Source: Candidatus Latescibacterota bacterium (GTDB lineage Bacteria; Latescibacterota; UBA2968). Taken from it: 64,000 nt of DNA. Each line of letters opens with the position of its first letter. Within the stretch, counting starts at the first letter, position 1. The position numbers and the translations under genes were made by a program. Of the stretch, positions 1 to 64,000 are shown piece after piece. The notes beneath the pieces are model-generated. The model saw only the letters and a list, made by a program, of their open reading frames with translations. It had not been told where the DNA came from and did not search any database. The stretch is from assembly GCA_965204745.1 (NCBI GenBank), contig OZ242010.1, positions 832,001-896,000 of the forward strand, written 5' to 3'.

Positions 1-1460
1 AACAGTTCCTTAAACGCGGACAATTCGCCCTGTGAAACGTCGGCGGGGGCCTCGACAAGTCGATTCGATTCGCCGCCGCTCTGTGTTTCCATCCGATAGC
101 AAGTGCCCACGATGAGCAATCGGCGCCCCATACTTCGCAACGCAGATGCCAAATCCTCGTAGCGTTGCGGGGGTTGGCTGGCGTCGCAGATCAAGACCGT
201 CGCATTGGCTCCCAAGAGTTCGGTCTCTAAGCAGAATGCTTCGATGTCCGCGGGATTCGGTATCCGATTCGTCGCGACCACAACGGGCAGGCCCAGTTCG
301 CGGCGGATCTTTCGAGTCAGCCGTGCGAGCGCGATGCTCTTTCCGGTGCCCGACTGCCCATGCAGGATAATCACATCGTCGGAATCGACTTGCCCGAATT
401 TTTCCAACTTGTCGTTCACTGTTTGCCAAAGGGTTTGCTCGAACTCGCGCTCTACTGCAAACCCACGCGAGACGCCCTCCACCAGCAATCTGAAATTGCC
501 GAGCGTGCTGTGAAAGCGGCGGAATGCGTCGTATCGTTCTGAATCGCCCAAAGGCTCTAACTCTTCCGTCCATCCATCATCGACAATCGCCGCTGACGCT
601 TCCACTCGGAGCCGCAGGGCAGGCGTGATGTCCAGCACCGCTCCCTTGGAAAGCGACACCATGCCAGGATCGTCTGGGGCAACGGACCCCGCGATATCGA
701 GCACGCCGCGGATTTCGAGTTGGCTTATCGCGCTTGCAAGGCTCGTTTCGGTCGCGATGAGCGAACCGCGCTCGATCATCTCGTCAGCGAAGATCGAGTC
801 CAATTTTTCGGGACGACCAAACCAGAGAACCTTGGGGCCGATCGGGCCAGATAGCGGGGCCAATAGCGAATCTAACGGCATCCAATCCGCGCTTGGGCGG
901 TAGCCCGCTATGACCACCAAGCCATGCACTGTCGCGGTTTCCGCAATGCGGTTCAGCAATTCCGTCGCGTGCAGGCTAAGGCGGCGCGCCAGATCGCTTT
1001 GATTTCCGGGTGCTCGCGCATACGCGACGGTTTCATCGGATTTTCCAAAGAGATAGTGGATCGGCGACCTCGAGCGGCTACGCGGCACTTTCGCGTAGGT
1101 GTCTTTGGCAATCACCGTTTCGGGCTGTCGTCCCCTGGTCTCGAAACGCCGCGCAAACCGGGGATCGATAGACGAGGTGAACACCGCACTCCATGAGACA
1201 TCGAAGATCGCTGCGGCGGCGTCAGAGGGAACACATCGCTCAAACCGCTCGGAAATCCACGCCATGTCGGCCGCACTCAACCCCTGATTGAGCGCGGCGC
1301 GCCATCCCGAATCGCGGTCTGTGCATCCAACGCGAGCGAGGAGAGAATCGAGGATGGCATCGTTGGCAGAGTCGAAACTTTGGCCCGCGATCAGCACCAA
1401 GGGCTGCTTGTTCTGAAGGGCGCGAGTCAGTATTTCAATGGGATCGGTTGGTGAACTCAT
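1..1460 (-). CDS. Partial (runs off left edge) P-loop NTPase with possible SIR2-like N-terminal domain; STAND/Avs-like architecture
   Basis: Not in the ORF track, consistent with no stop inside the window. Manual translation from ATG 1460 gives MSSPTDPIEILTRALQNKQPLVLIAGQ...WSAVFTSSID...PIHYLFG...LVVIAGY; Walker A VIILHGQSGTGKS near 337-375 is in the same frame, followed by a Walker-B-like VLICD. Confidence 0.65.
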   Translation of the reverse strand, partial: MSSPTDPIEILTRALQNKQPLVLIAGQSFDSANDAILDSLLARVGCTDRDSGWRAALNQGLSAADMAWISERFERCVPSDAAAAIFDVSWSAVFTSSIDPRFARRFETRGRQPETVIAKDTYAKVPRSRSRSPIHYLFGKSDETVAYARAPGNQSDLARRLSLHATELLNRIAETATVHGLVVIAGYRPSADWMPLDSLLAPLSGPIGPKVLWFGRPEKLDSIFADEMIERGSLIATETSLASAISQLEIRGVLDIAGSVAPDDPGMVSLSKGAVLDITPALRLRVEASAAIVDDGWTEELEPLGDSERYDAFRRFHSTLGNFRLLVEGVSRGFAVEREFEQTLWQTVNDKLEKFGQVDSDDVIILHGQSGTGKSIALARLTRKIRRELGLPVVVATNRIPNPADIEAFCLETELLGANATVLICDASQPPQRYEDLASALRSMGRRLLIVGTCYRMETQSGGESNRLVEAPADVSQGELSAFKEL

Positions 1461-1553
1461 GGTATATCTCTCTGTGTGAGGTTGAACAAAAATGATGGAT
1501 GGATTTTGCCATAGCCTACTTGTGGGCTTCGCACCGCGCCCCGCTCGTGTCTT

Positions 1554-2948
1554 TCAAGAGTAGGGGGCTATAATTGTAGTCCCCTGCTCCCGCCCACCAT
1601 GACGCCGCAACAACGCGGCTGTCTCATGAGCATTCTCCTGCACCGCAAGGTGCAAGGGCGTTGTGCCATCATCGTCCCTCGCGTTGACGTCGGTGCCGTG
1701 CTTGAGCAAAACCTCGGCGGTCTCATGAGCGTTCTGAACCGCCGCATCGTGCAAGGGTGTTGTGCCATCATCTTCCCGCGCGTTGACGTCGGCGCCGTGC
1801 TTGAGCAAAACCTCAACTGTCTCATGAGCGTTCTGAACCGCCGCATCGTGCAAGGGTGTAGAGCCCTCATCGTCCATCGCGTTGACGTCGGCGCCGTGCT
1901 TGAGCAAAACCTCGGCGGTCTCATGAGCGTTCTGAACCGCCGCATCGTGCAAGGGTGTAGAGCCCTCATCGTCCATCGCGTTGACGTCGGCGCCGTGCTT
2001 GAGCAAAACCTCGACTGTCTCATGAGCGTTCTCATACGCCGCATCGTGCAAGGGTGTAGAGCCATCATCGTCTGCATCGTCCAACTCGGCACGCCATTCG
2101 GACGCACTTTGCGGGCGATCTGATTCATCGACTTGCAGCGCGTGATCGATGGCGGCGAGAAATTGATGACTCGCGTGACCCTTGCAGCGTTCCGAAACCG
2201 GAATCAGCGGATCGTCGATCATCCTGTCCACCGCATCCGTGGGCACTTCAGCGGTCAATGCGCGGTAGCATACCCCGCCGAGAGCGTAAATGTCCGTCCA
2301 AGGCCCCTGATTGCCTCGGCTCGAATACTGCTCGCGCGGCGCGTATCCCGGCGTCACAACGGACGTTATCGAACGGCTCTTGGCCCCTATCGCCAGGCGC
2401 GCCGCGCCAAAGTCCAACAACACGGGCGAATCGTCCTCGGCTCGGATGATGATGTTGGCAGGCTTGATGTCGCGATGCAAAAAATCGGCCCGATGCACCA
2501 CCTCCAAGCCGTCGAGGAGCGGATGCAGAATCGCTTTGAGTTCTGCCTCGGTCAAGACGCCCTTGCGGTTGAGAAAGTCCGACAAGGTCTCGCCCTCGGC
2601 GTATTCCATCACGATATACGCCGTGCTGTTCGCTAAAAAAAAATGATGCACGCGCACGATGTTCGGATGTTGAAAGCGCGCCAAAATTCGGGCTTCGTCG
2701 ATAAAGCGATCCAGGCCCCACTGAAAATCCGCCGTCGCCTGAGACGATTGCGGCACCACGCACCAGTCGCTTTCGCGGGTGGCGAGGTCCGCAGGCAAGT
2801 ACTCCTTGATCGCCACGGGAATATCCAGCGCGAGATTCCAGCCGAGGTAGGTGATGCCAAACCCACCGTGCCCGAGGACGCGGTGAAATTCAAAATCCCC
2901 GATGCGCGTCCCTGTTGGCAGGGCCAATTTGTGTTGTGTTTCGTTCAC
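1554..2948 (-). CDS. Ser/Thr protein kinase with C-terminal ankyrin repeats
   Basis: GHGGFG loop, VAIKE, HRDIKPAN, DFG, PGYAPREQ, D-I-Y-A-L-G, then 5 x 33-aa TPLHxAA...LLKHGADVN repeats. Confidence 0.95.
   Translation of the reverse strand: MNETQHKLALPTGTRIGDFEFHRVLGHGGFGITYLGWNLALDIPVAIKEYLPADLATRESDWCVVPQSSQATADFQWGLDRFIDEARILARFQHPNIVRVHHFFLANSTAYIVMEYAEGETLSDFLNRKGVLTEAELKAILHPLLDGLEVVHRADFLHRDIKPANIIIRAEDDSPVLLDFGAARLAIGAKSRSITSVVTPGYAPREQYSSRGNQGPWTDIYALGGVCYRALTAEVPTDAVDRMIDDPLIPVSERCKGHASHQFLAAIDHALQVDESDRPQSASEWRAELDDADDDGSTPLHDAAYENAHETVEVLLKHGADVNAMDDEGSTPLHDAAVQNAHETAEVLLKHGADVNAMDDEGSTPLHDAAVQNAHETVEVLLKHGADVNAREDDGTTPLHDAAVQNAHETAEVLLKHGTDVNARDDDGTTPLHLAVQENAHETAALLRRHGGREQGTTIIAPYS
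1600..2075 (-). repeat. Five tandem 99-bp ankyrin-coding repeats
   Basis: GCAAGGG...CATCATC units recur with a 99-bp period. Confidence 0.9.
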
Positions 2949-2956
2949 GATATCTC

Positions 2957-3685
2957 CTATCTCTCACCGCCTACCACCTGCAAAATCATCCGCACGGCGA
3001 GGAGTGTGACCAGCCATTTTAGGGCCGTGCGAAAGGCACGCTCGGGCACGCGCCCGCGGATTTTCGTGCCCAGATACGACCCGACAGATGCCGAGGCGAT
3101 CATGCCTGCGACCAATTTCCAATAGGGTGCAAACGCAAAGCCCAACAAGCCAAAGGTCAAAATTTTCAGCGCGTGGCTCGAGGTCATCTGAACCGAATGC
3201 GTGATCACCGTGCGGTCGCGGGGCAGATTTTCGCGCAACAGCAGCGGCATATTGAGCGGGCCATTCACGCCCACAAACAGGGACAACGCGGTTTGAAACG
3301 CGCCCAACAGCGCGAATTTCCCGGGCAAAGCCGGCGCGCTTGAAACCCCGGGCATCCATGTAATTAACAAAATAAAAACCCCTAAGAAAAGGGGCATGAT
3401 TTCCCATTCAAAATCCGCGAGAAAACGCGACCCCAACAGCGCGCCTATTGCCGCGCCGCCCGCGTATTGCCCCACGATGCGCCAATCCGTATGCCGCAGG
3501 CCCAACAGCGCGCGGCTCAGGTTGCTGGCAATTTGCACCGAGCCGTGAATCGGGATAATCGCGGCCGCGGGCAAAAATCCCGGCATTATGGCGATGAGCA
3601 CCACGCCGCCGCCAATGCCGCCCACAGCCGCGATCATCGACGTCACACACGCGGCCCCGATCAAAAACCAATCTGCGCTTGCCAT
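2957..3685 (-). CDS. Sulfite exporter TauE/SafE family membrane protein
   Basis: GGIGGG motif in the first helix, highly hydrophobic, 242 aa, GSYLG near the C-terminus. Confidence 0.85.
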   Translation of the reverse strand: MASADWFLIGAACVTSMIAAVGGIGGGVVLIAIMPGFLPAAAIIPIHGSVQIASNLSRALLGLRHTDWRIVGQYAGGAAIGALLGSRFLADFEWEIMPLFLGVFILLITWMPGVSSAPALPGKFALLGAFQTALSLFVGVNGPLNMPLLLRENLPRDRTVITHSVQMTSSHALKILTFGLLGFAFAPYWKLVAGMIASASVGSYLGTKIRGRVPERAFRTALKWLVTLLAVRMILQVVGGER

Positions 3686-3692
3686 GCGATTC

Positions 3693-5120
3693 TCACCACG
3701 TCATATAATGCGTCGTCTGGTCGTCCGAAAAGCGATCATAGCGCGGGTGGATAAAATCCTCGGTGGCATCCATGTGGGCGTAAAATGCGCGTTGCATCTC
3801 GTTGCGCTGTTGCGGTTGGGCGTCGTACAAATTGTCCAATTCAAAGGGATCGTCGATCAAATTGTACAACTCGCCGTAAGGTTTTGCCGGATAGTGGATG
3901 TACTTCCACGCTCGCGTGCGGATGCAGCGTTTATCCACGGCTTCGGCAAAAACCGTATCCCGCACCTCTGCTTGTTCGCCACGCATCAGCGGCGACAAAT
4001 CGACGCCTTGCACGCATTCGGGCGCGTCAACCCCGGCCAACTGCGCGAGGGTGGGAAACAAGTCCACGCTCTCGACCAACGCGTCGCAAGTGCGGCCCGC
4101 ATGCCCGGGCACGGCGATAAAACACGGCACCTGCAACATGCAATCCAACAGAAACGGCGCCTTGGCCGGAATCCCGTGATCCCCCAAAAACTCGCCGTGA
4201 TCCGATAAAAACACCACGATGGTCTCATCGGCTATGCCCTTTTGTTCGAGCGCGTCCATAATCAGCCCCACCTGCCAGTCGATCTGCGACACCATGCCGT
4301 AATACGCCGCCTTCATCTCGCGAAAGGTCGCATCGGAAGCGCGGTCAAACCCGCGGTACTTGTGGTGTTCCGCCTTGAAATACAAAGCGTATTCGGGCGG
4401 CTTTTTGGCAATGTCGTCCTCTGCACGGCGAAAGGGCGGCACGTCATTGGGATCGTACATCCTTGCAAAACGCCCAGATGGCACATAAGGGTGGTGCGGC
4501 CCGTAGAAGCCCACCCACAGGAAAAAGGGATCGCTGGTATCCAGCCCTTCGAGGTACTCGATGCTCTTCATCCCCACGTACGCATCGAGGTGGCAATCTT
4601 CGGGCAGATCGGATGGCACGGCGCCGAGGTTGTCGCGGAAATTGGGCAGGGCATAGCCGGTTCGATACTCGTATCCCCGCTGGCGAACGTATTGCTCAAA
4701 CGGATTGGGATCGGTCACGGTATAATCCCCATCTGCCCGCTCTTTCCACCCCCGCCGAATCCCCACGGCGTCCAGGTGGTCGAGCATCTGCTGAAAACGC
4801 TGTTGCCCAATGCCGTGCTTGCCCACGCTCGCGGTTGTGTACCCCCGGTTCTTGAACGCCTCCACCATCGTAATTTCGTGTTCGCCGAGCTTTGACCCAT
4901 TCCATTTCACGCCGTGATTTTTGGGATAACGCCCGGTCATAAACGACGCCCGCGATGGCGAACACACGGGGTTTTGCACAAAGCACTTTGAAAACCGCGT
5001 GCTCCTTTCGGACAGGGCGTCTATCGCAGGCGTTTGCACGAGCGGGTCGCCCGTGTATCCCAGGGTGTCGCAGCGCAGATGGTCTGTGGTAATAAACAAG
5101 ATATTGGGCCGTTTCATCAT
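3693..5120 (-). CDS. Cys-type (formylglycine) sulfatase
   Basis: PNILFITTDH, CSPSRASFMTGRY, GKH, PHHP, SDHGE. Confidence 0.95.
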   Translation of the reverse strand: MMKRPNILFITTDHLRCDTLGYTGDPLVQTPAIDALSERSTRFSKCFVQNPVCSPSRASFMTGRYPKNHGVKWNGSKLGEHEITMVEAFKNRGYTTASVGKHGIGQQRFQQMLDHLDAVGIRRGWKERADGDYTVTDPNPFEQYVRQRGYEYRTGYALPNFRDNLGAVPSDLPEDCHLDAYVGMKSIEYLEGLDTSDPFFLWVGFYGPHHPYVPSGRFARMYDPNDVPPFRRAEDDIAKKPPEYALYFKAEHHKYRGFDRASDATFREMKAAYYGMVSQIDWQVGLIMDALEQKGIADETIVVFLSDHGEFLGDHGIPAKAPFLLDCMLQVPCFIAVPGHAGRTCDALVESVDLFPTLAQLAGVDAPECVQGVDLSPLMRGEQAEVRDTVFAEAVDKRCIRTRAWKYIHYPAKPYGELYNLIDDPFELDNLYDAQPQQRNEMQRAFYAHMDATEDFIHPRYDRFSDDQTTHYMTW

Positions 5121-5869
5121 CGCATCCCCCGCAATAAATCATCGCTCGCCACGGTTGGACACCAGAACTTTTCGATAAACCCGATCACCAGTTGCGTGCC
5201 CGCTTCATGGCTCACATAAGGCGGCTTTGCCGGGTTGTACATCGCATCGGTCAAATCGCGGATCAGCGCGACCCGCACGCCCCAGCGCGTCATTTGCTTG
5301 ATGCCAAACGTGCGGTGCAACACGCACATATTGGTATGCACGCCCATGATGAGCATTTTGTCGATGCCCCGCTGTTGCATGTACCTGTAAATTTCGATGC
5401 CCTGATCGGAAATGACATCGCGCTCGTGGTCGATATCGATCCCGGCGTGTTGCCGCGTCCAAACCCGCGTGTCGATCTTGTTGGGGTCTTCTCCGGTGTC
5501 TGACCCGCCATCCGAATCGTCGATGGGCAACGGGGGATCCGCGCGTTCAAAATCCTCGGGCGGATCCACGGGCCGCACGTCCAAAACCCGTTTTCGCGCA
5601 GGCGTATCGGCATACGCATCGAGCGTGTTCGACGGCGCGTGAACGATGGTCGCGCCACGGTCGCGCACGCTTTTGACCACCGCGTTCATGCGGGGAATCA
5701 TCGCCTCCAATCGCTCGACCGCCCCTCGGCACCAATGGTTGTTCCACACATCGCACAACAACAGGGCCGTTTGCTCGCCCGGCCAGTTGACCCGCTCGCT
5801 GTTCATTTGCCAAACAGCGCGTTCGCTGTCATCCCACGACAAGGTCTGTTGCTGCATGGTCAAGTTCAC
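5117..5869 (-). CDS. Isochorismatase-like cysteine hydrolase
   Basis: TALLLCDVW and MGVHTNMCV; GTG start at 5869 after GGAGG (the track's 6091 start overlaps the upstream gene). Confidence 0.8.
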   Translation of the reverse strand: MNLTMQQQTLSWDDSERAVWQMNSERVNWPGEQTALLLCDVWNNHWCRGAVERLEAMIPRMNAVVKSVRDRGATIVHAPSNTLDAYADTPARKRVLDVRPVDPPEDFERADPPLPIDDSDGGSDTGEDPNKIDTRVWTRQHAGIDIDHERDVISDQGIEIYRYMQQRGIDKMLIMGVHTNMCVLHRTFGIKQMTRWGVRVALIRDLTDAMYNPAKPPYVSHEAGTQLVIGFIEKFWCPTVASDDLLRGMR

Positions 5870-5910
5870 GATACACCTCCTATCAGGGGTCTGCGGTTGT
5901 GAAACCCAGC

Positions 5911-6705
5911 TCAATACCTCTCGTCGACCAACCACGCGCTTTCGGGATTCTTTTTCCAGTATTGGCGCAACACCTGTTCGTTTGGGCAAAATTCCCCGCG
6001 ATACGCAACGCCCCCGTGGGAGATATTGATGCTCATGGCGACCTCGTCCTCGCCTGCATCGACCCAGTGGGGCGTCAACAACTGGTTCCACAGCACGTCG
6101 CCAGGCCGCATATCGTAGGTCAAAATTTCTGCGGGATCGATTTCCGGAATCGCAATGCGCGTAATGCCCATGCGATCCGCCACGAGTTTTTCAACGGGTT
6201 CGCGGTTGCCCGGCTCTAAAAACCCGTGAAAGTGTTTTTCGCCATACACTTGGTACGCCAGCACATGCGAGGAATCCGCGTGATAGGTGGAGCGGCACCC
6301 TTTGCCAGAAAGAAAAATAATGGGATAACACCTTTGCCACGTCAACCCGAGTTGCGACAAAAATGCGCGCCAGGGAATCATCACGCAGTCTTGAAAATGC
6401 GCGAGAAATTGCCCCTCGGCATAAAAATTCTGCAAGTGAAAATGCGCCAAACTCACCGGCATCTCGACCGCTTCTTCGATGGGCGCGGCTTTGAATTTTT
6501 CGACCAGCCCGTTTTGCTCGGCATCGCTCAACCCGTCGTCCAAAAATTGAATGCGCGCCTCGGCATCGCGCCGCAAAATATCCACGACCTCCGCAACCGG
6601 AACCAGCGGCAGTTCAAATTGGAACAACTCGGCATCGAGCAAAAAATTGCGCTCGCCATTCCAAAGTCGGCGGAAATCATCCGCTGTCTTGGCGATGAGG
6701 TGCAT
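5911..6705 (-). CDS. JmjC/cupin-like Fe(II)/2-oxoglutarate oxygenase
   Basis: HAD (HxD), YQVYGEK, PGDVLW...PHWV. Confidence 0.7.
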   Translation of the reverse strand: MHLIAKTADDFRRLWNGERNFLLDAELFQFELPLVPVAEVVDILRRDAEARIQFLDDGLSDAEQNGLVEKFKAAPIEEAVEMPVSLAHFHLQNFYAEGQFLAHFQDCVMIPWRAFLSQLGLTWQRCYPIIFLSGKGCRSTYHADSSHVLAYQVYGEKHFHGFLEPGNREPVEKLVADRMGITRIAIPEIDPAEILTYDMRPGDVLWNQLLTPHWVDAGEDEVAMSINISHGGVAYRGEFCPNEQVLRQYWKKNPESAWLVDERY

Positions 6706-6774
6706 TGCACACTCCTTTGTTGTGAGTAAGAGGGGAGAGGCAAGAGGTAAGAGGTAAGATACTCTCTTAAAAGG

Positions 6775-7782
6775 TCAAGGGGTTTTCGGGGTGATTCGAT
6801 AGAATTTTTCGCCCTCAAAATCTTGGTCATGGCGCAACATGCCCCAGATCGAATGGAGCAACTTTCGCATCACCGCAACGATAGCCTGCAAAGGTTTCTT
6901 GCCGCGGGCGATGAGTTGGTCATAGAAGGCTTTGACATGGCCTTCGTGTCTGATGGCCACCCAGGCAGGCATATAGAGGGCATGGCGGAGGTACTTATTC
7001 CCGGTTTTCGAGATGCGTCTTTGTGGATTGGCGGTTCCGGATTGTTTGGGTTTGGGATCCAGGCCTGCATGTGCGACCCACTGGGGCGGTTGCATCTCCT
7101 CTGGCAAAAGGGTCAACTCGGCCAAGAGCCGCAAGGCACTCGTTTGCGCGATGCCAGGCGTCGAGCAGAGGCGTTGGTAGGCACGCTTGAGGGGCTCATC
7201 GTGCAAAACGAGATCGAGGGCTTGGCTTTCCAAGTATGCAATCCGGCGTTTGAAGTGTCGAATATTCACCTGAATATCGCGTGCGATGAGACGTGTGCTG
7301 CGGATGTGGTAGCTCTGCGCGTGGTTGCGGCTCTGTTCGCGGATGATCTCCTGCTTGAGTTGGTCAATGCGTCTGGTGAGGGCTTGCAGTTGAAGCCGTT
7401 GCTCGCTCGGCGCTTGCCAAGGCACAAAAGGCATGCGCTCGGCATAGTCGAGGATCAACAACGCATCCTTCGCATCCGTCTTCGCCCGTTGCATGCAGGC
7501 TTGGGCGTACTTGCTCATCGCTTTGGGATTGACGACCATGACCTTTGTGTGGCGATGCCGATGCAAGGCCAAGGCCACCCCCAAACTGTAAAGCCCGGTC
7601 GCTTCGAGGCACACAGAGACCATGTGCCCGCCCTTCGTGAGCCACTTCAGCAACCGCTTATGCGCTTGGGGATCATTGGCAAAGGTCGCTTGCATGACAG
7701 CTTGTCCGGGTCTGGACAGGGCAACGGACAACGTGCGGGCACTGACATCAATGCCGGCAAAAGCGGGGTGAGATTTCGACAT
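6775..7782 (-). CDS. IS110 DEDD recombinase/transposase
   Basis: GIDVS, LEATG, KTDAKDA, PGIA, AGLDP..QSG, SKTGN..LR.ALY, AVMRKL; GGAGG before ATG 7782. Confidence 0.97.
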   Translation of the reverse strand: MSKSHPAFAGIDVSARTLSVALSRPGQAVMQATFANDPQAHKRLLKWLTKGGHMVSVCLEATGLYSLGVALALHRHRHTKVMVVNPKAMSKYAQACMQRAKTDAKDALLILDYAERMPFVPWQAPSEQRLQLQALTRRIDQLKQEIIREQSRNHAQSYHIRSTRLIARDIQVNIRHFKRRIAYLESQALDLVLHDEPLKRAYQRLCSTPGIAQTSALRLLAELTLLPEEMQPPQWVAHAGLDPKPKQSGTANPQRRISKTGNKYLRHALYMPAWVAIRHEGHVKAFYDQLIARGKKPLQAIVAVMRKLLHSIWGMLRHDQDFEGEKFYRITPKTP

Positions 7783-7849
7783 GGGGGCCTCCTGTGATGA
7801 GGGGGTTGTAAGGGATCTGGTGCGCGCTCGGGGTCGCGTCCCGACCATT

Positions 7850-8030
7850 GACGCCAAGTCTACCGGTCTTGTATATGCAGCCTCAAGGGGCTTAGATACT
7901 CTTCGGCATAGACCCGGCGGTCGGGGGGCCTATCTTACCTACAAGGTCATCGCCTTCAAGAGGGGCCGGCCTTCCCCGAGCCGGGCATCAAGATGGCTTA
8001 TCTCGATACGAGGGCGCAACTCCTAATTAA
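7850..8030 (-). ncRNA. IS110 bridge RNA (left-end non-coding region); ends approximate
   Basis: Two internal loops closed by stems. LTG GGCCCCTCT (7967-7959), RTG AGGTAAGA (7940-7933), LDG AGAGTATCT (7902-7894) and RDG ATACAAG (7874-7868) match the element's flanks and ends. Confidence 0.88.
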
Positions 8031-8051
8031 CCCTTACTTCCAAGATACAAG

Positions 8052-8240
8052 AGGGGAGAGGCAAGAGGCAAGAGGTGAAAGGCAAAAAGCGAAACGCAAA
8101 AGGGGAGAGGAGTGGCCCTCTCACGTCTTGCCTCTACCTTCTCACCTTTTTTGATTGTCCTTCTTCCGTCTTGCCTCTACCTTCTCACCTTTTTTGATTG
8201 TCCTTCTCCCGTCTTACCTCTGCCTTCTCACCTTTTTGGG
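8052..8240. repeat. Purine/pyrimidine-skewed 7-bp periodic repeat tract, continuing 6727-6756 across the IS110, followed by an inverted, duplicated tract
   Basis: AAGAGGC/GAGAGGC/AAGAGGT-type units; GTCTTGCCTCTACCTTCTCACCTTTTT repeated about 3 times in 8125-8237. Confidence 0.8.
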
Positions 8241-8636
8241 ATGTAGGGGCGATGCTTCGCCCTAAGATACAAGAGGCTATCTTGGGCATGACAGGTTCCC
8301 GGTGAGAAAGGGTGCGTTTTGGAGGTGACAAACAGGCCCAATTTACGAAGGGGCCCGTCTTTTTGCAACCCCCAAACAGCGAGCAATAGCATTTATGCAA
8401 CAACGCCCCAAGTAGAAGTAAAATTTTGCATCCTGAATCAGATTCATCATACGCATTGCATTCGAGCACTTGGTCTTGTATCTTAGACCAACTGCTGTTG
8501 GTCTAAGATGATGCAATATGCCGAGCGCGAGCGATCCCCTTGACGTTCCGCAGTCATTCAAAAATGCCATCCCAAAAGACCGTCAGATAAAACCATCACG
8601 CACAGCGTGCAAGGCCGTTTTCCATTGGAGCATACC

Positions 8637-9074
8637 GTGATTCTGAACGCCAAGGACATACAAAAAATTCTTCCGCACCGCTATCCCTTTCTGCTGGTGG
8701 ATCGCGTGACCGAATTGATCCCCGGCGAGCGGTTGGTCGCGTACAAAAATGTGGCGGCGAATGAGCCGTTCTTCCAAGGGCATTTCCCCGGCAATCCGGT
8801 CATGCCGGGCGTGCTCATCGTCGAAGCCCTCGCGCAGGCCGCGGCGATTTTGATGAGCGATGGGCGAGAGAGCGATTTGGTTCCCCTGTTCATGGGCATC
8901 GACAAAGCGCGTTTCAGACAGCAGGTCGTGCCCGGCGATCAGCTACAACTCGAAGTTGAAGTCGGGCAAAGACGCCGCAATGTGTGCAAGGGCCGCGGCA
9001 AAGCCACAGTCGATGGCAAAGTCGCCGCAGAAGCCGAATTGATGGCCCTGTTCGCGCGGCGCGAAGATCTGTAA
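8637..9074 (+). CDS. fabZ: 3-hydroxyacyl-ACP dehydratase
   Basis: [12 protein letters not shown] and [20 protein letters not shown]; GTG start after GGAG. Confidence 0.97.
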
Positions 9075-9106
9075 CTGAAGTCTTTCCCTGATTTTAGGAG
9101 ATTAGA

Positions 9107-10372
9107 ATGCTCAACATAGAAAACAGGACATTGTTCACCTGTGACAATTTGGACATAATGCGGGGAATCAATAGCGAAACCATTGATTTGATCTATTTGG
9201 ATCCGCCGTTTAACTCGAATCGTAACTATGCGGCGCCCATTGGTTCGCAGGCTGCTGGTGCCGCCTTCAAAGATACCTGGTCGCTTGATGATATTAAGAA
9301 GGAATGGGCAGAAGAGCTCGAGGCGAGCGATAAGGCAATTTGGGCGGCTATAACGATGGCGGGATATATCGGTGGGGAAAGCATACAAGCCTATTTGACT
9401 TATATGGCTATTCGGTTGATTGAGATACGGCGGATACTAAAAAAAACGGGGAGTATTTGGTTGCATTGTGATCCTACGGCGAGCCATTATTTGAAGGTGT
9501 TGATGGATGCCGTATTTGGGGAAAGAAGTTTCAAAAATGAAATTGTATGGCATTATCGCAGATGGACAGCCGCCTCTAAACGCTTTCAGAGAATGCATGA
9601 TATCCTTTTTTATTATACAAAAAGTGACCGGTATGTATTCACAAACCCTTTGCAGGCTTATGCCGACAAAAAATACATTGAGGATACCGTGCGAGGTATA
9701 GTTGATGGAAAGACGGTACGCTTAAAAGACGAAAAAGGTAACTATATCAAACGAAAAACCCAGAAAGGTGGTGTTTTGATGCATGATGTGTGGGAGGATA
9801 TCAATTTTATTGCCCCCACATCCAAAGAGCGTACCGGATACCCCACTCAAAAGCCTCTCGCCCTTCTTGAGCGCATTATTGAAGCCTCATCTAATGAAGG
9901 CGACGTTGTCCTTGACCCCTTTTGTGGATGTGCAACCACCTGCATTGCTGCTGAAAAACTTGGACGCCAGTGGATAGGCATTGACATAGAGCCTAAAGCG
10001 CGTGATATCGTAATAGATCGATTAAAAAAAGAGGTTGATAATTGGGGTCTTATCAAGGCGGCTGGTGGGAATCGGGCCGAAGTGATACATCACAAAAACG
10101 CGCCTAAGCGTACAGAAGAAGATGCTCCACGCCGTTCTCGTAATATCAAAGAGATACTATATTGGAAACAAGGTGGGAAATGTGCCGCGCCCTGTGGAAA
10201 AGATGGCACGGGACGAGAGTTGGATATTGATCTTTTTGAGGTTGACCACATACGCCCCAAATCTAAAGGCGGTCCTGATATTGATGAAAACTTACAACTG
10301 CTGTGCCCAACGTGTAACAGGCGAAAAGGCAATAAGACAATGCAATACTTGTTAGATGTTTTGACCAGGTGA
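9107..10372 (+). CDS. Beta-class N4C/N6A DNA methyltransferase fused to C-terminal HNH endonuclease
   Basis: IYLDPPF, YPTQKP, VLDPFCG; C-terminal CAAPC...EVDHIRPKSKGG...NLQLLCPTCNRRK. Confidence 0.92.
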   Translation: MLNIENRTLFTCDNLDIMRGINSETIDLIYLDPPFNSNRNYAAPIGSQAAGAAFKDTWSLDDIKKEWAEELEASDKAIWAAITMAGYIGGESIQAYLTYMAIRLIEIRRILKKTGSIWLHCDPTASHYLKVLMDAVFGERSFKNEIVWHYRRWTAASKRFQRMHDILFYYTKSDRYVFTNPLQAYADKKYIEDTVRGIVDGKTVRLKDEKGNYIKRKTQKGGVLMHDVWEDINFIAPTSKERTGYPTQKPLALLERIIEASSNEGDVVLDPFCGCATTCIAAEKLGRQWIGIDIEPKARDIVIDRLKKEVDNWGLIKAAGGNRAEVIHHKNAPKRTEEDAPRRSRNIKEILYWKQGGKCAAPCGKDGTGRELDIDLFEVDHIRPKSKGGPDIDENLQLLCPTCNRRKGNKTMQYLLDVLTR

Positions 10373-10487
10373 GTTGTGTAAAAAATAAGGAGATTATTCC
10401 TCTTCCCGACTCGGGGATGGGAATTTTTTTTATTTTTTTGACCTCCCATTCCGCTCTCCCTCCTCGCTTTGAGGAGGGAGTATTTTT

Positions 10488-12350
10488 TTATTTTTTCCGC
10501 TCCAAAACCTCCCATTCCGCGAACAGGCGATCTATTTTTTTTTGAACAGCGTCTTTTTCCGTTGCCAGTTCTTTGAGGCGATGCCAGTCTGCGGATAGGT
10601 CGTCGCGTGCCATTTCTTGGGCGAGTTGGTCGGCCTGTGCTTCTAGCGCGGTGATGGATTCTTCTAATTGAACAGCGCGGCGTTCTCGTTTTTGCTGGTG
10701 TCGCAGGGCGCGCTTGCGGGTTTGGTAGTCTTTGGGCGCGGGCCGCGTTTCCACGTCTTGCGTCAGGTGTTGATAGGCGTCGTAGTTGCCATCTATCAGT
10801 TGCCACTTGCCATCGCCGAGCACCAGCAGGCGATTGACCAAGCGATTGAGAAAATACCGGTCGTGCGAAACCGCGATCACTGTGCCCGCGAACGCCTCGA
10901 GCGCGCTTTCGAGCACCGTGCGAGCCGCGATGTCCAGGTGGTTGGTGGGTTCGTCCAAAATGAGCACATGGAGGGGCGCGCGCATCAATTTGGCCAGGGC
11001 CACGCGGCTTTGTTCCCCGCCGCTGAGTGCCCCGATTTCGCGCTCGACCTCATCTCCCGAAAACAGGAACGCGCCCAAAAACGTTCGGATCTCCTCCTCG
11101 GGCGCCTGGGGCGTGAGTGCCCAAATTTCTTCGAGCACGCGCAACTTGGGATTGAGGTCTTGCCGGGTTTGCGCGTAATAACCGATGTTGAGGCCCCTGC
11201 CCATGATCGCGCGGCCCGCGTCCGGGGCGAGTTCCCGGATGAGGATTTTCAACAGCACGGATTTGCCCGATCCATTGGGGCCTACGATGCCGAGGCGGTC
11301 GCCCCGCCACAACGTGAAATCGAGCGCGGAAAACAAGGGGCGATTGGAATAGGCTTTGGCGAGGTTCTCCACCTCCAAGACCCGATCCCCGCCCCGCGAC
11401 GCGGTGGCGAATGACAATTTGATGTCGCGCTGTTGTACGACGCGGTCGATGCGGTCGAGTTTTGCAAGTGCTTTGCGGCGGCTCTGCGCCTGTTTGGTCT
11501 TTTGCCCGGCGATGTTTCGGCGGATGTAATCTTCGGTGCGTTCGATGTACGCCTGTTGGGCGCGATAGGCTTTTTGCTGCTGGGCGCGGCGTTGTTCTTT
11601 TTGTGCGACATAAAAGGAATATGTGCCCGAATACGCTTCGATCCTGCCGCGTTCCAAGTCCGCAATTTTGGTCGCGGTGCGGTCGAGAAAGGTGCGGTCA
11701 TGCGAAATGACGACAAAGGCTTGGGCATACTCTGCGAGAAAGGATTCGAGCCATTCGATAGCCTGCAAATCGAGGTGGTTGGTCGGTTCGTCCAAGAGCA
11801 AGAGATCCGGTTCGCGGGCGAGCAACTGCGCGAGTGCCAAGCGGTTCTTTTGCCCGCCACTGAGCACGCGGGTTCGCAAATTCAAATCGGTCTCCCGAAA
11901 TCCCAAGCCAAAGAGAATGGCCTTGGCCCGCGCCTCGGTCGCGTACCCGCCCATGTGTTCGTACTGGTCTCGGAGACGCCCGTAGTCATTGAGCACGGCA
12001 TCGGACATGGCGCCATCGCCCATCAACTTTTCCAACTCGCCCAAGCGGTGCTGCAAATCCAAGAGATCGGCAAACGCATCGAGCATCGCATCCATCACGC
12101 TACACGCCGGGTCAAACGCGGGTTCCTGTGTCAAAATGCCGATGGTGATCCCGCGCTGCCGGTGCAAGTGTCCGCGGTCCGGGTCGGGCAGGATTTCTCC
12201 GGTGATGAGCCGAAACAACGTGGTCTTGCCACACCCATTCGGCCCGACAAGCCCGATGCGATCCCCCGGGTCAATCTGCCAATCAATCCCTCGCAACACG
12301 TCATACGCGCCGTAGGATTTATAGAGGTCTTTGAGTTGAATTAAGGGCAT
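10488..12350 (-). CDS. ABC-F family ATPase
   Basis: Two ABC domains (GPNGCGKT/LSGGQ/DEPTNHLD; GPNGSGKS/LSGGE/DEPTNHLD), linker and C-terminal coiled coil. Confidence 0.95.
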   Translation of the reverse strand: MPLIQLKDLYKSYGAYDVLRGIDWQIDPGDRIGLVGPNGCGKTTLFRLITGEILPDPDRGHLHRQRGITIGILTQEPAFDPACSVMDAMLDAFADLLDLQHRLGELEKLMGDGAMSDAVLNDYGRLRDQYEHMGGYATEARAKAILFGLGFRETDLNLRTRVLSGGQKNRLALAQLLAREPDLLLLDEPTNHLDLQAIEWLESFLAEYAQAFVVISHDRTFLDRTATKIADLERGRIEAYSGTYSFYVAQKEQRRAQQQKAYRAQQAYIERTEDYIRRNIAGQKTKQAQSRRKALAKLDRIDRVVQQRDIKLSFATASRGGDRVLEVENLAKAYSNRPLFSALDFTLWRGDRLGIVGPNGSGKSVLLKILIRELAPDAGRAIMGRGLNIGYYAQTRQDLNPKLRVLEEIWALTPQAPEEEIRTFLGAFLFSGDEVEREIGALSGGEQSRVALAKLMRAPLHVLILDEPTNHLDIAARTVLESALEAFAGTVIAVSHDRYFLNRLVNRLLVLGDGKWQLIDGNYDAYQHLTQDVETRPAPKDYQTRKRALRHQQKRERRAVQLEESITALEAQADQLAQEMARDDLSADWHRLKELATEKDAVQKKIDRLFAEWEVLERKK

Positions 12351-12351
12351 A

Positions 12352-12700
12352 AGTGAAAGGCGTAAGAGGGGAGAGGCAAGAGGGGAGATGGGATTTTAGC
12401 CACAAAAGGCACAAAAGGCACAAAAGGGGTACATGGCGACAGCCCGTTCAAAGGCGATCAGTGTGTAGGGGCGATGCTCTTGTGCTCGCCCAAAGATATA
12501 AGAAGCGGTCAGCGGTCAGGCCGCCCAACCCCTTAACCCCAAGTAGTCAGTAGTCAGTAGTCAGTCCCCGCACAGCCCTTCCGCAAGTGAGACGTGAGAC
12601 GCAAGACGGGAGAGGGCCACCCAGCACCCCAAGTTGTCAGTAGTCAGTCCACCCGCCCCTAGGCCCCAAGCGACCAGCCCTAGCCCCAACCCTCAAATCG
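12352..12700. repeat. Composite intergenic repeat cluster (7-mers, CACAAAAGG 9-mers, REP-like hairpin, CAGTAGT tract)
   Basis: The CACAAAAGG block and REP also occur inverted at 20010-20137; the CACAAAAGG block recurs at 42454-42630. Confidence 0.8.
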
Positions 12701-12889
12701 TCCCAACGCGAACGGCGATATGCCCCGTACTCTGCACTATCGTTCATGCGCGTTCATCTGTGGTTGCTTTTTGTTTTTTTCGTTGCGGAACCGGATCATA
12801 GCCCCCTTTGGCAAACGGATGGCAACAGGCGATGCGGCGCAAGGTCAAAGCGAGGGCGAATGCAAAGGAGTGGCGGCGGAAGGCTTCGA

Positions 12890-13540
12890 GGGCGTAGTGC
12901 AGAGGCGTTGGTAGGCGCGCTTTGGGGTCTCATCGTGCAAAACGAGTTTGAGGGCTTGGCCTTCCAAGTATGCAATTCGGCGTTTGAGGTGTCGAATATG
13001 CACCTGAATATCGCGTGCGATGAGGTGTGTGCTCCGGATGTGGTAGCTCTGCGCGTGGCTACGGTTCTGTTCGCGGCTGATCTCCTGCTTGAGATTGTCA
13101 AAGGTCACTTGCTTGATGGTTTGTCCAGGCATGGACAGGGCAACGGACAACGTACGGGCACTGACATCAATGCCTGCAAAAACGGGTTGAAATTTCGACA
13201 GAGGGGCCTCCTGTGCAGGCCAAGTCCGCGACTTGCAGGCCGACGAGGGACTGTTGAAATTTCGACAGAGGGGCCTCCTGTGATGAGGGGGTTGTAAGGG
13301 ATCTGGTGTGCAATCGAGTTCGCGTCCCGACACCTTTTCGCGCCAAGTCTACCGACCTTGTATATGCAGCCTCAATGGACTTAGATACGCTTCGGCATAG
13401 ACCCGGTGGTCGGGGGGCCTATCTCCCGTACAAGGTCATCGCTTTCAAGGGGGGACGGCCTTCCCCGAGCCGGGCATCAAGATGTCGTGTCTCGATACGA
13501 GGGCGCAACACCTAATTAACCCTTAATCCCAAGATACAAG
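12890..13540 (-). mobile_element. Degenerate IS110 copy: internally deleted recombinase remnant, intact left end
   Basis: High similarity to 7140-8051. Start codon changed to CTG, deletion between ...VTF and DNLKQEI..., 3' half missing, 29-bp duplication near 13187-13282; left-end core at 13539-13540. Confidence 0.9.
13335..13520 (-). ncRNA. Second IS110 bridge RNA with altered guides; ends approximate
   Basis: Scaffold nearly identical to copy 1; LTG GTCCCCCCT, RTG ACGGGAGA, LDG AGCGTATCT, RDG ATACAAG. Confidence 0.8.
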
Positions 13541-13572
13541 ACGATTCTCAACGCAAGCCCGGTTCTCCACCT

Positions 13573-14267
13573 GTCTCAATTCCATAGTGGTTCGATTAAA
13601 AGTACCGCACCGCCTCGTCGAGGGCATCGGTGCGGCTGAGTTTCAATTCCATAGTGGTTCGATTAAAAGGGAAAGGATATAACCCAGCATGTGTTCGTAT
13701 TCCTCAGTTTCAATTCCATAGTGGTTCGATTAAAAGTTAGAGCCGGGGGTTGACCAAAAGCACCTTGACCAGGTTTCAATTCCATAGTGGTTCGATTAAA
13801 AGGCGCAGAGACCTGCGCGGCCACGGACGGACAGACGATGTTTCAATTCCATAGTGGTTCGATTAAAAGTGCTCCCTCACGATGTCCGAATGATGGGGGG
13901 ACCATCGTTTCAATTCCATAGTGGTTCGATTAAAAGCCATCCCCAGCGCTGCGCGCTCACCGCTCAGGTTGGTTTCAATTCCATAGTGGTTCGATTAAAA
14001 GGAGGCATGAACCGCATCTACGGAAAGCCCGCACCGAGTTTCAATTCCATAGTGGTTCGATTAAAAGAGCAAAGCAACTCAGGCTACAAACGTTTTTTTT
14101 TAAGATGTTTCAATTCCATAGTGGTTCGATTAAAAGTCAGGACGGAACGATCAACAAGACGGGCTTTTACGGGTTTCAATTCCATAGTGGTTCGATTAAA
14201 AGACATGCGGCCTGGGCTAAATACGTCGGCAAGCATGGTTTCAATTCCATAGTGGTTCGATTAAAAG
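13573..14267 (-). CRISPR. CRISPR array: 11 repeats of 30 bp (CTTTTAATCGAACCACTATGGAATTGAAAC on minus), 10 spacers of 35-39 bp
   Basis: Repeat starts at 13573 (variant GTCTC, trailer), 13640, 13707, 13773, 13840, 13907, 13972, 14038, 14107, 14173, 14238. The ATTGAAAC 3' end and the degenerate left repeat give minus orientation. Confidence 0.98.
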
Positions 14268-14303
14268 GCGTAACCACTTCCGGAGACAGCGAGGTATCTA
14301 TAG

Positions 14304-15382
14304 TAGGACTTACGCCATGGTCATTGGTATCGCCGGTGTTTTGAGTTGTTGTCTCAAATAGTCCTCCCATAAGCCATGTTTGACTTGATAGATGGTTTGT
14401 CCAGTCTGATAGGCGACTTGGGTCAGTCGTCCCCAAACGAGAAAGGCACACGCGATGTGGTTTCGCACAATGCGTGCCAATCGGCATTGACACTTTTCAA
14501 GTCCCGTTACCTGTTTTGCTTCCCGGTGAACTTGCTCAATCTTCCAACGCAAGTGGCACACCGCTTGTGCCACCGACGGGTCGGTTTGAGTCAAGTCGTT
14601 GGTTACGATATACGCCGTGCGTCCCATAACAGACGCGACCCGGAATACGTTCACCTTGTGGTTTTTGGGGAACCCTCTGAGTTTAATGCGTTTCCCTGTG
14701 GCCTGTTCGCGTTTTGTCCAAGTTAAGGCATCAACCCGTTGATAGGGATTTACACCTGCCGAATCGTCCACGAGGCGATTCTTTTTGATAGGACAGGAAT
14801 AGGTCTTTTGCAAGTGCTCAATGTGAAGCATGACTGCTTTCGTGGCATACCAAGTCAACATCACCACCCGCTCAAAAGGCAACTTTTTGTGATAGACCAA
14901 GAGCGACAACATCTCTTTGACGTGGTCTAACTTGGTTTTTCCATCCCCTTGCGGATCGTAAATGCGATAGTCAATCAGCCAAAACCGATCTTGAATCGGA
15001 TTGACATACACACACGTCACCACACCGATCCCCGAGATGACCCCCTTCGCATTGCCACTGTATTGCCGACGCACGAGGGCCATCTTTTTCGCATAGCGCT
15101 TATCTAAGACCGTGTCATCAAAGAGAATCACGCCCTTTGCGGTCGACGTGAGGTGGGGTTTGACGTTTTCCCAGATCACGCGCGGCGAGACGCGATCCCC
15201 ACCCAGATAGCGGTTGAGCATATCATGCGTGAACCTGTCGCTGTGATCTGCGAAATGAGTCAGGGTATAGTTGAGCGGACTGCTAAGCAAATACTGGCAG
15301 TAATCCAGGCGTGTTGGTTTCGCCATACAGACCTCCAAAGTGAGGATGGGGGGGCGATCCCGTTCTTTTTTTGTAAGTCCTA
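14304..15382 (-). mobile_element. IS701-family insertion sequence
   Basis: Terminal inverted repeats TAGGACTTAC (14304) and GTAAGTCCTA (ends 15382) enclose the transposase; no matching flanking duplication. Confidence 0.88.
14310..15326 (-). CDS. IS701 DDE transposase, possibly inactive
   Basis: FDDTVLDK, YSGN, RWKIEQ.HRE.KQ, CQCR..R..RNHI; the second Asp position reads VVMLTWY. Confidence 0.9.
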   Translation of the reverse strand: MAKPTRLDYCQYLLSSPLNYTLTHFADHSDRFTHDMLNRYLGGDRVSPRVIWENVKPHLTSTAKGVILFDDTVLDKRYAKKMALVRRQYSGNAKGVISGIGVVTCVYVNPIQDRFWLIDYRIYDPQGDGKTKLDHVKEMLSLLVYHKKLPFERVVMLTWYATKAVMLHIEHLQKTYSCPIKKNRLVDDSAGVNPYQRVDALTWTKREQATGKRIKLRGFPKNHKVNVFRVASVMGRTAYIVTNDLTQTDPSVAQAVCHLRWKIEQVHREAKQVTGLEKCQCRLARIVRNHIACAFLVWGRLTQVAYQTGQTIYQVKHGLWEDYLRQQLKTPAIPMTMA

Positions 15383-15525
15383 AGATGGTCAAAAAAATCG
15401 GCCTCACCGGAAATTTCCGAGAGAAACCCCATCGCGTCTCTCATGCTGAAAAAGACCGCGAGGCAGTTTTCAGTGTGTTCCCACAGGGTTTCAGGTGGGG
15501 CACTTTTGGCGAGCAGGTCTGTCAT
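15383..15525 (-). pseudogene. cas3: 5' fragment of cas3 (start of HD domain), cut by IS701
   Basis: MTDLLAKSAPPETLWEHT... immediately after cas5; typical Cas3 start AKS...TL.EH. Confidence 0.85.
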
Positions 15526-15528
15526 CGT

Positions 15529-16161
15529 TCACCTCGACTTTTCGTGCAAATACACCCCCCAGCCCTTGCCCATGTCTTGCAGTGCCGCGCCGCGATACGC
15601 AACGCGCTCGGTCAGCATGTAAAACGGACGGATGCCTTGCGGGCGGCGGGGGCGTTCTCGCGTAAAATGCGTTGGCAACGCTTGTAGTTGACCGTAAATC
15701 TGTTCATTCGGAAATGGCAGAAGCGTATCGCAATACGTGGTTTCAGAGACTTCTTGCAACTCGACCTCTGCAATGGATACGACCGTTGCCAATTCCGTTG
15801 AACGCCCCAACAACAAGGGATAATGCGGCACTTCGAGATGCGGCCTGAGCCACAGCGCGGATGTGTACAGATAGAGTTCTGGCGAAACGAGAAATTCGCG
15901 TTTGCAGATATTCGGTTTTGCCTTCAGCCGCGTTTGATCAAATTCGTACACCGTTTCCAAGTCGATGGCTTTGCCTCGGCTTTGAAAGACAAACCCGATG
16001 GGTGCGTCGTCGGGTGTCACCCAATCGCCTCTCGCTGCGGACAGCAAGCCGTAGAGGGTCGAAAGCGGCGGTACGGGGAGTGTGGGTTGCAATCCACTGA
16101 TAAACAATGGGTTGCGGAACGATGCGACCCATCCGCTGATGTGAACGCGAAGGACTTTCAT
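15529..16161 (-). CDS. cas5: Type I-B Cas5
   Basis: ASFRNP...QPTLPVPPLSTLYGLLSAA and LLLGRS; operon position. Confidence 0.93.
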   Translation of the reverse strand: MKVLRVHISGWVASFRNPLFISGLQPTLPVPPLSTLYGLLSAARGDWVTPDDAPIGFVFQSRGKAIDLETVYEFDQTRLKAKPNICKREFLVSPELYLYTSALWLRPHLEVPHYPLLLGRSTELATVVSIAEVELQEVSETTYCDTLLPFPNEQIYGQLQALPTHFTRERPRRPQGIRPFYMLTERVAYRGAALQDMGKGWGVYLHEKSR

Positions 16162-17150
16162 CGCGCCTCTCCAAAGTGGGCTGAAAGTTTTGTTGCCAAC
16201 TGCGAGACGACCCGATTGGGCGAATCGTAGATCACCGAGTCGGATTGTGCCAACTCGCGCAAGTCGTCATCCCGTTCATCCATAAATCCCGCCCGGCGAC
16301 CGATGTAAATGGGTTCGAGAAAACGGCTGTCGTAATCGGCGATCACCTGCCGCAGTGCCGCAACGCTTAGCTCGCCCTGTCCGTCGCGCTCGACCATCAG
16401 GTTCATGAAGGGATGATTGCCGCCCTCGAGAACCGACAGGACGATCAACTTCGGGGTTATGTCGGTCAGGTGTGAGGTCAATTTCGCGCCGCCGCTCAAC
16501 ACGGGCAATGCCTCGAGCGTTTGCTGGCAACGCCGCACGCGGATGTCGCGTGGCAAAACCCAGGGCGCGTTTTTATCCGATTGCTGCCCGCCCGCGGCTT
16601 TGATGGTTGGGAGGTGGCTAGCGGCGATGTTTTTGTACCCCGTCTTGTCGATGTTGTAGAATGCCCCGACCGCATCGAGGTCGAGCGAAAAAATGCCTTT
16701 GAGCACACAGGCATAAAACTGATGTTCGTAGGGAACCGGGTCGCCTTCATGCCGCGCCATCACGCCAAAATCATTCGTGGGCGCCTGCGGCGCAATGGCG
16801 ATCAATGGAGAACATTTGAGCGGCGAGAGTCGCGTCAAGGTCTCTTTTTTAACGGCCTTCATGTACCCAAAAACGTCATCGTCATCATAGAGGATGGGAT
16901 CGGCAGCGGTGAAGGCGATCTTCTTTTCCCGTTCAATCGGCGAAAGTGCCCAATCGAACTCCTCGCCCAAGGTGGTTCGCCACCAATTCCGCCACGCCTG
17001 CCCGGAAACATAAGGGTACGCGGCTTTCCCTTTGCGAAGCGTTTTGACGACCACGATGTTTTCCGTCGCTTGCGACGCTTCGGTTCCCGCGTTGTTGAGC
17101 GCGGAGTGCGGGGCGTCGATGAGCACCAGTCCGATGAGATGTTTCGACAT
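16158..17150 (-). CDS. cas7: Type I-B Cas7 (Cst2/DevR type)
   Basis: SALNNAG, PYVSGQAWR.WWR, DDDVFGYM, TRLSPLK, GGAK. Confidence 0.93.
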   Translation of the reverse strand: MSKHLIGLVLIDAPHSALNNAGTEASQATENIVVVKTLRKGKAAYPYVSGQAWRNWWRTTLGEEFDWALSPIEREKKIAFTAADPILYDDDDVFGYMKAVKKETLTRLSPLKCSPLIAIAPQAPTNDFGVMARHEGDPVPYEHQFYACVLKGIFSLDLDAVGAFYNIDKTGYKNIAASHLPTIKAAGGQQSDKNAPWVLPRDIRVRRCQQTLEALPVLSGGAKLTSHLTDITPKLIVLSVLEGGNHPFMNLMVERDGQGELSVAALRQVIADYDSRFLEPIYIGRRAGFMDERDDDLRELAQSDSVIYDSPNRVVSQLATKLSAHFGEAR

Positions 17151-17152
17151 GG

Positions 17153-18529
17153 TTAAACCTCCTCATTTTCGTCGTTTGTGAGCGTTTCAATTTCGTCATC
17201 TTCTTTGACGAAACCGCTCTCTTTCAACCAATTGTGGAGTTGTTCGTAAATTCTAAAGACCAACAAATCCCGGGTTTCTCGCCACAATGTCATCTGATCC
17301 GCCGATTCTGGAAACAGATGTGTGACGTAATCATCCAGCAAAAAAAGCGGGTCTTCTTCGCCCTGCCTCAGGCGGTCTCGAATCACGAATCGCAGAACAT
17401 TTCGACATACGCCATAGCTGTTGGCGCGTTCGAGTTGTCTAAGGCGGAGGTCCCTTTCGTCTTTGCGAATGCTCTTTGCAATTGCGTCGCCGACCTCCTT
17501 GATGGCATTGAGCCTCAATTCATCCACCTTTTGCACCTCCTTTAGGTAAAGGGAAAGAAAGGTCCAGTTGCTACGTGCTTTTCGCGCACGCCTGTTCATG
17601 AAAAATCCGACGATGGATCGCCCCAGCAAGAGGCGTTCGTAAACGGAATTCGGGCGGTTTTTGTAATCTTCCTCCGATTTGACTTTGTCCCATCTGACGC
17701 GCTGATACCCGCTTTGGACAATTCGTCGCCACGCCTTGCGAAATTCGTGCTGATAAGCGTAGCAGAGGAAGCGAAAGACAGGCGCGGGCAGGTGAAAAAT
17801 TTCGAGTTCTGGATTTTGATTGTAATTTGAAAAGCAGTAGATCTGCATGGCGATATTTTCATCGAATCGCCTCTCCTCATAGCGAATCATTTCGCTGGTC
17901 ATATAAAAAAGCCCATTGCGCGGATTGGCATATCCCGGATTGTAACACCCCGAAATTTCCCTGCGAAGTGCTTGTTGGCGGACATCGTCAATACAGATGC
18001 GCGCCCAAGAACTCAGCGCCCGCCATGAATTGGAATGCAGCATCAAGAACTTGCCAGCACTCGCAACGAATGCGAGCGGGCCGAGTTGAATCGCCAACGC
18101 ACAAGCCGCACAATAGCCCATTCCCTCTGCGAAAGTTGGAAAAAAATTACGCAACTTGCCCGATCCTGTGAGCGGGATATTTTCCCGTTTGAGCATGCGA
18201 TTTGCCTCACGCCTTCCACAACCGATGCAATCGCCGGTTGAGCCGATCTCCTCTATCGCGTCAAGATATTCTCCACAGAGTTCTCGGAGCAATTCGACGC
18301 GATTGCGTTTGCTGTACGCTGAGTTGGTCAATACGCTGTTGGGAAAAATGGAGTGGAGATTCTTCCAGTCCGCGGTTGTTTGCATCATAGGCGCGATGTC
18401 CTCGACGATTTGCTCGAGGTTGTGAATCGCAATCTCTTCCGGCTTTGTCCCTCGGCCCACCCATTCACAAATCGCGCTGACACCCGCATCGACGAATGGA
18501 TTGCCCATCAGTTTTTCATAGATCGCCAT
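17153..18529 (-). CDS. cas8: Type I-B large subunit Cas8 (Cst1/Cas8b1, CxxC-CxxC type)
   Basis: GNPFVDAG, IFPNS, CIGCG...PLTGS...NFF...CAAC, FSNY. Confidence 0.88.
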   Translation of the reverse strand: MAIYEKLMGNPFVDAGVSAICEWVGRGTKPEEIAIHNLEQIVEDIAPMMQTTADWKNLHSIFPNSVLTNSAYSKRNRVELLRELCGEYLDAIEEIGSTGDCIGCGRREANRMLKRENIPLTGSGKLRNFFPTFAEGMGYCAACALAIQLGPLAFVASAGKFLMLHSNSWRALSSWARICIDDVRQQALRREISGCYNPGYANPRNGLFYMTSEMIRYEERRFDENIAMQIYCFSNYNQNPELEIFHLPAPVFRFLCYAYQHEFRKAWRRIVQSGYQRVRWDKVKSEEDYKNRPNSVYERLLLGRSIVGFFMNRRARKARSNWTFLSLYLKEVQKVDELRLNAIKEVGDAIAKSIRKDERDLRLRQLERANSYGVCRNVLRFVIRDRLRQGEEDPLFLLDDYVTHLFPESADQMTLWRETRDLLVFRIYEQLHNWLKESGFVKEDDEIETLTNDENEEV

Positions 18530-18566
18530 AGTGCCCCTCCTTCTCTCGCCCTGCTACGCGAGTGTT

Positions 18567-18993
18567 TAGGTCGTGTTGACATTTTATTTTTTGACGTTAC
18601 ACACAGATTAGCAAATGTGTTGCTTGCTCATTTAAGGCGTTTCCTTTGAGGGCTTCTCGCTCTGGTTGCTCTGATGGCGTTGCGCGAGGGGACCTATCCC
18701 CCGGCCCCTTTCCTACGAGGAAAGGGGAGTAAAGTCCCTTTGATGGCTTCTAGCTCTAGTTGCTCTGATGGCGTTGACCGAAGGCATAAAGCGATTAAAA
18801 ATCCCTCATCAATACCCTCGCAAAACCGCTCACTGTTCCCCCTTCCTCGCAGGAAGGGGGGCTAGGGGGGTAGGTCCCGATAAGGAGCGACTGTTTCAGT
18901 TTCTCAAATCGAGAACATATCCTGCGATAGGGCTTGATTTTCTCGATAAATCGCTCAAGCCGGTGCATGGCTCGTAAATGTCAACATAACCTA
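18567..18993. mobile_element. MITE-like element between cas8 and cas6
   Basis: Inverted ends TAGGTCGTGTTGACATTT / AAATGTCAACATAACCTA; end segments shared with 50557-51057 and 32371-32688. Confidence 0.8.
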
Positions 18994-18994
18994 G

Positions 18995-19903
18995 TCAATC
19001 GAACCTGCTTGGTTTTCTTTTATACGCTGGCATGCCAAACCGCTGATTGCTCGGGTTGTTGCGGTGCTCGTGCTCAGGATTTCGGCCCTGTGGCGTCATG
19101 CCAAACCGCTGGTTGTTCGGGTTCTTGCTCTCTGACCGCTTGGGTTTTCTTATGACCTCTGCCATGCCGAATCCCACGCTGTTCTTGTCTCCGAAGCCGC
19201 ATTCATAGCCCACGCGAATCAACTCGGGCGCGCCAATGACTTGGAAGGGACACAGAACTCCGCGAATCTTGACGCCTTTGAAATCGACCAAGCGCGACAC
19301 CCGGCCCTTTCGCTTTGCGATGTACGCTTGGTCAAACGCCATAGCAAAGGACTGATCTCTTGGCGCGTGTCCGTGAATGGCTTCGTACTTCCGAATCAGG
19401 TTTTGGCGCACCAACTCCGAGAATTGCGGGTCATTGGCACGGCAGTAGTGCATCACGAGTTGCCCGTCGCGTTCGCGCTTGGTCGTCATCGTTATCGCGG
19501 CCAAACAGCGGAAACGCATCTGCCGGTCAAAACGCGGGGCACGCGGCACAGTCACATCGCGCACCCGGAGTTGCTTGTCGGCAATTTGCAAGACGCCCGT
19601 CTGCATCAAAGACGCGGCAAAGTTCTCTAAAAACGCTTGTTGCGGCGACGAGACATACCACGTCAAAGAGAACTCAAAGCGGATGCGGTCCCCTTGCACA
19701 ACGCGCTGTTTTGCCATCAGTTGCGAAAACGTGAACAGCTTGAACCCCCGACGGTCGCGTTCATAGCCGGTCTCGTGGAGAAAGTGCGCGTATTCCGGGT
19801 CGGATTGTTTGAGAAATTGATAGACGACACCGGTGAGGAGGTGGTTGTAGTTGATGGGCAATGTCACGCCTTGCCCGATATCGCAGATGATCTTAATTCG
19901 CAT
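18995..19903 (-). CDS. cas6: Cas6 endoribonuclease with C-terminal extension
   Basis: LPINYNH, FLHETGY, FKLFTFS, GFGDKNSVGFG; start MRIKI at 19903. Confidence 0.95.
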   Translation of the reverse strand: MRIKIICDIGQGVTLPINYNHLLTGVVYQFLKQSDPEYAHFLHETGYERDRRGFKLFTFSQLMAKQRVVQGDRIRFEFSLTWYVSSPQQAFLENFAASLMQTGVLQIADKQLRVRDVTVPRAPRFDRQMRFRCLAAITMTTKRERDGQLVMHYCRANDPQFSELVRQNLIRKYEAIHGHAPRDQSFAMAFDQAYIAKRKGRVSRLVDFKGVKIRGVLCPFQVIGAPELIRVGYECGFGDKNSVGFGMAEVIRKPKRSESKNPNNQRFGMTPQGRNPEHEHRNNPSNQRFGMPAYKRKPSRFD

Positions 19904-19912
19904 GGCAGGACC

Positions 19913-20137
19913 CTTGTATCTTCGGGCGAGCACCGGGGCATCGCCCCTACGACGGGGATTGGGCGGGGCGGGCTGACAACTGACAACTTGAGAGGCACAG
20001 CGCGGTGGCCTTCTCCCTCTTGTATTTTTGGGCGAGCACCGGGGCATCGCCCCTACACACTGCTCACCTTTGAACTGGCTATCGCCAGTTGTACCCCGCT
20101 CGTGCCTTTTGTGCCTTTTGTGGCTTTTGTGGCTAAA
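19913..20137. repeat. Two REP-like hairpins (CTTGTATCTT-GGGCGAG...TCGCCCCTAC) plus 7-mer and 9-mer tracts
   Basis: Copies at 19913-19950 and 20019-20056; relatives at 8243-8273, 12465-12502, 21066-21103. Confidence 0.85.
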
Positions 20138-20150
20138 CTTTCATCTCACC

Positions 20151-20900
20151 TCATCCGCGGCCAATGTACGGCATTTTGGTCGCGGTGATCGTGAGGAATT
20201 GCACATTGGCGTCTAAGGGCAGGCTCGCCATGGAGAGCACGGCTTGGGCCACGCCGTTGACATCCATCGTGGGTTCGACCAAAGTCGTCCCATTGGCTTG
20301 CAGGACCCCGGCTTGCATGCGCTCGGTCATGTCGGTTGCTGCGTTGCCAATGTCGATTTGCCCGCAGGCGATATCGTACTTGCGCCCGTCGAGCGCGGCG
20401 GATTTGGTGAGGCCCGTCACCGCGTGCTTGGTCGCTGTGTACGGCGCGGAGTTGGGGCGGGGAACGTGCGCGGAGATCGACCCATTATTGATGATCCTGC
20501 CGCCCATCGGACGCTGGTCTTTCATGAGCTTGAACGCCTCCCGAATGCAGAGAAACACGCCGGTCAAGTTGGTGTCGACCACGGCTTGCCACTGTTCGTA
20601 CGTCAAATCCTCGAGGGCGATGCCACGCGGCGCGCCAATGCCCGCGTTGTTGAACAACACGTCGAGCCGCCCAAATTTCCCTTGGGTCTTGGCAAAGAGA
20701 TTTTCCACAGACGCCGGATCCCCGACATCCGTGGGCACGACCAAGGTCTTGGATGCGCCAGCTTCTCGCGCAGTGGCGTTCAAGGGGGCTTCGCGCCGGC
20801 CGGCCAGCACCACCGCATATCCCGCCTGAAAAAAGGCGAGCGCGGTGTGTTTGCCAATCCCGCTGCCCGCGCCCGTGATCATGGCTACTTTTTCAGTCAT
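20151..20900 (-). CDS. SDR family oxidoreductase
   Basis: [17 protein letters not shown]; the longer track ORF runs through repeats. Confidence 0.95.
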
Positions 20901-20982
20901 CGTCAAATCTCCTGATGGGTGAAAGGTTGTCGGTATTACATGATAACATCCCAAAGGCATAAATAAAAAAATCTCTCTCCAA

Positions 20983-21225
20983 AGCGGTAAGAGGTGAGAC
21001 GCAAGAGGCAAGAGGTGAGACGCAAGAGGGAAGAAGGCAAGAGGGGAGAGGCAAGAAGCAAGATCGTAGGGGCGATGATCCCGCGCTCGTCCAAAGATAC
21101 AAGAGGGGAGAGCGGTAAAAGGTAAAAGGTGAGACGCAAGAGGTGAGAAGGCCGCCCAAAGCGGTAAGAGGTGAGACGCAAGAGGGAAGAAGGCCGCCCA
21201 GCCACCCCAAAGGCGATCCGCGGTA
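20983..21225. repeat. 7-bp periodic tract (AAGAGGT/GAGACGC/AAGAGGC) with embedded REP; partly repeated inverted at 62630-62705
   Basis: Direct inspection. Confidence 0.85.
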
Positions 21226-21252
21226 CACCTTTTCGTTGACGCGCCGATAAAT

Positions 21253-21292
21253 GCAAAACGCCCGAAGCCTATACTGTGATGACTTCGGGCGT
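21253..21292 (-). terminator. Intrinsic terminator-like hairpin
   Basis: ACGCCCGAAG / CTTCGGGCGT stem followed by a short T run on minus. Confidence 0.55.
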
Positions 21293-21449
21293 CTCTATCC
21301 GCCATTGGGCGTAGTGACTGCTATCGGCATTCCTCTTTGCTAACGCTGTGCTCAGAGGGCGACGCCTGCTCATCCCCTCTTGAAAGCGACTTGGTTTGCT
21401 GACCGCGACCTTGGACGTAAAGCCCCCCACCGTTGCCAGCACCGTTTTG

Positions 21450-22274
21450 TCAAATTTTGCTATAGTCGGGTTCTTCGGGTTCGATGACCTCAATGCCCTT
21501 ATCGCGCAGGACTTGCGCCCGGTGGCTGTGGATATCCGCCGTGGCCAGAATGATCCGCGTGGGTTCGATTCCAGTGGACTTGGTGTACAGAAGACGCTTG
21601 CGTTCCAGACGCTCTCCGATGGTGCGCCCCACGCTCGCGGCGATTTCGATAAGGATATGCTGATGGTCGTAAATGACGACGTCGAATTGTTCGCCCTCGA
21701 TGACGCGCTGCTCGACCTCAACCCCAAAGGATTCCTCAAGCAATGTGGCAATGGTCTTGCGAAACACGATTTCATTGCGGATTCCCCAGCGCGATCCCAG
21801 CCGATCAATGGCCTGATGGAGTCCGAACTCGAGGTCAACCATGCGCACTTCCACCTCCTCGAAACGCTGATACATCTCGTTGCGAAATGCCTCTATCTTT
21901 TGATCGACTTGCTCGAAACGTTGGTTCATCTCTGCGCGCAAGGCAGTTATCGCCCCCTCTGCTCGCTCAAGGCGTTGATCGACTTGCTCAAACCGTTGAT
22001 CGACTTGCTCGAAGCGTTGGTTCATCTCTGCGCGCAAGGCATTTGTCGCTCCCTCTGCTCGCTCAAGGCGTTGATCGACTTGCTCAAAGCGTTGATCGAC
22101 CTCAGCGCGCAACTCGCGCAATTCATCCAAGATCACGGCCAGCTCTTCGCGGCGCACGAACGCTTTCAAGAACCCCTGGAAAATCACCGGCTCGAGTTCT
22201 GGGCGGCGTTCTAACAGATCGGGTAATTGCCGGCTGAACACGTCAATCAATTCTTCATCGCTGAATGTCACCAT
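21450..22274 (-). CDS. Coiled-coil repeat protein with C-terminal PD-(D/E)xK-like domain (DUF3782-like)
   Basis: VDQRFEQ heptads, LGSRWGI..E..FR, FDVVI...HILIEI. Confidence 0.75.
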   Translation of the reverse strand: MVTFSDEELIDVFSRQLPDLLERRPELEPVIFQGFLKAFVRREELAVILDELRELRAEVDQRFEQVDQRLERAEGATNALRAEMNQRFEQVDQRFEQVDQRLERAEGAITALRAEMNQRFEQVDQKIEAFRNEMYQRFEEVEVRMVDLEFGLHQAIDRLGSRWGIRNEIVFRKTIATLLEESFGVEVEQRVIEGEQFDVVIYDHQHILIEIAASVGRTIGERLERKRLLYTKSTGIEPTRIILATADIHSHRAQVLRDKGIEVIEPEEPDYSKI

Positions 22275-22333
22275 AGATCGCTCCTTTCTCATAAAATAGC
22301 GATGGGTTCACATGGGATTGTGTTTTCAAACAA

Positions 22334-22362
22334 AATATAGCGTATAATCGGACTTTTTGCAA
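22334..22362 (-). promoter_or_regulatory. Sigma70-like promoter
   Basis: TTGCAA-17 nt-TATATT upstream of 22274. Confidence 0.5.
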
Positions 22363-22552
22363 TATCGTTTTGCCCGCGATGAAATCATCCGAGCGACCAG
22401 GCGTCTAAGTAGCGTGGTCGCCTATAGTTTGGTTTCTCGAATCGCGCAAATACGCTCCCCATTCGCTGTCTCTTTTGAGACGCTTTAGGGTATCTCGCAC
22501 CTCCTGCAAATTGGTATAAGGGCGTGGGCACTCGCTTTCGCCTTTCGTTCGG

Positions 22553-23398
22553 TCAAGGCAAGATATCTACGGTCAACCTGTCCGGTTGCGCTGGATTGCA
22601 CGCCCACAGCATTTTGGGATCGCACAGTCGGGGGGCTTGGGGCGGATGGTCTGGCAATGTCCAGTCGGGGTTGTATTGCTGGATCAGGGCGATGGCATTG
22701 CGATAGGCAATTCGCTCTTTCAGATCGTCTTCGCAGTCGGCTTCTTCGATGACGCGCTGGAGAAAGCGGTAGTCGTAATACGGCAAGTCCGCGCCAAAGA
22801 TCAGCCGGTCTCGTCCGACTTTATCGGCAAACCAGTTGAAATCCCAGGTGGAGCCCCGGCCATCCGGGTACTGAACGACCTCGAACCAAAGGTTGTCGTG
22901 TTGCGCCAAGTTCTCAGCCGCCCAAGTGCTGGCGTGTACGATGAACTGTGCCTGGGGAAACAGTTGCGCGGTGCGGTGCATCAGTGGGTCGTGCCAGTGC
23001 AAATTGCACAGTCCGTTTCGCGCGGCGGCAACCTCTATCATCGGCAACACTTCTTCCTTCATCGGCGGATGTCCGACCAAACCGACCAGGCCCAAGTCGT
23101 CCATTGCCTTTTCCGCTTCATCGATCCCGCGTTCTCCAAAGCGCGGCTCGATCAGGGCCAGGCCAATGGGAAACGCGGTTGGAAAAGTTTTGCACGCCCG
23201 TGCAATCGCCTCGTTCTGTTCTCGAATATCTCGAATCCCCCGCACAATTGGACTGCCCACGGCGGTTGGCATTGAAATGGCCGCGTGAATATCGGTTTCA
23301 GCGAATCGGGACAAACACATTTGGACATTTTGCCCGACGGTGGGCACGCGGTCAATGGTTCGTCCGATGTGGTTGTGACAACATATATACGGTCTCAT
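22553..23398 (-). CDS. Amidohydrolase family protein
   Basis: CHNHIG (HxH) and LIFGADLPY. Confidence 0.85.
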   Translation of the reverse strand: MRPYICCHNHIGRTIDRVPTVGQNVQMCLSRFAETDIHAAISMPTAVGSPIVRGIRDIREQNEAIARACKTFPTAFPIGLALIEPRFGERGIDEAEKAMDDLGLVGLVGHPPMKEEVLPMIEVAAARNGLCNLHWHDPLMHRTAQLFPQAQFIVHASTWAAENLAQHDNLWFEVVQYPDGRGSTWDFNWFADKVGRDRLIFGADLPYYDYRFLQRVIEEADCEDDLKERIAYRNAIALIQQYNPDWTLPDHPPQAPRLCDPKMLWACNPAQPDRLTVDILP

Positions 23399-23514
23399 GA
23401 CACTCCTTTCGCGGTTGCATGGGGCGGGATATGTGCTAGATTGTCTCTGCGTCAAAGGGCGAGGAGTTGTCCCTCGTCTCGCAATCCCATCTTGCAATTC
23501 AACGAGACATTCCC

Positions 23515-24774
23515 ATGCGCGATTATCCCTCTCCTCATTATCCCGCCCGGTGCAAGCGCACGCACCGCATTTCCGATCTGCGGCCCCGTGAATTTGCCGT
23601 TGTCGCAGGACGGCTTATGGGCCGCGACGCGCTTTCCGATGAGACGGGAAGGCTTTGGCTTTGTTTTCAGGGCGCGGCCGATGTGTGCGTTGGAGATATC
23701 GTCGAGGTCGAAGGCCATCTCAAAGCGGGGTGCTTTCACGCGAGAGCCTTGCGGGTGCTCGTGCCTTCTCGGGGCGATAGTGTTGCGTTACGTGCTGAGA
23801 CGCAGGTACGTTTGCGTCAACGCGCAGAGATCATCGCCGGGATTCGCCGGTTTTTCGATGAACAAGGCTTTGTCGAGGTTGAAACCCCTGCGCTCGTGTC
23901 GCAACCGGGTATGGAGCCGCACATCGAGGCTTTTCAGACGACTTATGATGCGCGTCCGTTTTACCTGCATACCTCGCCGGAGTATGCGATGAAACGCCTG
24001 CTCGCGGCTGGCTTTGAGCGGATATACCAGCTTTGCAAGGTGTTTCGCCATGAACCCGCTGGCAGAATGCACAGTCCCGAATTTAGCATGCTCGAATGGT
24101 ATCGCGCTTATGCCGATTACACGGATATTATGGTGGATGTTGAAAATCTGGTCGCCCAACTCGCGACTGCTCTAAATGGAGAGCCCGTTATTCGGACCGC
24201 TCGCCACACGGTCGATCTCACCCCGCCGTGGCCGCGGCTCACCGTGCGGGACGCCCTGTTTCACTACGCGGGTATTACTGCGGATGCCTATTTGGAGACC
24301 GACGCTTTTATTCGACAAGCCCATGCCAAGGGGCATGCGACAGTTGGCGAGGGCGATTCGCCGGATATCGCGTTTTTCAAGGTTTTTTTGGATGGCGTTG
24401 AACGGCACTTGGGCACGCAAAAGCCCGCGATTCTTTGCGATTATCCGGCCCCGATGGCGGCACTGGCAAAACGCAAGGCCAGCGCGCCGGAGGTGGCCGA
24501 GCGGTTTGAGGTTTATATTGCGGGTGTGGAGTTGGGCAATGCGTTTACAGAACTCAACGATCCGGACGAGCAACGCCAACGCCTAAAAGAAGAAGCCGCC
24601 CAACGCCTTCGCGATGGCAACCCGGCCTATCCGATAGACGAGCACTTTCTCGCGGCACTCGAATGCGGCATGCCGCCTTCTGGGGGTATTGCGCTGGGTG
24701 TCGACCGGTTGGTGATGCTCCTCACTGGGGCGTCGTCCATTCAAGAGGTCGTTGCGGTTCCGTTTGATGCATGA
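23515..24774 (+). CDS. epmA: EF-P lysine ligase (EpmA/GenX) with N-terminal extension
   Basis: GFVEVETP, YLHTSPEYAMKRLLAAG, HSPEFSMLEWYR, ERFE, GIALGVDRL. Confidence 0.9.
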   Translation: MRDYPSPHYPARCKRTHRISDLRPREFAVVAGRLMGRDALSDETGRLWLCFQGAADVCVGDIVEVEGHLKAGCFHARALRVLVPSRGDSVALRAETQVRLRQRAEIIAGIRRFFDEQGFVEVETPALVSQPGMEPHIEAFQTTYDARPFYLHTSPEYAMKRLLAAGFERIYQLCKVFRHEPAGRMHSPEFSMLEWYRAYADYTDIMVDVENLVAQLATALNGEPVIRTARHTVDLTPPWPRLTVRDALFHYAGITADAYLETDAFIRQAHAKGHATVGEGDSPDIAFFKVFLDGVERHLGTQKPAILCDYPAPMAALAKRKASAPEVAERFEVYIAGVELGNAFTELNDPDEQRQRLKEEAAQRLRDGNPAYPIDEHFLAALECGMPPSGGIALGVDRLVMLLTGASSIQEVVAVPFDA

Positions 24775-24939
24775 TGGATACTAAAACAGGGTGGAAGATG
24801 TTTGTCTCCCACCCTGATCGGGCTCTGATTGTTCGCGGCGGTTGCGCCACTTGGAAAACGTCCCTGTGCGTTTGCACATGCAAACAGCGGGTCGTTCACT
24901 CCCCCTTCCCGATTTTAGTCTGTGGTTGCAAGGGCTGTG

Positions 24940-26109
24940 TCAATCCTCCCACTGCAAGGTTCCGGCACTTTGGTAGTCTGTTACGCGCGTCTCAAAAAAG
25001 TTTTTTTCCTTTGCCATGTCAATGGTTTCGCTCATCCACGGAAAGGGATTTTTCGATCCGTGAACCGCTTGTAGCCCAATCCGTTCCAACCTGCGGTCCG
25101 CGATAAATTGCACGTATTCGCGGAACAGCCCTTCATTGAGCCCCAACACCCCGTCGGGCAGACAATCCCTCGCATAAATCACTTCGTATTCCACGGCTTC
25201 ATGGATCAGGTCGTAGATGTCCCGTTGCAAATCCGGCGTCCAGATTTCCGGATTCTCCAGCTTGATGGTGTTGATCAAGTCAATTCCAAAGTTCAGGTGA
25301 ACGGTCTCGTCGCGCAAGATGTACTGGAACTGCTCGCCAATGCCGGTCATTCGGTTCTGACGATGGAAGGAGAGGATCATCACAAAGCCACTGTAAAAGA
25401 AAATGCCTTCCATAATCACGTAAAAGCCCACCAAATTTTTCACAAATTTTTTCATGCCTTCCGCGCTTTGCGTTGAAAAATTGGGTGCCAACACATCTTC
25501 GGTCAGGGCCATGACGAATTTGTCTTTGCCTTCGATAGACGCTACTTCGTGGTACATGTTGAAGACTTCGCGGCCGTCCAGGCCAAGGGATTCGACGATG
25601 TAGTGAAAGGTGTGCGTGTGGATGGCCTCTTCAAATGCCTGGCGCAACAAATATTGCCGCGCTTCCGAGTTGGTGATGTGCTTAAAAATCGCCAACACGA
25701 TGTTGTTGCCGACCAAGCTCTCGCCCGTGCTGAAGAACCCCAGATTGCGTAAAATCACCTGCCGCTCGGCCTCATTGAGTCCGTGGGGATTTTTCCAGAG
25801 TTCGATGTCGCGCTGCATCGGCACTTCCGTCGGCATCCAGTGATTGGCGCACCCATTCAGGTAGTGCTCCCATGCCCATTCGTATTTCAGGGGCATCAGT
25901 TGGTTCACATCCACTTGCCGGCAGTTGAGCAAACGCTTGTCCTCTGGATCGATGCGCTTGCCCAAATCGTAGGCTTCGCCATTGGCCCCGCAACACAGGG
26001 CAGACGCAATCCCATTCGCCCCGGCGTCCGCATGACTATTGCCATTGTGTTGCGTTGCGCTATACTGCACCTGCACATGATCCCCAACATCTTCAAATAT
26101 CAGCGACAT
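24940..26109 (-). CDS. nrdB: Ribonucleotide reductase beta subunit, class Ic signature
   Basis: [49 protein letters not shown]. Confidence 0.95.
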
Positions 26110-26215
26110 AACAACTCCTTTCAGATCAAATCAGCGGAACTTTTGGCAAATCTGAACATCTTTGCTTTCCCAGTTCCATTGTCTTTGAAAAACTGCTGTT
26201 CGCGCCTCGGATACC

Positions 26216-26533
26216 TCACCCGGTTACAGGGCGTTTTTTGTAAATGGTGATTCCAAAGGCGTCTATGTGTTGCTTGAGCGGAATGGATGCGATGGTCTCG
26301 TAGGCTTGCAGGTCGCACTGTTGCGGGATGGGGATGTCCTCTAAGTCGAGGGCGAGCCTGCCGAGGCGGTGTTCGTTCACAATGCCCATGGTGGCTAAGT
26401 CAATGTCTGAATGCGCGGTTGCCCGGCCCGTGGCGCGAGACCCAAAGAGCTTGACTTCTGTCAATTCGGGATAGGCGGCAAAAACCCGGGTGAACTTTTC
26501 TATGGTTGCAACGGACAATGCAGGCGCGTTCAT
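26216..26533 (-). CDS. Minimal nucleotidyltransferase (MNT antitoxin)
   Basis: LFGSRATG...SDIDL. Confidence 0.9.
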   Translation of the reverse strand: MNAPALSVATIEKFTRVFAAYPELTEVKLFGSRATGRATAHSDIDLATMGIVNEHRLGRLALDLEDIPIPQQCDLQAYETIASIPLKQHIDAFGITIYKKRPVTG

Positions 26534-26936
26534 TGTAACGGTACCTCGGGTAGCAAGTTCTCGTAGAGCGCGTCCAAAATGTTCAAATAGCGCGTGTGTA
26601 TGTTCCTGACGACGGCCTTAAATCTGGCGTATGCGACATTTTGTTGCGATCTGTGAGCATATCCATCCATGTTTTGCCATTCTCAATCAACTTGGCCTTG
26701 CATGCCTCGCGTATCACGTTGCGCGGCGTTATGGTTTCGATTCTCACCCCATCGTACTCAAGGCGATCTTTGAGGACATTCCACGCCAACTCGAATGTGT
26801 ACTCAAATCGCTGTACGACACCTTCACACTCCAATTGGTTCAAAGGTTCCACACCATTTTCCAGTGCCTCATGCAACAGGTGGTAGGCGCGGGAGAAATT
26901 CTTGAAGCGATATACCCATCGTATTTCTCGGTTCAT
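26530..26936 (-). pseudogene. HEPN (HI0074-type) toxin, frameshifted just after the RxxxxH motif
   Basis: GVVQRFEYTFELAW and RNKMSH. The natural-looking tail (FKAVVRNIHTRYL...PLQ*) is in another frame and ends in ATGA overlapping the MNT start. Confidence 0.8.
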
Positions 26937-27031
26937 CCCGCGGCTCCCTTATAGTCTTTCATCCATCCAACATTACAGAATAGATAGCTCATGGTTACTC
27001 CTTTTTAGAAGCCGTTTTTGAGACCCTCAAT

Positions 27032-27343
27032 TTACTTCTCTATCAGCACCACATGCGTTGCGTTGATATTTCTGCGGAACGACTCTGGCACTTCGTCCCA
27101 CACGAGGACATCCACCCGAAAGGGCAGGTTGCTTTCTTCATAAGCTTCGCGCAGGTCTGAAACCTGTCTTTTTTGTTCCGGCGTTGCAAAAACCACCATA
27201 TCTAAATCGGAGTATGGACAGGCGGTCCGCTTGACGCGAGACCCGTAGGCCCATGCTGTAATATCCGGCAGATACTTTTTTAACAAGTCGAGAATGAGGT
27301 CGTACTGGTCGTCGGTCATGTCTATGGTAGCGTTCCGTCCCAT
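27032..27343 (-). CDS. Minimal nucleotidyltransferase (MNT antitoxin)
   Basis: AYGSRVK...SDLDM and LPFRVDV. Confidence 0.9.
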   Translation of the reverse strand: MGRNATIDMTDDQYDLILDLLKKYLPDITAWAYGSRVKRTACPYSDLDMVVFATPEQKRQVSDLREAYEESNLPFRVDVLVWDEVPESFRRNINATHVVLIEK

Positions 27344-27469
27344 GTCTCTCCGCTCTTAATCCTGGCGGTCACAGGACCCGCCACTATGTTCTCACCGCTC
27401 GCCTTTTTTTTTCGCTATCGCCAGTTGTATCCCGTTGGTGGAGAAACTCATCTCTCGTCTTTCGCCGCG

Positions 27470-30400
27470 TCACTGGCACGCTTCACACGCGCCATCTGTG
27501 ATGTCGCAGGATACGGGGGTTGGGGTGTGGGTGGGTGTCCATTCTCGGGTTTTGCCGTGCCGAGGCTCGGCGGATGGGTTCTGATGTACGGGCGTTGCGT
27601 TTGTAGCAAGAGCTACGTCAGGTGTTTCAACAGGTGCCGTGCCGTTTCCCGTGTCGGGATGGACTTCAGCGCGTTGGACTTGCACGTCACTCGACGCGGA
27701 TTTGGATTGCATCCATCGGGGTTGCACGCCGCGTTTGTTGATGTCCATCGTCGATTTCTCGATCTGCGTTGCGGCCAATGAGCGCAAATAATACGTGGTC
27801 TTCAGCCCGCGCACCCAGGCCAATTTGTACATCTCGTCCAGTGCCGTGCCGCTGGGGGATGCAATGTACAGATTGAGGGATTGCCCCATGTCGATCCACT
27901 TTTGCCGGCGGCTGGCGCATTCGATGAGCCATTCGGGGGCCACCTCAAACGCGGTTTTGTACAGGGCTTTCACCTCTGCGGGCACGCGGTCGATCTCTTG
28001 GACCGAGCCATCGAAATACTTCAGATCATCCACCATCTGATCGTCCCACAGATTGCGCGATTTCAAATCGCTGACCAGATACGGATTCAACACGGTGAAG
28101 TCGCCGGACAAATTGGCTTTCACGTACAAGTTGCGGTACATCGGCTCGATAGACTGGGTCACGCCCGAGATGTTCGAAATGGTGGCGGTTGGCGCAATCG
28201 CCATCACATTGCTGTTTCGCATGCCGTGCTTGGCGATGGCCTCGCGCACCGGTTGCCAGTCCAAGCGGGCAGACATATCCACATCCGCGTGCGACCCGCG
28301 TTCTTCGGTCAACAATTTTAAGGTGTCTATCGGCAACAGGCCGCGGTCCCATTTTGAACCGGAATACGATTGATAGGGGCCCCGTTCACGGGCCAAGCGC
28401 GTGGAGGCCAAAATCGCATAGTACGCGATCATTTCCATGCTCTCGTCGGCGAAATCGACCGCGCCTTGGGAATCGTAGGGCAAATTCAACAAATAAAGCG
28501 CGTCTTGAAATCCCATGACGCCCAACCCCACTGGGCGATGGCGTTTGTTGGAGGTGGCCGCTTCTTCGGTCGGATAAAAATTGATGTCGATCACATTGTC
28601 CAGCATCCGCAAAGCCGTGGAGAGGGTGTCTTCCAACAGCGTTTGACTCAGCCCCTGCTCCGAGACATGCGCCACCAGATTCACGGACCCCAAGTTGCAC
28701 ACCGCGGTCTCTTCGCGGCTCGTGTTCAACAAAATTTCAGTACACAAATTCGAACTGTGGACCACGCCCGCGTGGTCTTGCGGAGAGCGGATGTTGGACG
28801 GGTCCTTAAACGTGATCCAGGGATGCCCGGTTTCAAACAGCATGGACAACATTTTTCGCCACAGTTGCACGGCATCGACTTGGCGATACTGTTGCAACCC
28901 TCCGGCTTCGGCTTTTTGTTCGTACGCGGCGTATCGGGCTTCAAATGCCTTGCCGTACAAATGGTGCAGGTCCGGGACTTCGTCGGGGCTGAACAAGGTC
29001 CACATTCCCTTTTCCATGACGCGCTTCATAAACAGATCCGGGATCCAGTTTGCGGTGTTCATATCGTGCGTGCGGCGGCGGTCGTCGCCCGTGTTTTTTC
29101 GCAACTCCAGAAAATCCTCGATATCCAAGTGCCAGGTTTCCAAATACGAGCACACGGCCCCTTTGCGCTTGCCGCCTTGGTTGACGGCCACGGCCGTGTC
29201 GTTCACCACTTTGAGAAATGGAATCACGCCTTGGCTTTTGCCATTTGTGCCGCGGATATACGAGTTGGTCGCGCGCACGTTGGTCCAGTCATTGCCCAAG
29301 CCGCCGGCCCATTTGGACAATTTGGCGTTGTCGGATACCATTTTGAAAATGTGTTCCAGATCGTCTTGCGCGGTGGAGAGGTAGCACGAGGACAACTGCG
29401 GATGCAGGGTGCCGGCGTTGAACAGGGTGGGCGTGGCAGAGACGAATCGGAAGGAGGACAGGACTTCGTAGAACTGAATGGCGCGTGCGTCCCGGTCGTC
29501 TTCGTCCATTGACAAGCCCATGGCCACGCGCATCCAGAAAAACTGCGGGGTTTCGATGCGGCGTTCATCGACGTGGAGCAAATAGCGGTCAAAGATGGTC
29601 TGCACGCCCAAATACGCGAATTGTTCGTCGCGCTCGGGTTGGAGGGCCGCGGACAGGCGCGTGAGATCGTAAGTTCGCAATTTGGGATCCAAGCGGTCGT
29701 TTTTAATGCCCGTTTCGATGAATGCGGCAAAGCCCTGCCGACACGCCTTGTCTCGGTCTTCGGCGGCGGGTTTGAAGCCGAGGGCATGGCGGTAGATCAC
29801 GTTGAGCAACAAGCGCATCGCAACCTTGCTGTACGCGGGTTCTCTTTCAACGCGGCTACGCGCGGCAAGGATCATGGCGCGTTCAATGTCGTCGGGTTTG
29901 ATGTCGTCGTAGAGAGAGCGGTAGATTTCCTCGAGCAAGTCTTGGGCATCCACCTCTTGGAGACCTTCGCAGACGGAGAAGACTTCGGCGCGGATGCGGC
30001 TGGCGTCTAGGGGTTCGCGCTTGCCATCGGGCGTTTGCACGCGCAGTTTGGGGGCGTTGGGATCGGCGGGTTCTTCTTTGCCGCTGAGCACCCGGGCTTT
30101 TTTGTGGTCTTCCCGATAGACGATGTAGCGGCGGGCAACTGCGAAATGGCCGGCGCGCATCAATTGAATTTCGACCTTGTCTTGAACGCGCTCGACATCC
30201 ACACTGTCGTCTGGATCGCGCAATTCATCGGCGATTTCATCGATGACGGCATCGGTCAGGTCCGCCACGTCGGTTGCCATTTTGGGCGGCAATGCCTGTT
30301 CGCTGGACAAGCCCAACTCGGCTCTGAATGCGGCCGCAATGGCGCGCTCAATGCGCGTGCGGTCAAATTCCACGTCGCGACCGTCGCGTTTGCGGACGGA

Positions 30401-30505
30401 AAAATGAACACTGCCTTCCGCGTGATGTTGCAAGGACAGGCCATGCCCAATAGGGTCTGCGCTCGGGTACGCCTGCGTCAATACATTTTCGCTAACTTCC
30501 GCCAT
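27470..30505 (-). CDS. nrdA: Ribonucleotide reductase class I alpha subunit with two ATP-cones
   Basis: VRKRDG cone, [40 protein letters not shown] tail. Confidence 0.97.
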
Positions 30506-30812
30506 GCCTGCTTCCCTCCGAATACCCAGCCATGAACCAATAGAGACAAAAGAAACCCACGCCCGCTGGATGCGAACCACAACGGGGAGGGAAAAGAGAT
30601 GAGATTTGAATTGGACTTTGAGACAACGAATCGGGAAAACGCAAGGTGGGAAATCCGAATCGCAGAACAGGGGAGAACCGGCGACCAATGGATTTGTTTT
30701 CCCGAAAAAACACCGACTTGCAAGGATAATGCGCGCTGAATCACGTATCGAGATCGCGCTGATAGAACAGCCCAGCCAAGGGCATCATCAAAGGCTTCAC
30801 TCATTGCTTTGA

Positions 30813-30860
30813 GCACAATATATGGTGGTCTAAACAAAAAGTCAATACAAAATATATGCA
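30813..30860 (-). promoter_or_regulatory. nrdAB promoter overlapped by tandem NrdR boxes
   Basis: TTGACT-17 nt-TATATT (30845-30817, minus); boxes GCACAATATATGGTGG (30813) and ATACAAAATATATGCA (30845), 32 bp apart. Confidence 0.8.
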
Positions 30861-31123
30861 AATTGTAACAGGAGGGCGAGCGCGTTCAATTGCTTGTATA
30901 TGCGAGGGTTAGGGCGAAAAATGCCGTATTGCAAGCGATGTGCGTTGCGATATTTCGCGCTTGTTCGCGTACAAAAAAATGCTTTGACTTAAGCGATAAA
31001 ATGTCGAATATTTTGGGAAATACTGACCACCGAAAATCAGCCCTCGCATGAGCACGAGGATGCACGGGAATGCAGTGCGAGGTACCACGGCCTATCCCCA
31101 CGGTTGATGGAGAAGGAGGAGAA

Positions 31124-32296
31124 ATGGACGCTATGGGAGGTCATTTGCTCGCGTCATTGACGCAGACGAAGAAGGCCAAGACGCTACGCGCATCGTCTTG
31201 GGATACGAGTGGACGGAATCGAGATGCCTGGGTGATCGAAGGCGGGGAGACGCGCGTTTTGGCCGATCTCAAAGGGCCGGGTTGTATTACGCACATTTGG
31301 ATGACGCAAAGCGGAGAGGGCGCGTTTCGCAATGTGGTTTTGAAGATGTTTTGGGATGGCGAAGACGAGCCGAGCGTGGCAGTGCCGTTGGGCGATTTCT
31401 TTTGTTTGGGGCATGGGATTTCCGCGTCGTTTCAGTCCCTGCCCTTTTCCGCGTCTGCGAATGAACAGCGCGAGAATGCGTTTGGCCCCAATGCCGCGCT
31501 CAACTGCTATTTGCAGATGCCGTTTAATTCTTCTGCACGCCTTGAGGTGACGAATGAGGGCGATGCGCCCTATCGGCAGTATTTCTATGTGGATTACGAG
31601 GTGTATGACGCGCCGTGGGGCGCGGATACGGCGTATTTTCACGCGCAGTTTCACAGGGAAAATCCCTGCGATGGTTGGGGGCATGAGATTCGCGTCAACA
31701 CGCCCGAGGCCAATATCGTCAATGTGGGACAACAGGCGTGGGATGAAAATTACGTGATTTTGGAGGCCACGGGCACGGGGCATTATATCGGGTGCAATTT
31801 ATCCGTGACCAATTTTCAGGGCACCTGGTGGGGCGAAGGCGATGATATGATTTGGGTGGATGGCTACAAATGGCCGCCGGATTTGCACGGTACGGGCAGT
31901 GAAGATTATCTCAATCAGGCGTGGGGAATGCAGGACAATGCGTTTTTGATGAACGGCTCGTCGATTTACGAGCACAATACGGGTGGGTACCAGACATCTT
32001 ATGTTTTTCATGTGACCAATCCGGTGCGGTTTGAGCGCGAGATTAAGGTGACGATTGAACACGGGCACGGCAATCACTTAGCTAATGAAATGGCGTCTGT
32101 GGCCTATTGGTATCAAAAAGAGCCGCATCGAGAATTTGGGATTCTCCCGGTGCAAAAGCGACAACCCGTGGCGCGGTTGCGCGAACGCCGCACAGTTGAT
32201 TGGGCACGAGACCGCGATGCCCAAACCGCACAGCGCGAGGTGGTGTTGAATGCGGAGATGGAAGAGATGAAGCGGCAATGGGCGGAGAAGCAGTAG
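31124..32296 (+). CDS. DUF2961 / glycoside hydrolase family 172 protein
   Basis: GPGCITHIWMT, PLGDFF, WWGEGDD, GTGSEDY, SVAYWYQ. Confidence 0.9.
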   Translation: MDAMGGHLLASLTQTKKAKTLRASSWDTSGRNRDAWVIEGGETRVLADLKGPGCITHIWMTQSGEGAFRNVVLKMFWDGEDEPSVAVPLGDFFCLGHGISASFQSLPFSASANEQRENAFGPNAALNCYLQMPFNSSARLEVTNEGDAPYRQYFYVDYEVYDAPWGADTAYFHAQFHRENPCDGWGHEIRVNTPEANIVNVGQQAWDENYVILEATGTGHYIGCNLSVTNFQGTWWGEGDDMIWVDGYKWPPDLHGTGSEDYLNQAWGMQDNAFLMNGSSIYEHNTGGYQTSYVFHVTNPVRFEREIKVTIEHGHGNHLANEMASVAYWYQKEPHREFGILPVQKRQPVARLRERRTVDWARDRDAQTAQREVVLNAEMEEMKRQWAEKQ

Positions 32297-32370
32297 TCAG
32301 TGGTCAGTGGTCAGTGGTCAGTGGTCAGTAGTCAGTAGTCAGTAGTCAGTAGTCAGTAGTCAGTAGTCAG
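32290..32370. repeat. Tandem heptamer tract (CAGTAGT/CAGTGGT), about 11 units
   Basis: Direct inspection. Confidence 0.95.
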
Positions 32371-32688
32371 TAGGTTCTGTTGACATTTACGAGCAAAGCA
32401 ACTAGCTTGAGCGGTTTATCGAGAAAATCAAGCCCTATCGCAGAATATGCTCTCGGTATCGGGACCTACCCCCCTAACCCCCCTTCCTTAGAGGAAGGGG
32501 GGAACGCGGATGGGTTTTGCGAGGGGATGGTGTGAGGGATTTTTAATCGCTTTATGCCCTCGGTCAATGCCATCAGAACAACCATAGATATAAGCCATCA
32601 AAGGAGCTTTACTCCCCTTTCCTCTTAGGAAAGGGGCCGGGGGATAGGTCCCCTCGCGCAACGCCATCAAAGGGCCAAACGCATTAAG
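32371..32688. mobile_element. Inverted, one-end-truncated copy of the 18567-18993 MITE
   Basis: TAGGTTCTGTTGACATTT end plus the same CCCCTTCCT..AGGAAGGGG palindromic interior. Confidence 0.75.
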
Positions 32689-32749
32689 GGATAGGCCCCG
32701 TGCCTGTCCGCAGGCAGGTGCTAAAGTGCTGTTATTCAGCATACTGAGG

Positions 32750-32980
32750 TGGTATGATGTTGCACTTGGCAGCGAAGAGCGAGATTATGTCGTCAAGCGC
32801 GATGAGTATTTCGCGCACGGGATTTGGGAATACGTCATTGTCGATCCCTTCCGAAAGGTCGTTACCGTGCTTTCGCGTGGGGCGCGTGGTTATCTGGCAC
32901 GCGAATTGAGAGATGGCGAGGTTTATACTTCTAGGCAACTTCCCGGCTTTGAATTTCCAATCGTTGATTTGGCCTGGTAG
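32750..32980 (+). pseudogene. C-terminal remnant of Uma2 (DUF820) endonuclease
   Basis: RDYVVKRDEY...GIWEYVIVDP...LPGF; N-terminus absent. Confidence 0.75.
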
Positions 32981-33015
32981 GTGGTCCAAAGGTGTTACAC
33001 CACAGGAGGCTCACT

Positions 33016-36000
33016 ATGTTTTTTGGTCGTTTGTCGTTTAGACCGAACGCCGGACACATTGAGTTGGCGGCGTTTTTTCGCACGGGGATGCTGGTCGCGG
33101 TGCTGTTGGCGGGAACCCTGCTCGTTCTGGCTCCGGCTGAGGCGCAACCGAGGGTGTCGAGCATCACCCTGAACAGCGGCTATGGCTCCAACAATGAGTG
33201 GTTTGGCGACCAAGAAATTATCGCCACCGTGACGTTTAGTGCCGCAGTGGATGTGACGTATAGCGAGGCCCTCATCAGCCGCCGGCCCGGGCTCCAGCTC
33301 CTCATCGGTGCCAATAACTTGCCTCAGCGACAATGCGGTAGCGTATACTCTCAAGCTACCAGCGAGTGCATCGTGTACATGCAGTTGAAACGCGGTGGCA
33401 ACACCGGTTGTGCGAATGGTTCATGCAGCAATGTCACCTCCCTGAAGTTCGGCTGGACCCCGACTGAAGAATTTCTGGACACCGACGGCATCGTCATTCC
33501 GCAGAACGCATTGGCGAACAACGGTGGCTCGACAATTACGACCTCAGGCACCACCACGGACGTGAATTTGAGCCATAGTGCCTACTCGGGTGTTGCCCGC
33601 AAAGTGGATGGTGGCAAGGTCAGGAACACCGGACTCACCATTTCCAAGCAGACGTTCATCAAGGGCGTACCCGCGTACACTCAACTTCCCGCCATGAGCC
33701 GCGGCCCAGCGATAGGCGATAGGGGCATCAACCACTATCTCTTAGGACCTGGGGAGGCTTACATTACCTTTGATGGATATTCTATACGCGATTCGACTGG
33801 GCTAACTTGGGACAGGAATGGCGATGGCTGGGCCGATGTCAGTTGCGGAGCGGCACGCACCATCTGCGGCACGCCGACCCGGACCTTGAGCGCGACCACA
33901 TACCAGTATCGCGGGCAACGCAACAATCTCAATTTCGCAAATTACGATTTCGCTATCGAGGTTCTGAATACGCCCACGGCTTGGATCGATTCCACCGCCA
34001 CTTCGCCCGTCTCTCTAAACGAGGACAACCTAAACGGCGCGACGGTCACCGTGAAACTGGCCAACGTCACCTATGTCGCGGGCGGCGCAGAGCGATTCGA
34101 GCTCACCGCTCCAACGGGCGTGTCGATTTCCAGCGTGTCGGGCGGCGGCGCGGGCAGCACCACAGCCACGCTGACGCTCGCGTACGACAATACCGACTTC
34201 GACGCGGCTCGGACGCTCGCGGTGAAGGTGAAGGCGGCGGGCCATTCCGGTAGCAACGACCTGACCACCAGCAGGCCGGCGAACAGTGCCGCCTCGGTGA
34301 AGGCATCGTTGCCGGTGGCGCATGTGCTCGAGGCGACGCCGGGCCAACCGACTATTGTGTCCGTAACGCCGGGGGTAGAGTCGCTCGCGGTAAAGTGGAA
34401 CACCGTAACCGGCGCGACCAGTTACAAATTGCAGTGGAAGTACGGTGCGCTGAACTACGATTCTTCTCGGCAGACAACGGTCACCGCCCCGGACACGAGC
34501 CATACCATCCCCAACCTGACCGGGGTGCAACACACCGTGCGGGTGATCGCGACGAGCTCCAAAGCGGTTACACCCGACGGCACGGCCTCTCAGGAATCGA
34601 CAGGCACGCCCATAGTGCCATCGCTGTCGATCAACTCGCCGAGCGTTACCGAGGGGCCGACCGGCGCGAGTGCGACGCTGACGTACACGGTGACGCTCAG
34701 TCCGGCGAGCAACAACCAAGTGACGGTGGCCTACGCGCAAGGGAGCGGTGGGAGCGCGACGTCTGGCACGGATTACACGGCGTTGAGCAGCGGCACGCTG
34801 ACCTTTACGGCCGGGCAGACGAGCAAGACGATCACCTTGTCTGTGACGGGCGATGATACGGATGAACCGGACGAGACGGTTGAAGTGACGTTGAGCAGCC
34901 CGACCAACGCGGCGATCTCTACGGCAACCGGCACCGGGACGATTACGGACGATGACGATCCGCCGTCTCTGTCGATCAACTCACCGAGCGTTACCGAGGG
35001 GCCGTCCAATGCGAGTGCGACGCTGACGTACACAGTGACGTTGAGCGCGGCGAGCGGGAAGGAGGTAAAGGTTGCGTATGCCCAAGGGAGCGGTGGGAGC
35101 GCGACGTCTGGCACGGACTACACGGCGTTGAGCAGCGGCACGCTGACTTTTCGGACTGGTCAAACCGATACGACGATCACCTTGTCTGTGACGGGCGATG
35201 ATATGGATGAACCGGACGAGACGGTTGAAGTGACGTTGAGTAGCCCGACCAACGCGACGATCGCCACGGCAACCGGCACCGGGACGATTACGGACGATGA
35301 CGATCCGCCATCGCTGTCGATCAACTCACCGAGCGTTACCGAGGGGCCGTCCAATGCGAGTGCGACGCTGACGTACACGGTGACGTTGAGCGCGACGAGC
35401 GGGAAGGAGGTAAGGGTTGCGTATGCACAAGGAAGCGGTGGGAGCGCGACTCAGGGCACGGATTACACGGCGTTGAGCAACGGCACGCTGACCTTTACGG
35501 CCGGGCAGACGAGCAAGGCGATCACCTTGTCCGTGACGGGCGATGATACGGATGAACCGGACGAGACGGTTGAAGTGACGTTGAGTAGCCCGACCAACGC
35601 GACGATCGCCACGGCGACGGGTACCGGGACCATTACGGACGATGACGATCCGCCGTCTCTGTCGATCAACTCACCGAGCGTTACCGAGGGGCCGTCCAAT
35701 GCGAGTGCGACGCTGACGTACACGGTGACGTTGAGCGCGGCGAGCGGGAAGGAGGTAAGGGTTGCGTATGCACAAGGGAGCGGTGGGAGCGCGACGTCTG
35801 GCACGGATTACACGGCGTTGAGTAGCGGCTCGCTGACCTTTACGGCCGGGCAGACGAGCAAGGCGATCACCCTGTCCGTGACGGGCGATGATACGGATGA
35901 ACCGGACGAGACGGTTGAAGTGACGTTGAGCAGCCCGACCAATGCGACGATCGCCACGGCAACCGGCACCGGGACGATTGCGGACGATGACGATCCGCCG

Positions 36001-39000
36001 TCTCTGTCGATCAACTCGCCGAGCGTTACCGAGGGGCCGACCGGCGCGAGTGCGACGCTGACGTACACAGTGACGTTGAGCGCGGCGAGCGGGAAGGAGG
36101 TAAGGGTTGCGTATGCACAAGGAAGCGGTGGGAGCGCGACGTCTGGCACGGATTACACGGCGTTGAGCAGCGGCACGCTGACTTTTCGGATTGGTCAAAC
36201 CGATACGACGATCACCTTGTCCGTGACGGGCGACGCGCTGGACGAGCTGAACGAGACAGTTGAAGTGACGTTGAGTAGCCCGACCAATGCGACAATTTTG
36301 ATCGGCACTGGCACTGGCACGATTATAGACGACGATGGCTCGCCTACGCTGTCAATTGACTCTCCCAATGTTATCGAGGGGCCGGCTAACGCAACGGCGA
36401 CGCTGACGTACACGGTGACGCTCAGTCCGGTGAGCGGTCAACAGGTGACGGTGGACTATGCGGAAGGGAGCGGTGGGACCGCGACTCAGGGCACGGACTA
36501 CACGGCGTTGAGCAGCGGCACGCTGACCTTTACGACCGGACAGACGAGCAAGACGATCACCTTGTCCGTGACGGGCGATGATGCGGACGAACCGAATGAG
36601 ACGATTGTGGTGATGTTGAGCAACCCGACCAATACGACGATCTCCGCGGCGACGGGCACCGGGACGATTGCGGACGATGACGATCCGCCGGCACTGTCGA
36701 TCAACTCGCCGAGCGTTGTTGAAGGGCCGGCCGGCGCGAGTGCGACGCTGACGTACACGGTGACGTTGAGCGCGACGAGCGAGAAGCAGGTGATCGTTGC
36801 GTACGCGGAATCCAGTAGCGAGCGCACCGCAACTCCGGGCACGGATTACACGGCGTTGAGCAGCGGCGCGCTGACCTTTACGGCCGGACAGACGAGCAAG
36901 ACGGTCACGGTATTGGTGGCGGGCGATGATGCGGACGAACCGGACGAGACGATTGTGGTGACGTTGAGCAACCCGACCAACGCGACGATCTCCACGGCGA
37001 CGGGCACCGGAACGATTGCGGACGATGAGCCGACGCCTTCGGTGACGCTCATTTTGACGCCGCAGGCAATTGACGAAAATGGAGGCACGGCGGCGATAAT
37101 GGCGACTTTGAGCGGTATGTCGGGCGCGCAGACGACAGTGACGGTTTCGGCTGTTGCGGTGTCTCCTGCGGTAGCGGGCGATTTCACGTTGAGCGAGAAC
37201 GCGGTTTTGACCATTGTAGCGGGCGCGACGACGAGTGGGGGAGTGACGATTGCTGCGGTCAATGACGAGATAGATTCGCCGAACAAACAGGTGACGATTT
37301 CGGGGACCACGGCCGGCGGTTACGGCGTAGCGGATCCAGATGACGTGACGCTGACGATAGAGGACGACGATGGGCCGCCGACCGTGAGGCTCGTTTTGAC
37401 GCCTCCTCAGATTCCGGAGTTTGATGGGACGAGCAGGGTAACAGCGACCATGAACCGAGCGTCGAGCGCGCAGACGACGGTGACGGTTTCGGCTGTTGCG
37501 GTGTCTCCTGCGGTGGCTGGCGATTTCGCGTTGAGTGAGAACGCGGTTTTGACCATTGTAGCGGGCGCGACGACGAGTACGGAGGAAGTGACGATTGCTG
37601 CGGTCAATGACGGGATAGAAGGGCCGGGCAAGACCGTGACGGTTTCGGCCGTGTCTGCCGGGGGCAATGGCATAGCGAATCCGGCGAGCGTGACGCTGAC
37701 GATTTTGCCGAATACGATTCCGTCGTTCACGGATGGGATGGATCCGCAACGCTACGAGCAGGGTATCGCCATTTCTCCGCTGACTCTGCCCGGGGCAACC
37801 GGTGGCGAGGGAACGCTGACGTATAGCATGGAGACCCCGCCCGGTCTGGACTACACCGCGCCGGGCAGTGGGGATGGCCATGGCGGTGTTTTGTCTGGCA
37901 CGCCGACCGAAGCGATAGAAAAGACGATCTACACGGTGACGGCGACTGATGGAGACGGGGAGGCGGGGGCCCTGTCTTTCTTCATTACTGTGGTGGAGAA
38001 CCCACAGCCAGCTCTTGACGCTGCGACAGTGGCGGCGCAGAACTATGTGCAAAACAGGGAGATCGCGCCCCTGACATTGCCCGAAATGACGGTACAGGGT
38101 GGGGCACTGACCTATAGCCTGACGCCTGCGCTACCTTCTGGCTTGAGCTTTGACGCGACGACGCGGGAACTTTCCGGCACGCCGGTCGAGGCGATAGATG
38201 AGACCGAGTACACGCTGACCGCGACGGACGAAGATGGCACTGTTGAGACGCTGACTTTCACTCTTTCAGTGGTGGCGAATTTGATTCCGTCGTTTGGCGA
38301 TACGGTTGCGGTGGCGGCGCAAAATTATGTGCAGGACAGGGAGATCGATGCGGTGACGCTACCTGCGGCGACGGGTGGGAATGGGGTGCTGTCCTACGCG
38401 CTGCTACCCGCGTTGCCTTCTGGCCTGAGTTTTGACGCGACGACGCGGGAACTTTCCGGCACGCCGCTCAAGGCGACAGACGAGACCGAGTTCGCGCTGA
38501 CCGCGACGGATAGAGATGGCGATGTGGGGACGCTGGCGTTCACCATTTCAGTGGTGGCAGATTCGATCCCTTCCTTCGGCAATACGACTGTGGTGGCGCA
38601 GAGCTATGTGCTAAATCGGGAGATCGATGCGGTGACGCTACCTGCGGCGACAGGTGGGAATGGAATATTGATCCATGTGCTAACGCCTGCGTTGCCTTCT
38701 GGCTTGAGTTTTGATGTGCGGACGCGGGAACTTTCCGGCACGCCGCTCGAGGCGATAGACGAGACCGAGTACACCTTGACGGCATTGGACGCAGATGGTG
38801 ACGTGGCTTCGTTGACTTTTACCCTTGAGGTGCAGGAGGCGACGCCCGATTTTGATGGCAATGACCGCGTTGATTTTATGGATTTTCTGTCCTTTGTCAG
38901 CAAGTTCGGAATGCGTCAGGGCGACGCGGGGTACGATGTGCGGTACGATCTGGATGGCAATGGCGAGATTGGGTTTGGCGATTTCCTCATCTTCGCCGGC

Positions 39001-39021
39001 AGTTTTGGCTCATCAGGCTGA
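33016..39021 (+). CDS. Large secreted/surface protein: Fn3, 7 Calx-beta-like repeats, Ig-like repeats, C-terminal EF-hand/dockerin-like domain
   Basis: GGAGG before ATG 33016, signal peptide (AEA-Q), SINSPSVTEG...GTITDDD repeats, LSGTP Ig repeats, DFDGNDRVDFMDF...DLDGNGEIGFGDF. Confidence 0.9.
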   Translation: MFFGRLSFRPNAGHIELAAFFRTGMLVAVLLAGTLLVLAPAEAQPRVSSITLNSGYGSNNEWFGDQEIIATVTFSAAVDVTYSEALISRRPGLQLLIGANNLPQRQCGSVYSQATSECIVYMQLKRGGNTGCANGSCSNVTSLKFGWTPTEEFLDTDGIVIPQNALANNGGSTITTSGTTTDVNLSHSAYSGVARKVDGGKVRNTGLTISKQTFIKGVPAYTQLPAMSRGPAIGDRGINHYLLGPGEAYITFDGYSIRDSTGLTWDRNGDGWADVSCGAARTICGTPTRTLSATTYQYRGQRNNLNFANYDFAIEVLNTPTAWIDSTATSPVSLNEDNLNGATVTVKLANVTYVAGGAERFELTAPTGVSISSVSGGGAGSTTATLTLAYDNTDFDAARTLAVKVKAAGHSGSNDLTTSRPANSAASVKASLPVAHVLEATPGQPTIVSVTPGVESLAVKWNTVTGATSYKLQWKYGALNYDSSRQTTVTAPDTSHTIPNLTGVQHTVRVIATSSKAVTPDGTASQESTGTPIVPSLSINSPSVTEGPTGASATLTYTVTLSPASNNQVTVAYAQGSGGSATSGTDYTALSSGTLTFTAGQTSKTITLSVTGDDTDEPDETVEVTLSSPTNAAISTATGTGTITDDDDPPSLSINSPSVTEGPSNASATLTYTVTLSAASGKEVKVAYAQGSGGSATSGTDYTALSSGTLTFRTGQTDTTITLSVTGDDMDEPDETVEVTLSSPTNATIATATGTGTITDDDDPPSLSINSPSVTEGPSNASATLTYTVTLSATSGKEVRVAYAQGSGGSATQGTDYTALSNGTLTFTAGQTSKAITLSVTGDDTDEPDETVEVTLSSPTNATIATATGTGTITDDDDPPSLSINSPSVTEGPSNASATLTYTVTLSAASGKEVRVAYAQGSGGSATSGTDYTALSSGSLTFTAGQTSKAITLSVTGDDTDEPDETVEVTLSSPTNATIATATGTGTIADDDDPPSLSINSPSVTEGPTGASATLTYTVTLSAASGKEVRVAYAQGSGGSATSGTDYTALSSGTLTFRIGQTDTTITLSVTGDALDELNETVEVTLSSPTNATILIGTGTGTIIDDDGSPTLSIDSPNVIEGPANATATLTYTVTLSPVSGQQVTVDYAEGSGGTATQGTDYTALSSGTLTFTTGQTSKTITLSVTGDDADEPNETIVVMLSNPTNTTISAATGTGTIADDDDPPALSINSPSVVEGPAGASATLTYTVTLSATSEKQVIVAYAESSSERTATPGTDYTALSSGALTFTAGQTSKTVTVLVAGDDADEPDETIVVTLSNPTNATISTATGTGTIADDEPTPSVTLILTPQAIDENGGTAAIMATLSGMSGAQTTVTVSAVAVSPAVAGDFTLSENAVLTIVAGATTSGGVTIAAVNDEIDSPNKQVTISGTTAGGYGVADPDDVTLTIEDDDGPPTVRLVLTPPQIPEFDGTSRVTATMNRASSAQTTVTVSAVAVSPAVAGDFALSENAVLTIVAGATTSTEEVTIAAVNDGIEGPGKTVTVSAVSAGGNGIANPASVTLTILPNTIPSFTDGMDPQRYEQGIAISPLTLPGATGGEGTLTYSMETPPGLDYTAPGSGDGHGGVLSGTPTEAIEKTIYTVTATDGDGEAGALSFFITVVENPQPALDAATVAAQNYVQNREIAPLTLPEMTVQGGALTYSLTPALPSGLSFDATTRELSGTPVEAIDETEYTLTATDEDGTVETLTFTLSVVANLIPSFGDTVAVAAQNYVQDREIDAVTLPAATGGNGVLSYALLPALPSGLSFDATTRELSGTPLKATDETEFALTATDRDGDVGTLAFTISVVADSIPSFGNTTVVAQSYVLNREIDAVTLPAATGGNGILIHVLTPALPSGLSFDVRTRELSGTPLEAIDETEYTLTALDADGDVASLTFTLEVQEATPDFDGNDRVDFMDFLSFVSKFGMRQGDAGYDVRYDLDGNGEIGFGDFLIFAGSFGSSG
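34618..37030 (+). repeat. Seven tandem 345-bp Calx-beta-like coding repeats
   Basis: Unit starts near 34621, 34966, 35311, 35656, 36001, 36346, 36691. Confidence 0.92.
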
Positions 39022-39057
39022 ACGACGAAAGATGCGAAAGGGCACGCATACGAGACA

Positions 39058-39102
39058 AAAAAGTAAAGCCCGGGTTCCCGGTGAACTCGGGCTTTACTTT
39101 TT
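39058..39102. terminator. Bidirectional intrinsic terminator
   Basis: AAAAAGTAAAGCCCG...CGGGCTTTACTTTTT. Confidence 0.85.
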
Positions 39103-39543
39103 GGGACCTACCCCCCTAACCCCCCTTCCTGCGAGGAAGGGGGGAACGGTGAGCGGTTTTGCGAAGGGAATGGCGAGAGGTTTTTTTGGTGGATCATGGC
39201 GTGATCCAGTCGCTCAAAGCCATCAAAACAGGCCTAGATGCAAACCTTCAAAAAGCCATGTGCTCCCCCTTTCCTCGTAGGCACAGGCGTAGCCTACAAT
39301 GAGCGAAGCGAATAACGGGGGCCGGGGGGATAGGTCTTGTGAGGAAGGGGGAATGGCGAGAGGTTGTGCGAGGGATTGTGTGTAAGGGTTTTTGGATTTT
39401 CATGGCGTGATCTATTCGCTCAAAGCTATCAAAACAGCCAGGGAGACAAACCTTCAAAAAGCCATGCGCTCCCCCTTTCCTTGTAGGCACAGGCGTAGCC
39501 TACAATGAGCGAAGCGAATAACGGGGGCCGGGGGGATAGGTCT
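39103..39543. repeat. Two tandem ~210-bp palindromic repeat units (same family as the MITE interiors)
   Basis: AAACCTTCAAAAAGCCATG...GGGGCCGGGGGGATAGGTCT occurs twice. Confidence 0.85.
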
Positions 39544-39834
39544 ATGGCGGCAGGGCATGCGAAGGACACAGCGGAGTGGGAACGATGAAGCGGCGGTAGA
39601 GCGGACGGGCACGCACACGGCGGGGCGGTGAGGAGAAGGGAACGCACGAGTGGTTGGGCGGAGAGGTGAGGCACGCACGGGTGGCGGGGTGGAGCGGTAA
39701 AGTGGCGGTAGGGCGGTGTGGGGTAATCCGCGCAATCCCCTAATCCGTTTAATCCGCGATTCAGACACGGTGGGGCGGTTAGGGATAGGACAATGGGCAA
39801 ATCCCAAGCCATAATCCAAGTTGATCGTAGATCA

Positions 39835-40965
39835 CTAAACCGCGAGAAATTTTGGGTAGGTGGTGAGGTTTTCGCAACCGTTTTGGGTGACGACGACGAG
39901 GTCTTCGATGCGGGTGGCGCCGCGGCCGGGGTAATACAGGCCGGGTTCGACGGTGACGACGTGGCCCGCGCAGAGGGTTTCGGAGATTTTGCCGATGCGG
40001 GGGGGTTCGTGGATTTCGAGGCCCAAGCCGTGGCCCGTGCCGTGGAAGAACCCGTGCATGTGGCCGTCTTCAGTGCCGGTTTCGTAGTTGCGGCTGTCAA
40101 ACAATTCGGTGAGGGATTGGTGGATGGCTTGGCCGTCTGCGTCTGCGCGGATGCTTTCGAGGACGAGGTTTTGGCCTTCGAGGACTGTGTTGTAGATGTT
40201 TTGGAGTTCGGCAGAAGGCTCGCCTTTGACCACGGTGCGGGTGATGTCGGCAAAATAGCTGGTGCGGTTTGAGCGGGGGAAAATGTCGATGATGATGGCG
40301 CGGTGGGCACGCAAGGGGCCGCTGCCTTCGTCGTGCGGGTCGCAGGCTTGATCGCCGCAGGCGACGATGGTGTGGTTGGTGGTGCAGTTGCGTTCCATCA
40401 GGGTGAGTTGGATGTGGCGTTTGACGAGTTCAGAGGTGAGGGGTTCGCTGTCGTGGTAGAGGGTGGTGCCGCGAATGTCGGCATTGCGGATGAGGGCGAT
40501 GGCGACGTCCATCGCGGTTTCGGCGTGTTGTTGCACAGCGCGAATGTGCGCGATTTCCGCCTCTGTTTTGATCGCGCGCTCGGGCCAAAACGCGCTTTTT
40601 GGAAATGCGATGCGGTATCCGCGGTCGCGCAGGTCGTCTGCGATGGCGACGGAAAAGGCGCGGGGGACGTTTAGGTGCGCGATGTTTTTTTCGATCAAAA
40701 ACTCGTGGAGAATGTCGATTGAAGACGGGGTTTCGATGTCGCGTTCTTTGGCTTTTTCTTCGTAGTCGGACAGGGCGAGGACGTGATCGACACGGGCCTG
40801 GGATCGCGCACGGTCGCGTTCCAAGTCGGACATGAGCAGGTATTTTTCCGCGCCGATTTGCAGAAAAATGAAGGGGTCGGGCGCGAGAAAGCGCGTGGCG
40901 TAATACATGTCGGCATCGGTTTCACTGGCGGCGATCATGAGACGCGCTTCGGTGGGATCGTTCAC
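39835..40965 (-). CDS. Xaa-Pro aminopeptidase (M24B)
   Basis: DIFP, YFADITRT, HGTGHGLGLEIHE, TVEPGLY, RIED. Confidence 0.93.
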   Translation of the reverse strand: MNDPTEARLMIAASETDADMYYATRFLAPDPFIFLQIGAEKYLLMSDLERDRARSQARVDHVLALSDYEEKAKERDIETPSSIDILHEFLIEKNIAHLNVPRAFSVAIADDLRDRGYRIAFPKSAFWPERAIKTEAEIAHIRAVQQHAETAMDVAIALIRNADIRGTTLYHDSEPLTSELVKRHIQLTLMERNCTTNHTIVACGDQACDPHDEGSGPLRAHRAIIIDIFPRSNRTSYFADITRTVVKGEPSAELQNIYNTVLEGQNLVLESIRADADGQAIHQSLTELFDSRNYETGTEDGHMHGFFHGTGHGLGLEIHEPPRIGKISETLCAGHVVTVEPGLYYPGRGATRIEDLVVVTQNGCENLTTYPKFLAV

Positions 40966-40975
40966 GGGGTTGGCC

Positions 40976-42421
40976 TCATTTTGGAATTTTCATGGAGAGG
41001 AAGCGGCGGTTGCCATTGCGGTTGATGGAAAACGCGGCGTTTTTCCCCTTTTTGAGTTTGGATATGGCGAGTTCGAAATCGCGGACGGTTGCGATGTCTT
41101 GCCGAAAGGGGATTTGACGCACGCCAAAGATGATGTCGCCTTCGGCAAAGCCGGCGGCGCGGGTACGGCGCGAAACGCGGGTGACGATCACGCCTTTGAC
41201 ATCTGTTTCGATGCCGTATTCGTCGGCGAGTGCCGGGGTGAGGTCGCGGACCGTCAGGCCGAGTTCCGAGGCCGAGGCGGTTTCGCTGTCGTCGCTGGGG
41301 GGCGCGTCTTCTGCGCTGGTGAGTTCTTCGGGCAGGGTTTCGCCCAAGGTGACGCGCACAGTGAGATTTTCGGTATTGCGCCGCACGCTGAGGGTGACGC
41401 CATCGCCCGGGTGTTTGCGGGCGACGAGGCTTTGCAGTTGGTTGGGGCGGTTGACGGCTCGACCATCAACTTCGAGGATGATGTCGCCACTTCGCAGGTT
41501 GGACTCGGCGGCTGGGGTGTTGGCTAAGACTTCGGTGATGAGTACGCCTTTGGGGCGGTCGAGTCCAAAAGCCTCTGCCGTGCCCGCATCGACCTGGGTG
41601 AGGAGAATGCCGATATAACCGCGTTTGACTTTGCCGTGGTTGACGATGTCGTTCATCACTTTTTTGGCGAGGTCGATGGGCACGGCAAATCCATAGCCGA
41701 TGAAGGAGCGGTTGGACGTGGCAATGGCGGTGTTGACGCCGATGACTTCGCCGTTGAGGTTGACGAGCGCGCCGCCCGAGTTGCCGGGGTTGATGGCGGC
41801 GTCGGTTTGGATGAAGTCTTCGATGCTCAGGCCCTTGCTGTCGCGGATGATGTCGATGTCGCGGCCTATCGCGCTGACGATGCCCGCGGTGACGGTGGAT
41901 TCGAGGTTGAGGGGCGCGCCAATGGCGAGCACCCATTCGCCAATTTCAACGGCGTCTGACCGGCCAATGGTTGCGGGTTTGAGACCCTTGGCGTCAATTT
42001 TGATGACGGCGATGTCCGTGCGCGGGTCAGAGCCGATGAGCACGGCGTCGTATTCGCGGTTGTCGCTGAAGGTGACGGCGAGTTGGGCGGCTTCGCCCGC
42101 GACGTGGTGGTTGGTGAGAATATAGCCATCGGCGGTCATGACAATGCCGGAGCCGGTGCTTTGCCGATCCGGGATTCTGCCGCGAAATTCGGGAAATCGA
42201 AAGAAGGGGATGTTGCGCTGCAGGTCGTCTTCATCCGTTTCTCGGGTGATGTTGATGGTGACGACCGATGGGGTGACTTCTCGCGCAATGGCTTTGAAGG
42301 CGGTGTTGTAGGTTTTGAGTTGGGCAATGGCGCGTTGTTCTTCGGCTGTGCGCGTGGCGTGGACATTGAGGGATGCGAATGACAGGGTTGCAATGAGGGC
42401 GATGAAGATGCGGGTTTTCAT
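40976..42421 (-). CDS. Do/DegP-family serine protease with two PDZ domains
   Basis: TNHHV, DIAVIK, IQTDAAINPGNSGG; signal peptide from MKTRIF. Confidence 0.95.
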   Translation of the reverse strand: MKTRIFIALIATLSFASLNVHATRTAEEQRAIAQLKTYNTAFKAIAREVTPSVVTINITRETDEDDLQRNIPFFRFPEFRGRIPDRQSTGSGIVMTADGYILTNHHVAGEAAQLAVTFSDNREYDAVLIGSDPRTDIAVIKIDAKGLKPATIGRSDAVEIGEWVLAIGAPLNLESTVTAGIVSAIGRDIDIIRDSKGLSIEDFIQTDAAINPGNSGGALVNLNGEVIGVNTAIATSNRSFIGYGFAVPIDLAKKVMNDIVNHGKVKRGYIGILLTQVDAGTAEAFGLDRPKGVLITEVLANTPAAESNLRSGDIILEVDGRAVNRPNQLQSLVARKHPGDGVTLSVRRNTENLTVRVTLGETLPEELTSAEDAPPSDDSETASASELGLTVRDLTPALADEYGIETDVKGVIVTRVSRRTRAAGFAEGDIIFGVRQIPFRQDIATVRDFELAISKLKKGKNAAFSINRNGNRRFLSMKIPK

Positions 42422-42520
42422 GGGGATCGACTCCTTAGATACGAGATGGGCGTTTAGCCACAAAAGGCACAAAAGGCACGAGCGGGGTACAACTGGCGAT
42501 AGCCCGTTCAAAGGCACAAA

Positions 42521-42555
<35 letters not shown>

Positions 42556-42908
42556 TGTCAGTCCCCGCCTGACCACCCAACCAGAAATGAGGCACGAGCG
42601 GGGTACAACCCCGTTCAAAGGCACAAAAGGTGAAGGCGTTTGCAATTTCGAGGCTTAGACACAGGACGCCGCGTGATAGTTCCGAGAAATTTTATTGGGA
42701 CCTATCCCTCTAGCCCCATTCCTTCCGAAAAGGAATGGGGGAATCACCTCTTCTCTCCGACACGCATTAAACCATCGTTCAGCGTCACTCCGGCCACAGG
42801 CGTAGCCGCCGCTGGAGTTCAGTGATTCAATCCCGTTGCGTGCTCTCTGTCGTACTGGTCCCTGCGAAAATGGCGAGAGAACGTCTCCCCACCTCGGGGA
42901 AGGGGTCA

Positions 42909-43799
42909 TTACACCCGATGCAAGTGGATGCCCTTGCTCGTTTTCAGATCCGTGATCCAGCGTTTGCACCATTCGTCAAAGCTGTCTTGTACGCAGGCGG
43001 GATTTGCTTTGCTGTGGACGATGAACTCGGGCCAAAACGGCCGTCCCGTGGGCGTGCCTGTTTTTTGAAAGCGCAAATCCATGCTCCAGCGCACGAGGTT
43101 CGAGCGATTGGGCTGTCCCCTGTGCGGGGTGTACGCGCTCATCAGCAGCACGTCGCCGCGCTTCATCGCGCAGTTGACGGGCGCGATATCCGGCATAAAC
43201 TGGGGTTTGATCATCGTGCCGCCCTCGCGCTGATGTTCGAGCAGGCCCATCGGCACCACGCGCGGCACCACTTGCAGGCAACCGCGTTCTGGCGTCACGT
43301 CCACGAGTGGAATCCAGCAGGTGATGATCTCTGAAACATCGGCCTCTTCTTTGGTCACGCCTTGATCCTGATGCCACGGCACTTGCCCGGGCTGTTTTTC
43401 GCGGGCGGGCAAATAGGGCCGAAAGTGTTGAATGGGACTCAGCGTGATCTCCGGGCCGATCAGGGACGCCACCGCGGACAACAAGTTTTCATCAAAAAAA
43501 ATATCGAACATCGGTTTCACGCGCGCGTGCATAATGTCCAACCCACCCGTAAAACCGCGCAGGGCGGCGTATCCCTCGTCGTCCAACTCTCGGGCAATCG
43601 CGGCCAGCCGATAGCGAAAGGGCGCGTCCGCATGCACAGACGAAATCGCGCCTTCTGCCAAGAGGGTTTGCGCCTTCTGATTGATCAGCACGTCATACGC
43701 ATGCTCAATCGGTTCAAAGGCATCATCGTCCAACACGCCCTCCGCAATCAAAAACCCCTGCTCGCGATAACGATCAACCTGCTCTTGCGTCAATGACAT
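42909..43799 (-). CDS. Phytanoyl-CoA dioxygenase (PhyH) family protein
   Basis: PWHQD, WIPLVD, GCLQVVP, H..N.S..R.S.D.RF. Confidence 0.92.
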   Translation of the reverse strand: MSLTQEQVDRYREQGFLIAEGVLDDDAFEPIEHAYDVLINQKAQTLLAEGAISSVHADAPFRYRLAAIARELDDEGYAALRGFTGGLDIMHARVKPMFDIFFDENLLSAVASLIGPEITLSPIQHFRPYLPAREKQPGQVPWHQDQGVTKEEADVSEIITCWIPLVDVTPERGCLQVVPRVVPMGLLEHQREGGTMIKPQFMPDIAPVNCAMKRGDVLLMSAYTPHRGQPNRSNLVRWSMDLRFQKTGTPTGRPFWPEFIVHSKANPACVQDSFDEWCKRWITDLKTSKGIHLHRV

Positions 43800-44082
43800 G
43801 GTCTGTTCTCCTCAAAAAATGGTGGCATCGCGTTTGACAAAATATAGGAGACACCAAAAAAGCGCAAGACAAAGCCTCGCGCTGTGGTTTCATTCTGTCA
43901 ATAGCCTTTGGGTACGGGGGGCACGATCCAGAGGCACCGCGTTGAGATACATTTGGGGCCCCCTCCCGAAAATTGACACAGTTACAAGCCACGCAACTCG
44001 GTCGAGGGGTTTATCGGGAGAATAGAGCCTATCGCAGAATATTCTCTCTGATAAAAATGAGAAGCGTTCCACAGTTTCGCAC

Positions 44083-44358
44083 TCAAAGGGATGGCGACAA
44101 AGCGATCTGAGCGGCGGTTTTTCTTTCCTCGCAGAAATACATCGCCTTGAACCGTTCCAGTTGCTTGATTTTATCGATCAAGCCTCGTTCTCGCTGTGAG
44201 TTCGCCACATTGCGGACGAGGGACTTCGCATCCACTTCGGTCAATCGCAAAACCAAGTAATTCGCTATCGCAGAAAACACCGAGACGTCGAAGTCCCGCG
44301 CTTCTTGCGAGGCGAGCACCAGCGAAATCCCGTACTTCCGGCATTCCTTCGTCCATAT
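44083..44358 (-). pseudogene. C-terminal remnant of HerA/VirB4-like ATPase
   Basis: KECRKYGISLVLASQ...N; no Walker motifs upstream. Confidence 0.65.
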
Positions 44359-44364
44359 CCAACT

Positions 44365-44451
44365 CGTACTGGCAAGCTGAGAAGGCCGTATTTTTCTTCG
44401 TAAAGCGTGAGACGACGTTCGAGTTGCTTCAGCGAGTTCGTGCAGTTCCAT
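44365..44451 (-). pseudogene. Truncated, frameshifted duplicate of the 48733-49002 antitoxin-like gene
   Basis: 44376-44507 is nearly identical to 48919-49058. Confidence 0.8.
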
Positions 44452-44464
44452 CGCGTTTCTCCTT

Positions 44465-45871
44465 TCAAGCATTTTCATTCTGCGTTGGCACCGTTGACAT
44501 AGCTTTGTTGTATTCAGCGATCCACTTTTCGGCTTCTTCTTTAGAGTAGGTTCCGGTAATGGCACCGCTGTTTTCTGGCAATTGAGAGCTTGGCGGCTTG
44601 CCAATATGGGGCTTCAATTCCTCTCGCAATTTTTTTTCTCTATCATCAGACAAGCCTTCGACGATGGAATCCACTATTCCCTGGCTCAATCCACCTTCGA
44701 AAATCACTCCCGATGTATCCGTTTCTTTGCCTATTGATTCCCTGATGCGATCTTCAAAAGAGGATCTGAAGTACCGTCTATCTTCACATCTGACTCCTTT
44801 TAGGTTCGCCTTCCAAAGCGTAGCCTCTTGCATTTGTGCTCTTCCAAGATTCGTTCCTTGCAGGTTCGCCTCCCAAAGATGTGCTCCTTGCAGGTTCGCC
44901 TTCCAAAGATCAACCCCTTGCAGGTTCGCCTTCCAAAGATTCGCTCCTTGCAGGTTCGCCTTCCAAAGATTCGCTCCTTGTAGGTTCGCATACCGAAGAT
45001 CCTCTCCTTGCAGGTTCGCCTCCCAAAGATTCGCTCCTTGCAGGTTCGTAGCCAAAAGTTTCGCTCCTTGCAGGTTCGCCTTCCAAAGTTTCGCTTCTTG
45101 CAGGTTCGCCTCCCAAAGATTCGCTCCTTGCAGATTCACATCCCAAAGATCAGTCCCTTGCAAGTGCGCCTTCCGAAGATCCGATCCTTGCAGATAGGCT
45201 CTGGTCAAAACAGCCTTCTCTAGACGCGCTTCCCTAAGATCAGCACCGTGTAGCCAACTTCCCTGCAAGTTGATGCGGCAACCTTTGAAAATTTCATGCT
45301 CCTGCACAAACAGCAGGGTCAATAGGCTCTGGACTTCCTCCGATGGCTTTGATTGATGCGGTTCCTGATACGCGCTTTCACCTGTGGTTTGGCGGATATG
45401 GGCGCAGAGAATGTCGAGCACGGTTTGGCACAACTCTGGGGTATCTTTCGCCAAATGGCAGAGTTCGTATGCCCCGCCCAAGCGCACAGAGTCCTTATCA
45501 TGTCCCAAGTGTTCAATGGCATTTTTCATGCGCTCCTGCCGCAACACCTGTTCGGTGTTCATCACGGCGTCGGCCTGCGCTTTTGCGGTATCCTCCATCG
45601 CCTTGGCGCGCTTGTAGGACATCAAGGCTTGTAAAGCGATCAGGACGCCACCCATGCCGATTCCGATAAATTTCAGAACCTCGGATTTTGAAGATAAACC
45701 GAGAAGTTCAAAAGTCCAGGCTTTGACATCATCCCTAACCATGACCATCACAAAAATTATTGCCAAAATTATTGCCAACGAAACAAGTAGAAAGATAAGC
45801 GTGTTCTGAAGGGAAAAGTGTTTCTTAAGCCACTGTTTCGAGGTGGATATGAAATGTCGCATCCTTGCCAT
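44465..45871 (-). CDS. Membrane-anchored pentapeptide-repeat protein
   Basis: Two N-terminal hydrophobic helices, AIEHLG...VRLGGAY.L, ANLQG/ANLWK repeats with a 30-bp period. Confidence 0.92.
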   Translation of the reverse strand: MARMRHFISTSKQWLKKHFSLQNTLIFLLVSLAIILAIIFVMVMVRDDVKAWTFELLGLSSKSEVLKFIGIGMGGVLIALQALMSYKRAKAMEDTAKAQADAVMNTEQVLRQERMKNAIEHLGHDKDSVRLGGAYELCHLAKDTPELCQTVLDILCAHIRQTTGESAYQEPHQSKPSEEVQSLLTLLFVQEHEIFKGCRINLQGSWLHGADLREARLEKAVLTRAYLQGSDLRKAHLQGTDLWDVNLQGANLWEANLQEAKLWKANLQGAKLLATNLQGANLWEANLQGEDLRYANLQGANLWKANLQGANLWKANLQGVDLWKANLQGAHLWEANLQGTNLGRAQMQEATLWKANLKGVRCEDRRYFRSSFEDRIRESIGKETDTSGVIFEGGLSQGIVDSIVEGLSDDREKKLREELKPHIGKPPSSQLPENSGAITGTYSKEEAEKWIAEYNKAMSTVPTQNENA

Positions 45872-45926
45872 TGTTGCCTCTCTTTCTGTTTATATGATCG
45901 CACTTTGCCACTGCATCCAACATCCC

Positions 45927-47192
45927 TCAATCGGACAAATCGAGGATCGTCTCGTCTTCGATATCCAACAGCCGCCCCACCTCGAGCAACTTGTCCTGCG
46001 AAATCTCTCCGCGCCACCGCGCTTCCATAGCCAGCGACAAAACTTGCCAATTCAACTCGGTGTCCTGATGCGCCTCGGCAGGTGCTTCGCCTTCGACAGC
46101 ACCGCCACCTGATCCAGCAGGTTCAAAGCCAGTATCGGAGAACGCCTTTACGGCCCGAAGATACCGATTGGCGTCATCGGTCTGGTCGAGAAGCGTTTGG
46201 GTTTGGTCGGCACTTGCAAAATTCAAGCCGCGCAGGCGCCAGACCGCCGCTGCATAGCTCACGCCAAAATGCCTGGCCAAAAGTGCCACATCTACATAGG
46301 TCACATGCTGCGAACGCGCTGGGTTTCGCAACGCCCCTCGAATACCCTCTTCGGTAACGGCATCCACCGCGGCTTCCTCGCGGCGCGTTCCTCTGCCCTT
46401 GCCCAAGTTGTACAGAAAATCCCGCACGCCCTCTTCGGGCATGAGAAAAGCGGCGGCAAAGGCATTGGCCCGCTGTTCGGGCCGCGTCTTGGCGTTGTGC
46501 GTGCTCGTAACCGTCGCGGGTTCATCGCGGTCCATAAGCGCGTGACCGTGTTCATGGGCATAAGAAAACCGCCGCCGCACGGGTGCTTGGGTGAGATTTG
46601 CCAAAATTGCCATGCCGAAATCTGGGCTACTCAGAAAGAGCCCCGAGATTTCATCTGGCAGAGCCAAAGCCGCTGTCCATATATTTTGGTGGGCTAACAT
46701 CTCGGGAATTTCTCGCACGGGTGCTTTGCCCAACCCGAGACGACGCCGTTCCTGTTCGGCCACGAGTTGGCCCTGATCAATGGCCTGCCCCACGGAGCGC
46801 GGAGGTGGCAAATCGTAACGCGGCAGGGAGATACTGGCCTTGCGACCAATCAGCCGTCGCAAGGCCGCCCCTTCTCTGAGCAAGCGCAGGCAATGCGACG
46901 CCTGTTTTTGGACGATCTTACCTTGCAGGCCCGGCGCGGCGCGAAAGAGCCCGACAACCGGGTCTTCCCGTTTGACCGGGATATTCGGATTGACAAACCA
47001 TTCAACCGGCTGACCGTATAGATCCGCAAGACGAGTCAGTTCGAGCGTGGAGACCTGCCGTTGCCCGGATTCCATGAGGCTGATCGCGGACCGCTGTAAG
47101 CCGAGCACCGCGCTGACGGCCTCTTGTGTGATCCGCCGGCTTTCACGTGCAAAACGCAAGCGTCGTCCGATATCTTCAGGTTTAATGACCAT
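45927..47192 (-). CDS. XRE HTH fused to ImmA/IrrE-family metallopeptidase
   Basis: N-terminal HTH, RRRFSYAHEHGH, EQRANAFAAAFLMP, FGVS. Confidence 0.92.
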   Translation of the reverse strand: MVIKPEDIGRRLRFARESRRITQEAVSAVLGLQRSAISLMESGQRQVSTLELTRLADLYGQPVEWFVNPNIPVKREDPVVGLFRAAPGLQGKIVQKQASHCLRLLREGAALRRLIGRKASISLPRYDLPPPRSVGQAIDQGQLVAEQERRRLGLGKAPVREIPEMLAHQNIWTAALALPDEISGLFLSSPDFGMAILANLTQAPVRRRFSYAHEHGHALMDRDEPATVTSTHNAKTRPEQRANAFAAAFLMPEEGVRDFLYNLGKGRGTRREEAAVDAVTEEGIRGALRNPARSQHVTYVDVALLARHFGVSYAAAVWRLRGLNFASADQTQTLLDQTDDANRYLRAVKAFSDTGFEPAGSGGGAVEGEAPAEAHQDTELNWQVLSLAMEARWRGEISQDKLLEVGRLLDIEDETILDLSD

Positions 47193-47419
47193 GGCGCATC
47201 TCCGAGAAGTTAGGCATATATCGCCTGTCTATCACAGCAACCGCACAGGCGATTTTCTAAAAATTTACATAATCCCACATCTATTGTCAATATTTATTTT
47301 TTATGTTTCGATTATCGCACTTTCAGAACAGGTATTCTACACCTGCTTTGGATAATCTATCGGGAAATTGGGCAGAGTTGAGCACCACGTAAGAGGGCGA
47401 GTTCAATCATTGCCAGAGG

Positions 47420-48181
47420 TCAAACGGTTGCCCCATCGATTCTCACCACCTTGAACGCGGTACCGACGCCGCCCGAACCCAGACGCGAGACGATCCGGTA
47501 ATCTCGACCGCTAAAGTTCACGACTTGATCTTCGGTCCAGAATCGGGCCTGTGGTGCGACGACTTCCGGCAGTTCGCCCAACAGGGCCGACAACGCGTCG
47601 CGGAGTTTTTCCAGATTGACATAGCCCGCCAAGCGTCTCAGATCCCCATCAACCGATACCCTAGCCTTCGGGTACAGGGCATTCCCCAGCATTTTGACCT
47701 GCGATGGCGATAGGGATGCAGGCTCATTCACTGCCAAAGCATCTCGCCAGGTTTTTAAGGTGTGGAATCGAACGCCGCGAATTTCTCGGCCTTCGAGCGG
47801 TTTGACCTTTGAGGCGTCCTGCGTGACCAAGAACACCCCATCCACCCTATCGAGATCCGCAATTTTCCGGCGCAGTGTGGTACCTACCTTGCGCGCCTTG
47901 TTCGTTACGCGGTCAGCTTCGCGTTCCACGAGTTCGGCGTTGCGCTTCACCCAAGCCGCGGTCCAGTGCTTGACCTCAATGACCCGGATCCCGGGGGGAC
48001 CGATGGCGACAAGGTCGATTTCATCTGATTGGCGTCGATGGGTAGAGAAAAACATGAGGTTCGCCAACAGCAACCACTCGTCTGCTCCCGGAATGGAAAT
48101 CAGGCCAGCCTTAAGTCGATCAATGGCCTTCTGTTCGCTGTCGTTGGCGATAGGCCCGCAGTTAATGAGGGTTACTTTCAT
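47420..48181 (-). pseudogene. Truncated NERD-domain protein kinase (PglW-like architecture)
   Basis: SE..A, EIDLVAIGP.GI.VIEVKHW; ends just after the kinase Gly loop LGSGGVG. Confidence 0.7.
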
Positions 48182-48317
48182 ATCTACCTCTCTCGCTGAA
48201 GCAGTCCATCCCTTGGCTGAATCGCGGATTGTCGCGGATTTGGGGATTGCCCCGAACGCGAGCAACGGCGCGTATCGCTTCATCTCTTATCAGCCAGTTC
48301 AAAGGGCATGTCAAAAC

Positions 48318-48731
48318 TTAATGGAGAGATTCAATTTCCTCAATGATTGCGATCAGATTGGGGTGGGCAAACTGAAGATTGGAAGCGGGAATGCGATTGT
48401 GTCTGATGTCGGGCGGAACGTGCTTGTGATGAGGAAAGGTCGAGGCAAGTGTGGGGTCTTCGGGATGAGGAAAGTCATCGTACCAATACAGGCGTTCTGT
48501 TCCTCGATAAACTTCGTATCCATAAGACGTAATCAAACCATCTGCAAAATCCAACTCTTCCCGTATTCGCAAACGGGTTCCGTTTGTAAAAGTCGCCTCA
48601 CCTTCAGCCATTCCGGTAAAGGGACTGGTTGACCAAACGCGAATAGTTGACCGAAGAACAGAAGGGCGATTCAGGGTTTCAGCGACAAAGTAACTGTAAT
48701 CGGCAAGGGATTTGAGGGGATTTTCAACCAT
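48318..48731 (-). CDS. DUF6516/TumE-like putative toxin
   Basis: YWYDDFPH...STFPHHKH. Confidence 0.7.
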
Positions 48732-48732
48732 A

Positions 48733-49002
48733 TCAATAAACGGGTTGCACGCGCAATGCGTCTGCTGGATCGCGTTGGTGGATTTGCGCGCTGTACGCCG
48801 TCTTGCGGCGTTGCCAAGTTTCGTAAATGCCTTTCCACCGGCTGAAGTCCGTTCGGGTTTCGTCAAAGTCGTCGTAATGCGACAGCCTTCCCGCCATCAA
48901 GAGGTCGTAAAAGTCTTGGCTGAGAAGGCCGTATTTTTCTTCGTAAAGCGTGAGACGGCGTTCGAGTTGCTTCATTTCCAGGACGAGTTCGTGCAGTTCC
49001 AT
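48733..49002 (-). CDS. Putative cognate antitoxin (TumA-like)
   Basis: [13 protein letters not shown]...G.L...DF..W; adjacent to the toxin-like gene. Confidence 0.65.
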
Positions 49003-49029
49003 CGCGTTTCTCCTTTCAAGCATTTTCCT

Positions 49030-49240
49030 TCTGCGTTGGCACCGTTGACATAGCTTTGACATACACATGACACTAACAAAAATATTCCAAATGTCAACAC
49101 AACCTTGTAGTTGCGCTTTAGCGAGAAAGGCTCCTTGCAGTTGTGCAAGATAAAAATTAGCCCCATGCAGACGCACCTTTTCAAAATTGGCCCCTTGCAA
49201 ACAGGCTTCAGGAAGAACAGTCTCTTGCAAGTGCGCCTTC
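49030..49240 (-). pseudogene. Pentapeptide-repeat gene remnant (paralog of 44465-45871)
   Basis: ACLQGANFE...AQLQGAFLAKAQLQG plus the shared 3' end. Confidence 0.7.
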
Positions 49241-49370
49241 CTCGTTTGGGGATGACTGACCCAAATCGCCTATCAGACTGGACAAACCGTCTATCAAGCC
49301 AAACAGGGCTTATGGGAGGACGCAACAACTCAAACCACCTTCGATACGAATGACACTTGCGTAAGTCCTA
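49241..49370 (+). mobile_element. IS701 3'-end remnant
   Basis: Reverse complement of about 14304-14441, ending in GTAAGTCCTA. Confidence 0.85.
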
Positions 49371-49536
49371 CAAAAAATGCGCTTGCATGAGGGGGTGCAG
49401 TTGCGTAACTTGATCAGACATAGACCGGTGCTTTCCGAGAAGGAGTGAGGGTTTTGGCGAGCAACTTTAATCTCACTCATTTTTGCCTTTGCACAGGTTT
49501 TTTTATTTTTTGTCGCGTAGCATGAGGAACCTTAAA

Positions 49537-50559
49537 ATGAGATCCTATTCCCGCATCGCATTGGTGATCATCGCTGCATGGATAGCTCTGGGTGCATCGG
49601 ACGATAAAAAAATGAAATACCATCCCGGTCATTACGTGGCGATTCAAGCCTCGGAAAAGGTGGAAGAGATTCGGCATCTCGATGAGCGTGCCGTGCGCGG
49701 GGTGATCAAGCGATATACATGGAGGCGGTTGGAGCCCGAGCAGGGCAAGTATAACTTCGCGGCGATTGCGCGAGATCTCGACTTTCTCGCGGCACGCGAC
49801 AAGCAACTCATCGCGTTTGTCATCGACAAATCCTTCGGCCCATACCCGGTCTTGCCGGCGTATCTGGCGCGTTACAAATTGCAAGGCGAAGGCGACGGTG
49901 TTTGCGCCATGCGCTGGGACCCATTTGTAATTGACCGCTTGACCGCATTGGGCCGCGCACTCGGCGAGGCGTTTGACGCGCATTCCCATTTTGAAGGCGT
50001 TGCGGTGCAAGAATCCGCGCTCGGTATTCCGATAGATGTCGCCAGAGAAAACGGGTACACGCCCGAAAAATACAAAACCGCGCTGATCGATATTTTGATC
50101 GGCCTGAAGGGAAATATGCCGCACAGTCAGGTGTTTTGGTACATGAACTTCCTGCCCGAAAAACAGGAGGGCTTGCGCGAGATCGCCCAAGCCATTGTCC
50201 CGCATCAAATCGCCATGGGCGGCCCGGACATCTTGCCCCATCGCAAATACATGGCGCGGGTCTCCTATCCCCTGTACAAAGCGTTCAAGGACGAACTCCC
50301 CCTGTTTTGCTCGGCGCAAAATGACTCGTACAAGCACCACAAAAACGACGCGAACAACCAGACCAAAAACCAAGTTGAAGTCCACATAGAGGGGTATCTT
50401 TCAATGGAAGACATTTTCCTCTTTGCCCGCGACAGCCTGTACGTGGATTACGTGTTCTGGCAACACAAGTACGAAAAAACCGATCCGAAAGAGCGCGATT
50501 TCGATGATGCTATCGAAGTGATCCGCAACTATCCGACATTTGAAAAAACGCATGACTAG
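49537..50559 (+). CDS. Secreted protein, possible TIM-barrel glycoside hydrolase-like fold
   Basis: Signal peptide; W..LEPE.G.YNF and P.YL motifs seen in GH-A-like proteins. Confidence 0.55.
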   Translation: MRSYSRIALVIIAAWIALGASDDKKMKYHPGHYVAIQASEKVEEIRHLDERAVRGVIKRYTWRRLEPEQGKYNFAAIARDLDFLAARDKQLIAFVIDKSFGPYPVLPAYLARYKLQGEGDGVCAMRWDPFVIDRLTALGRALGEAFDAHSHFEGVAVQESALGIPIDVARENGYTPEKYKTALIDILIGLKGNMPHSQVFWYMNFLPEKQEGLREIAQAIVPHQIAMGGPDILPHRKYMARVSYPLYKAFKDELPLFCSAQNDSYKHHKNDANNQTKNQVEVHIEGYLSMEDIFLFARDSLYVDYVFWQHKYEKTDPKERDFDDAIEVIRNYPTFEKTHD

Positions 50560-51057
50560 GTCGTGTTAACATTTTATTTTTTTTCCTGACATTAGGCACA
50601 GATTAGTAAATGTGTTGCTTGCTCATTTAATGCGTTTGGTCATACAGCCTCGTTGGTTGCTTTCGATGCCTTCGGCGACTTACTTTTTTTCAACAGCAAA
50701 AAAAAGTAAGCAAAAAATGCCGCTCTCAAACGCCGAGAGGCTTGCACAGCGCAAATCGCTTTTGTAGCAGTACGACATGAGACAGCCTGCAAAGTGGGTT
50801 GCAAGATGGATGTGGGTTGCCAATGGACTTGCGCGCTGTGCGTGATGGCTTGATCGGAGGGGTTTTGCGAGGGCACTTGTTGGGATGCCTTCTTTGAACT
50901 GCGGAACGTCAGTGAATACGATGCAACAAAAGGCGAGAAAGTTGAAGGAGCGATTGTCCGAGTTTCTCAAACCGAGAGCATATTCTGCGATAGGGCTTGA
51001 TTTTCTCGACAAACCACTCAAGCTAGTTGCATGGCTCGTGAATGTCAACACAACCTA
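50557..51057. mobile_element. MITE-like element at a CTAG site, with a different interior
   Basis: CTAGGTCGTGTTAACATTT ... AATGTCAACACAACCTAG. Confidence 0.8.
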
Positions 51058-51180
51058 GACGAACCTCACCCGGCCCGCCTACCAAGTGGTCAGTCCCCGC
51101 CTCGCCACCCCAAAACCGCTAAGGTCTTCGATTCATCGATGAACTGTTGCCCCGTAAATGCGCTACAAAGGAGAACCTTC

Positions 51181-52515
51181 ATGGCTGTTAATTTGAACGA
51201 CGTTCGGAAACACGACTTGAATCACGTCTGGCATCCGCTGATGCAACACGCGGGCAGGCGCGAAGACGACCTGCTGGTGATCGTGTCCGCAGATGGATGC
51301 GAGGTCACGGATGCGGCGGGCAAGACCTATCTCGATGCGTATGGCGGGATATGGAACGTCAATGTCGGATATGGACGCGATGAGATCGTCGAAGCCGTTT
51401 ACGAACAAATGAAAACCCTCGCGTTTTACCCCATCACGCAGATCAACGCGCCCGCGGCCCAACTCGCCGCGCGCTTGGCCGAACTGTTGCCGGGGGACCT
51501 CGACTATTTCTTTTTTGTCAACAGCGGTTCAGAGGCGAATGAAACCGCGATCAAAGTGGCCCGCCAATACGGCCGCGCCATGTATCCGGGTGAAAACCGC
51601 TTTAAGATCATCAGCCGGTATCAGGGCTATCACGGCTTCACGATGGGCGCGATGTCCGCAACCGGACAGGTGAGACGGCGCGCGCCTTTTGAACCCTTGG
51701 CACCGGGATTCATCCACATGGAATTGCCCACGCCCACAGCACATGGCGCAGACGCCATTGCCCGCGTGATCGAACGCGAAGGCCCGGACACGGTCGCGGC
51801 TGTCCTATCTGAACCCGTTGTCGGTGGGGGCGGCGTGCATGTCCCGCCGGATGATTATTTTCCCGCGTTGCGCGACGTGTGCGACCGGTACGGGTGTTTG
51901 CTGATTTTTGACGAGGTGATCACCGGCTTTGGACGCACCGGCAAATTGTTTGCCGCCGAACACTGGGATGTCGTGCCGGACGTGATGACCATTGCCAAAG
52001 GCGTGTCGAGCGGGTACCTGCCCTTGGGCGCGTGCGCGGTTACGGAAAAGGTCTGGTCCGCATTTCTCGGGGAGCCGGATGAGGGCAAGGAATTTTCGCA
52101 GGTGTCCACGTACGGCGGGCATCCCGCCTGTTGCGCGGCCGCGCTGGCCAATCTCGAAATTTTGACCCGCGAACGCCTGTGGGAAAACGCAGAGGCCGTG
52201 GGCGCGCACTTATTAAACCGACTCAAAGCCCTGTCTTCGCCGCTCGTCAAAGACGTCAGAGGCATCGGCTTGATGCTCGCGGTGGAACTTCAAAACGAGG
52301 ATGGATCCGAACTCGATAGCGAGAGAACCAAAAAATTCGGCAACGCGCTTCGATCCGCCGGCGTGATCACCGGCAAAATGAGCCACGTCATGGCCGGGTC
52401 AGAGCCGGTATTCACCCTGTCGCCCCCGCTCATTTTAACCCATGAGCAGGCCGACCGAATTGCCAGTGCGTTTGTCACTGCGCTGCGATCCATAAGCCAA
52501 AGGAAACCGCGATGA
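51181..52515 (+). CDS. Class III PLP aminotransferase
   Basis: NSGSEANE, YHG, EPV, FDEVITGFGRTG, AKG, TYGGHP. Confidence 0.95.
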   Translation: MAVNLNDVRKHDLNHVWHPLMQHAGRREDDLLVIVSADGCEVTDAAGKTYLDAYGGIWNVNVGYGRDEIVEAVYEQMKTLAFYPITQINAPAAQLAARLAELLPGDLDYFFFVNSGSEANETAIKVARQYGRAMYPGENRFKIISRYQGYHGFTMGAMSATGQVRRRAPFEPLAPGFIHMELPTPTAHGADAIARVIEREGPDTVAAVLSEPVVGGGGVHVPPDDYFPALRDVCDRYGCLLIFDEVITGFGRTGKLFAAEHWDVVPDVMTIAKGVSSGYLPLGACAVTEKVWSAFLGEPDEGKEFSQVSTYGGHPACCAAALANLEILTRERLWENAEAVGAHLLNRLKALSSPLVKDVRGIGLMLAVELQNEDGSELDSERTKKFGNALRSAGVITGKMSHVMAGSEPVFTLSPPLILTHEQADRIASAFVTALRSISQRKPR

Positions 52516-52976
52516 TCAATGCCACCCTTTGCTACGTCAGAAACGGCGACAAAACCCTGATGCTGCACCGCGTCAAAAAGGAAAACGACATCCACGAAGG
52601 CAAATGGAATGGCTTGGGCGGCAAAATGGAACCGGGGGAAACGCCCGAGGAATGCGTGATTCGGGAAGTGCGCGAGGAAAGCGGCCTGCACATTCAAGAC
52701 CCCGCGTTGCGCGGCGTGCTGATGTTTCCAGAATTTGACGGCAACGACGACTGGCTGGCCTTTGTCTTTACCGCGCACACATTCACGGGCGAACTCATCA
52801 ACTCGACCGAAGGCGTCCTGAAATGGATCGACAATGCGGATCTCTTGGGCCTCAATCTTTGGGAAGGCGACAAAATTTTTCTTCAATGGCTGGAGCGCGA
52901 TGCGTTTTTCTCGGGCAAATTCACGTACAAAAACAAACGCCTGATCGATCACCAAGTCGCGTTTCACACGTTTTAG
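52512..52976 (+). CDS. Nudix hydrolase (MutX/MTH1-like 8-oxo-dGTPase)
   Basis: WNGLGGKMEPGETPEECVIREVREESGL. Confidence 0.9.
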   Translation: MINATLCYVRNGDKTLMLHRVKKENDIHEGKWNGLGGKMEPGETPEECVIREVREESGLHIQDPALRGVLMFPEFDGNDDWLAFVFTAHTFTGELINSTEGVLKWIDNADLLGLNLWEGDKIFLQWLERDAFFSGKFTYKNKRLIDHQVAFHTF

Positions 52977-52989
52977 GGCAGGGCGCGTT

Positions 52990-53406
52990 ATGAACAAACC
53001 CATTGTTGTGTACGATGGCGAATGTCGGTTTTGCATCTGGAGCGTTCGCCGCATCAAAAAAAAAGACAACCGCGATCAGTTTGATTATTTGCCCCGGCAG
53101 ACGCAGGGGATTGAAGACCATTTCCCCAAGTTGGCCGAGTCGGATTTCAACACCGGCATGCGCTTGGTGATGAGCCACGCGGAGATTTACGTGGGCGCGG
53201 ATGCCGTGTATCAAATTTATCGCAGGCTCCCCCCGTTCCATCTGCTCGCATGGCTGTATCGCGTGCCGGGGTTGCATCTCCTCTTCCGCGCTGGCTACGC
53301 GCTGATCGCGCGCTATCGCCACCTGTCCGGGCGCGTGGCGTGCGATACCGGAACGTGCGAATTATCTTATGGCGAGCGAGCAAAAAAAGAAAATCAAACG
53401 GCTTGA
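52990..53406 (+). CDS. DCC1-like (DUF393) thiol-disulfide oxidoreductase
   Basis: YDGECRFC, GADA, Y.LIAR.R. Confidence 0.9.
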   Translation: MNKPIVVYDGECRFCIWSVRRIKKKDNRDQFDYLPRQTQGIEDHFPKLAESDFNTGMRLVMSHAEIYVGADAVYQIYRRLPPFHLLAWLYRVPGLHLLFRAGYALIARYRHLSGRVACDTGTCELSYGERAKKENQTA

Positions 53407-53522
53407 CTTGGGGTACTGAAGTCGGTATTTTTTGCAATACCTGACCAATCGTCCGTGCAATGCAACAGCGACGACGGAAAGCGATTGGCGCACTCACAAC
53501 CACGCCAAAAAAAGGAGACAAA

Positions 53523-53966
53523 ATGGCGACAGCGATTGAGGAATTACAAGCGCAGCAGAACGCTTTTCAGGCGCGGCAAGCGGATTTCGAGCAGGGCCAA
53601 GGCGCGCTCAAAAAAGGGCAAGAGGCCACTGAAAAAGCGATTGCCGAAGTCAAGGCAGATGTCAAAGCGATCAAAGTAGAACAGATCGAATTGCGCGAAC
53701 GTCAAGCCGTTGTCGAAGCGCAATATCAACAGATCTTGGCTATCCTGTCTGATATTAAACGCGAGATCGCTGAGACAAAACGCGAGATCGCCGAATTGAG
53801 GACGGAAACAAAACACGAGATCGCCGCATTGGAAACCAAGGTGCAACGCGAGATCGCCGAGACAAAACGCGAGATCGCCGCGTTGAAGAGCGATATGAAA
53901 TGGTTTTTCGGAGCGATTGTGGTGCTCGCTGGTCTCGTGCTTGCCGCGCTCAAACTCTTTCAATAA
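53523..53966 (+). CDS. Coiled-coil protein with C-terminal membrane anchor
   Basis: KREIAET repeats then MKWFFGAIVVLAGLV; GGAG RBS; TTGACT-17-TATTTT at 53403. Confidence 0.8.
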   Translation: MATAIEELQAQQNAFQARQADFEQGQGALKKGQEATEKAIAEVKADVKAIKVEQIELRERQAVVEAQYQQILAILSDIKREIAETKREIAELRTETKHEIAALETKVQREIAETKREIAALKSDMKWFFGAIVVLAGLVLAALKLFQ

Positions 53967-53993
53967 TGCGAATCCACTCTAAAGGCAGGTGAC

Positions 53994-54269
53994 ATGATGG
54001 CGACAGGCGAAGCGCAATATCAACAGATCTTGGCTATCCTGTCTGATATTAAACGTGAGATCGCTGAGATAAAACACGAGATCGCCGAATCGAGAACCGA
54101 AATAAAACGCGAGATCGCTGAGACAAAACGCGAGATAAAACGCGAGATCGCCGAATCGAGAGCCGGGATAAAACGCGAAATAGCTGACTTGAGAACCGAT
54201 ATGAGATGGTGTTTCGGGTCTTTTGTCGTGCTGGCTGGTCTCATACTCGCCGCGTTCAAACTCTTTTAG
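53994..54269 (+). CDS. Shorter tandem paralog of the preceding coiled-coil/TM protein
   Basis: Shared EAQYQQILAILSDIKREIAE and C-terminus. Confidence 0.7.
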   Translation: MMATGEAQYQQILAILSDIKREIAEIKHEIAESRTEIKREIAETKREIKREIAESRAGIKREIADLRTDMRWCFGSFVVLAGLILAAFKLF

Positions 54270-54844
54270 TAATCGGAATTTTGGAATTTGTCATGACGAG
54301 ATATGGTCACATCTCAACTGACGCGATACCCGTTCCCCGTGTGTCTGACGCGATGCGCGATTGGTGGCATGTCCCTGTGTGGCTTTGCTGACGGGTTTTT
54401 GTCGTTTGTTTCTGAATCTCCTGAGTGTACCGCCGTCAGCTTATTGATGGCGGTTTTTTTTTAGTGGACGAATGTATCGAGCCATCGACCGAGGATAGAA
54501 CGATGTTTTTGCATGCATTGACAGCACGGTTGAACGCAAATGGACGCTGGTGGTGGTCGAGCGCGAGGGGAGATGTCTGTCCACCACCGGATATCTGGCG
54601 ATCTGTGGTTGCACCGCGCGCTACCGGAAGGTGGCGCGTATTTTTTTTGGGAAAAGCGATTTGGTATTCAGCCCTGCTGACAACTTGAGGATAACGCACC
54701 CGGCGGAGCGGCGGTGGAGAGGATGGGCACGCACTTGGGCGGCGGAGCGGAGGCAGGATGGGCACGCACGGGCGGATGGGGAGGATGAGCAGGGCACGCA
54801 CAGGGCGGCGGGGTGGATGGGTGGCCTAACAACTGGAGTCCAAA

Positions 54845-55582
54845 ATGAGCCGCACAATTGTTTTGACAGGTGATCGCCCAACAGGCAAAATGCACTTGGG
54901 TCATGATGTTGGGGCGTTGAAGAATCGGTTTGAAATGCAGGACGAGTTTCAGTGCTTTTTCATGATTGCCGATTACCAGGCCCTGACGACGCATCAGGGC
55001 CGCGCAGGGGATTTGGCAACGCACGTCAGAGATATGGTGCTGGATTATCTGGCCGCGGGTTTTGACCCGGAGAAAAGCGCGTGTTTTTTGCAATCGCAGG
55101 TGCCGCAACTCGCAGAATTGACCGTGATTTTCTCGAATTTGGTGACACTGCCGTGTTTGCTCCGCAATCCAACCCTCAAGGAAGAGGTGGAGAAGATGGG
55201 GTTGGGCAAGCGTGCGACGTATGGGTTTGTGGGCTATCCCGTGTCCCAAGCAGCGGATATTTTGCTGTTCCGCCCGCAATACGTGCCGGTGGGGCAGGAT
55301 CAACGCCCCCATATCGAACTGGCGCGGGAAGTGGCTGCGCGATTTAATCGCACGTATGGCGAGGTTTTTCCCATGCCCACGGGCGTTTATGGCACGCTAC
55401 GAAGGGGTGCGGATGCTCAGATGACGGCATTCCGGAATCGCCGCGAGGCGTTTGAAAAACAGCCCGATTTGGTGCGCGATATTTTGAACCTGGGCAGTGC
55501 AAAAGCGCGCATTGAAGGCCAACGCACCCTGGAAAGCGTCAAGGAGGCAATGGGGATGGGATACGAGTTTTTGATGGGATGA
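54845..55582 (+). pseudogene. trpS: Tryptophanyl-tRNA synthetase homolog with in-frame deletion removing KMSKS
   Basis: TGDRPTGKMHLGH, YPVSQAADIL, VPVGQDQRPHIE; only 245 aa, no KMSKS. Confidence 0.8.
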
Positions 55583-55887
55583 GCCCGGTTTTGGCATGCG
55601 ATGCGCGGGGAATGCGTTATTTTATCGAGACGAGTTGGGCTATTATCTTGAATGTTTTGAGACGCGCCGCGTACTTCCGCCAAGCGCGCAATGGCGTTTA
55701 TATTCGCATGGCGCTGTTGCAGATGGTGCTGGAGGCATGAACAATTCTGGAACTTCCCTAAATTCCCCTGCGTCTTAAATCAATGCCATGTACAACCACT
55801 GAGGAGGGAGAAAGGAGGTCGCTTGGAAATCGCCAGCAGTGTCGTTTGAATGTTTTTTGTCGTTCACATGCCAATGGAGGAAGCATT

Positions 55888-58872
55888 ATGCGCGTTTTTG
55901 CAAAGTGGTTTTTTCCCCTGATGGTCTATGTCGGGGTTTGCGCGTCTCAAGCACTCGCAGCCAATGGCAAAATTTCAGGGGTCGTAACAGATCGAAGTTC
56001 TGGCGAAGCCATTCCCGGAGCCAACGTGACAACCGCAGTTGGCGGCGCGACTGTGGGCGCGACCACAGATGCGAATGGGCGGTATTTCCTGCTCAACCTC
56101 GCGCCGGGAACCTATGCGGTGAAGGCCAGCATCATCGGGTATGGCCCGGTGGAAAAAACAGATGTTCGCGTGCGGCAAGACTTGACCACGCAGGTCGATT
56201 TCGCCTTGTCCGAACAGAGCATCCAAGCCGAGGCCATCACTGTGGTGGCCGAGCGTCCGCTCGTCGAGAAAAGCCTCACGTCCAGCCGCACGAGCATTGA
56301 CGTGTCCGAGATCAACAACACCATGCCCGTGACCGATTTGGCGGATTTGATCGACACATCGCCCAGTGTTTTTCGCGGGTTTGTGCGCGGCGGGCGCAAG
56401 TCCGAATCGAAAATATTGGTGGATGGCATCGACGTGTCGGATACCTATTTCCGCGCAGGCGAAGGCACCAGCGTTTGGAGCCCCTACACCTCGACCAACC
56501 GGTCGCAAGACGGCGAATTTGGCGTGGGGATCAACGCGAGTTCCGTGCAGTCGCTCGACATCATCTCAGGGACGTTCAATGCCGAATACGACGCGGCCAG
56601 CGCGGGCGTGATCAATGTGGTGACGCGCGAAGGCGGGGAACGCCTCGAAGGCCGGCTCTTTGTCCGATCCGGGCAGGGCGTCAAAAATGCCGGCCCGGAC
56701 GTGTTCAACAACAGCTTTGCCTCGGGCGAGGGCACGTCGAGCCTCATGCAAACATATCTCAACGAGCGCGAAACCCTGCTCAACTCGGGCGATGAGGCCA
56801 ATCGCCTCAAAGCCACCGAGGTCTATACGTTCACGAGTGACCAAACCGAGTACGGCAATGCCCGACCCGTCGAAGCCGAGTTCTCACTCGGCGGCCCCAT
56901 GGGGCGCGTGGGCGGGTTTTATCTCACGACGCGCTACAACAAGGCGCGGGCGTACATGCCCAATGAATACCACCTGTCGATCCGCCACTCCCTCAAGTTG
57001 ACCTTCAGGCCCAGCGAATCGGGCAAGCTCACCGGCAGTTTGATGGTGGATGACGGCGGCAAATTGGGCGGGTGGACGAACCGAGATTTTTCGCCGCGCT
57101 ACATTTTTTATTTGCCGGGGTACTCGGGCAACAAAAAGCTCGGCACGATGGGCTATTTGAGTTGGACGCACTCGCTTTCGCCTCGCACGTTCTACGAGGT
57201 GAAGGTGTCCCAACTCAACCGCACCAGCGAGTTTGGCTATTCCGACGACGACAACGACGGGTTTGTCGAAGTGGGTGAAGATGGCGACTTCATCGTGCTC
57301 ACCTCGTCTGCCGAGTCCGACAAGTACTTGGGCGTCAATGGTTCGGCCGTGCTCGCCGACGGCCGTCGATCCTTTTTCTCGCCGGATCCGGGCAATGAGA
57401 AATACTTCAACCTGACATTTGGCAACAACCGCTTCCGCTCGGGGCAACCCGGCTTTTACTACGAGGATTTGGATCGCAATGTGTTTCAAATCAAGGGCGA
57501 CCTCACCAGTCAGGTGAATTACCACCATCAGGTCAAAGCCGGCATTTTGTATCGCTATCACACCGTGTCGCAGTTCCAGCAGCGCACGCAAGTCAAGGTG
57601 ATCTACGACAATTTGTTCCCGTTTGAGACCACCGAATACACGGTGCATCCAAAGGAATACGCCGTTTATGTGCAAGACCGCATCGAGTACGAAGGCATCA
57701 TCATCAACGGCGGCGTGCGCCTCGACGCGTTTGACGTGGGCGTGACCAATTTCACGGATTTCTTCAACCCGTCTGAAGAAACCACCCTGGCCAACGGGCA
57801 AAAGGTGCGCCAGCAACTCCGCGGCGAATCCGTGGATCTGAAGTGGTTTTTCCAGCCGCGCTTGGGCATTTCCCACCCGATTACCGAAAATGCCGCGATG
57901 CACTATTCGTGGGGCAAGTTCTATTCCCCGCCCGCATTTTCCTACCTCTACGACAATTTCGGCGTGTTTGCCAACCCGTCCCTGCCCTTTGTGGTGGATG
58001 TGGATGCCGAACCCGTGCAGGCCACGGCCTACGAGATGGGCATTCAATACGGGTTTGACCGCAACCACCTCATCGACGTGACCGGGTATTACCGCGACAT
58101 CGAAAATTACGGGCGGATCGGCTATGCGATCAACCCAGATCAGGCGGGCAACCCGGGCTTTGGGTCCTACACGTTCCAAACCAGCTTTGGCTATGCCGAC
58201 GCGCGCGGCGTGGAATTTGCCCTCGAGCGCCGGGCCGGCAGCCCCTATTTTTCTGGGCGCGTGAATTACGCGTACAGCTATATCAAAGCCGCGGCCAATG
58301 CGGGTAGCACCTCCCATGTGCCGGATAAGACCTCGTATTCTGCGGTGAACGATACGGAAATCCCATTCGCCGACCGGCACACGTTCAACACGTACGAGCA
58401 AAATGTGAATGGCGGCGACAATGCGTTGATCGGCGGGTACGACCGCAAGCACCGCTTTGGCTTGACCCTGACCGCGGATTTCTCCACGCTCACCCCAAGC
58501 GCGGGCGATCAGTTGTCGCTGACGGGCATTACCGCGCTCAACAGCGGCTTCTTTTTTCGCGTGCGAGAAACCACCGATGACCCGCGAGACCGCGAAGTCG
58601 ATGAAGGCCCGTGGACGTTTCGCACGGATTTGCGCTTGACTTACGGGTTCAAATTGGGCGAGCGATTGATGACCAGCGCGTTTTTTGAACTTCGCAATGT
58701 GTTCGACCGCGAGAATGTTCAAGCCTATTTGCGCGACACGAATAATGCGCGCAAGTTGTGGGAAGAAGAACGCGACCCCACCGGCGAACTCAATCTGCCG
58801 TTTGGCACGCAGGGGCGTTTGCTCTACGATATTCCGCGCGAAATGAATTTCGGCATCGCGGTGGATTTTTAA
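55888..58872 (+). CDS. TonB-dependent receptor with N-terminal carboxypeptidase-regulatory-like domain
   Basis: GKISGVV.D, VRGGR..E, GTFNAEY...GVINVVT, QPRLGISHP, terminal Phe. Confidence 0.93.
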   Translation: MRVFAKWFFPLMVYVGVCASQALAANGKISGVVTDRSSGEAIPGANVTTAVGGATVGATTDANGRYFLLNLAPGTYAVKASIIGYGPVEKTDVRVRQDLTTQVDFALSEQSIQAEAITVVAERPLVEKSLTSSRTSIDVSEINNTMPVTDLADLIDTSPSVFRGFVRGGRKSESKILVDGIDVSDTYFRAGEGTSVWSPYTSTNRSQDGEFGVGINASSVQSLDIISGTFNAEYDAASAGVINVVTREGGERLEGRLFVRSGQGVKNAGPDVFNNSFASGEGTSSLMQTYLNERETLLNSGDEANRLKATEVYTFTSDQTEYGNARPVEAEFSLGGPMGRVGGFYLTTRYNKARAYMPNEYHLSIRHSLKLTFRPSESGKLTGSLMVDDGGKLGGWTNRDFSPRYIFYLPGYSGNKKLGTMGYLSWTHSLSPRTFYEVKVSQLNRTSEFGYSDDDNDGFVEVGEDGDFIVLTSSAESDKYLGVNGSAVLADGRRSFFSPDPGNEKYFNLTFGNNRFRSGQPGFYYEDLDRNVFQIKGDLTSQVNYHHQVKAGILYRYHTVSQFQQRTQVKVIYDNLFPFETTEYTVHPKEYAVYVQDRIEYEGIIINGGVRLDAFDVGVTNFTDFFNPSEETTLANGQKVRQQLRGESVDLKWFFQPRLGISHPITENAAMHYSWGKFYSPPAFSYLYDNFGVFANPSLPFVVDVDAEPVQATAYEMGIQYGFDRNHLIDVTGYYRDIENYGRIGYAINPDQAGNPGFGSYTFQTSFGYADARGVEFALERRAGSPYFSGRVNYAYSYIKAAANAGSTSHVPDKTSYSAVNDTEIPFADRHTFNTYEQNVNGGDNALIGGYDRKHRFGLTLTADFSTLTPSAGDQLSLTGITALNSGFFFRVRETTDDPRDREVDEGPWTFRTDLRLTYGFKLGERLMTSAFFELRNVFDRENVQAYLRDTNNARKLWEEERDPTGELNLPFGTQGRLLYDIPREMNFGIAVDF

Positions 58873-58885
58873 TAAGGAGACAGGC

Positions 58886-61387
58886 ATGGATCGAATTTTG
58901 AAACGCATGAGCTACGCAGCACTGATCGCGCTCGGCATCGGCCAGGCCGCGGCACAGCCGGTCAATCCGGGCGGGGTCTTTGTCGCGGGCGACCTGTGGG
59001 AGACGTTCTTGCCGACCAACGTGGGCAAAACGTATTACGAACAAGTCGATAACCCCACACAACTCTACTATTTGTTCCGCGTTGGCAACCTGGATCGCCA
59101 ATGGACCACGCCCACGCAGATGTACCCGGGCGGGGAGAATCTCCACATTCCCTGGAAACAAGCTATCGAAATGATCGAGTACAACCCGGATCCCAATTTC
59201 AACAATTACACCACCAGTTCAGACCCTGCGGCCGCGCATTATTCGTATGCGTTTGAAACGTCTCGGTTGCAGCGCACTGGCGATATTTGGCCCACCGATG
59301 CCGCTACGTCATGGGTCGATGCCAACAACCGGCATCAGGTGGTCTATCAGGGCGGCACCCCGACGAACCTGGGCGTGAATGTGAATTATCGCATTCGGCA
59401 ATTTACCCTGAACCACGCCAACATGAACGATTTTATCGCGTTGGAACTGGAATTGACGAATACCGGGGTGCTGGATGTGGATGGCGATGGCAACCCGGAA
59501 AAGACCGACAACAAAATCAACGCGCTCGTGCTGAACCTGCGCGACGAGTTGATCAACTCGATGTCGAACAGCTTGGCGGGTCGCCGCGGGGCGTCTGGCT
59601 GGTTTACCGGCCCCGTGTCCGGCTACGACGCGTCGCCCGATCCGGACGGCAATCCCTGGGATGTGCCCGTCACTTTTACCGGGCCTTCGCCATCAACCCT
59701 GGATCAACCCCTGCCCGACGGCACGGGTTGGGCGAGCGACGGCAAGCGCGTGCTGGGCAATACCATGCGCCGCCGCGCCAATTACTACGACGTTTATACC
59801 GGCGCGCAGTGGATCGCCGCCAAGCAGGGGCCATTGCCGACCGACAAAACCGCGAGCAGCACCGTGCAGGCCGACAAGAAGACGATCTTCGACAGCCACG
59901 GCGTAGGCACGGGCGCGCAACGCGGGTGGTTCACCTCTGTGAGCAAGGGATACGGCAACAACGACCACGACGCGTGGACGAACCACACCTTGTCCATGGG
60001 CACCTTTTACCGCGAGGGCGGCAAGACGCTCGACAAGACCGCGTTTGTGCTGTTGCCCGATCCCAACTACTTCGATCCCGATCACCCGGATATCGAGGAG
60101 GGCAATCCGCTCTCCTTTGTCGATGCCGTGCGCCCAGCAGGCCAACGCGGGCAACCGCGCGGCGACATGAAGTACAACAGCACCTGGGCGCAGAACTGGG
60201 AGCGGAACAACCCCGGCACCGCGTCGGATGGGTCGGACACCGATTGGACCGCGGGCTATACCATCGCGCACGGGTTTGACGGCGACGCGTACAGGGGCAT
60301 TGGCCCGTTTTCCCTTGACGTGGGCGAAACCATAAACATCGTGCTGGTCGAGTACGGCGGGTTCCGCTTGCAGGGCGTTCGCAAGGCGCGCAAGGCCGCG
60401 CAATGGGCCTACGAGAACAGTTGGCAAGTGCCCGCGCCCCCGCCGATGCCGGATATAAGCGTGCAACCCAATACGGATTTGAAAGTGACCGTCAAGTGGG
60501 ATGACCGCGCCGAAACCGCGTCGGATTTTGCCGGGTACAAAGTGTATCGCTCGACCTTGTTCCCCCGGGTCAATTCCCTGGAATTGGGCACGCGCCTGAT
60601 GGACACGTACCACCTGCAAACGCAGGAAGAACCGACCGACGCGGCCTTGGCGGGCCTAGGCGTGGCAAACAATCCCAACATCAGTTCGACCGCGTATCGG
60701 GACCAAGAGCCGGGCGCGTGGGGGCCTTATCGCCTGATCGAGCTGATTCCCAAAGCCGAGGTGGGCAACTACCTCAATGGGGATGCGGACAGCGGCACGT
60801 ACAAATACGCCTTTCAGGACAACAGCGATTTGGTGACGTTTGGCTTTACCTACTACTACTATGTGGCGGCCTACGACGACGAGCAAGGCGAGATCGCCGG
60901 CTCGCCCTACCAATCGCTCGAGACGCACAAGACCAATTTCAACGGGCGCTCGGGCCTGTGGGAAGGCACGTATCACTACGCCACGGCCAATGCCAATTTT
61001 CCGGACAACAGCGATTTGGCCGGGCTGAAAAATATCGGCGCGGCTTTTGTGCTGAAAGCGCCGCTGGCCGATCCGGGCGATCTGGTCGCCGGGAATTTGA
61101 ACGTGCAGGTCAAGCCCAATCCGTACAAAAAGCAGGCGTTGCACGATACGGGCGTGGAGCACAAGTTGTTGTTCACGAATTTGCCCACCGGCACGGTGAT
61201 TACGATTTTGGACGTGTCCGGGCAACTTGTCGATAGGCTCGAATTTTACGGCACCAACCCGTTTGATGGCACGCTGTTTTGGGATATGTTCTCAAAGGAC
61301 GGGATCGAGGTGGCGAGCGGGCTTTACATTTTTGTCGCAGACTATCCCGGCGGCAAGCAGGTGGGGCATTTCTCCATTTTGCGATAA
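58886..61387 (+). CDS. Secreted protein with Fn3-like region and T9SS-type C-terminal sorting-like domain
   Basis: Signal peptide; PPPMP, GYKVYRS, YYYYVAAYD; PNPY...I.D.SGQLV...WD...VASGLYIF...G.F.ILR. Confidence 0.8.
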   Translation: MDRILKRMSYAALIALGIGQAAAQPVNPGGVFVAGDLWETFLPTNVGKTYYEQVDNPTQLYYLFRVGNLDRQWTTPTQMYPGGENLHIPWKQAIEMIEYNPDPNFNNYTTSSDPAAAHYSYAFETSRLQRTGDIWPTDAATSWVDANNRHQVVYQGGTPTNLGVNVNYRIRQFTLNHANMNDFIALELELTNTGVLDVDGDGNPEKTDNKINALVLNLRDELINSMSNSLAGRRGASGWFTGPVSGYDASPDPDGNPWDVPVTFTGPSPSTLDQPLPDGTGWASDGKRVLGNTMRRRANYYDVYTGAQWIAAKQGPLPTDKTASSTVQADKKTIFDSHGVGTGAQRGWFTSVSKGYGNNDHDAWTNHTLSMGTFYREGGKTLDKTAFVLLPDPNYFDPDHPDIEEGNPLSFVDAVRPAGQRGQPRGDMKYNSTWAQNWERNNPGTASDGSDTDWTAGYTIAHGFDGDAYRGIGPFSLDVGETINIVLVEYGGFRLQGVRKARKAAQWAYENSWQVPAPPPMPDISVQPNTDLKVTVKWDDRAETASDFAGYKVYRSTLFPRVNSLELGTRLMDTYHLQTQEEPTDAALAGLGVANNPNISSTAYRDQEPGAWGPYRLIELIPKAEVGNYLNGDADSGTYKYAFQDNSDLVTFGFTYYYYVAAYDDEQGEIAGSPYQSLETHKTNFNGRSGLWEGTYHYATANANFPDNSDLAGLKNIGAAFVLKAPLADPGDLVAGNLNVQVKPNPYKKQALHDTGVEHKLLFTNLPTGTVITILDVSGQLVDRLEFYGTNPFDGTLFWDMFSKDGIEVASGLYIFVADYPGGKQVGHFSILR

Positions 61388-61407
61388 TTCAACAGCGGAG
61401 GTTTTAG

Positions 61408-62451
61408 ATGAAGAAATGGACGCATTTCGCGCTGGCAGTTGCTGCGACGTGCTGGGCATTGTGGCCCATGGCGTCAGATGCACAAGTGCGTAAGGCCGGC
61501 CTGACCGGCGCGAGTTTTCTGAAAATCGGCGTGGGTGCTCGCGCCGTGGCGCTGGGGTCTGCCTATACGACGATTCGCGGCGACGTCAATCAGATGTTCT
61601 GGAACCCTGCGGGGATCGCGCTTTCCGGCGGTCAAACGCAGGCGACGTTTTCCTACAATCAGTGGATTGCAGACTTGAGCCATTACGCGGCCGGGGTCAG
61701 CAGGGATATGGGCACCTGGGGCACCTGGGGCATCGGCTTTGTGGCGATGGGCGTCAGCGATATCGAGGCCAACCGCGACGTGGTGCCGGGGTTCTTGGCG
61801 GGTACGTACACGGGTTTTGTCGATCCAAACTCCGATCCGACCTACGATTACAACGATACGGCCATCAGCATTTCGTGGGCGTACCAATTCACGGATCGGC
61901 TGTCGATGGGGCTGACGGGCAAATACATCAGCCAGTCGATTGACGGCGAAAATGCCCGCGCTTATGCGATAGATGCGGGCGCGATTTACGAGATCGGGTA
62001 CAAAGGCGCGCGAATCGGTGCGCGGATGAACAACCTCGGCTCTGACATCGAGTATTACGTGATCGGCGCGCCCCTGCCCCTGATTTTTAGCGTGGGCTCG
62101 TCTATCGATCTACTGGAAAGCGGAGACCATGGCATGCGTTTGACCGCGATGGTCGATGCGACCAAACCGCAAGATGGCGAGCAGTTGCTCTACGTCGCCG
62201 GCGAGTTTCAGTTTGCGAAATACCTGATGGTTCGCGGCGGATACAAATTGAACTATTCGGGCGTGACAGACCAAAAGACCGACGAGATTACCCGCCGGCC
62301 CATTTCTGCGAATCGCACCGAAGAGGGCTATACGTTGGGCGCGGGCGTGGCGTACCCCATGGGCAATACGCACATCGGCGTGGACTACGCCTACACCGAG
62401 TTCGGCATTTTGGACAGCGTCCACCGCGTAACCGTCAATCTCGGCTTCTAA
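61408..62451 (+). CDS. PorV/PorQ-family (FadL-like) outer-membrane barrel
   Basis: FLKIGVGARAVALG.A...FWNPAG, VDYAY..FG.L..VHR, terminal Phe. Confidence 0.88.
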   Translation: MKKWTHFALAVAATCWALWPMASDAQVRKAGLTGASFLKIGVGARAVALGSAYTTIRGDVNQMFWNPAGIALSGGQTQATFSYNQWIADLSHYAAGVSRDMGTWGTWGIGFVAMGVSDIEANRDVVPGFLAGTYTGFVDPNSDPTYDYNDTAISISWAYQFTDRLSMGLTGKYISQSIDGENARAYAIDAGAIYEIGYKGARIGARMNNLGSDIEYYVIGAPLPLIFSVGSSIDLLESGDHGMRLTAMVDATKPQDGEQLLYVAGEFQFAKYLMVRGGYKLNYSGVTDQKTDEITRRPISANRTEEGYTLGAGVAYPMGNTHIGVDYAYTEFGILDSVHRVTVNLGF

Positions 62452-62476
62452 CGCCGAACCACAACCACCCCAAACC

Positions 62477-62517
62477 AAAAGCCCCCGAGACCGACCATCG
62501 TCTCGGAGGCTTTTTTG
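62477..62517. terminator. Intrinsic terminator
   Basis: AAAAGCCCCCGAGAC...GTCTCGGAGGCTTTTTT. Confidence 0.85.
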
Positions 62518-62685
62518 TGTAAAGCGCGTCGCCTGCCTTATCCACATGTAATTTCATCTTTGCGCGATTTATCCCCCCTCGACAACCGGATGGCTTCGGG
62601 CGTTTTGCATTTATCGTCACAGTACGCGAAAGCGGATCGCCTTTGGGGTGGATGGGCGGCCTTCTTCCCTCTTACGTCTCACCTT

Positions 62686-64000
62686 TTACCACTTTGGGCG
62701 GCTGAGTGGAGACTGACCACCGACCACTATTCTCAGTTGCTTGATCGTCGTTTCCGCAGAGGAGGCTGGCGTATTGTCAATGTTCTCGATTCTTGCGGAG
62801 ACGCGCTGGCTTGTCGTGAGCGAGAACGAGGTGTCCATTTGCTTAAACGTTTCTGTTGGGTCAAAGATGCGTTGGATTAGGAGAATCCCGTCCGCGAAGA
62901 TAGAGACACGGATGCGGGCGCGGTTCTGTGATCTTTCTAGGGCTGCGGGTTTTTTGGCTTGCACGAAAAAAGTGTACGCGCCGGGTTTTAATGCGTAAGC
63001 AGGGGTGGTGATGGCGCCAGTGCGGAGCGTGGCGGTGTTGTTGGTGTTGATCTGCGTGCCCGTGGGCGAGGGCGTGCAGGTGTCTAGTGCGATGACCGCG
63101 GGATGCAAGGGGGTGTGTGGCATGGAATTGGCGATGATCAAGGTGGGGCTCATAGAGAAATAACCGAGTATGGTCGCGGCGACTTTTTGATAGATGTAAT
63201 ACAAGCCGAGATCCTGTTTGATGTAGGGATTTTTGACGTATTGGAGGATGTGCTCGTGGTGAATGTCGTCGATGATGGCTTGTTTGATGGCGATTTCTGC
63301 ATGGTAGTAATCGCCGGAATGTTGCGAGACTTTGGATGGCAGAACATAGATCGCGTCAGGCTCATTTTGCGTTGCGGCCATGATTTCGATGGGGTAGATG
63401 GCGTAGTCGTGTGTGAGGCGGTTGAGGTCTTGCGCGTGAACCCGCAGTTCTTTGGCGAAGATGACTTTTTTTGCGTTCTCTATCGCGTTGAGTGTGTCTA
63501 TGACCGCGGTTCTCGTGTCTCGGCTGGTGTGCAATACGAGGCCCGTTTGATAGACGTCATACGCACGGGGTAGGAAGACGAGGGCCGCGATGATGCAGGT
63601 TATAGCCCAATTTTTGATTTTGGACAGCACGCACTTCAGCGTTTCATGTAAAATCAAAAAAGCAATACCCACAAAGATGGCGATGAAAGGGTAGATTTGG
63701 ATGAAATTGCGGTGATAGCCGATGGTCATGTTGCTCATGAACAAGAGATAGGCCGCGGGGAATAAGACGACCAAAAGCAATGCGGGGCGGGCGTACATCC
63801 CGATGAGGCCGCACAGGAGGAAGATGGTGCCGATCAAGCCGATGTTGTGGTAAAATGCGCGCATCTGCAAGCCGAGATGATCCCAGCCTGGCGCGACCAA
63901 CTGCCGGTTTTGGTATATATGTATGACAAACAAAATGTCTTTGATGAAGTTGGGGAAGTCGAGGATTGCGTAGGGCATCGCGCCCAGAAAGGTGAGCGCG
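62686..64000 (-). CDS. Partial membrane glycosyltransferase-like protein (GT-C/ArnT-like); 5' end outside window
   Basis: Frame open to the edge; PYAILD, multiple TM helices, R...IYPF, DTR, soluble C-terminal domain. Confidence 0.6.
   Translation of the reverse strand, partial: ALTFLGAMPYAILDFPNFIKDILFVIHIYQNRQLVAPGWDHLGLQMRAFYHNIGLIGTIFLLCGLIGMYARPALLLVVLFPAAYLLFMSNMTIGYHRNFIQIYPFIAIFVGIAFLILHETLKCVLSKIKNWAITCIIAALVFLPRAYDVYQTGLVLHTSRDTRTAVIDTLNAIENAKKVIFAKELRVHAQDLNRLTHDYAIYPIEIMAATQNEPDAIYVLPSKVSQHSGDYYHAEIAIKQAIIDDIHHEHILQYVKNPYIKQDLGLYYIYQKVAATILGYFSMSPTLIIANSMPHTPLHPAVIALDTCTPSPTGTQINTNNTATLRTGAITTPAYALKPGAYTFFVQAKKPAALERSQNRARIRVSIFADGILLIQRIFDPTETFKQMDTSFSLTTSQRVSARIENIDNTPASSAETTIKQLRIVVGGQSPLSRPKW

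Follow-up and report, generated by a model that had tools for sequence, protein, structure and literature searches.

A bridge RNA gene beside a wrecked IS110-group recombinase frame: a probable fossil of an IS621/ISCro4-like insertion sequence

Does a bridge RNA gene that stands beside a wrecked recombinase frame still guide anything, or is it only what remains of a dead insertion sequence? This question is raised by copy 2, a decayed IS110-group element located on the minus strand at 12891..13538 of the window (the whole 64-kb stretch of DNA analysed), as aligned to its intact relative, copy 1. The initial annotation described the locus as an orphan bridge RNA, naturally reprogrammed and retained after its recombinase had decayed. 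Here, we found that a full-length RNA gene is indeed present without a working recombinase. The reading that we prefer, with a probability of about 0.75, is that copy 2 descends from an older, divergent sublineage of an IS621/ISCro4-like element and persists as a neutral fossil, whose RNA most likely does nothing now. From the data presented below we infer both this absence of function and the order of the events that led to it.

The family and its guide-flank logic

Copy 1 is an intact element of 1293 bp (6757..8049, minus strand) which equals the consensus of 30 genome copies. It carries a bridge RNA (7858-7988) and a recombinase of 335 residues (6775-7782), both on the minus strand. The protein is matched by the Pfam families DEDD_Tnp_IS110 (PF01548, E 1.2e-24) and Transposase_20 (PF02371, E 4.8e-20), and comparison with solved bridge recombinases gave E-values of 7.6e-40 for ISCro4 (residues 7-326) and 5.8e-36 for IS621 (residues 8-326); the GIDVS, CLEAT, KTDAKDA and SKTG motifs are all present. 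The 267 nt of non-coding DNA before the ATG, the 18 nt after the stop codon and the CT at both borders are the layout of the IS110 group. Judged by its sequence, the family is an IS621/ISCro4-like insertion sequence of the IS110 group. In comparison to IS621 and ISCro4, as these are presented by Durrant et al. 2024 (PMC11208160) and Hiraizumi et al. 2024 (PMC11208158), it shares a DEDD/RuvC-like plus Tnp recombinase, a long left end encoding a two-loop RNA, a short right end with a -35-like hexamer, and a CT core. Its left guide likewise has the sense of the target top strand, its right guide is the complement, and the handshake bases follow the core complement. The family differs from both in targeting C/T-rich heptamer tracts and not REP elements, and copy 2 differs from them further in lacking the recombinase, the right end and cognate flanks.

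The loops were read against the IS621 model (PMC11208160, PMC11208158), with the handshake positions of the guides defined after PMC11208158, and the register of the left target guide (LTG) was set with the help of 45 A-type copies, in which the LTG, CCCCT-CT, and the flank are identical. In copy 1, the target loop consists of GGCCCCTCT and AGGTA-AG-AU, and the donor loop of AGAGTATCT and AUACA-AG-AC. The left flank of the element is CCCCT-CT and the right flank TACCT; the element itself begins with TGTAT and ends with AGAGTATCT. Thus, when the loops are compared with the flanks and ends, all four guides of copy 1 fit their substrates. In the A-type donor loop, the left donor guide (LDG) AGAGTATCT corresponds to the last 9 nt of the right end, and AUACA-AG is the complement of CT-TGTAT in the left end.

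The closed genome of 5.48 Mb contains 52 full-length copies of the family, namely 37 of one type (30 of them identical), 8 at 96% identity, 5 at 88-89% identity which have guides of their own, and 2 singles; a further 18 copies are partial. All 52 have a CT before the left end and a CT at the terminus. When guides and flanks were compared across the family, as the initial annotation had proposed for its left ends, the flanks were found to follow the guides: 49 of the 52 full-length copies lie at sites best matched by their own target loop, most of them scoring 10/10 when wobble is allowed, and three insertions fit the guide of another element better than their own. The suggestion that the family is diversifying over heptamer variants is therefore borne out. 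Wobble pairing is visible in the right flanks of the 45 A-type copies, where TACCT occurs 24 times and TGCCT, a U-G wobble to the guide, 17 times; the ratio of occupied to free sites is 24 to 5 for TACCT versus 17 to 65 for TGCCT. Elements of the B type have the guides CGCCT-CT and AAGTA and the flanks CGCCT-CT and TACTT. Altogether, this one genome holds at least seven guide sets, and two other genomes of the genus contain relatives with further guide sets and matching flanks. A looser scaffold pattern gave matches beyond the genomes of the genus only in two named Latescibacterota MAG records, and it matched nothing in metagenome_contigs. We thus found the family only in a few Latescibacterota genomes, and it is new to the databases searched.

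Taken alone, copy 2 matters little, since this very active insertion sequence has left many relics. The family is of wider use as a natural data set for bridge recombination, comprising 52 insertions in which flanks and guides can be compared and wobble use is visible. It also offers target-loop modules shuffled between copies and an RNA-only mini-element, both of which are discussed below.

Anatomy and borders of copy 2

In copy 2 the left end is complete, the bridge RNA gene and the 5' UTR are still there, and two pieces of the recombinase frame survive; in a blastn search of the genome this copy showed 88.5-88.9% identity to every other left end. The recombinase frame is damaged at several places (all on the minus strand). 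At 13268-13266 (feature 13266..13268 in the alignment to copy 1) the start codon is lost through the change of the ATG of copy 1 to CTG, a substitution unique to copy 2 at family position 268. An insertion of 67 nt, made up of a 30-nt repeat and 37 nt, interrupts the frame after codon 5; as a result, twin identical 30-nt repeats (13282-13253 and 13215-13186, within 13186..13282) flank the 37-nt insert, which has exact matches of 34-38 nt at two further genome sites. At the junction 13093..13094, approximately 315 nt are gone according to local DNA alignment (about codons 37-141), and the CLEAT and KTDAKDA catalytic motifs are lost with them. Nothing of the recombinase is found beyond approximately codon 208. 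Thus, 106 of the 335 codons are left (residues 1-36 and 139-208), GIDVS is the sole remaining catalytic motif, and a Pfam search of the frame remnants gave no domain match. The initial annotation was correct in stating that the recombinase had lost its start codon and most of its catalytic domain.

At the 3' side, homology ends near codon 208 at the truncation junction (12891..12900, minus strand), where a 0.4-kb segment starts; a 93% paralog of this segment lies at a distance of 91 kb. At the left junction, the CT core dinucleotide is located at 13539..13540 (minus strand) and the flank beyond it reads GAATCGT. Only 1 of 5 positions plus the core agrees with the LTG of copy 2, as had been recognised from the outset. 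Nearly all of the 64 left-end junctions counted have a C/T-rich heptamer-like left target; it is absent at the junction of copy 2 and at the inverted 1264383 tip. A neighbouring CRISPR array of 11 repeats (13573..14267, plus strand) does not belong to the element and is given here as context. The distance between its last repeat, which is degenerate, and the left end of copy 2 is 34 nt; the spacers of the array measure 35-39 nt. With ATTGAAAC as the repeat end, the array would presumably be transcribed on the same strand as the copy 2 RNA. Since copy 2 lies directly downstream of the array, read-through into it is possible.

Both borders of copy 2 look like secondary junctions, and the left one may represent a half-match insertion. 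Half-match recombination, as reported for IS621 (10.64898/2026.08.31.748434), provides a route to flanks which match one guide arm and the core, and it would fit copy 2, whose left flank is unmatched, as well as those live copies in which the right flank is.

The state of the locus was also followed in contigs of four DNA runs. A contig of run X1, which may be the source sample, has copy 2 exactly. In run X3, a contig of 396 nt that carries a second organism label spans 12844-13215, including both deletion junctions, with 9 differences and 1 gap (approximately 97.6% identity). The relic therefore predates some of the strain divergence. Over the RNA itself, the contigs of the runs other than X1 show A-type bases and therefore have no bearing on copy 2.

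The copy 2 RNA and the origin of its guides

The bridge RNA gene of copy 2 is 131 nt long (13347..13477, minus strand) and, as delimited by the predicted fold and a covariance model, it consists of a target-binding loop followed by a donor-binding loop. All its guides are read on the minus strand. The LTG GTCCCCCCT (13448..13456), in place of GGCCCCTCT in copy 1, predicts the left target CCCCC-CT. The right target guide (RTG) is ACGGGAGA (13429-13422) instead of AGGTAAGA, and ACGGG together with the core complement AG and the handshake pair AU (13421..13429) predicts the right target CCCGT. The LDG AGCGTATCT (13383..13391) has one distal mismatch to the family right end, with which the LDG of copy 1, AGAGTATCT, agrees; the same variant is found in the intact element D_1297026. 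The right donor guide (RDG) AUACA is followed by the core complement AG and the donor-loop handshake GU (13355..13363). Against the family ends, the LDG scores 8/9 and the RDG with the core 7/7. Reading of the sequence and alignment agree with every guide difference listed at first inspection, for LTG, RTG and LDG alike.

Over the 131 nt, the RNAs of copies 1 and 2 differ at 12 positions. Substitutions had been expected to be denser in the guides than in the scaffold, and this is what we observed: 8 of the 28 programmable positions are changed versus 4 of the 95 scaffold positions (Fisher one-sided p = 7.6e-4). The changes affect 7 of 14 target-reading positions versus 1 of 14 donor-reading positions. 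The claim that the stems are conserved and the guides differ holds for the guides, whose enrichment is beyond chance, but the stems are imperfect. A G>A change unique to copy 2 at 13443 (minus strand) breaks the third pair of a 4-bp hairpin in the target-binding loop, a pair which is G-C in 17/17 intact-lineage sequences and in 22/23 sequences of alignment A2. Another G>A change, at 13407, opens one basal pair, and the same state is found in an intact genome copy and in G018.

For both copies, two stem-loops with internal loops were predicted, with z-scores of only -1.5 and -1.2. We assessed the scaffold with a covariance model (R1) built from 17 intact-lineage sequences with copy 2 left out. 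Copy 2 scored 148.3 bits over the full length (1-131), and the training members 148.5-164.7 bits. By this score the scaffold of copy 2 is essentially intact, equal to that of the lowest intact-lineage member. In the alignment of the 17 sequences, 95.9% of 510 pair cells are standard pairs versus 29-56% when the partners are slid; covariation in the stems is no different from shuffles, these sequences being too alike (24 of 30 pairs never vary). Rfam 15 gave no match over either copy, neither at the gathering threshold nor with E-values of up to 1 allowed, and the permissive run returned only a CRISPR repeat and chance matches to miRNA or snoRNA families.

Where does such a guide set come from? 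According to Hiraizumi et al. (PMC11208158), the donor-loop handshake base pairs with target position 7. In copy 2 this base is G and the LTG predicts C at position 7; in types whose LTG predicts T, the base is A. Among the 22 scorable sequences of alignment A2, the handshake base and left-target position 7 form a canonical pair in 16 cases, a wobble in 5 and a broken pair in 1. Moreover, ACGGG of the right guide pairs 5/5 with CCCGT, the word found as right flank in 7 of the 10 related elements of G018. The handshake base which matches the new LTG and the pairing of the RTG with CCCGT suggest that the divergence took place while the lineage was active. Read from the loops, the guides of copy 2 form a genuine alternative specificity that is coherent in itself.

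It is barely credible that the guide differences are instead random mutations which accumulated after the recombinase was lost, with a "new specificity" that means nothing. The guide positions do lie in an unpaired loop and are free to change, and one change in the LTG (G>T at 13455) is unique to copy 2. However, of 574 aligned positions only 14 show a state unique to copy 2, far too few to account for changes at 8 of 28 guide positions or for drift to have made the guide set. Most of the guide states are common to relatives (the LTG is as in E-type relics, the RTG as in the mini-element), the LTG and the donor-loop handshake base have changed together, and the donor guides stayed nearly constant. 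Taken together, the coherence of the guides and the small number of unique changes argue that the specificity was gained while the lineage, or its parents, were active. The idea that the RNA was reprogrammed after decay of the recombinase thus finds no support; the different guides fit ordinary lineage divergence, and the handshake base as well as the pairing of RTG and CCCGT point to an active phase.

An E-type LTG and a mini-element-type RTG might also have been joined by recombination or gene conversion, in which case this pair of guides would never have belonged to an active lineage. We consider this decidedly doubtful. Mosaics do exist in the family, and C_602771 carries a B2-like target-loop segment (1/58 differences) on an A96/D-like backbone (0-1 differences per 60). 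The guide pair is found nowhere else, with 0 exact-pattern matches in genome_contigs, 0 matches for the right guide with its hairpin in metagenome_contigs, and no live relative carrying it among 40 related genomes; the combined target has 0 genomic sites. On the other hand, the distance of copy 2 to all other left ends is approximately 11% throughout, no block is obviously mosaic, and the handshake base of copy 2 agrees with its LTG, though the E-type relics have both of these features.

Our preferred reading, that copy 2 is a neutral fossil, would then comprise the following course of events. An active sublineage would have evolved a specificity of its own, with CCCCC-CT as the left target and CCCGT as the right target, and kept the family donor ends. 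Death would have come later, when the start codon was lost, the 67-nt insertion and the 315-nt internal deletion occurred, and the 3' third disappeared. The two borders would then be secondary, one in spacer-like DNA beside the CRISPR array and the other at the duplicated 0.4-kb segment. The RNA gene would owe its survival to its shortness and to the young age of the relic, which shows approximately 2% copy-specific change.

Retention, expression and action in trans

If the RNA had been retained for a function, as the initial annotation held, it might be expected to decay more slowly than the dead frame. Substitutions unique to copy 2 are equally dense in both, at 3/131 in the RNA and 7/307 in the dead frame (with 4/74 in the 5' UTR), counts so low that weak constraint is possible. 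Six of the seven unique changes in the frame alter a residue. In the scaffold, 1 unique change was observed versus approximately 2.7 expected at the rate of the dead frame, a test of little power. Among the partial copies of the genome (read from 77 rows), the RNA region is kept in 7, that is copy 2 and six others, and absent in 11; thus, relics which bear the RNA are not commoner than those without it. On both counts the claim of retention is left unsupported.

The complete 12-nt target CCCCCCTCCCGT (CCCCC-CT-CCCGT) has 0 occurrences in the 5.48-Mb genome. Its right part, CT-CCCGT, had been noticed in local repeat tracts, and both of these sites are present in the 64-kb window, CTCCCGT at 8206-8212 on the plus strand and its complement at 12606-12612. 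However, two sites are no more than chance would give, since approximately 8 are expected for a random 7-mer on both strands, and the 649 sites found genome-wide are likewise about the random expectation. We therefore rejected the local sites as meaningful targets. For not one of the 52 elements is the copy 2 loop the best explanation, and CCCCC-CT is absent from the left-end junctions of live elements.

Expression was approached by scanning the minus strand upstream of the copy 2 RNA for a sigma-70-like site. None was found with the E. coli-type consensus, which may not apply in this phylum, and the same scan upstream of the live copy 1 RNA gave nothing either. The right end of copy 1 contains TTGACC, and circularisation would put this hexamer 18 nt upstream of TATCTT. 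For IS621, a -35 box is described that lies in the right end; rebuilding takes place in the circle only (PMC11208160). By analogy, TTGACC is likely the -35 hexamer of the family, acting only after circularisation. Copy 2 has no right end, hence no such promoter would be rebuilt. Weak expression of the bridge RNA from integrated loci is reported in PMC13626964.

With these results at hand, we considered whether copy 2 may be a working orphan guide, that is, an RNA which is transcribed (e.g., by read-through from the CRISPR array), bound by the abundant A-type recombinase and able to steer A-type circles to new sites. Trans use of the copy 2 RNA is conceivable. Its donor guides fit the A-type ends and its scaffold is intact by the R1 score. 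Supply of the bridge RNA in trans works in experiments (PMC11208160), the target and donor loops of one complex can derive from two RNA molecules (PMC11208158), and half-matches are reported to suffice for some insertions (10.64898/2026.08.31.748434). In addition, two A-type copies have the right flank CCCGT, which pairs with the RTG of copy 2. Nevertheless, such a role is quite improbable. The full target is absent from the genome, no live left-end junction has CCCCC-CT, and only 10 of the approximately 650 CT-CCCGT sites have a CCCCT left half. The two CCCGT insertions have the left target CCCCT, which is that of the mini-element or of the A-type left guide and not that of copy 2; since their left halves fit other guides, copy 2 was rejected as their guide. 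A hairpin pair is broken by the unique G>A at 13443, the upstream scan showed no promoter-like site, and the RNA decays at the rate of the dead frame. The initial annotation suggested specifically that the RNA could work in trans with the intact recombinase about 5.5 kb away. The literature allows this mechanism, but the target is absent, there is no promoter-like site and no insertion bears the copy 2 signature. Besides, the neighbour is no special partner, as it is one of 37 near-identical copies (30 of them identical), and we rejected it in this role.

Several known systems can be compared with copy 2. Recombinase-only IS110 elements of approximately 800 bp without a 5' UTR (10.64898/2026.08.14.744561) imply that RNA and recombinase can come from separate loci and meet in trans. 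They are the mirror case, in that they have protein without RNA and are putatively active, whereas copy 2 has RNA without protein and no sign of activity. The closest precedent for a role of copy 2 or of the mini-element is CazIS110-1 (10.1101/2025.10.25.684509), in which a truncated RNA with nothing but a target-binding loop is described to cooperate with the full bridge RNA; there, however, the short RNA comes from the same active element, whereas the candidates here are separate dead loci. In Pseudomonas putida, orphan ssr9 copies and a MITE-like unit of ISPpu9 lie apart from the transposase gene, between element ends, and mobilisation in trans is assumed for them (PMC12288879). Ssr9 differs in being encoded downstream of the transposase gene and in not being a bridge RNA. 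In the portions of the IS110 bridge RNA literature that were available to us, we found no description of natural bridge RNA loci without a recombinase, and the supplementary data of PMC11208160 may list some.

The mini-element (G000:C1:2972661) is 196 bp long and contains the bridge RNA only, the first 187 nt of the left end being fused to the last bases of the right end. It has CCCCT-CT as left guide and ACGGG as right guide. The two A-type copies with the CCCGT flank, G000:C1:1927357 and 5150702, are located at CCCCT-CT-CCCGT, a site which scores 10/10 to the loop of the mini-element and 7/10 to their own. The right half CCCGT is present at only 10 of approximately 659 non-cognate CCCCTCT sites, and the chance that at least 2 of 4 such insertions fall at a CCCGT right half is approximately 1.4e-3. 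It could thus be asked whether the target loops of dead or miniature elements (copy 2 and, more convincingly, the mini-element) act in trans on the live 37-copy master family. We hold this to be rather unlikely. If it were true, fossil guides would widen the target range of an IS110 swarm. Should cross-element guidance be demonstrated, dead copies would still shape the landing sites of live ones, and predictions of natural bridge specificity would have to count every guide in the cell. An equally simple explanation is that the two copies were formerly an ACGGG-type element and were gene-converted to the A type, and one clear mosaic, C_602771, shows that such exchange takes place. Each of the two differs from the master sequence by 1-5 changes.

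Live elements at sites fitting the guides of another element

We found live elements of the IS110-group family at insertion sites which fit the guides of another family member. Two near-master copies of the A type lie outside the window at G000:C1:1927357-1928660 and 5150702-5152003 of the host genome (loci L071 and L072). The right flank of both is CCCGT, which is mismatched to their own right guide, while the target loop of a mini-element matches the site of these copies in 10 of 10 positions. Element C (G000:C1:602782-604074, left end in locus L063) is a mosaic, in which a B2-like target-loop segment is joined to a remainder resembling A96 and D; its insertion site matches the guides of element D at 10 of 10 positions, but its own guides at only 7 of 10.

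The mini-element itself, 196 bp in length, is located outside the window as well (G000:C1:2972661-2972856, locus L067), and is composed of left-end bases 1-187 joined to the right-end terminus GTATCT. Its target loop is complete, whereas the donor loop is devoid of the closing 3' strand. It occupies a heptamer tract, with the flanks CCCCT-CT on the left and CCCTT on the right, and ACGGG, its right guide, recurs only in copy 2, the decayed element with a bridge RNA gene at window 12891-13538 (minus strand).

A head-to-tail arrangement was observed at G000:C1:1121577-1124187, where a single heptamer (TACCTCT) is all that separates a copy of type A96 from one of type A, and the target of each is the tract adjoining the other.

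E-type relics

E-type relics and a left-end tip, found at G000:C1:921772, 1263487 and 2089466 and in the sequence after 1433018, share conserved sequence on their left side, namely a repeat that ends in TTCCCCCT. In the genome CCCCCCT is followed by TCCTC 138 times and by TCCTG 94 times. The E type, an extinct sublineage, apparently used another dispersed repeat as its target.

Surroundings of copies 1 and 2

The 3' junction of the copy 2 relic is formed by one of two genomic copies of a 0.4-kb stretch of non-coding DNA that contains heptamer tracts; the two (window 12499-12900 and G000:C1:935931-936342) are 93% identical. The dead frame of copy 2 bears a 37-nt insert (window 13216-13252) flanked by a 30-nt duplication; exact matches of 34-38 nt occur at two further genome sites, near G000:C1:3483012 and 1213280, and the insert may be a small repeat element. 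Three copies of the 9-nt repeat CACAAAAGG lie near copy 2 (window 12401-12427). Adjoining copy 1, the intact master element, is a tandem array of 2.8 copies of a 43-nt unit of heptamer variants (window 8119-8237).

The CRISPR-cas neighbourhood

Type I cas genes, namely cas6, a CXXC-type large subunit, cas7 and cas5, are encoded on the minus strand at window 15529-20047. They come first in order and are followed by a CRISPR array of 11 repeats (window 13573-14267), with an IS4-like DDE transposase gene between them (window 14310-15407). No cas1, cas2 or cas3 was seen among the frames scanned. Remains of mobile elements enclose the array on either side.
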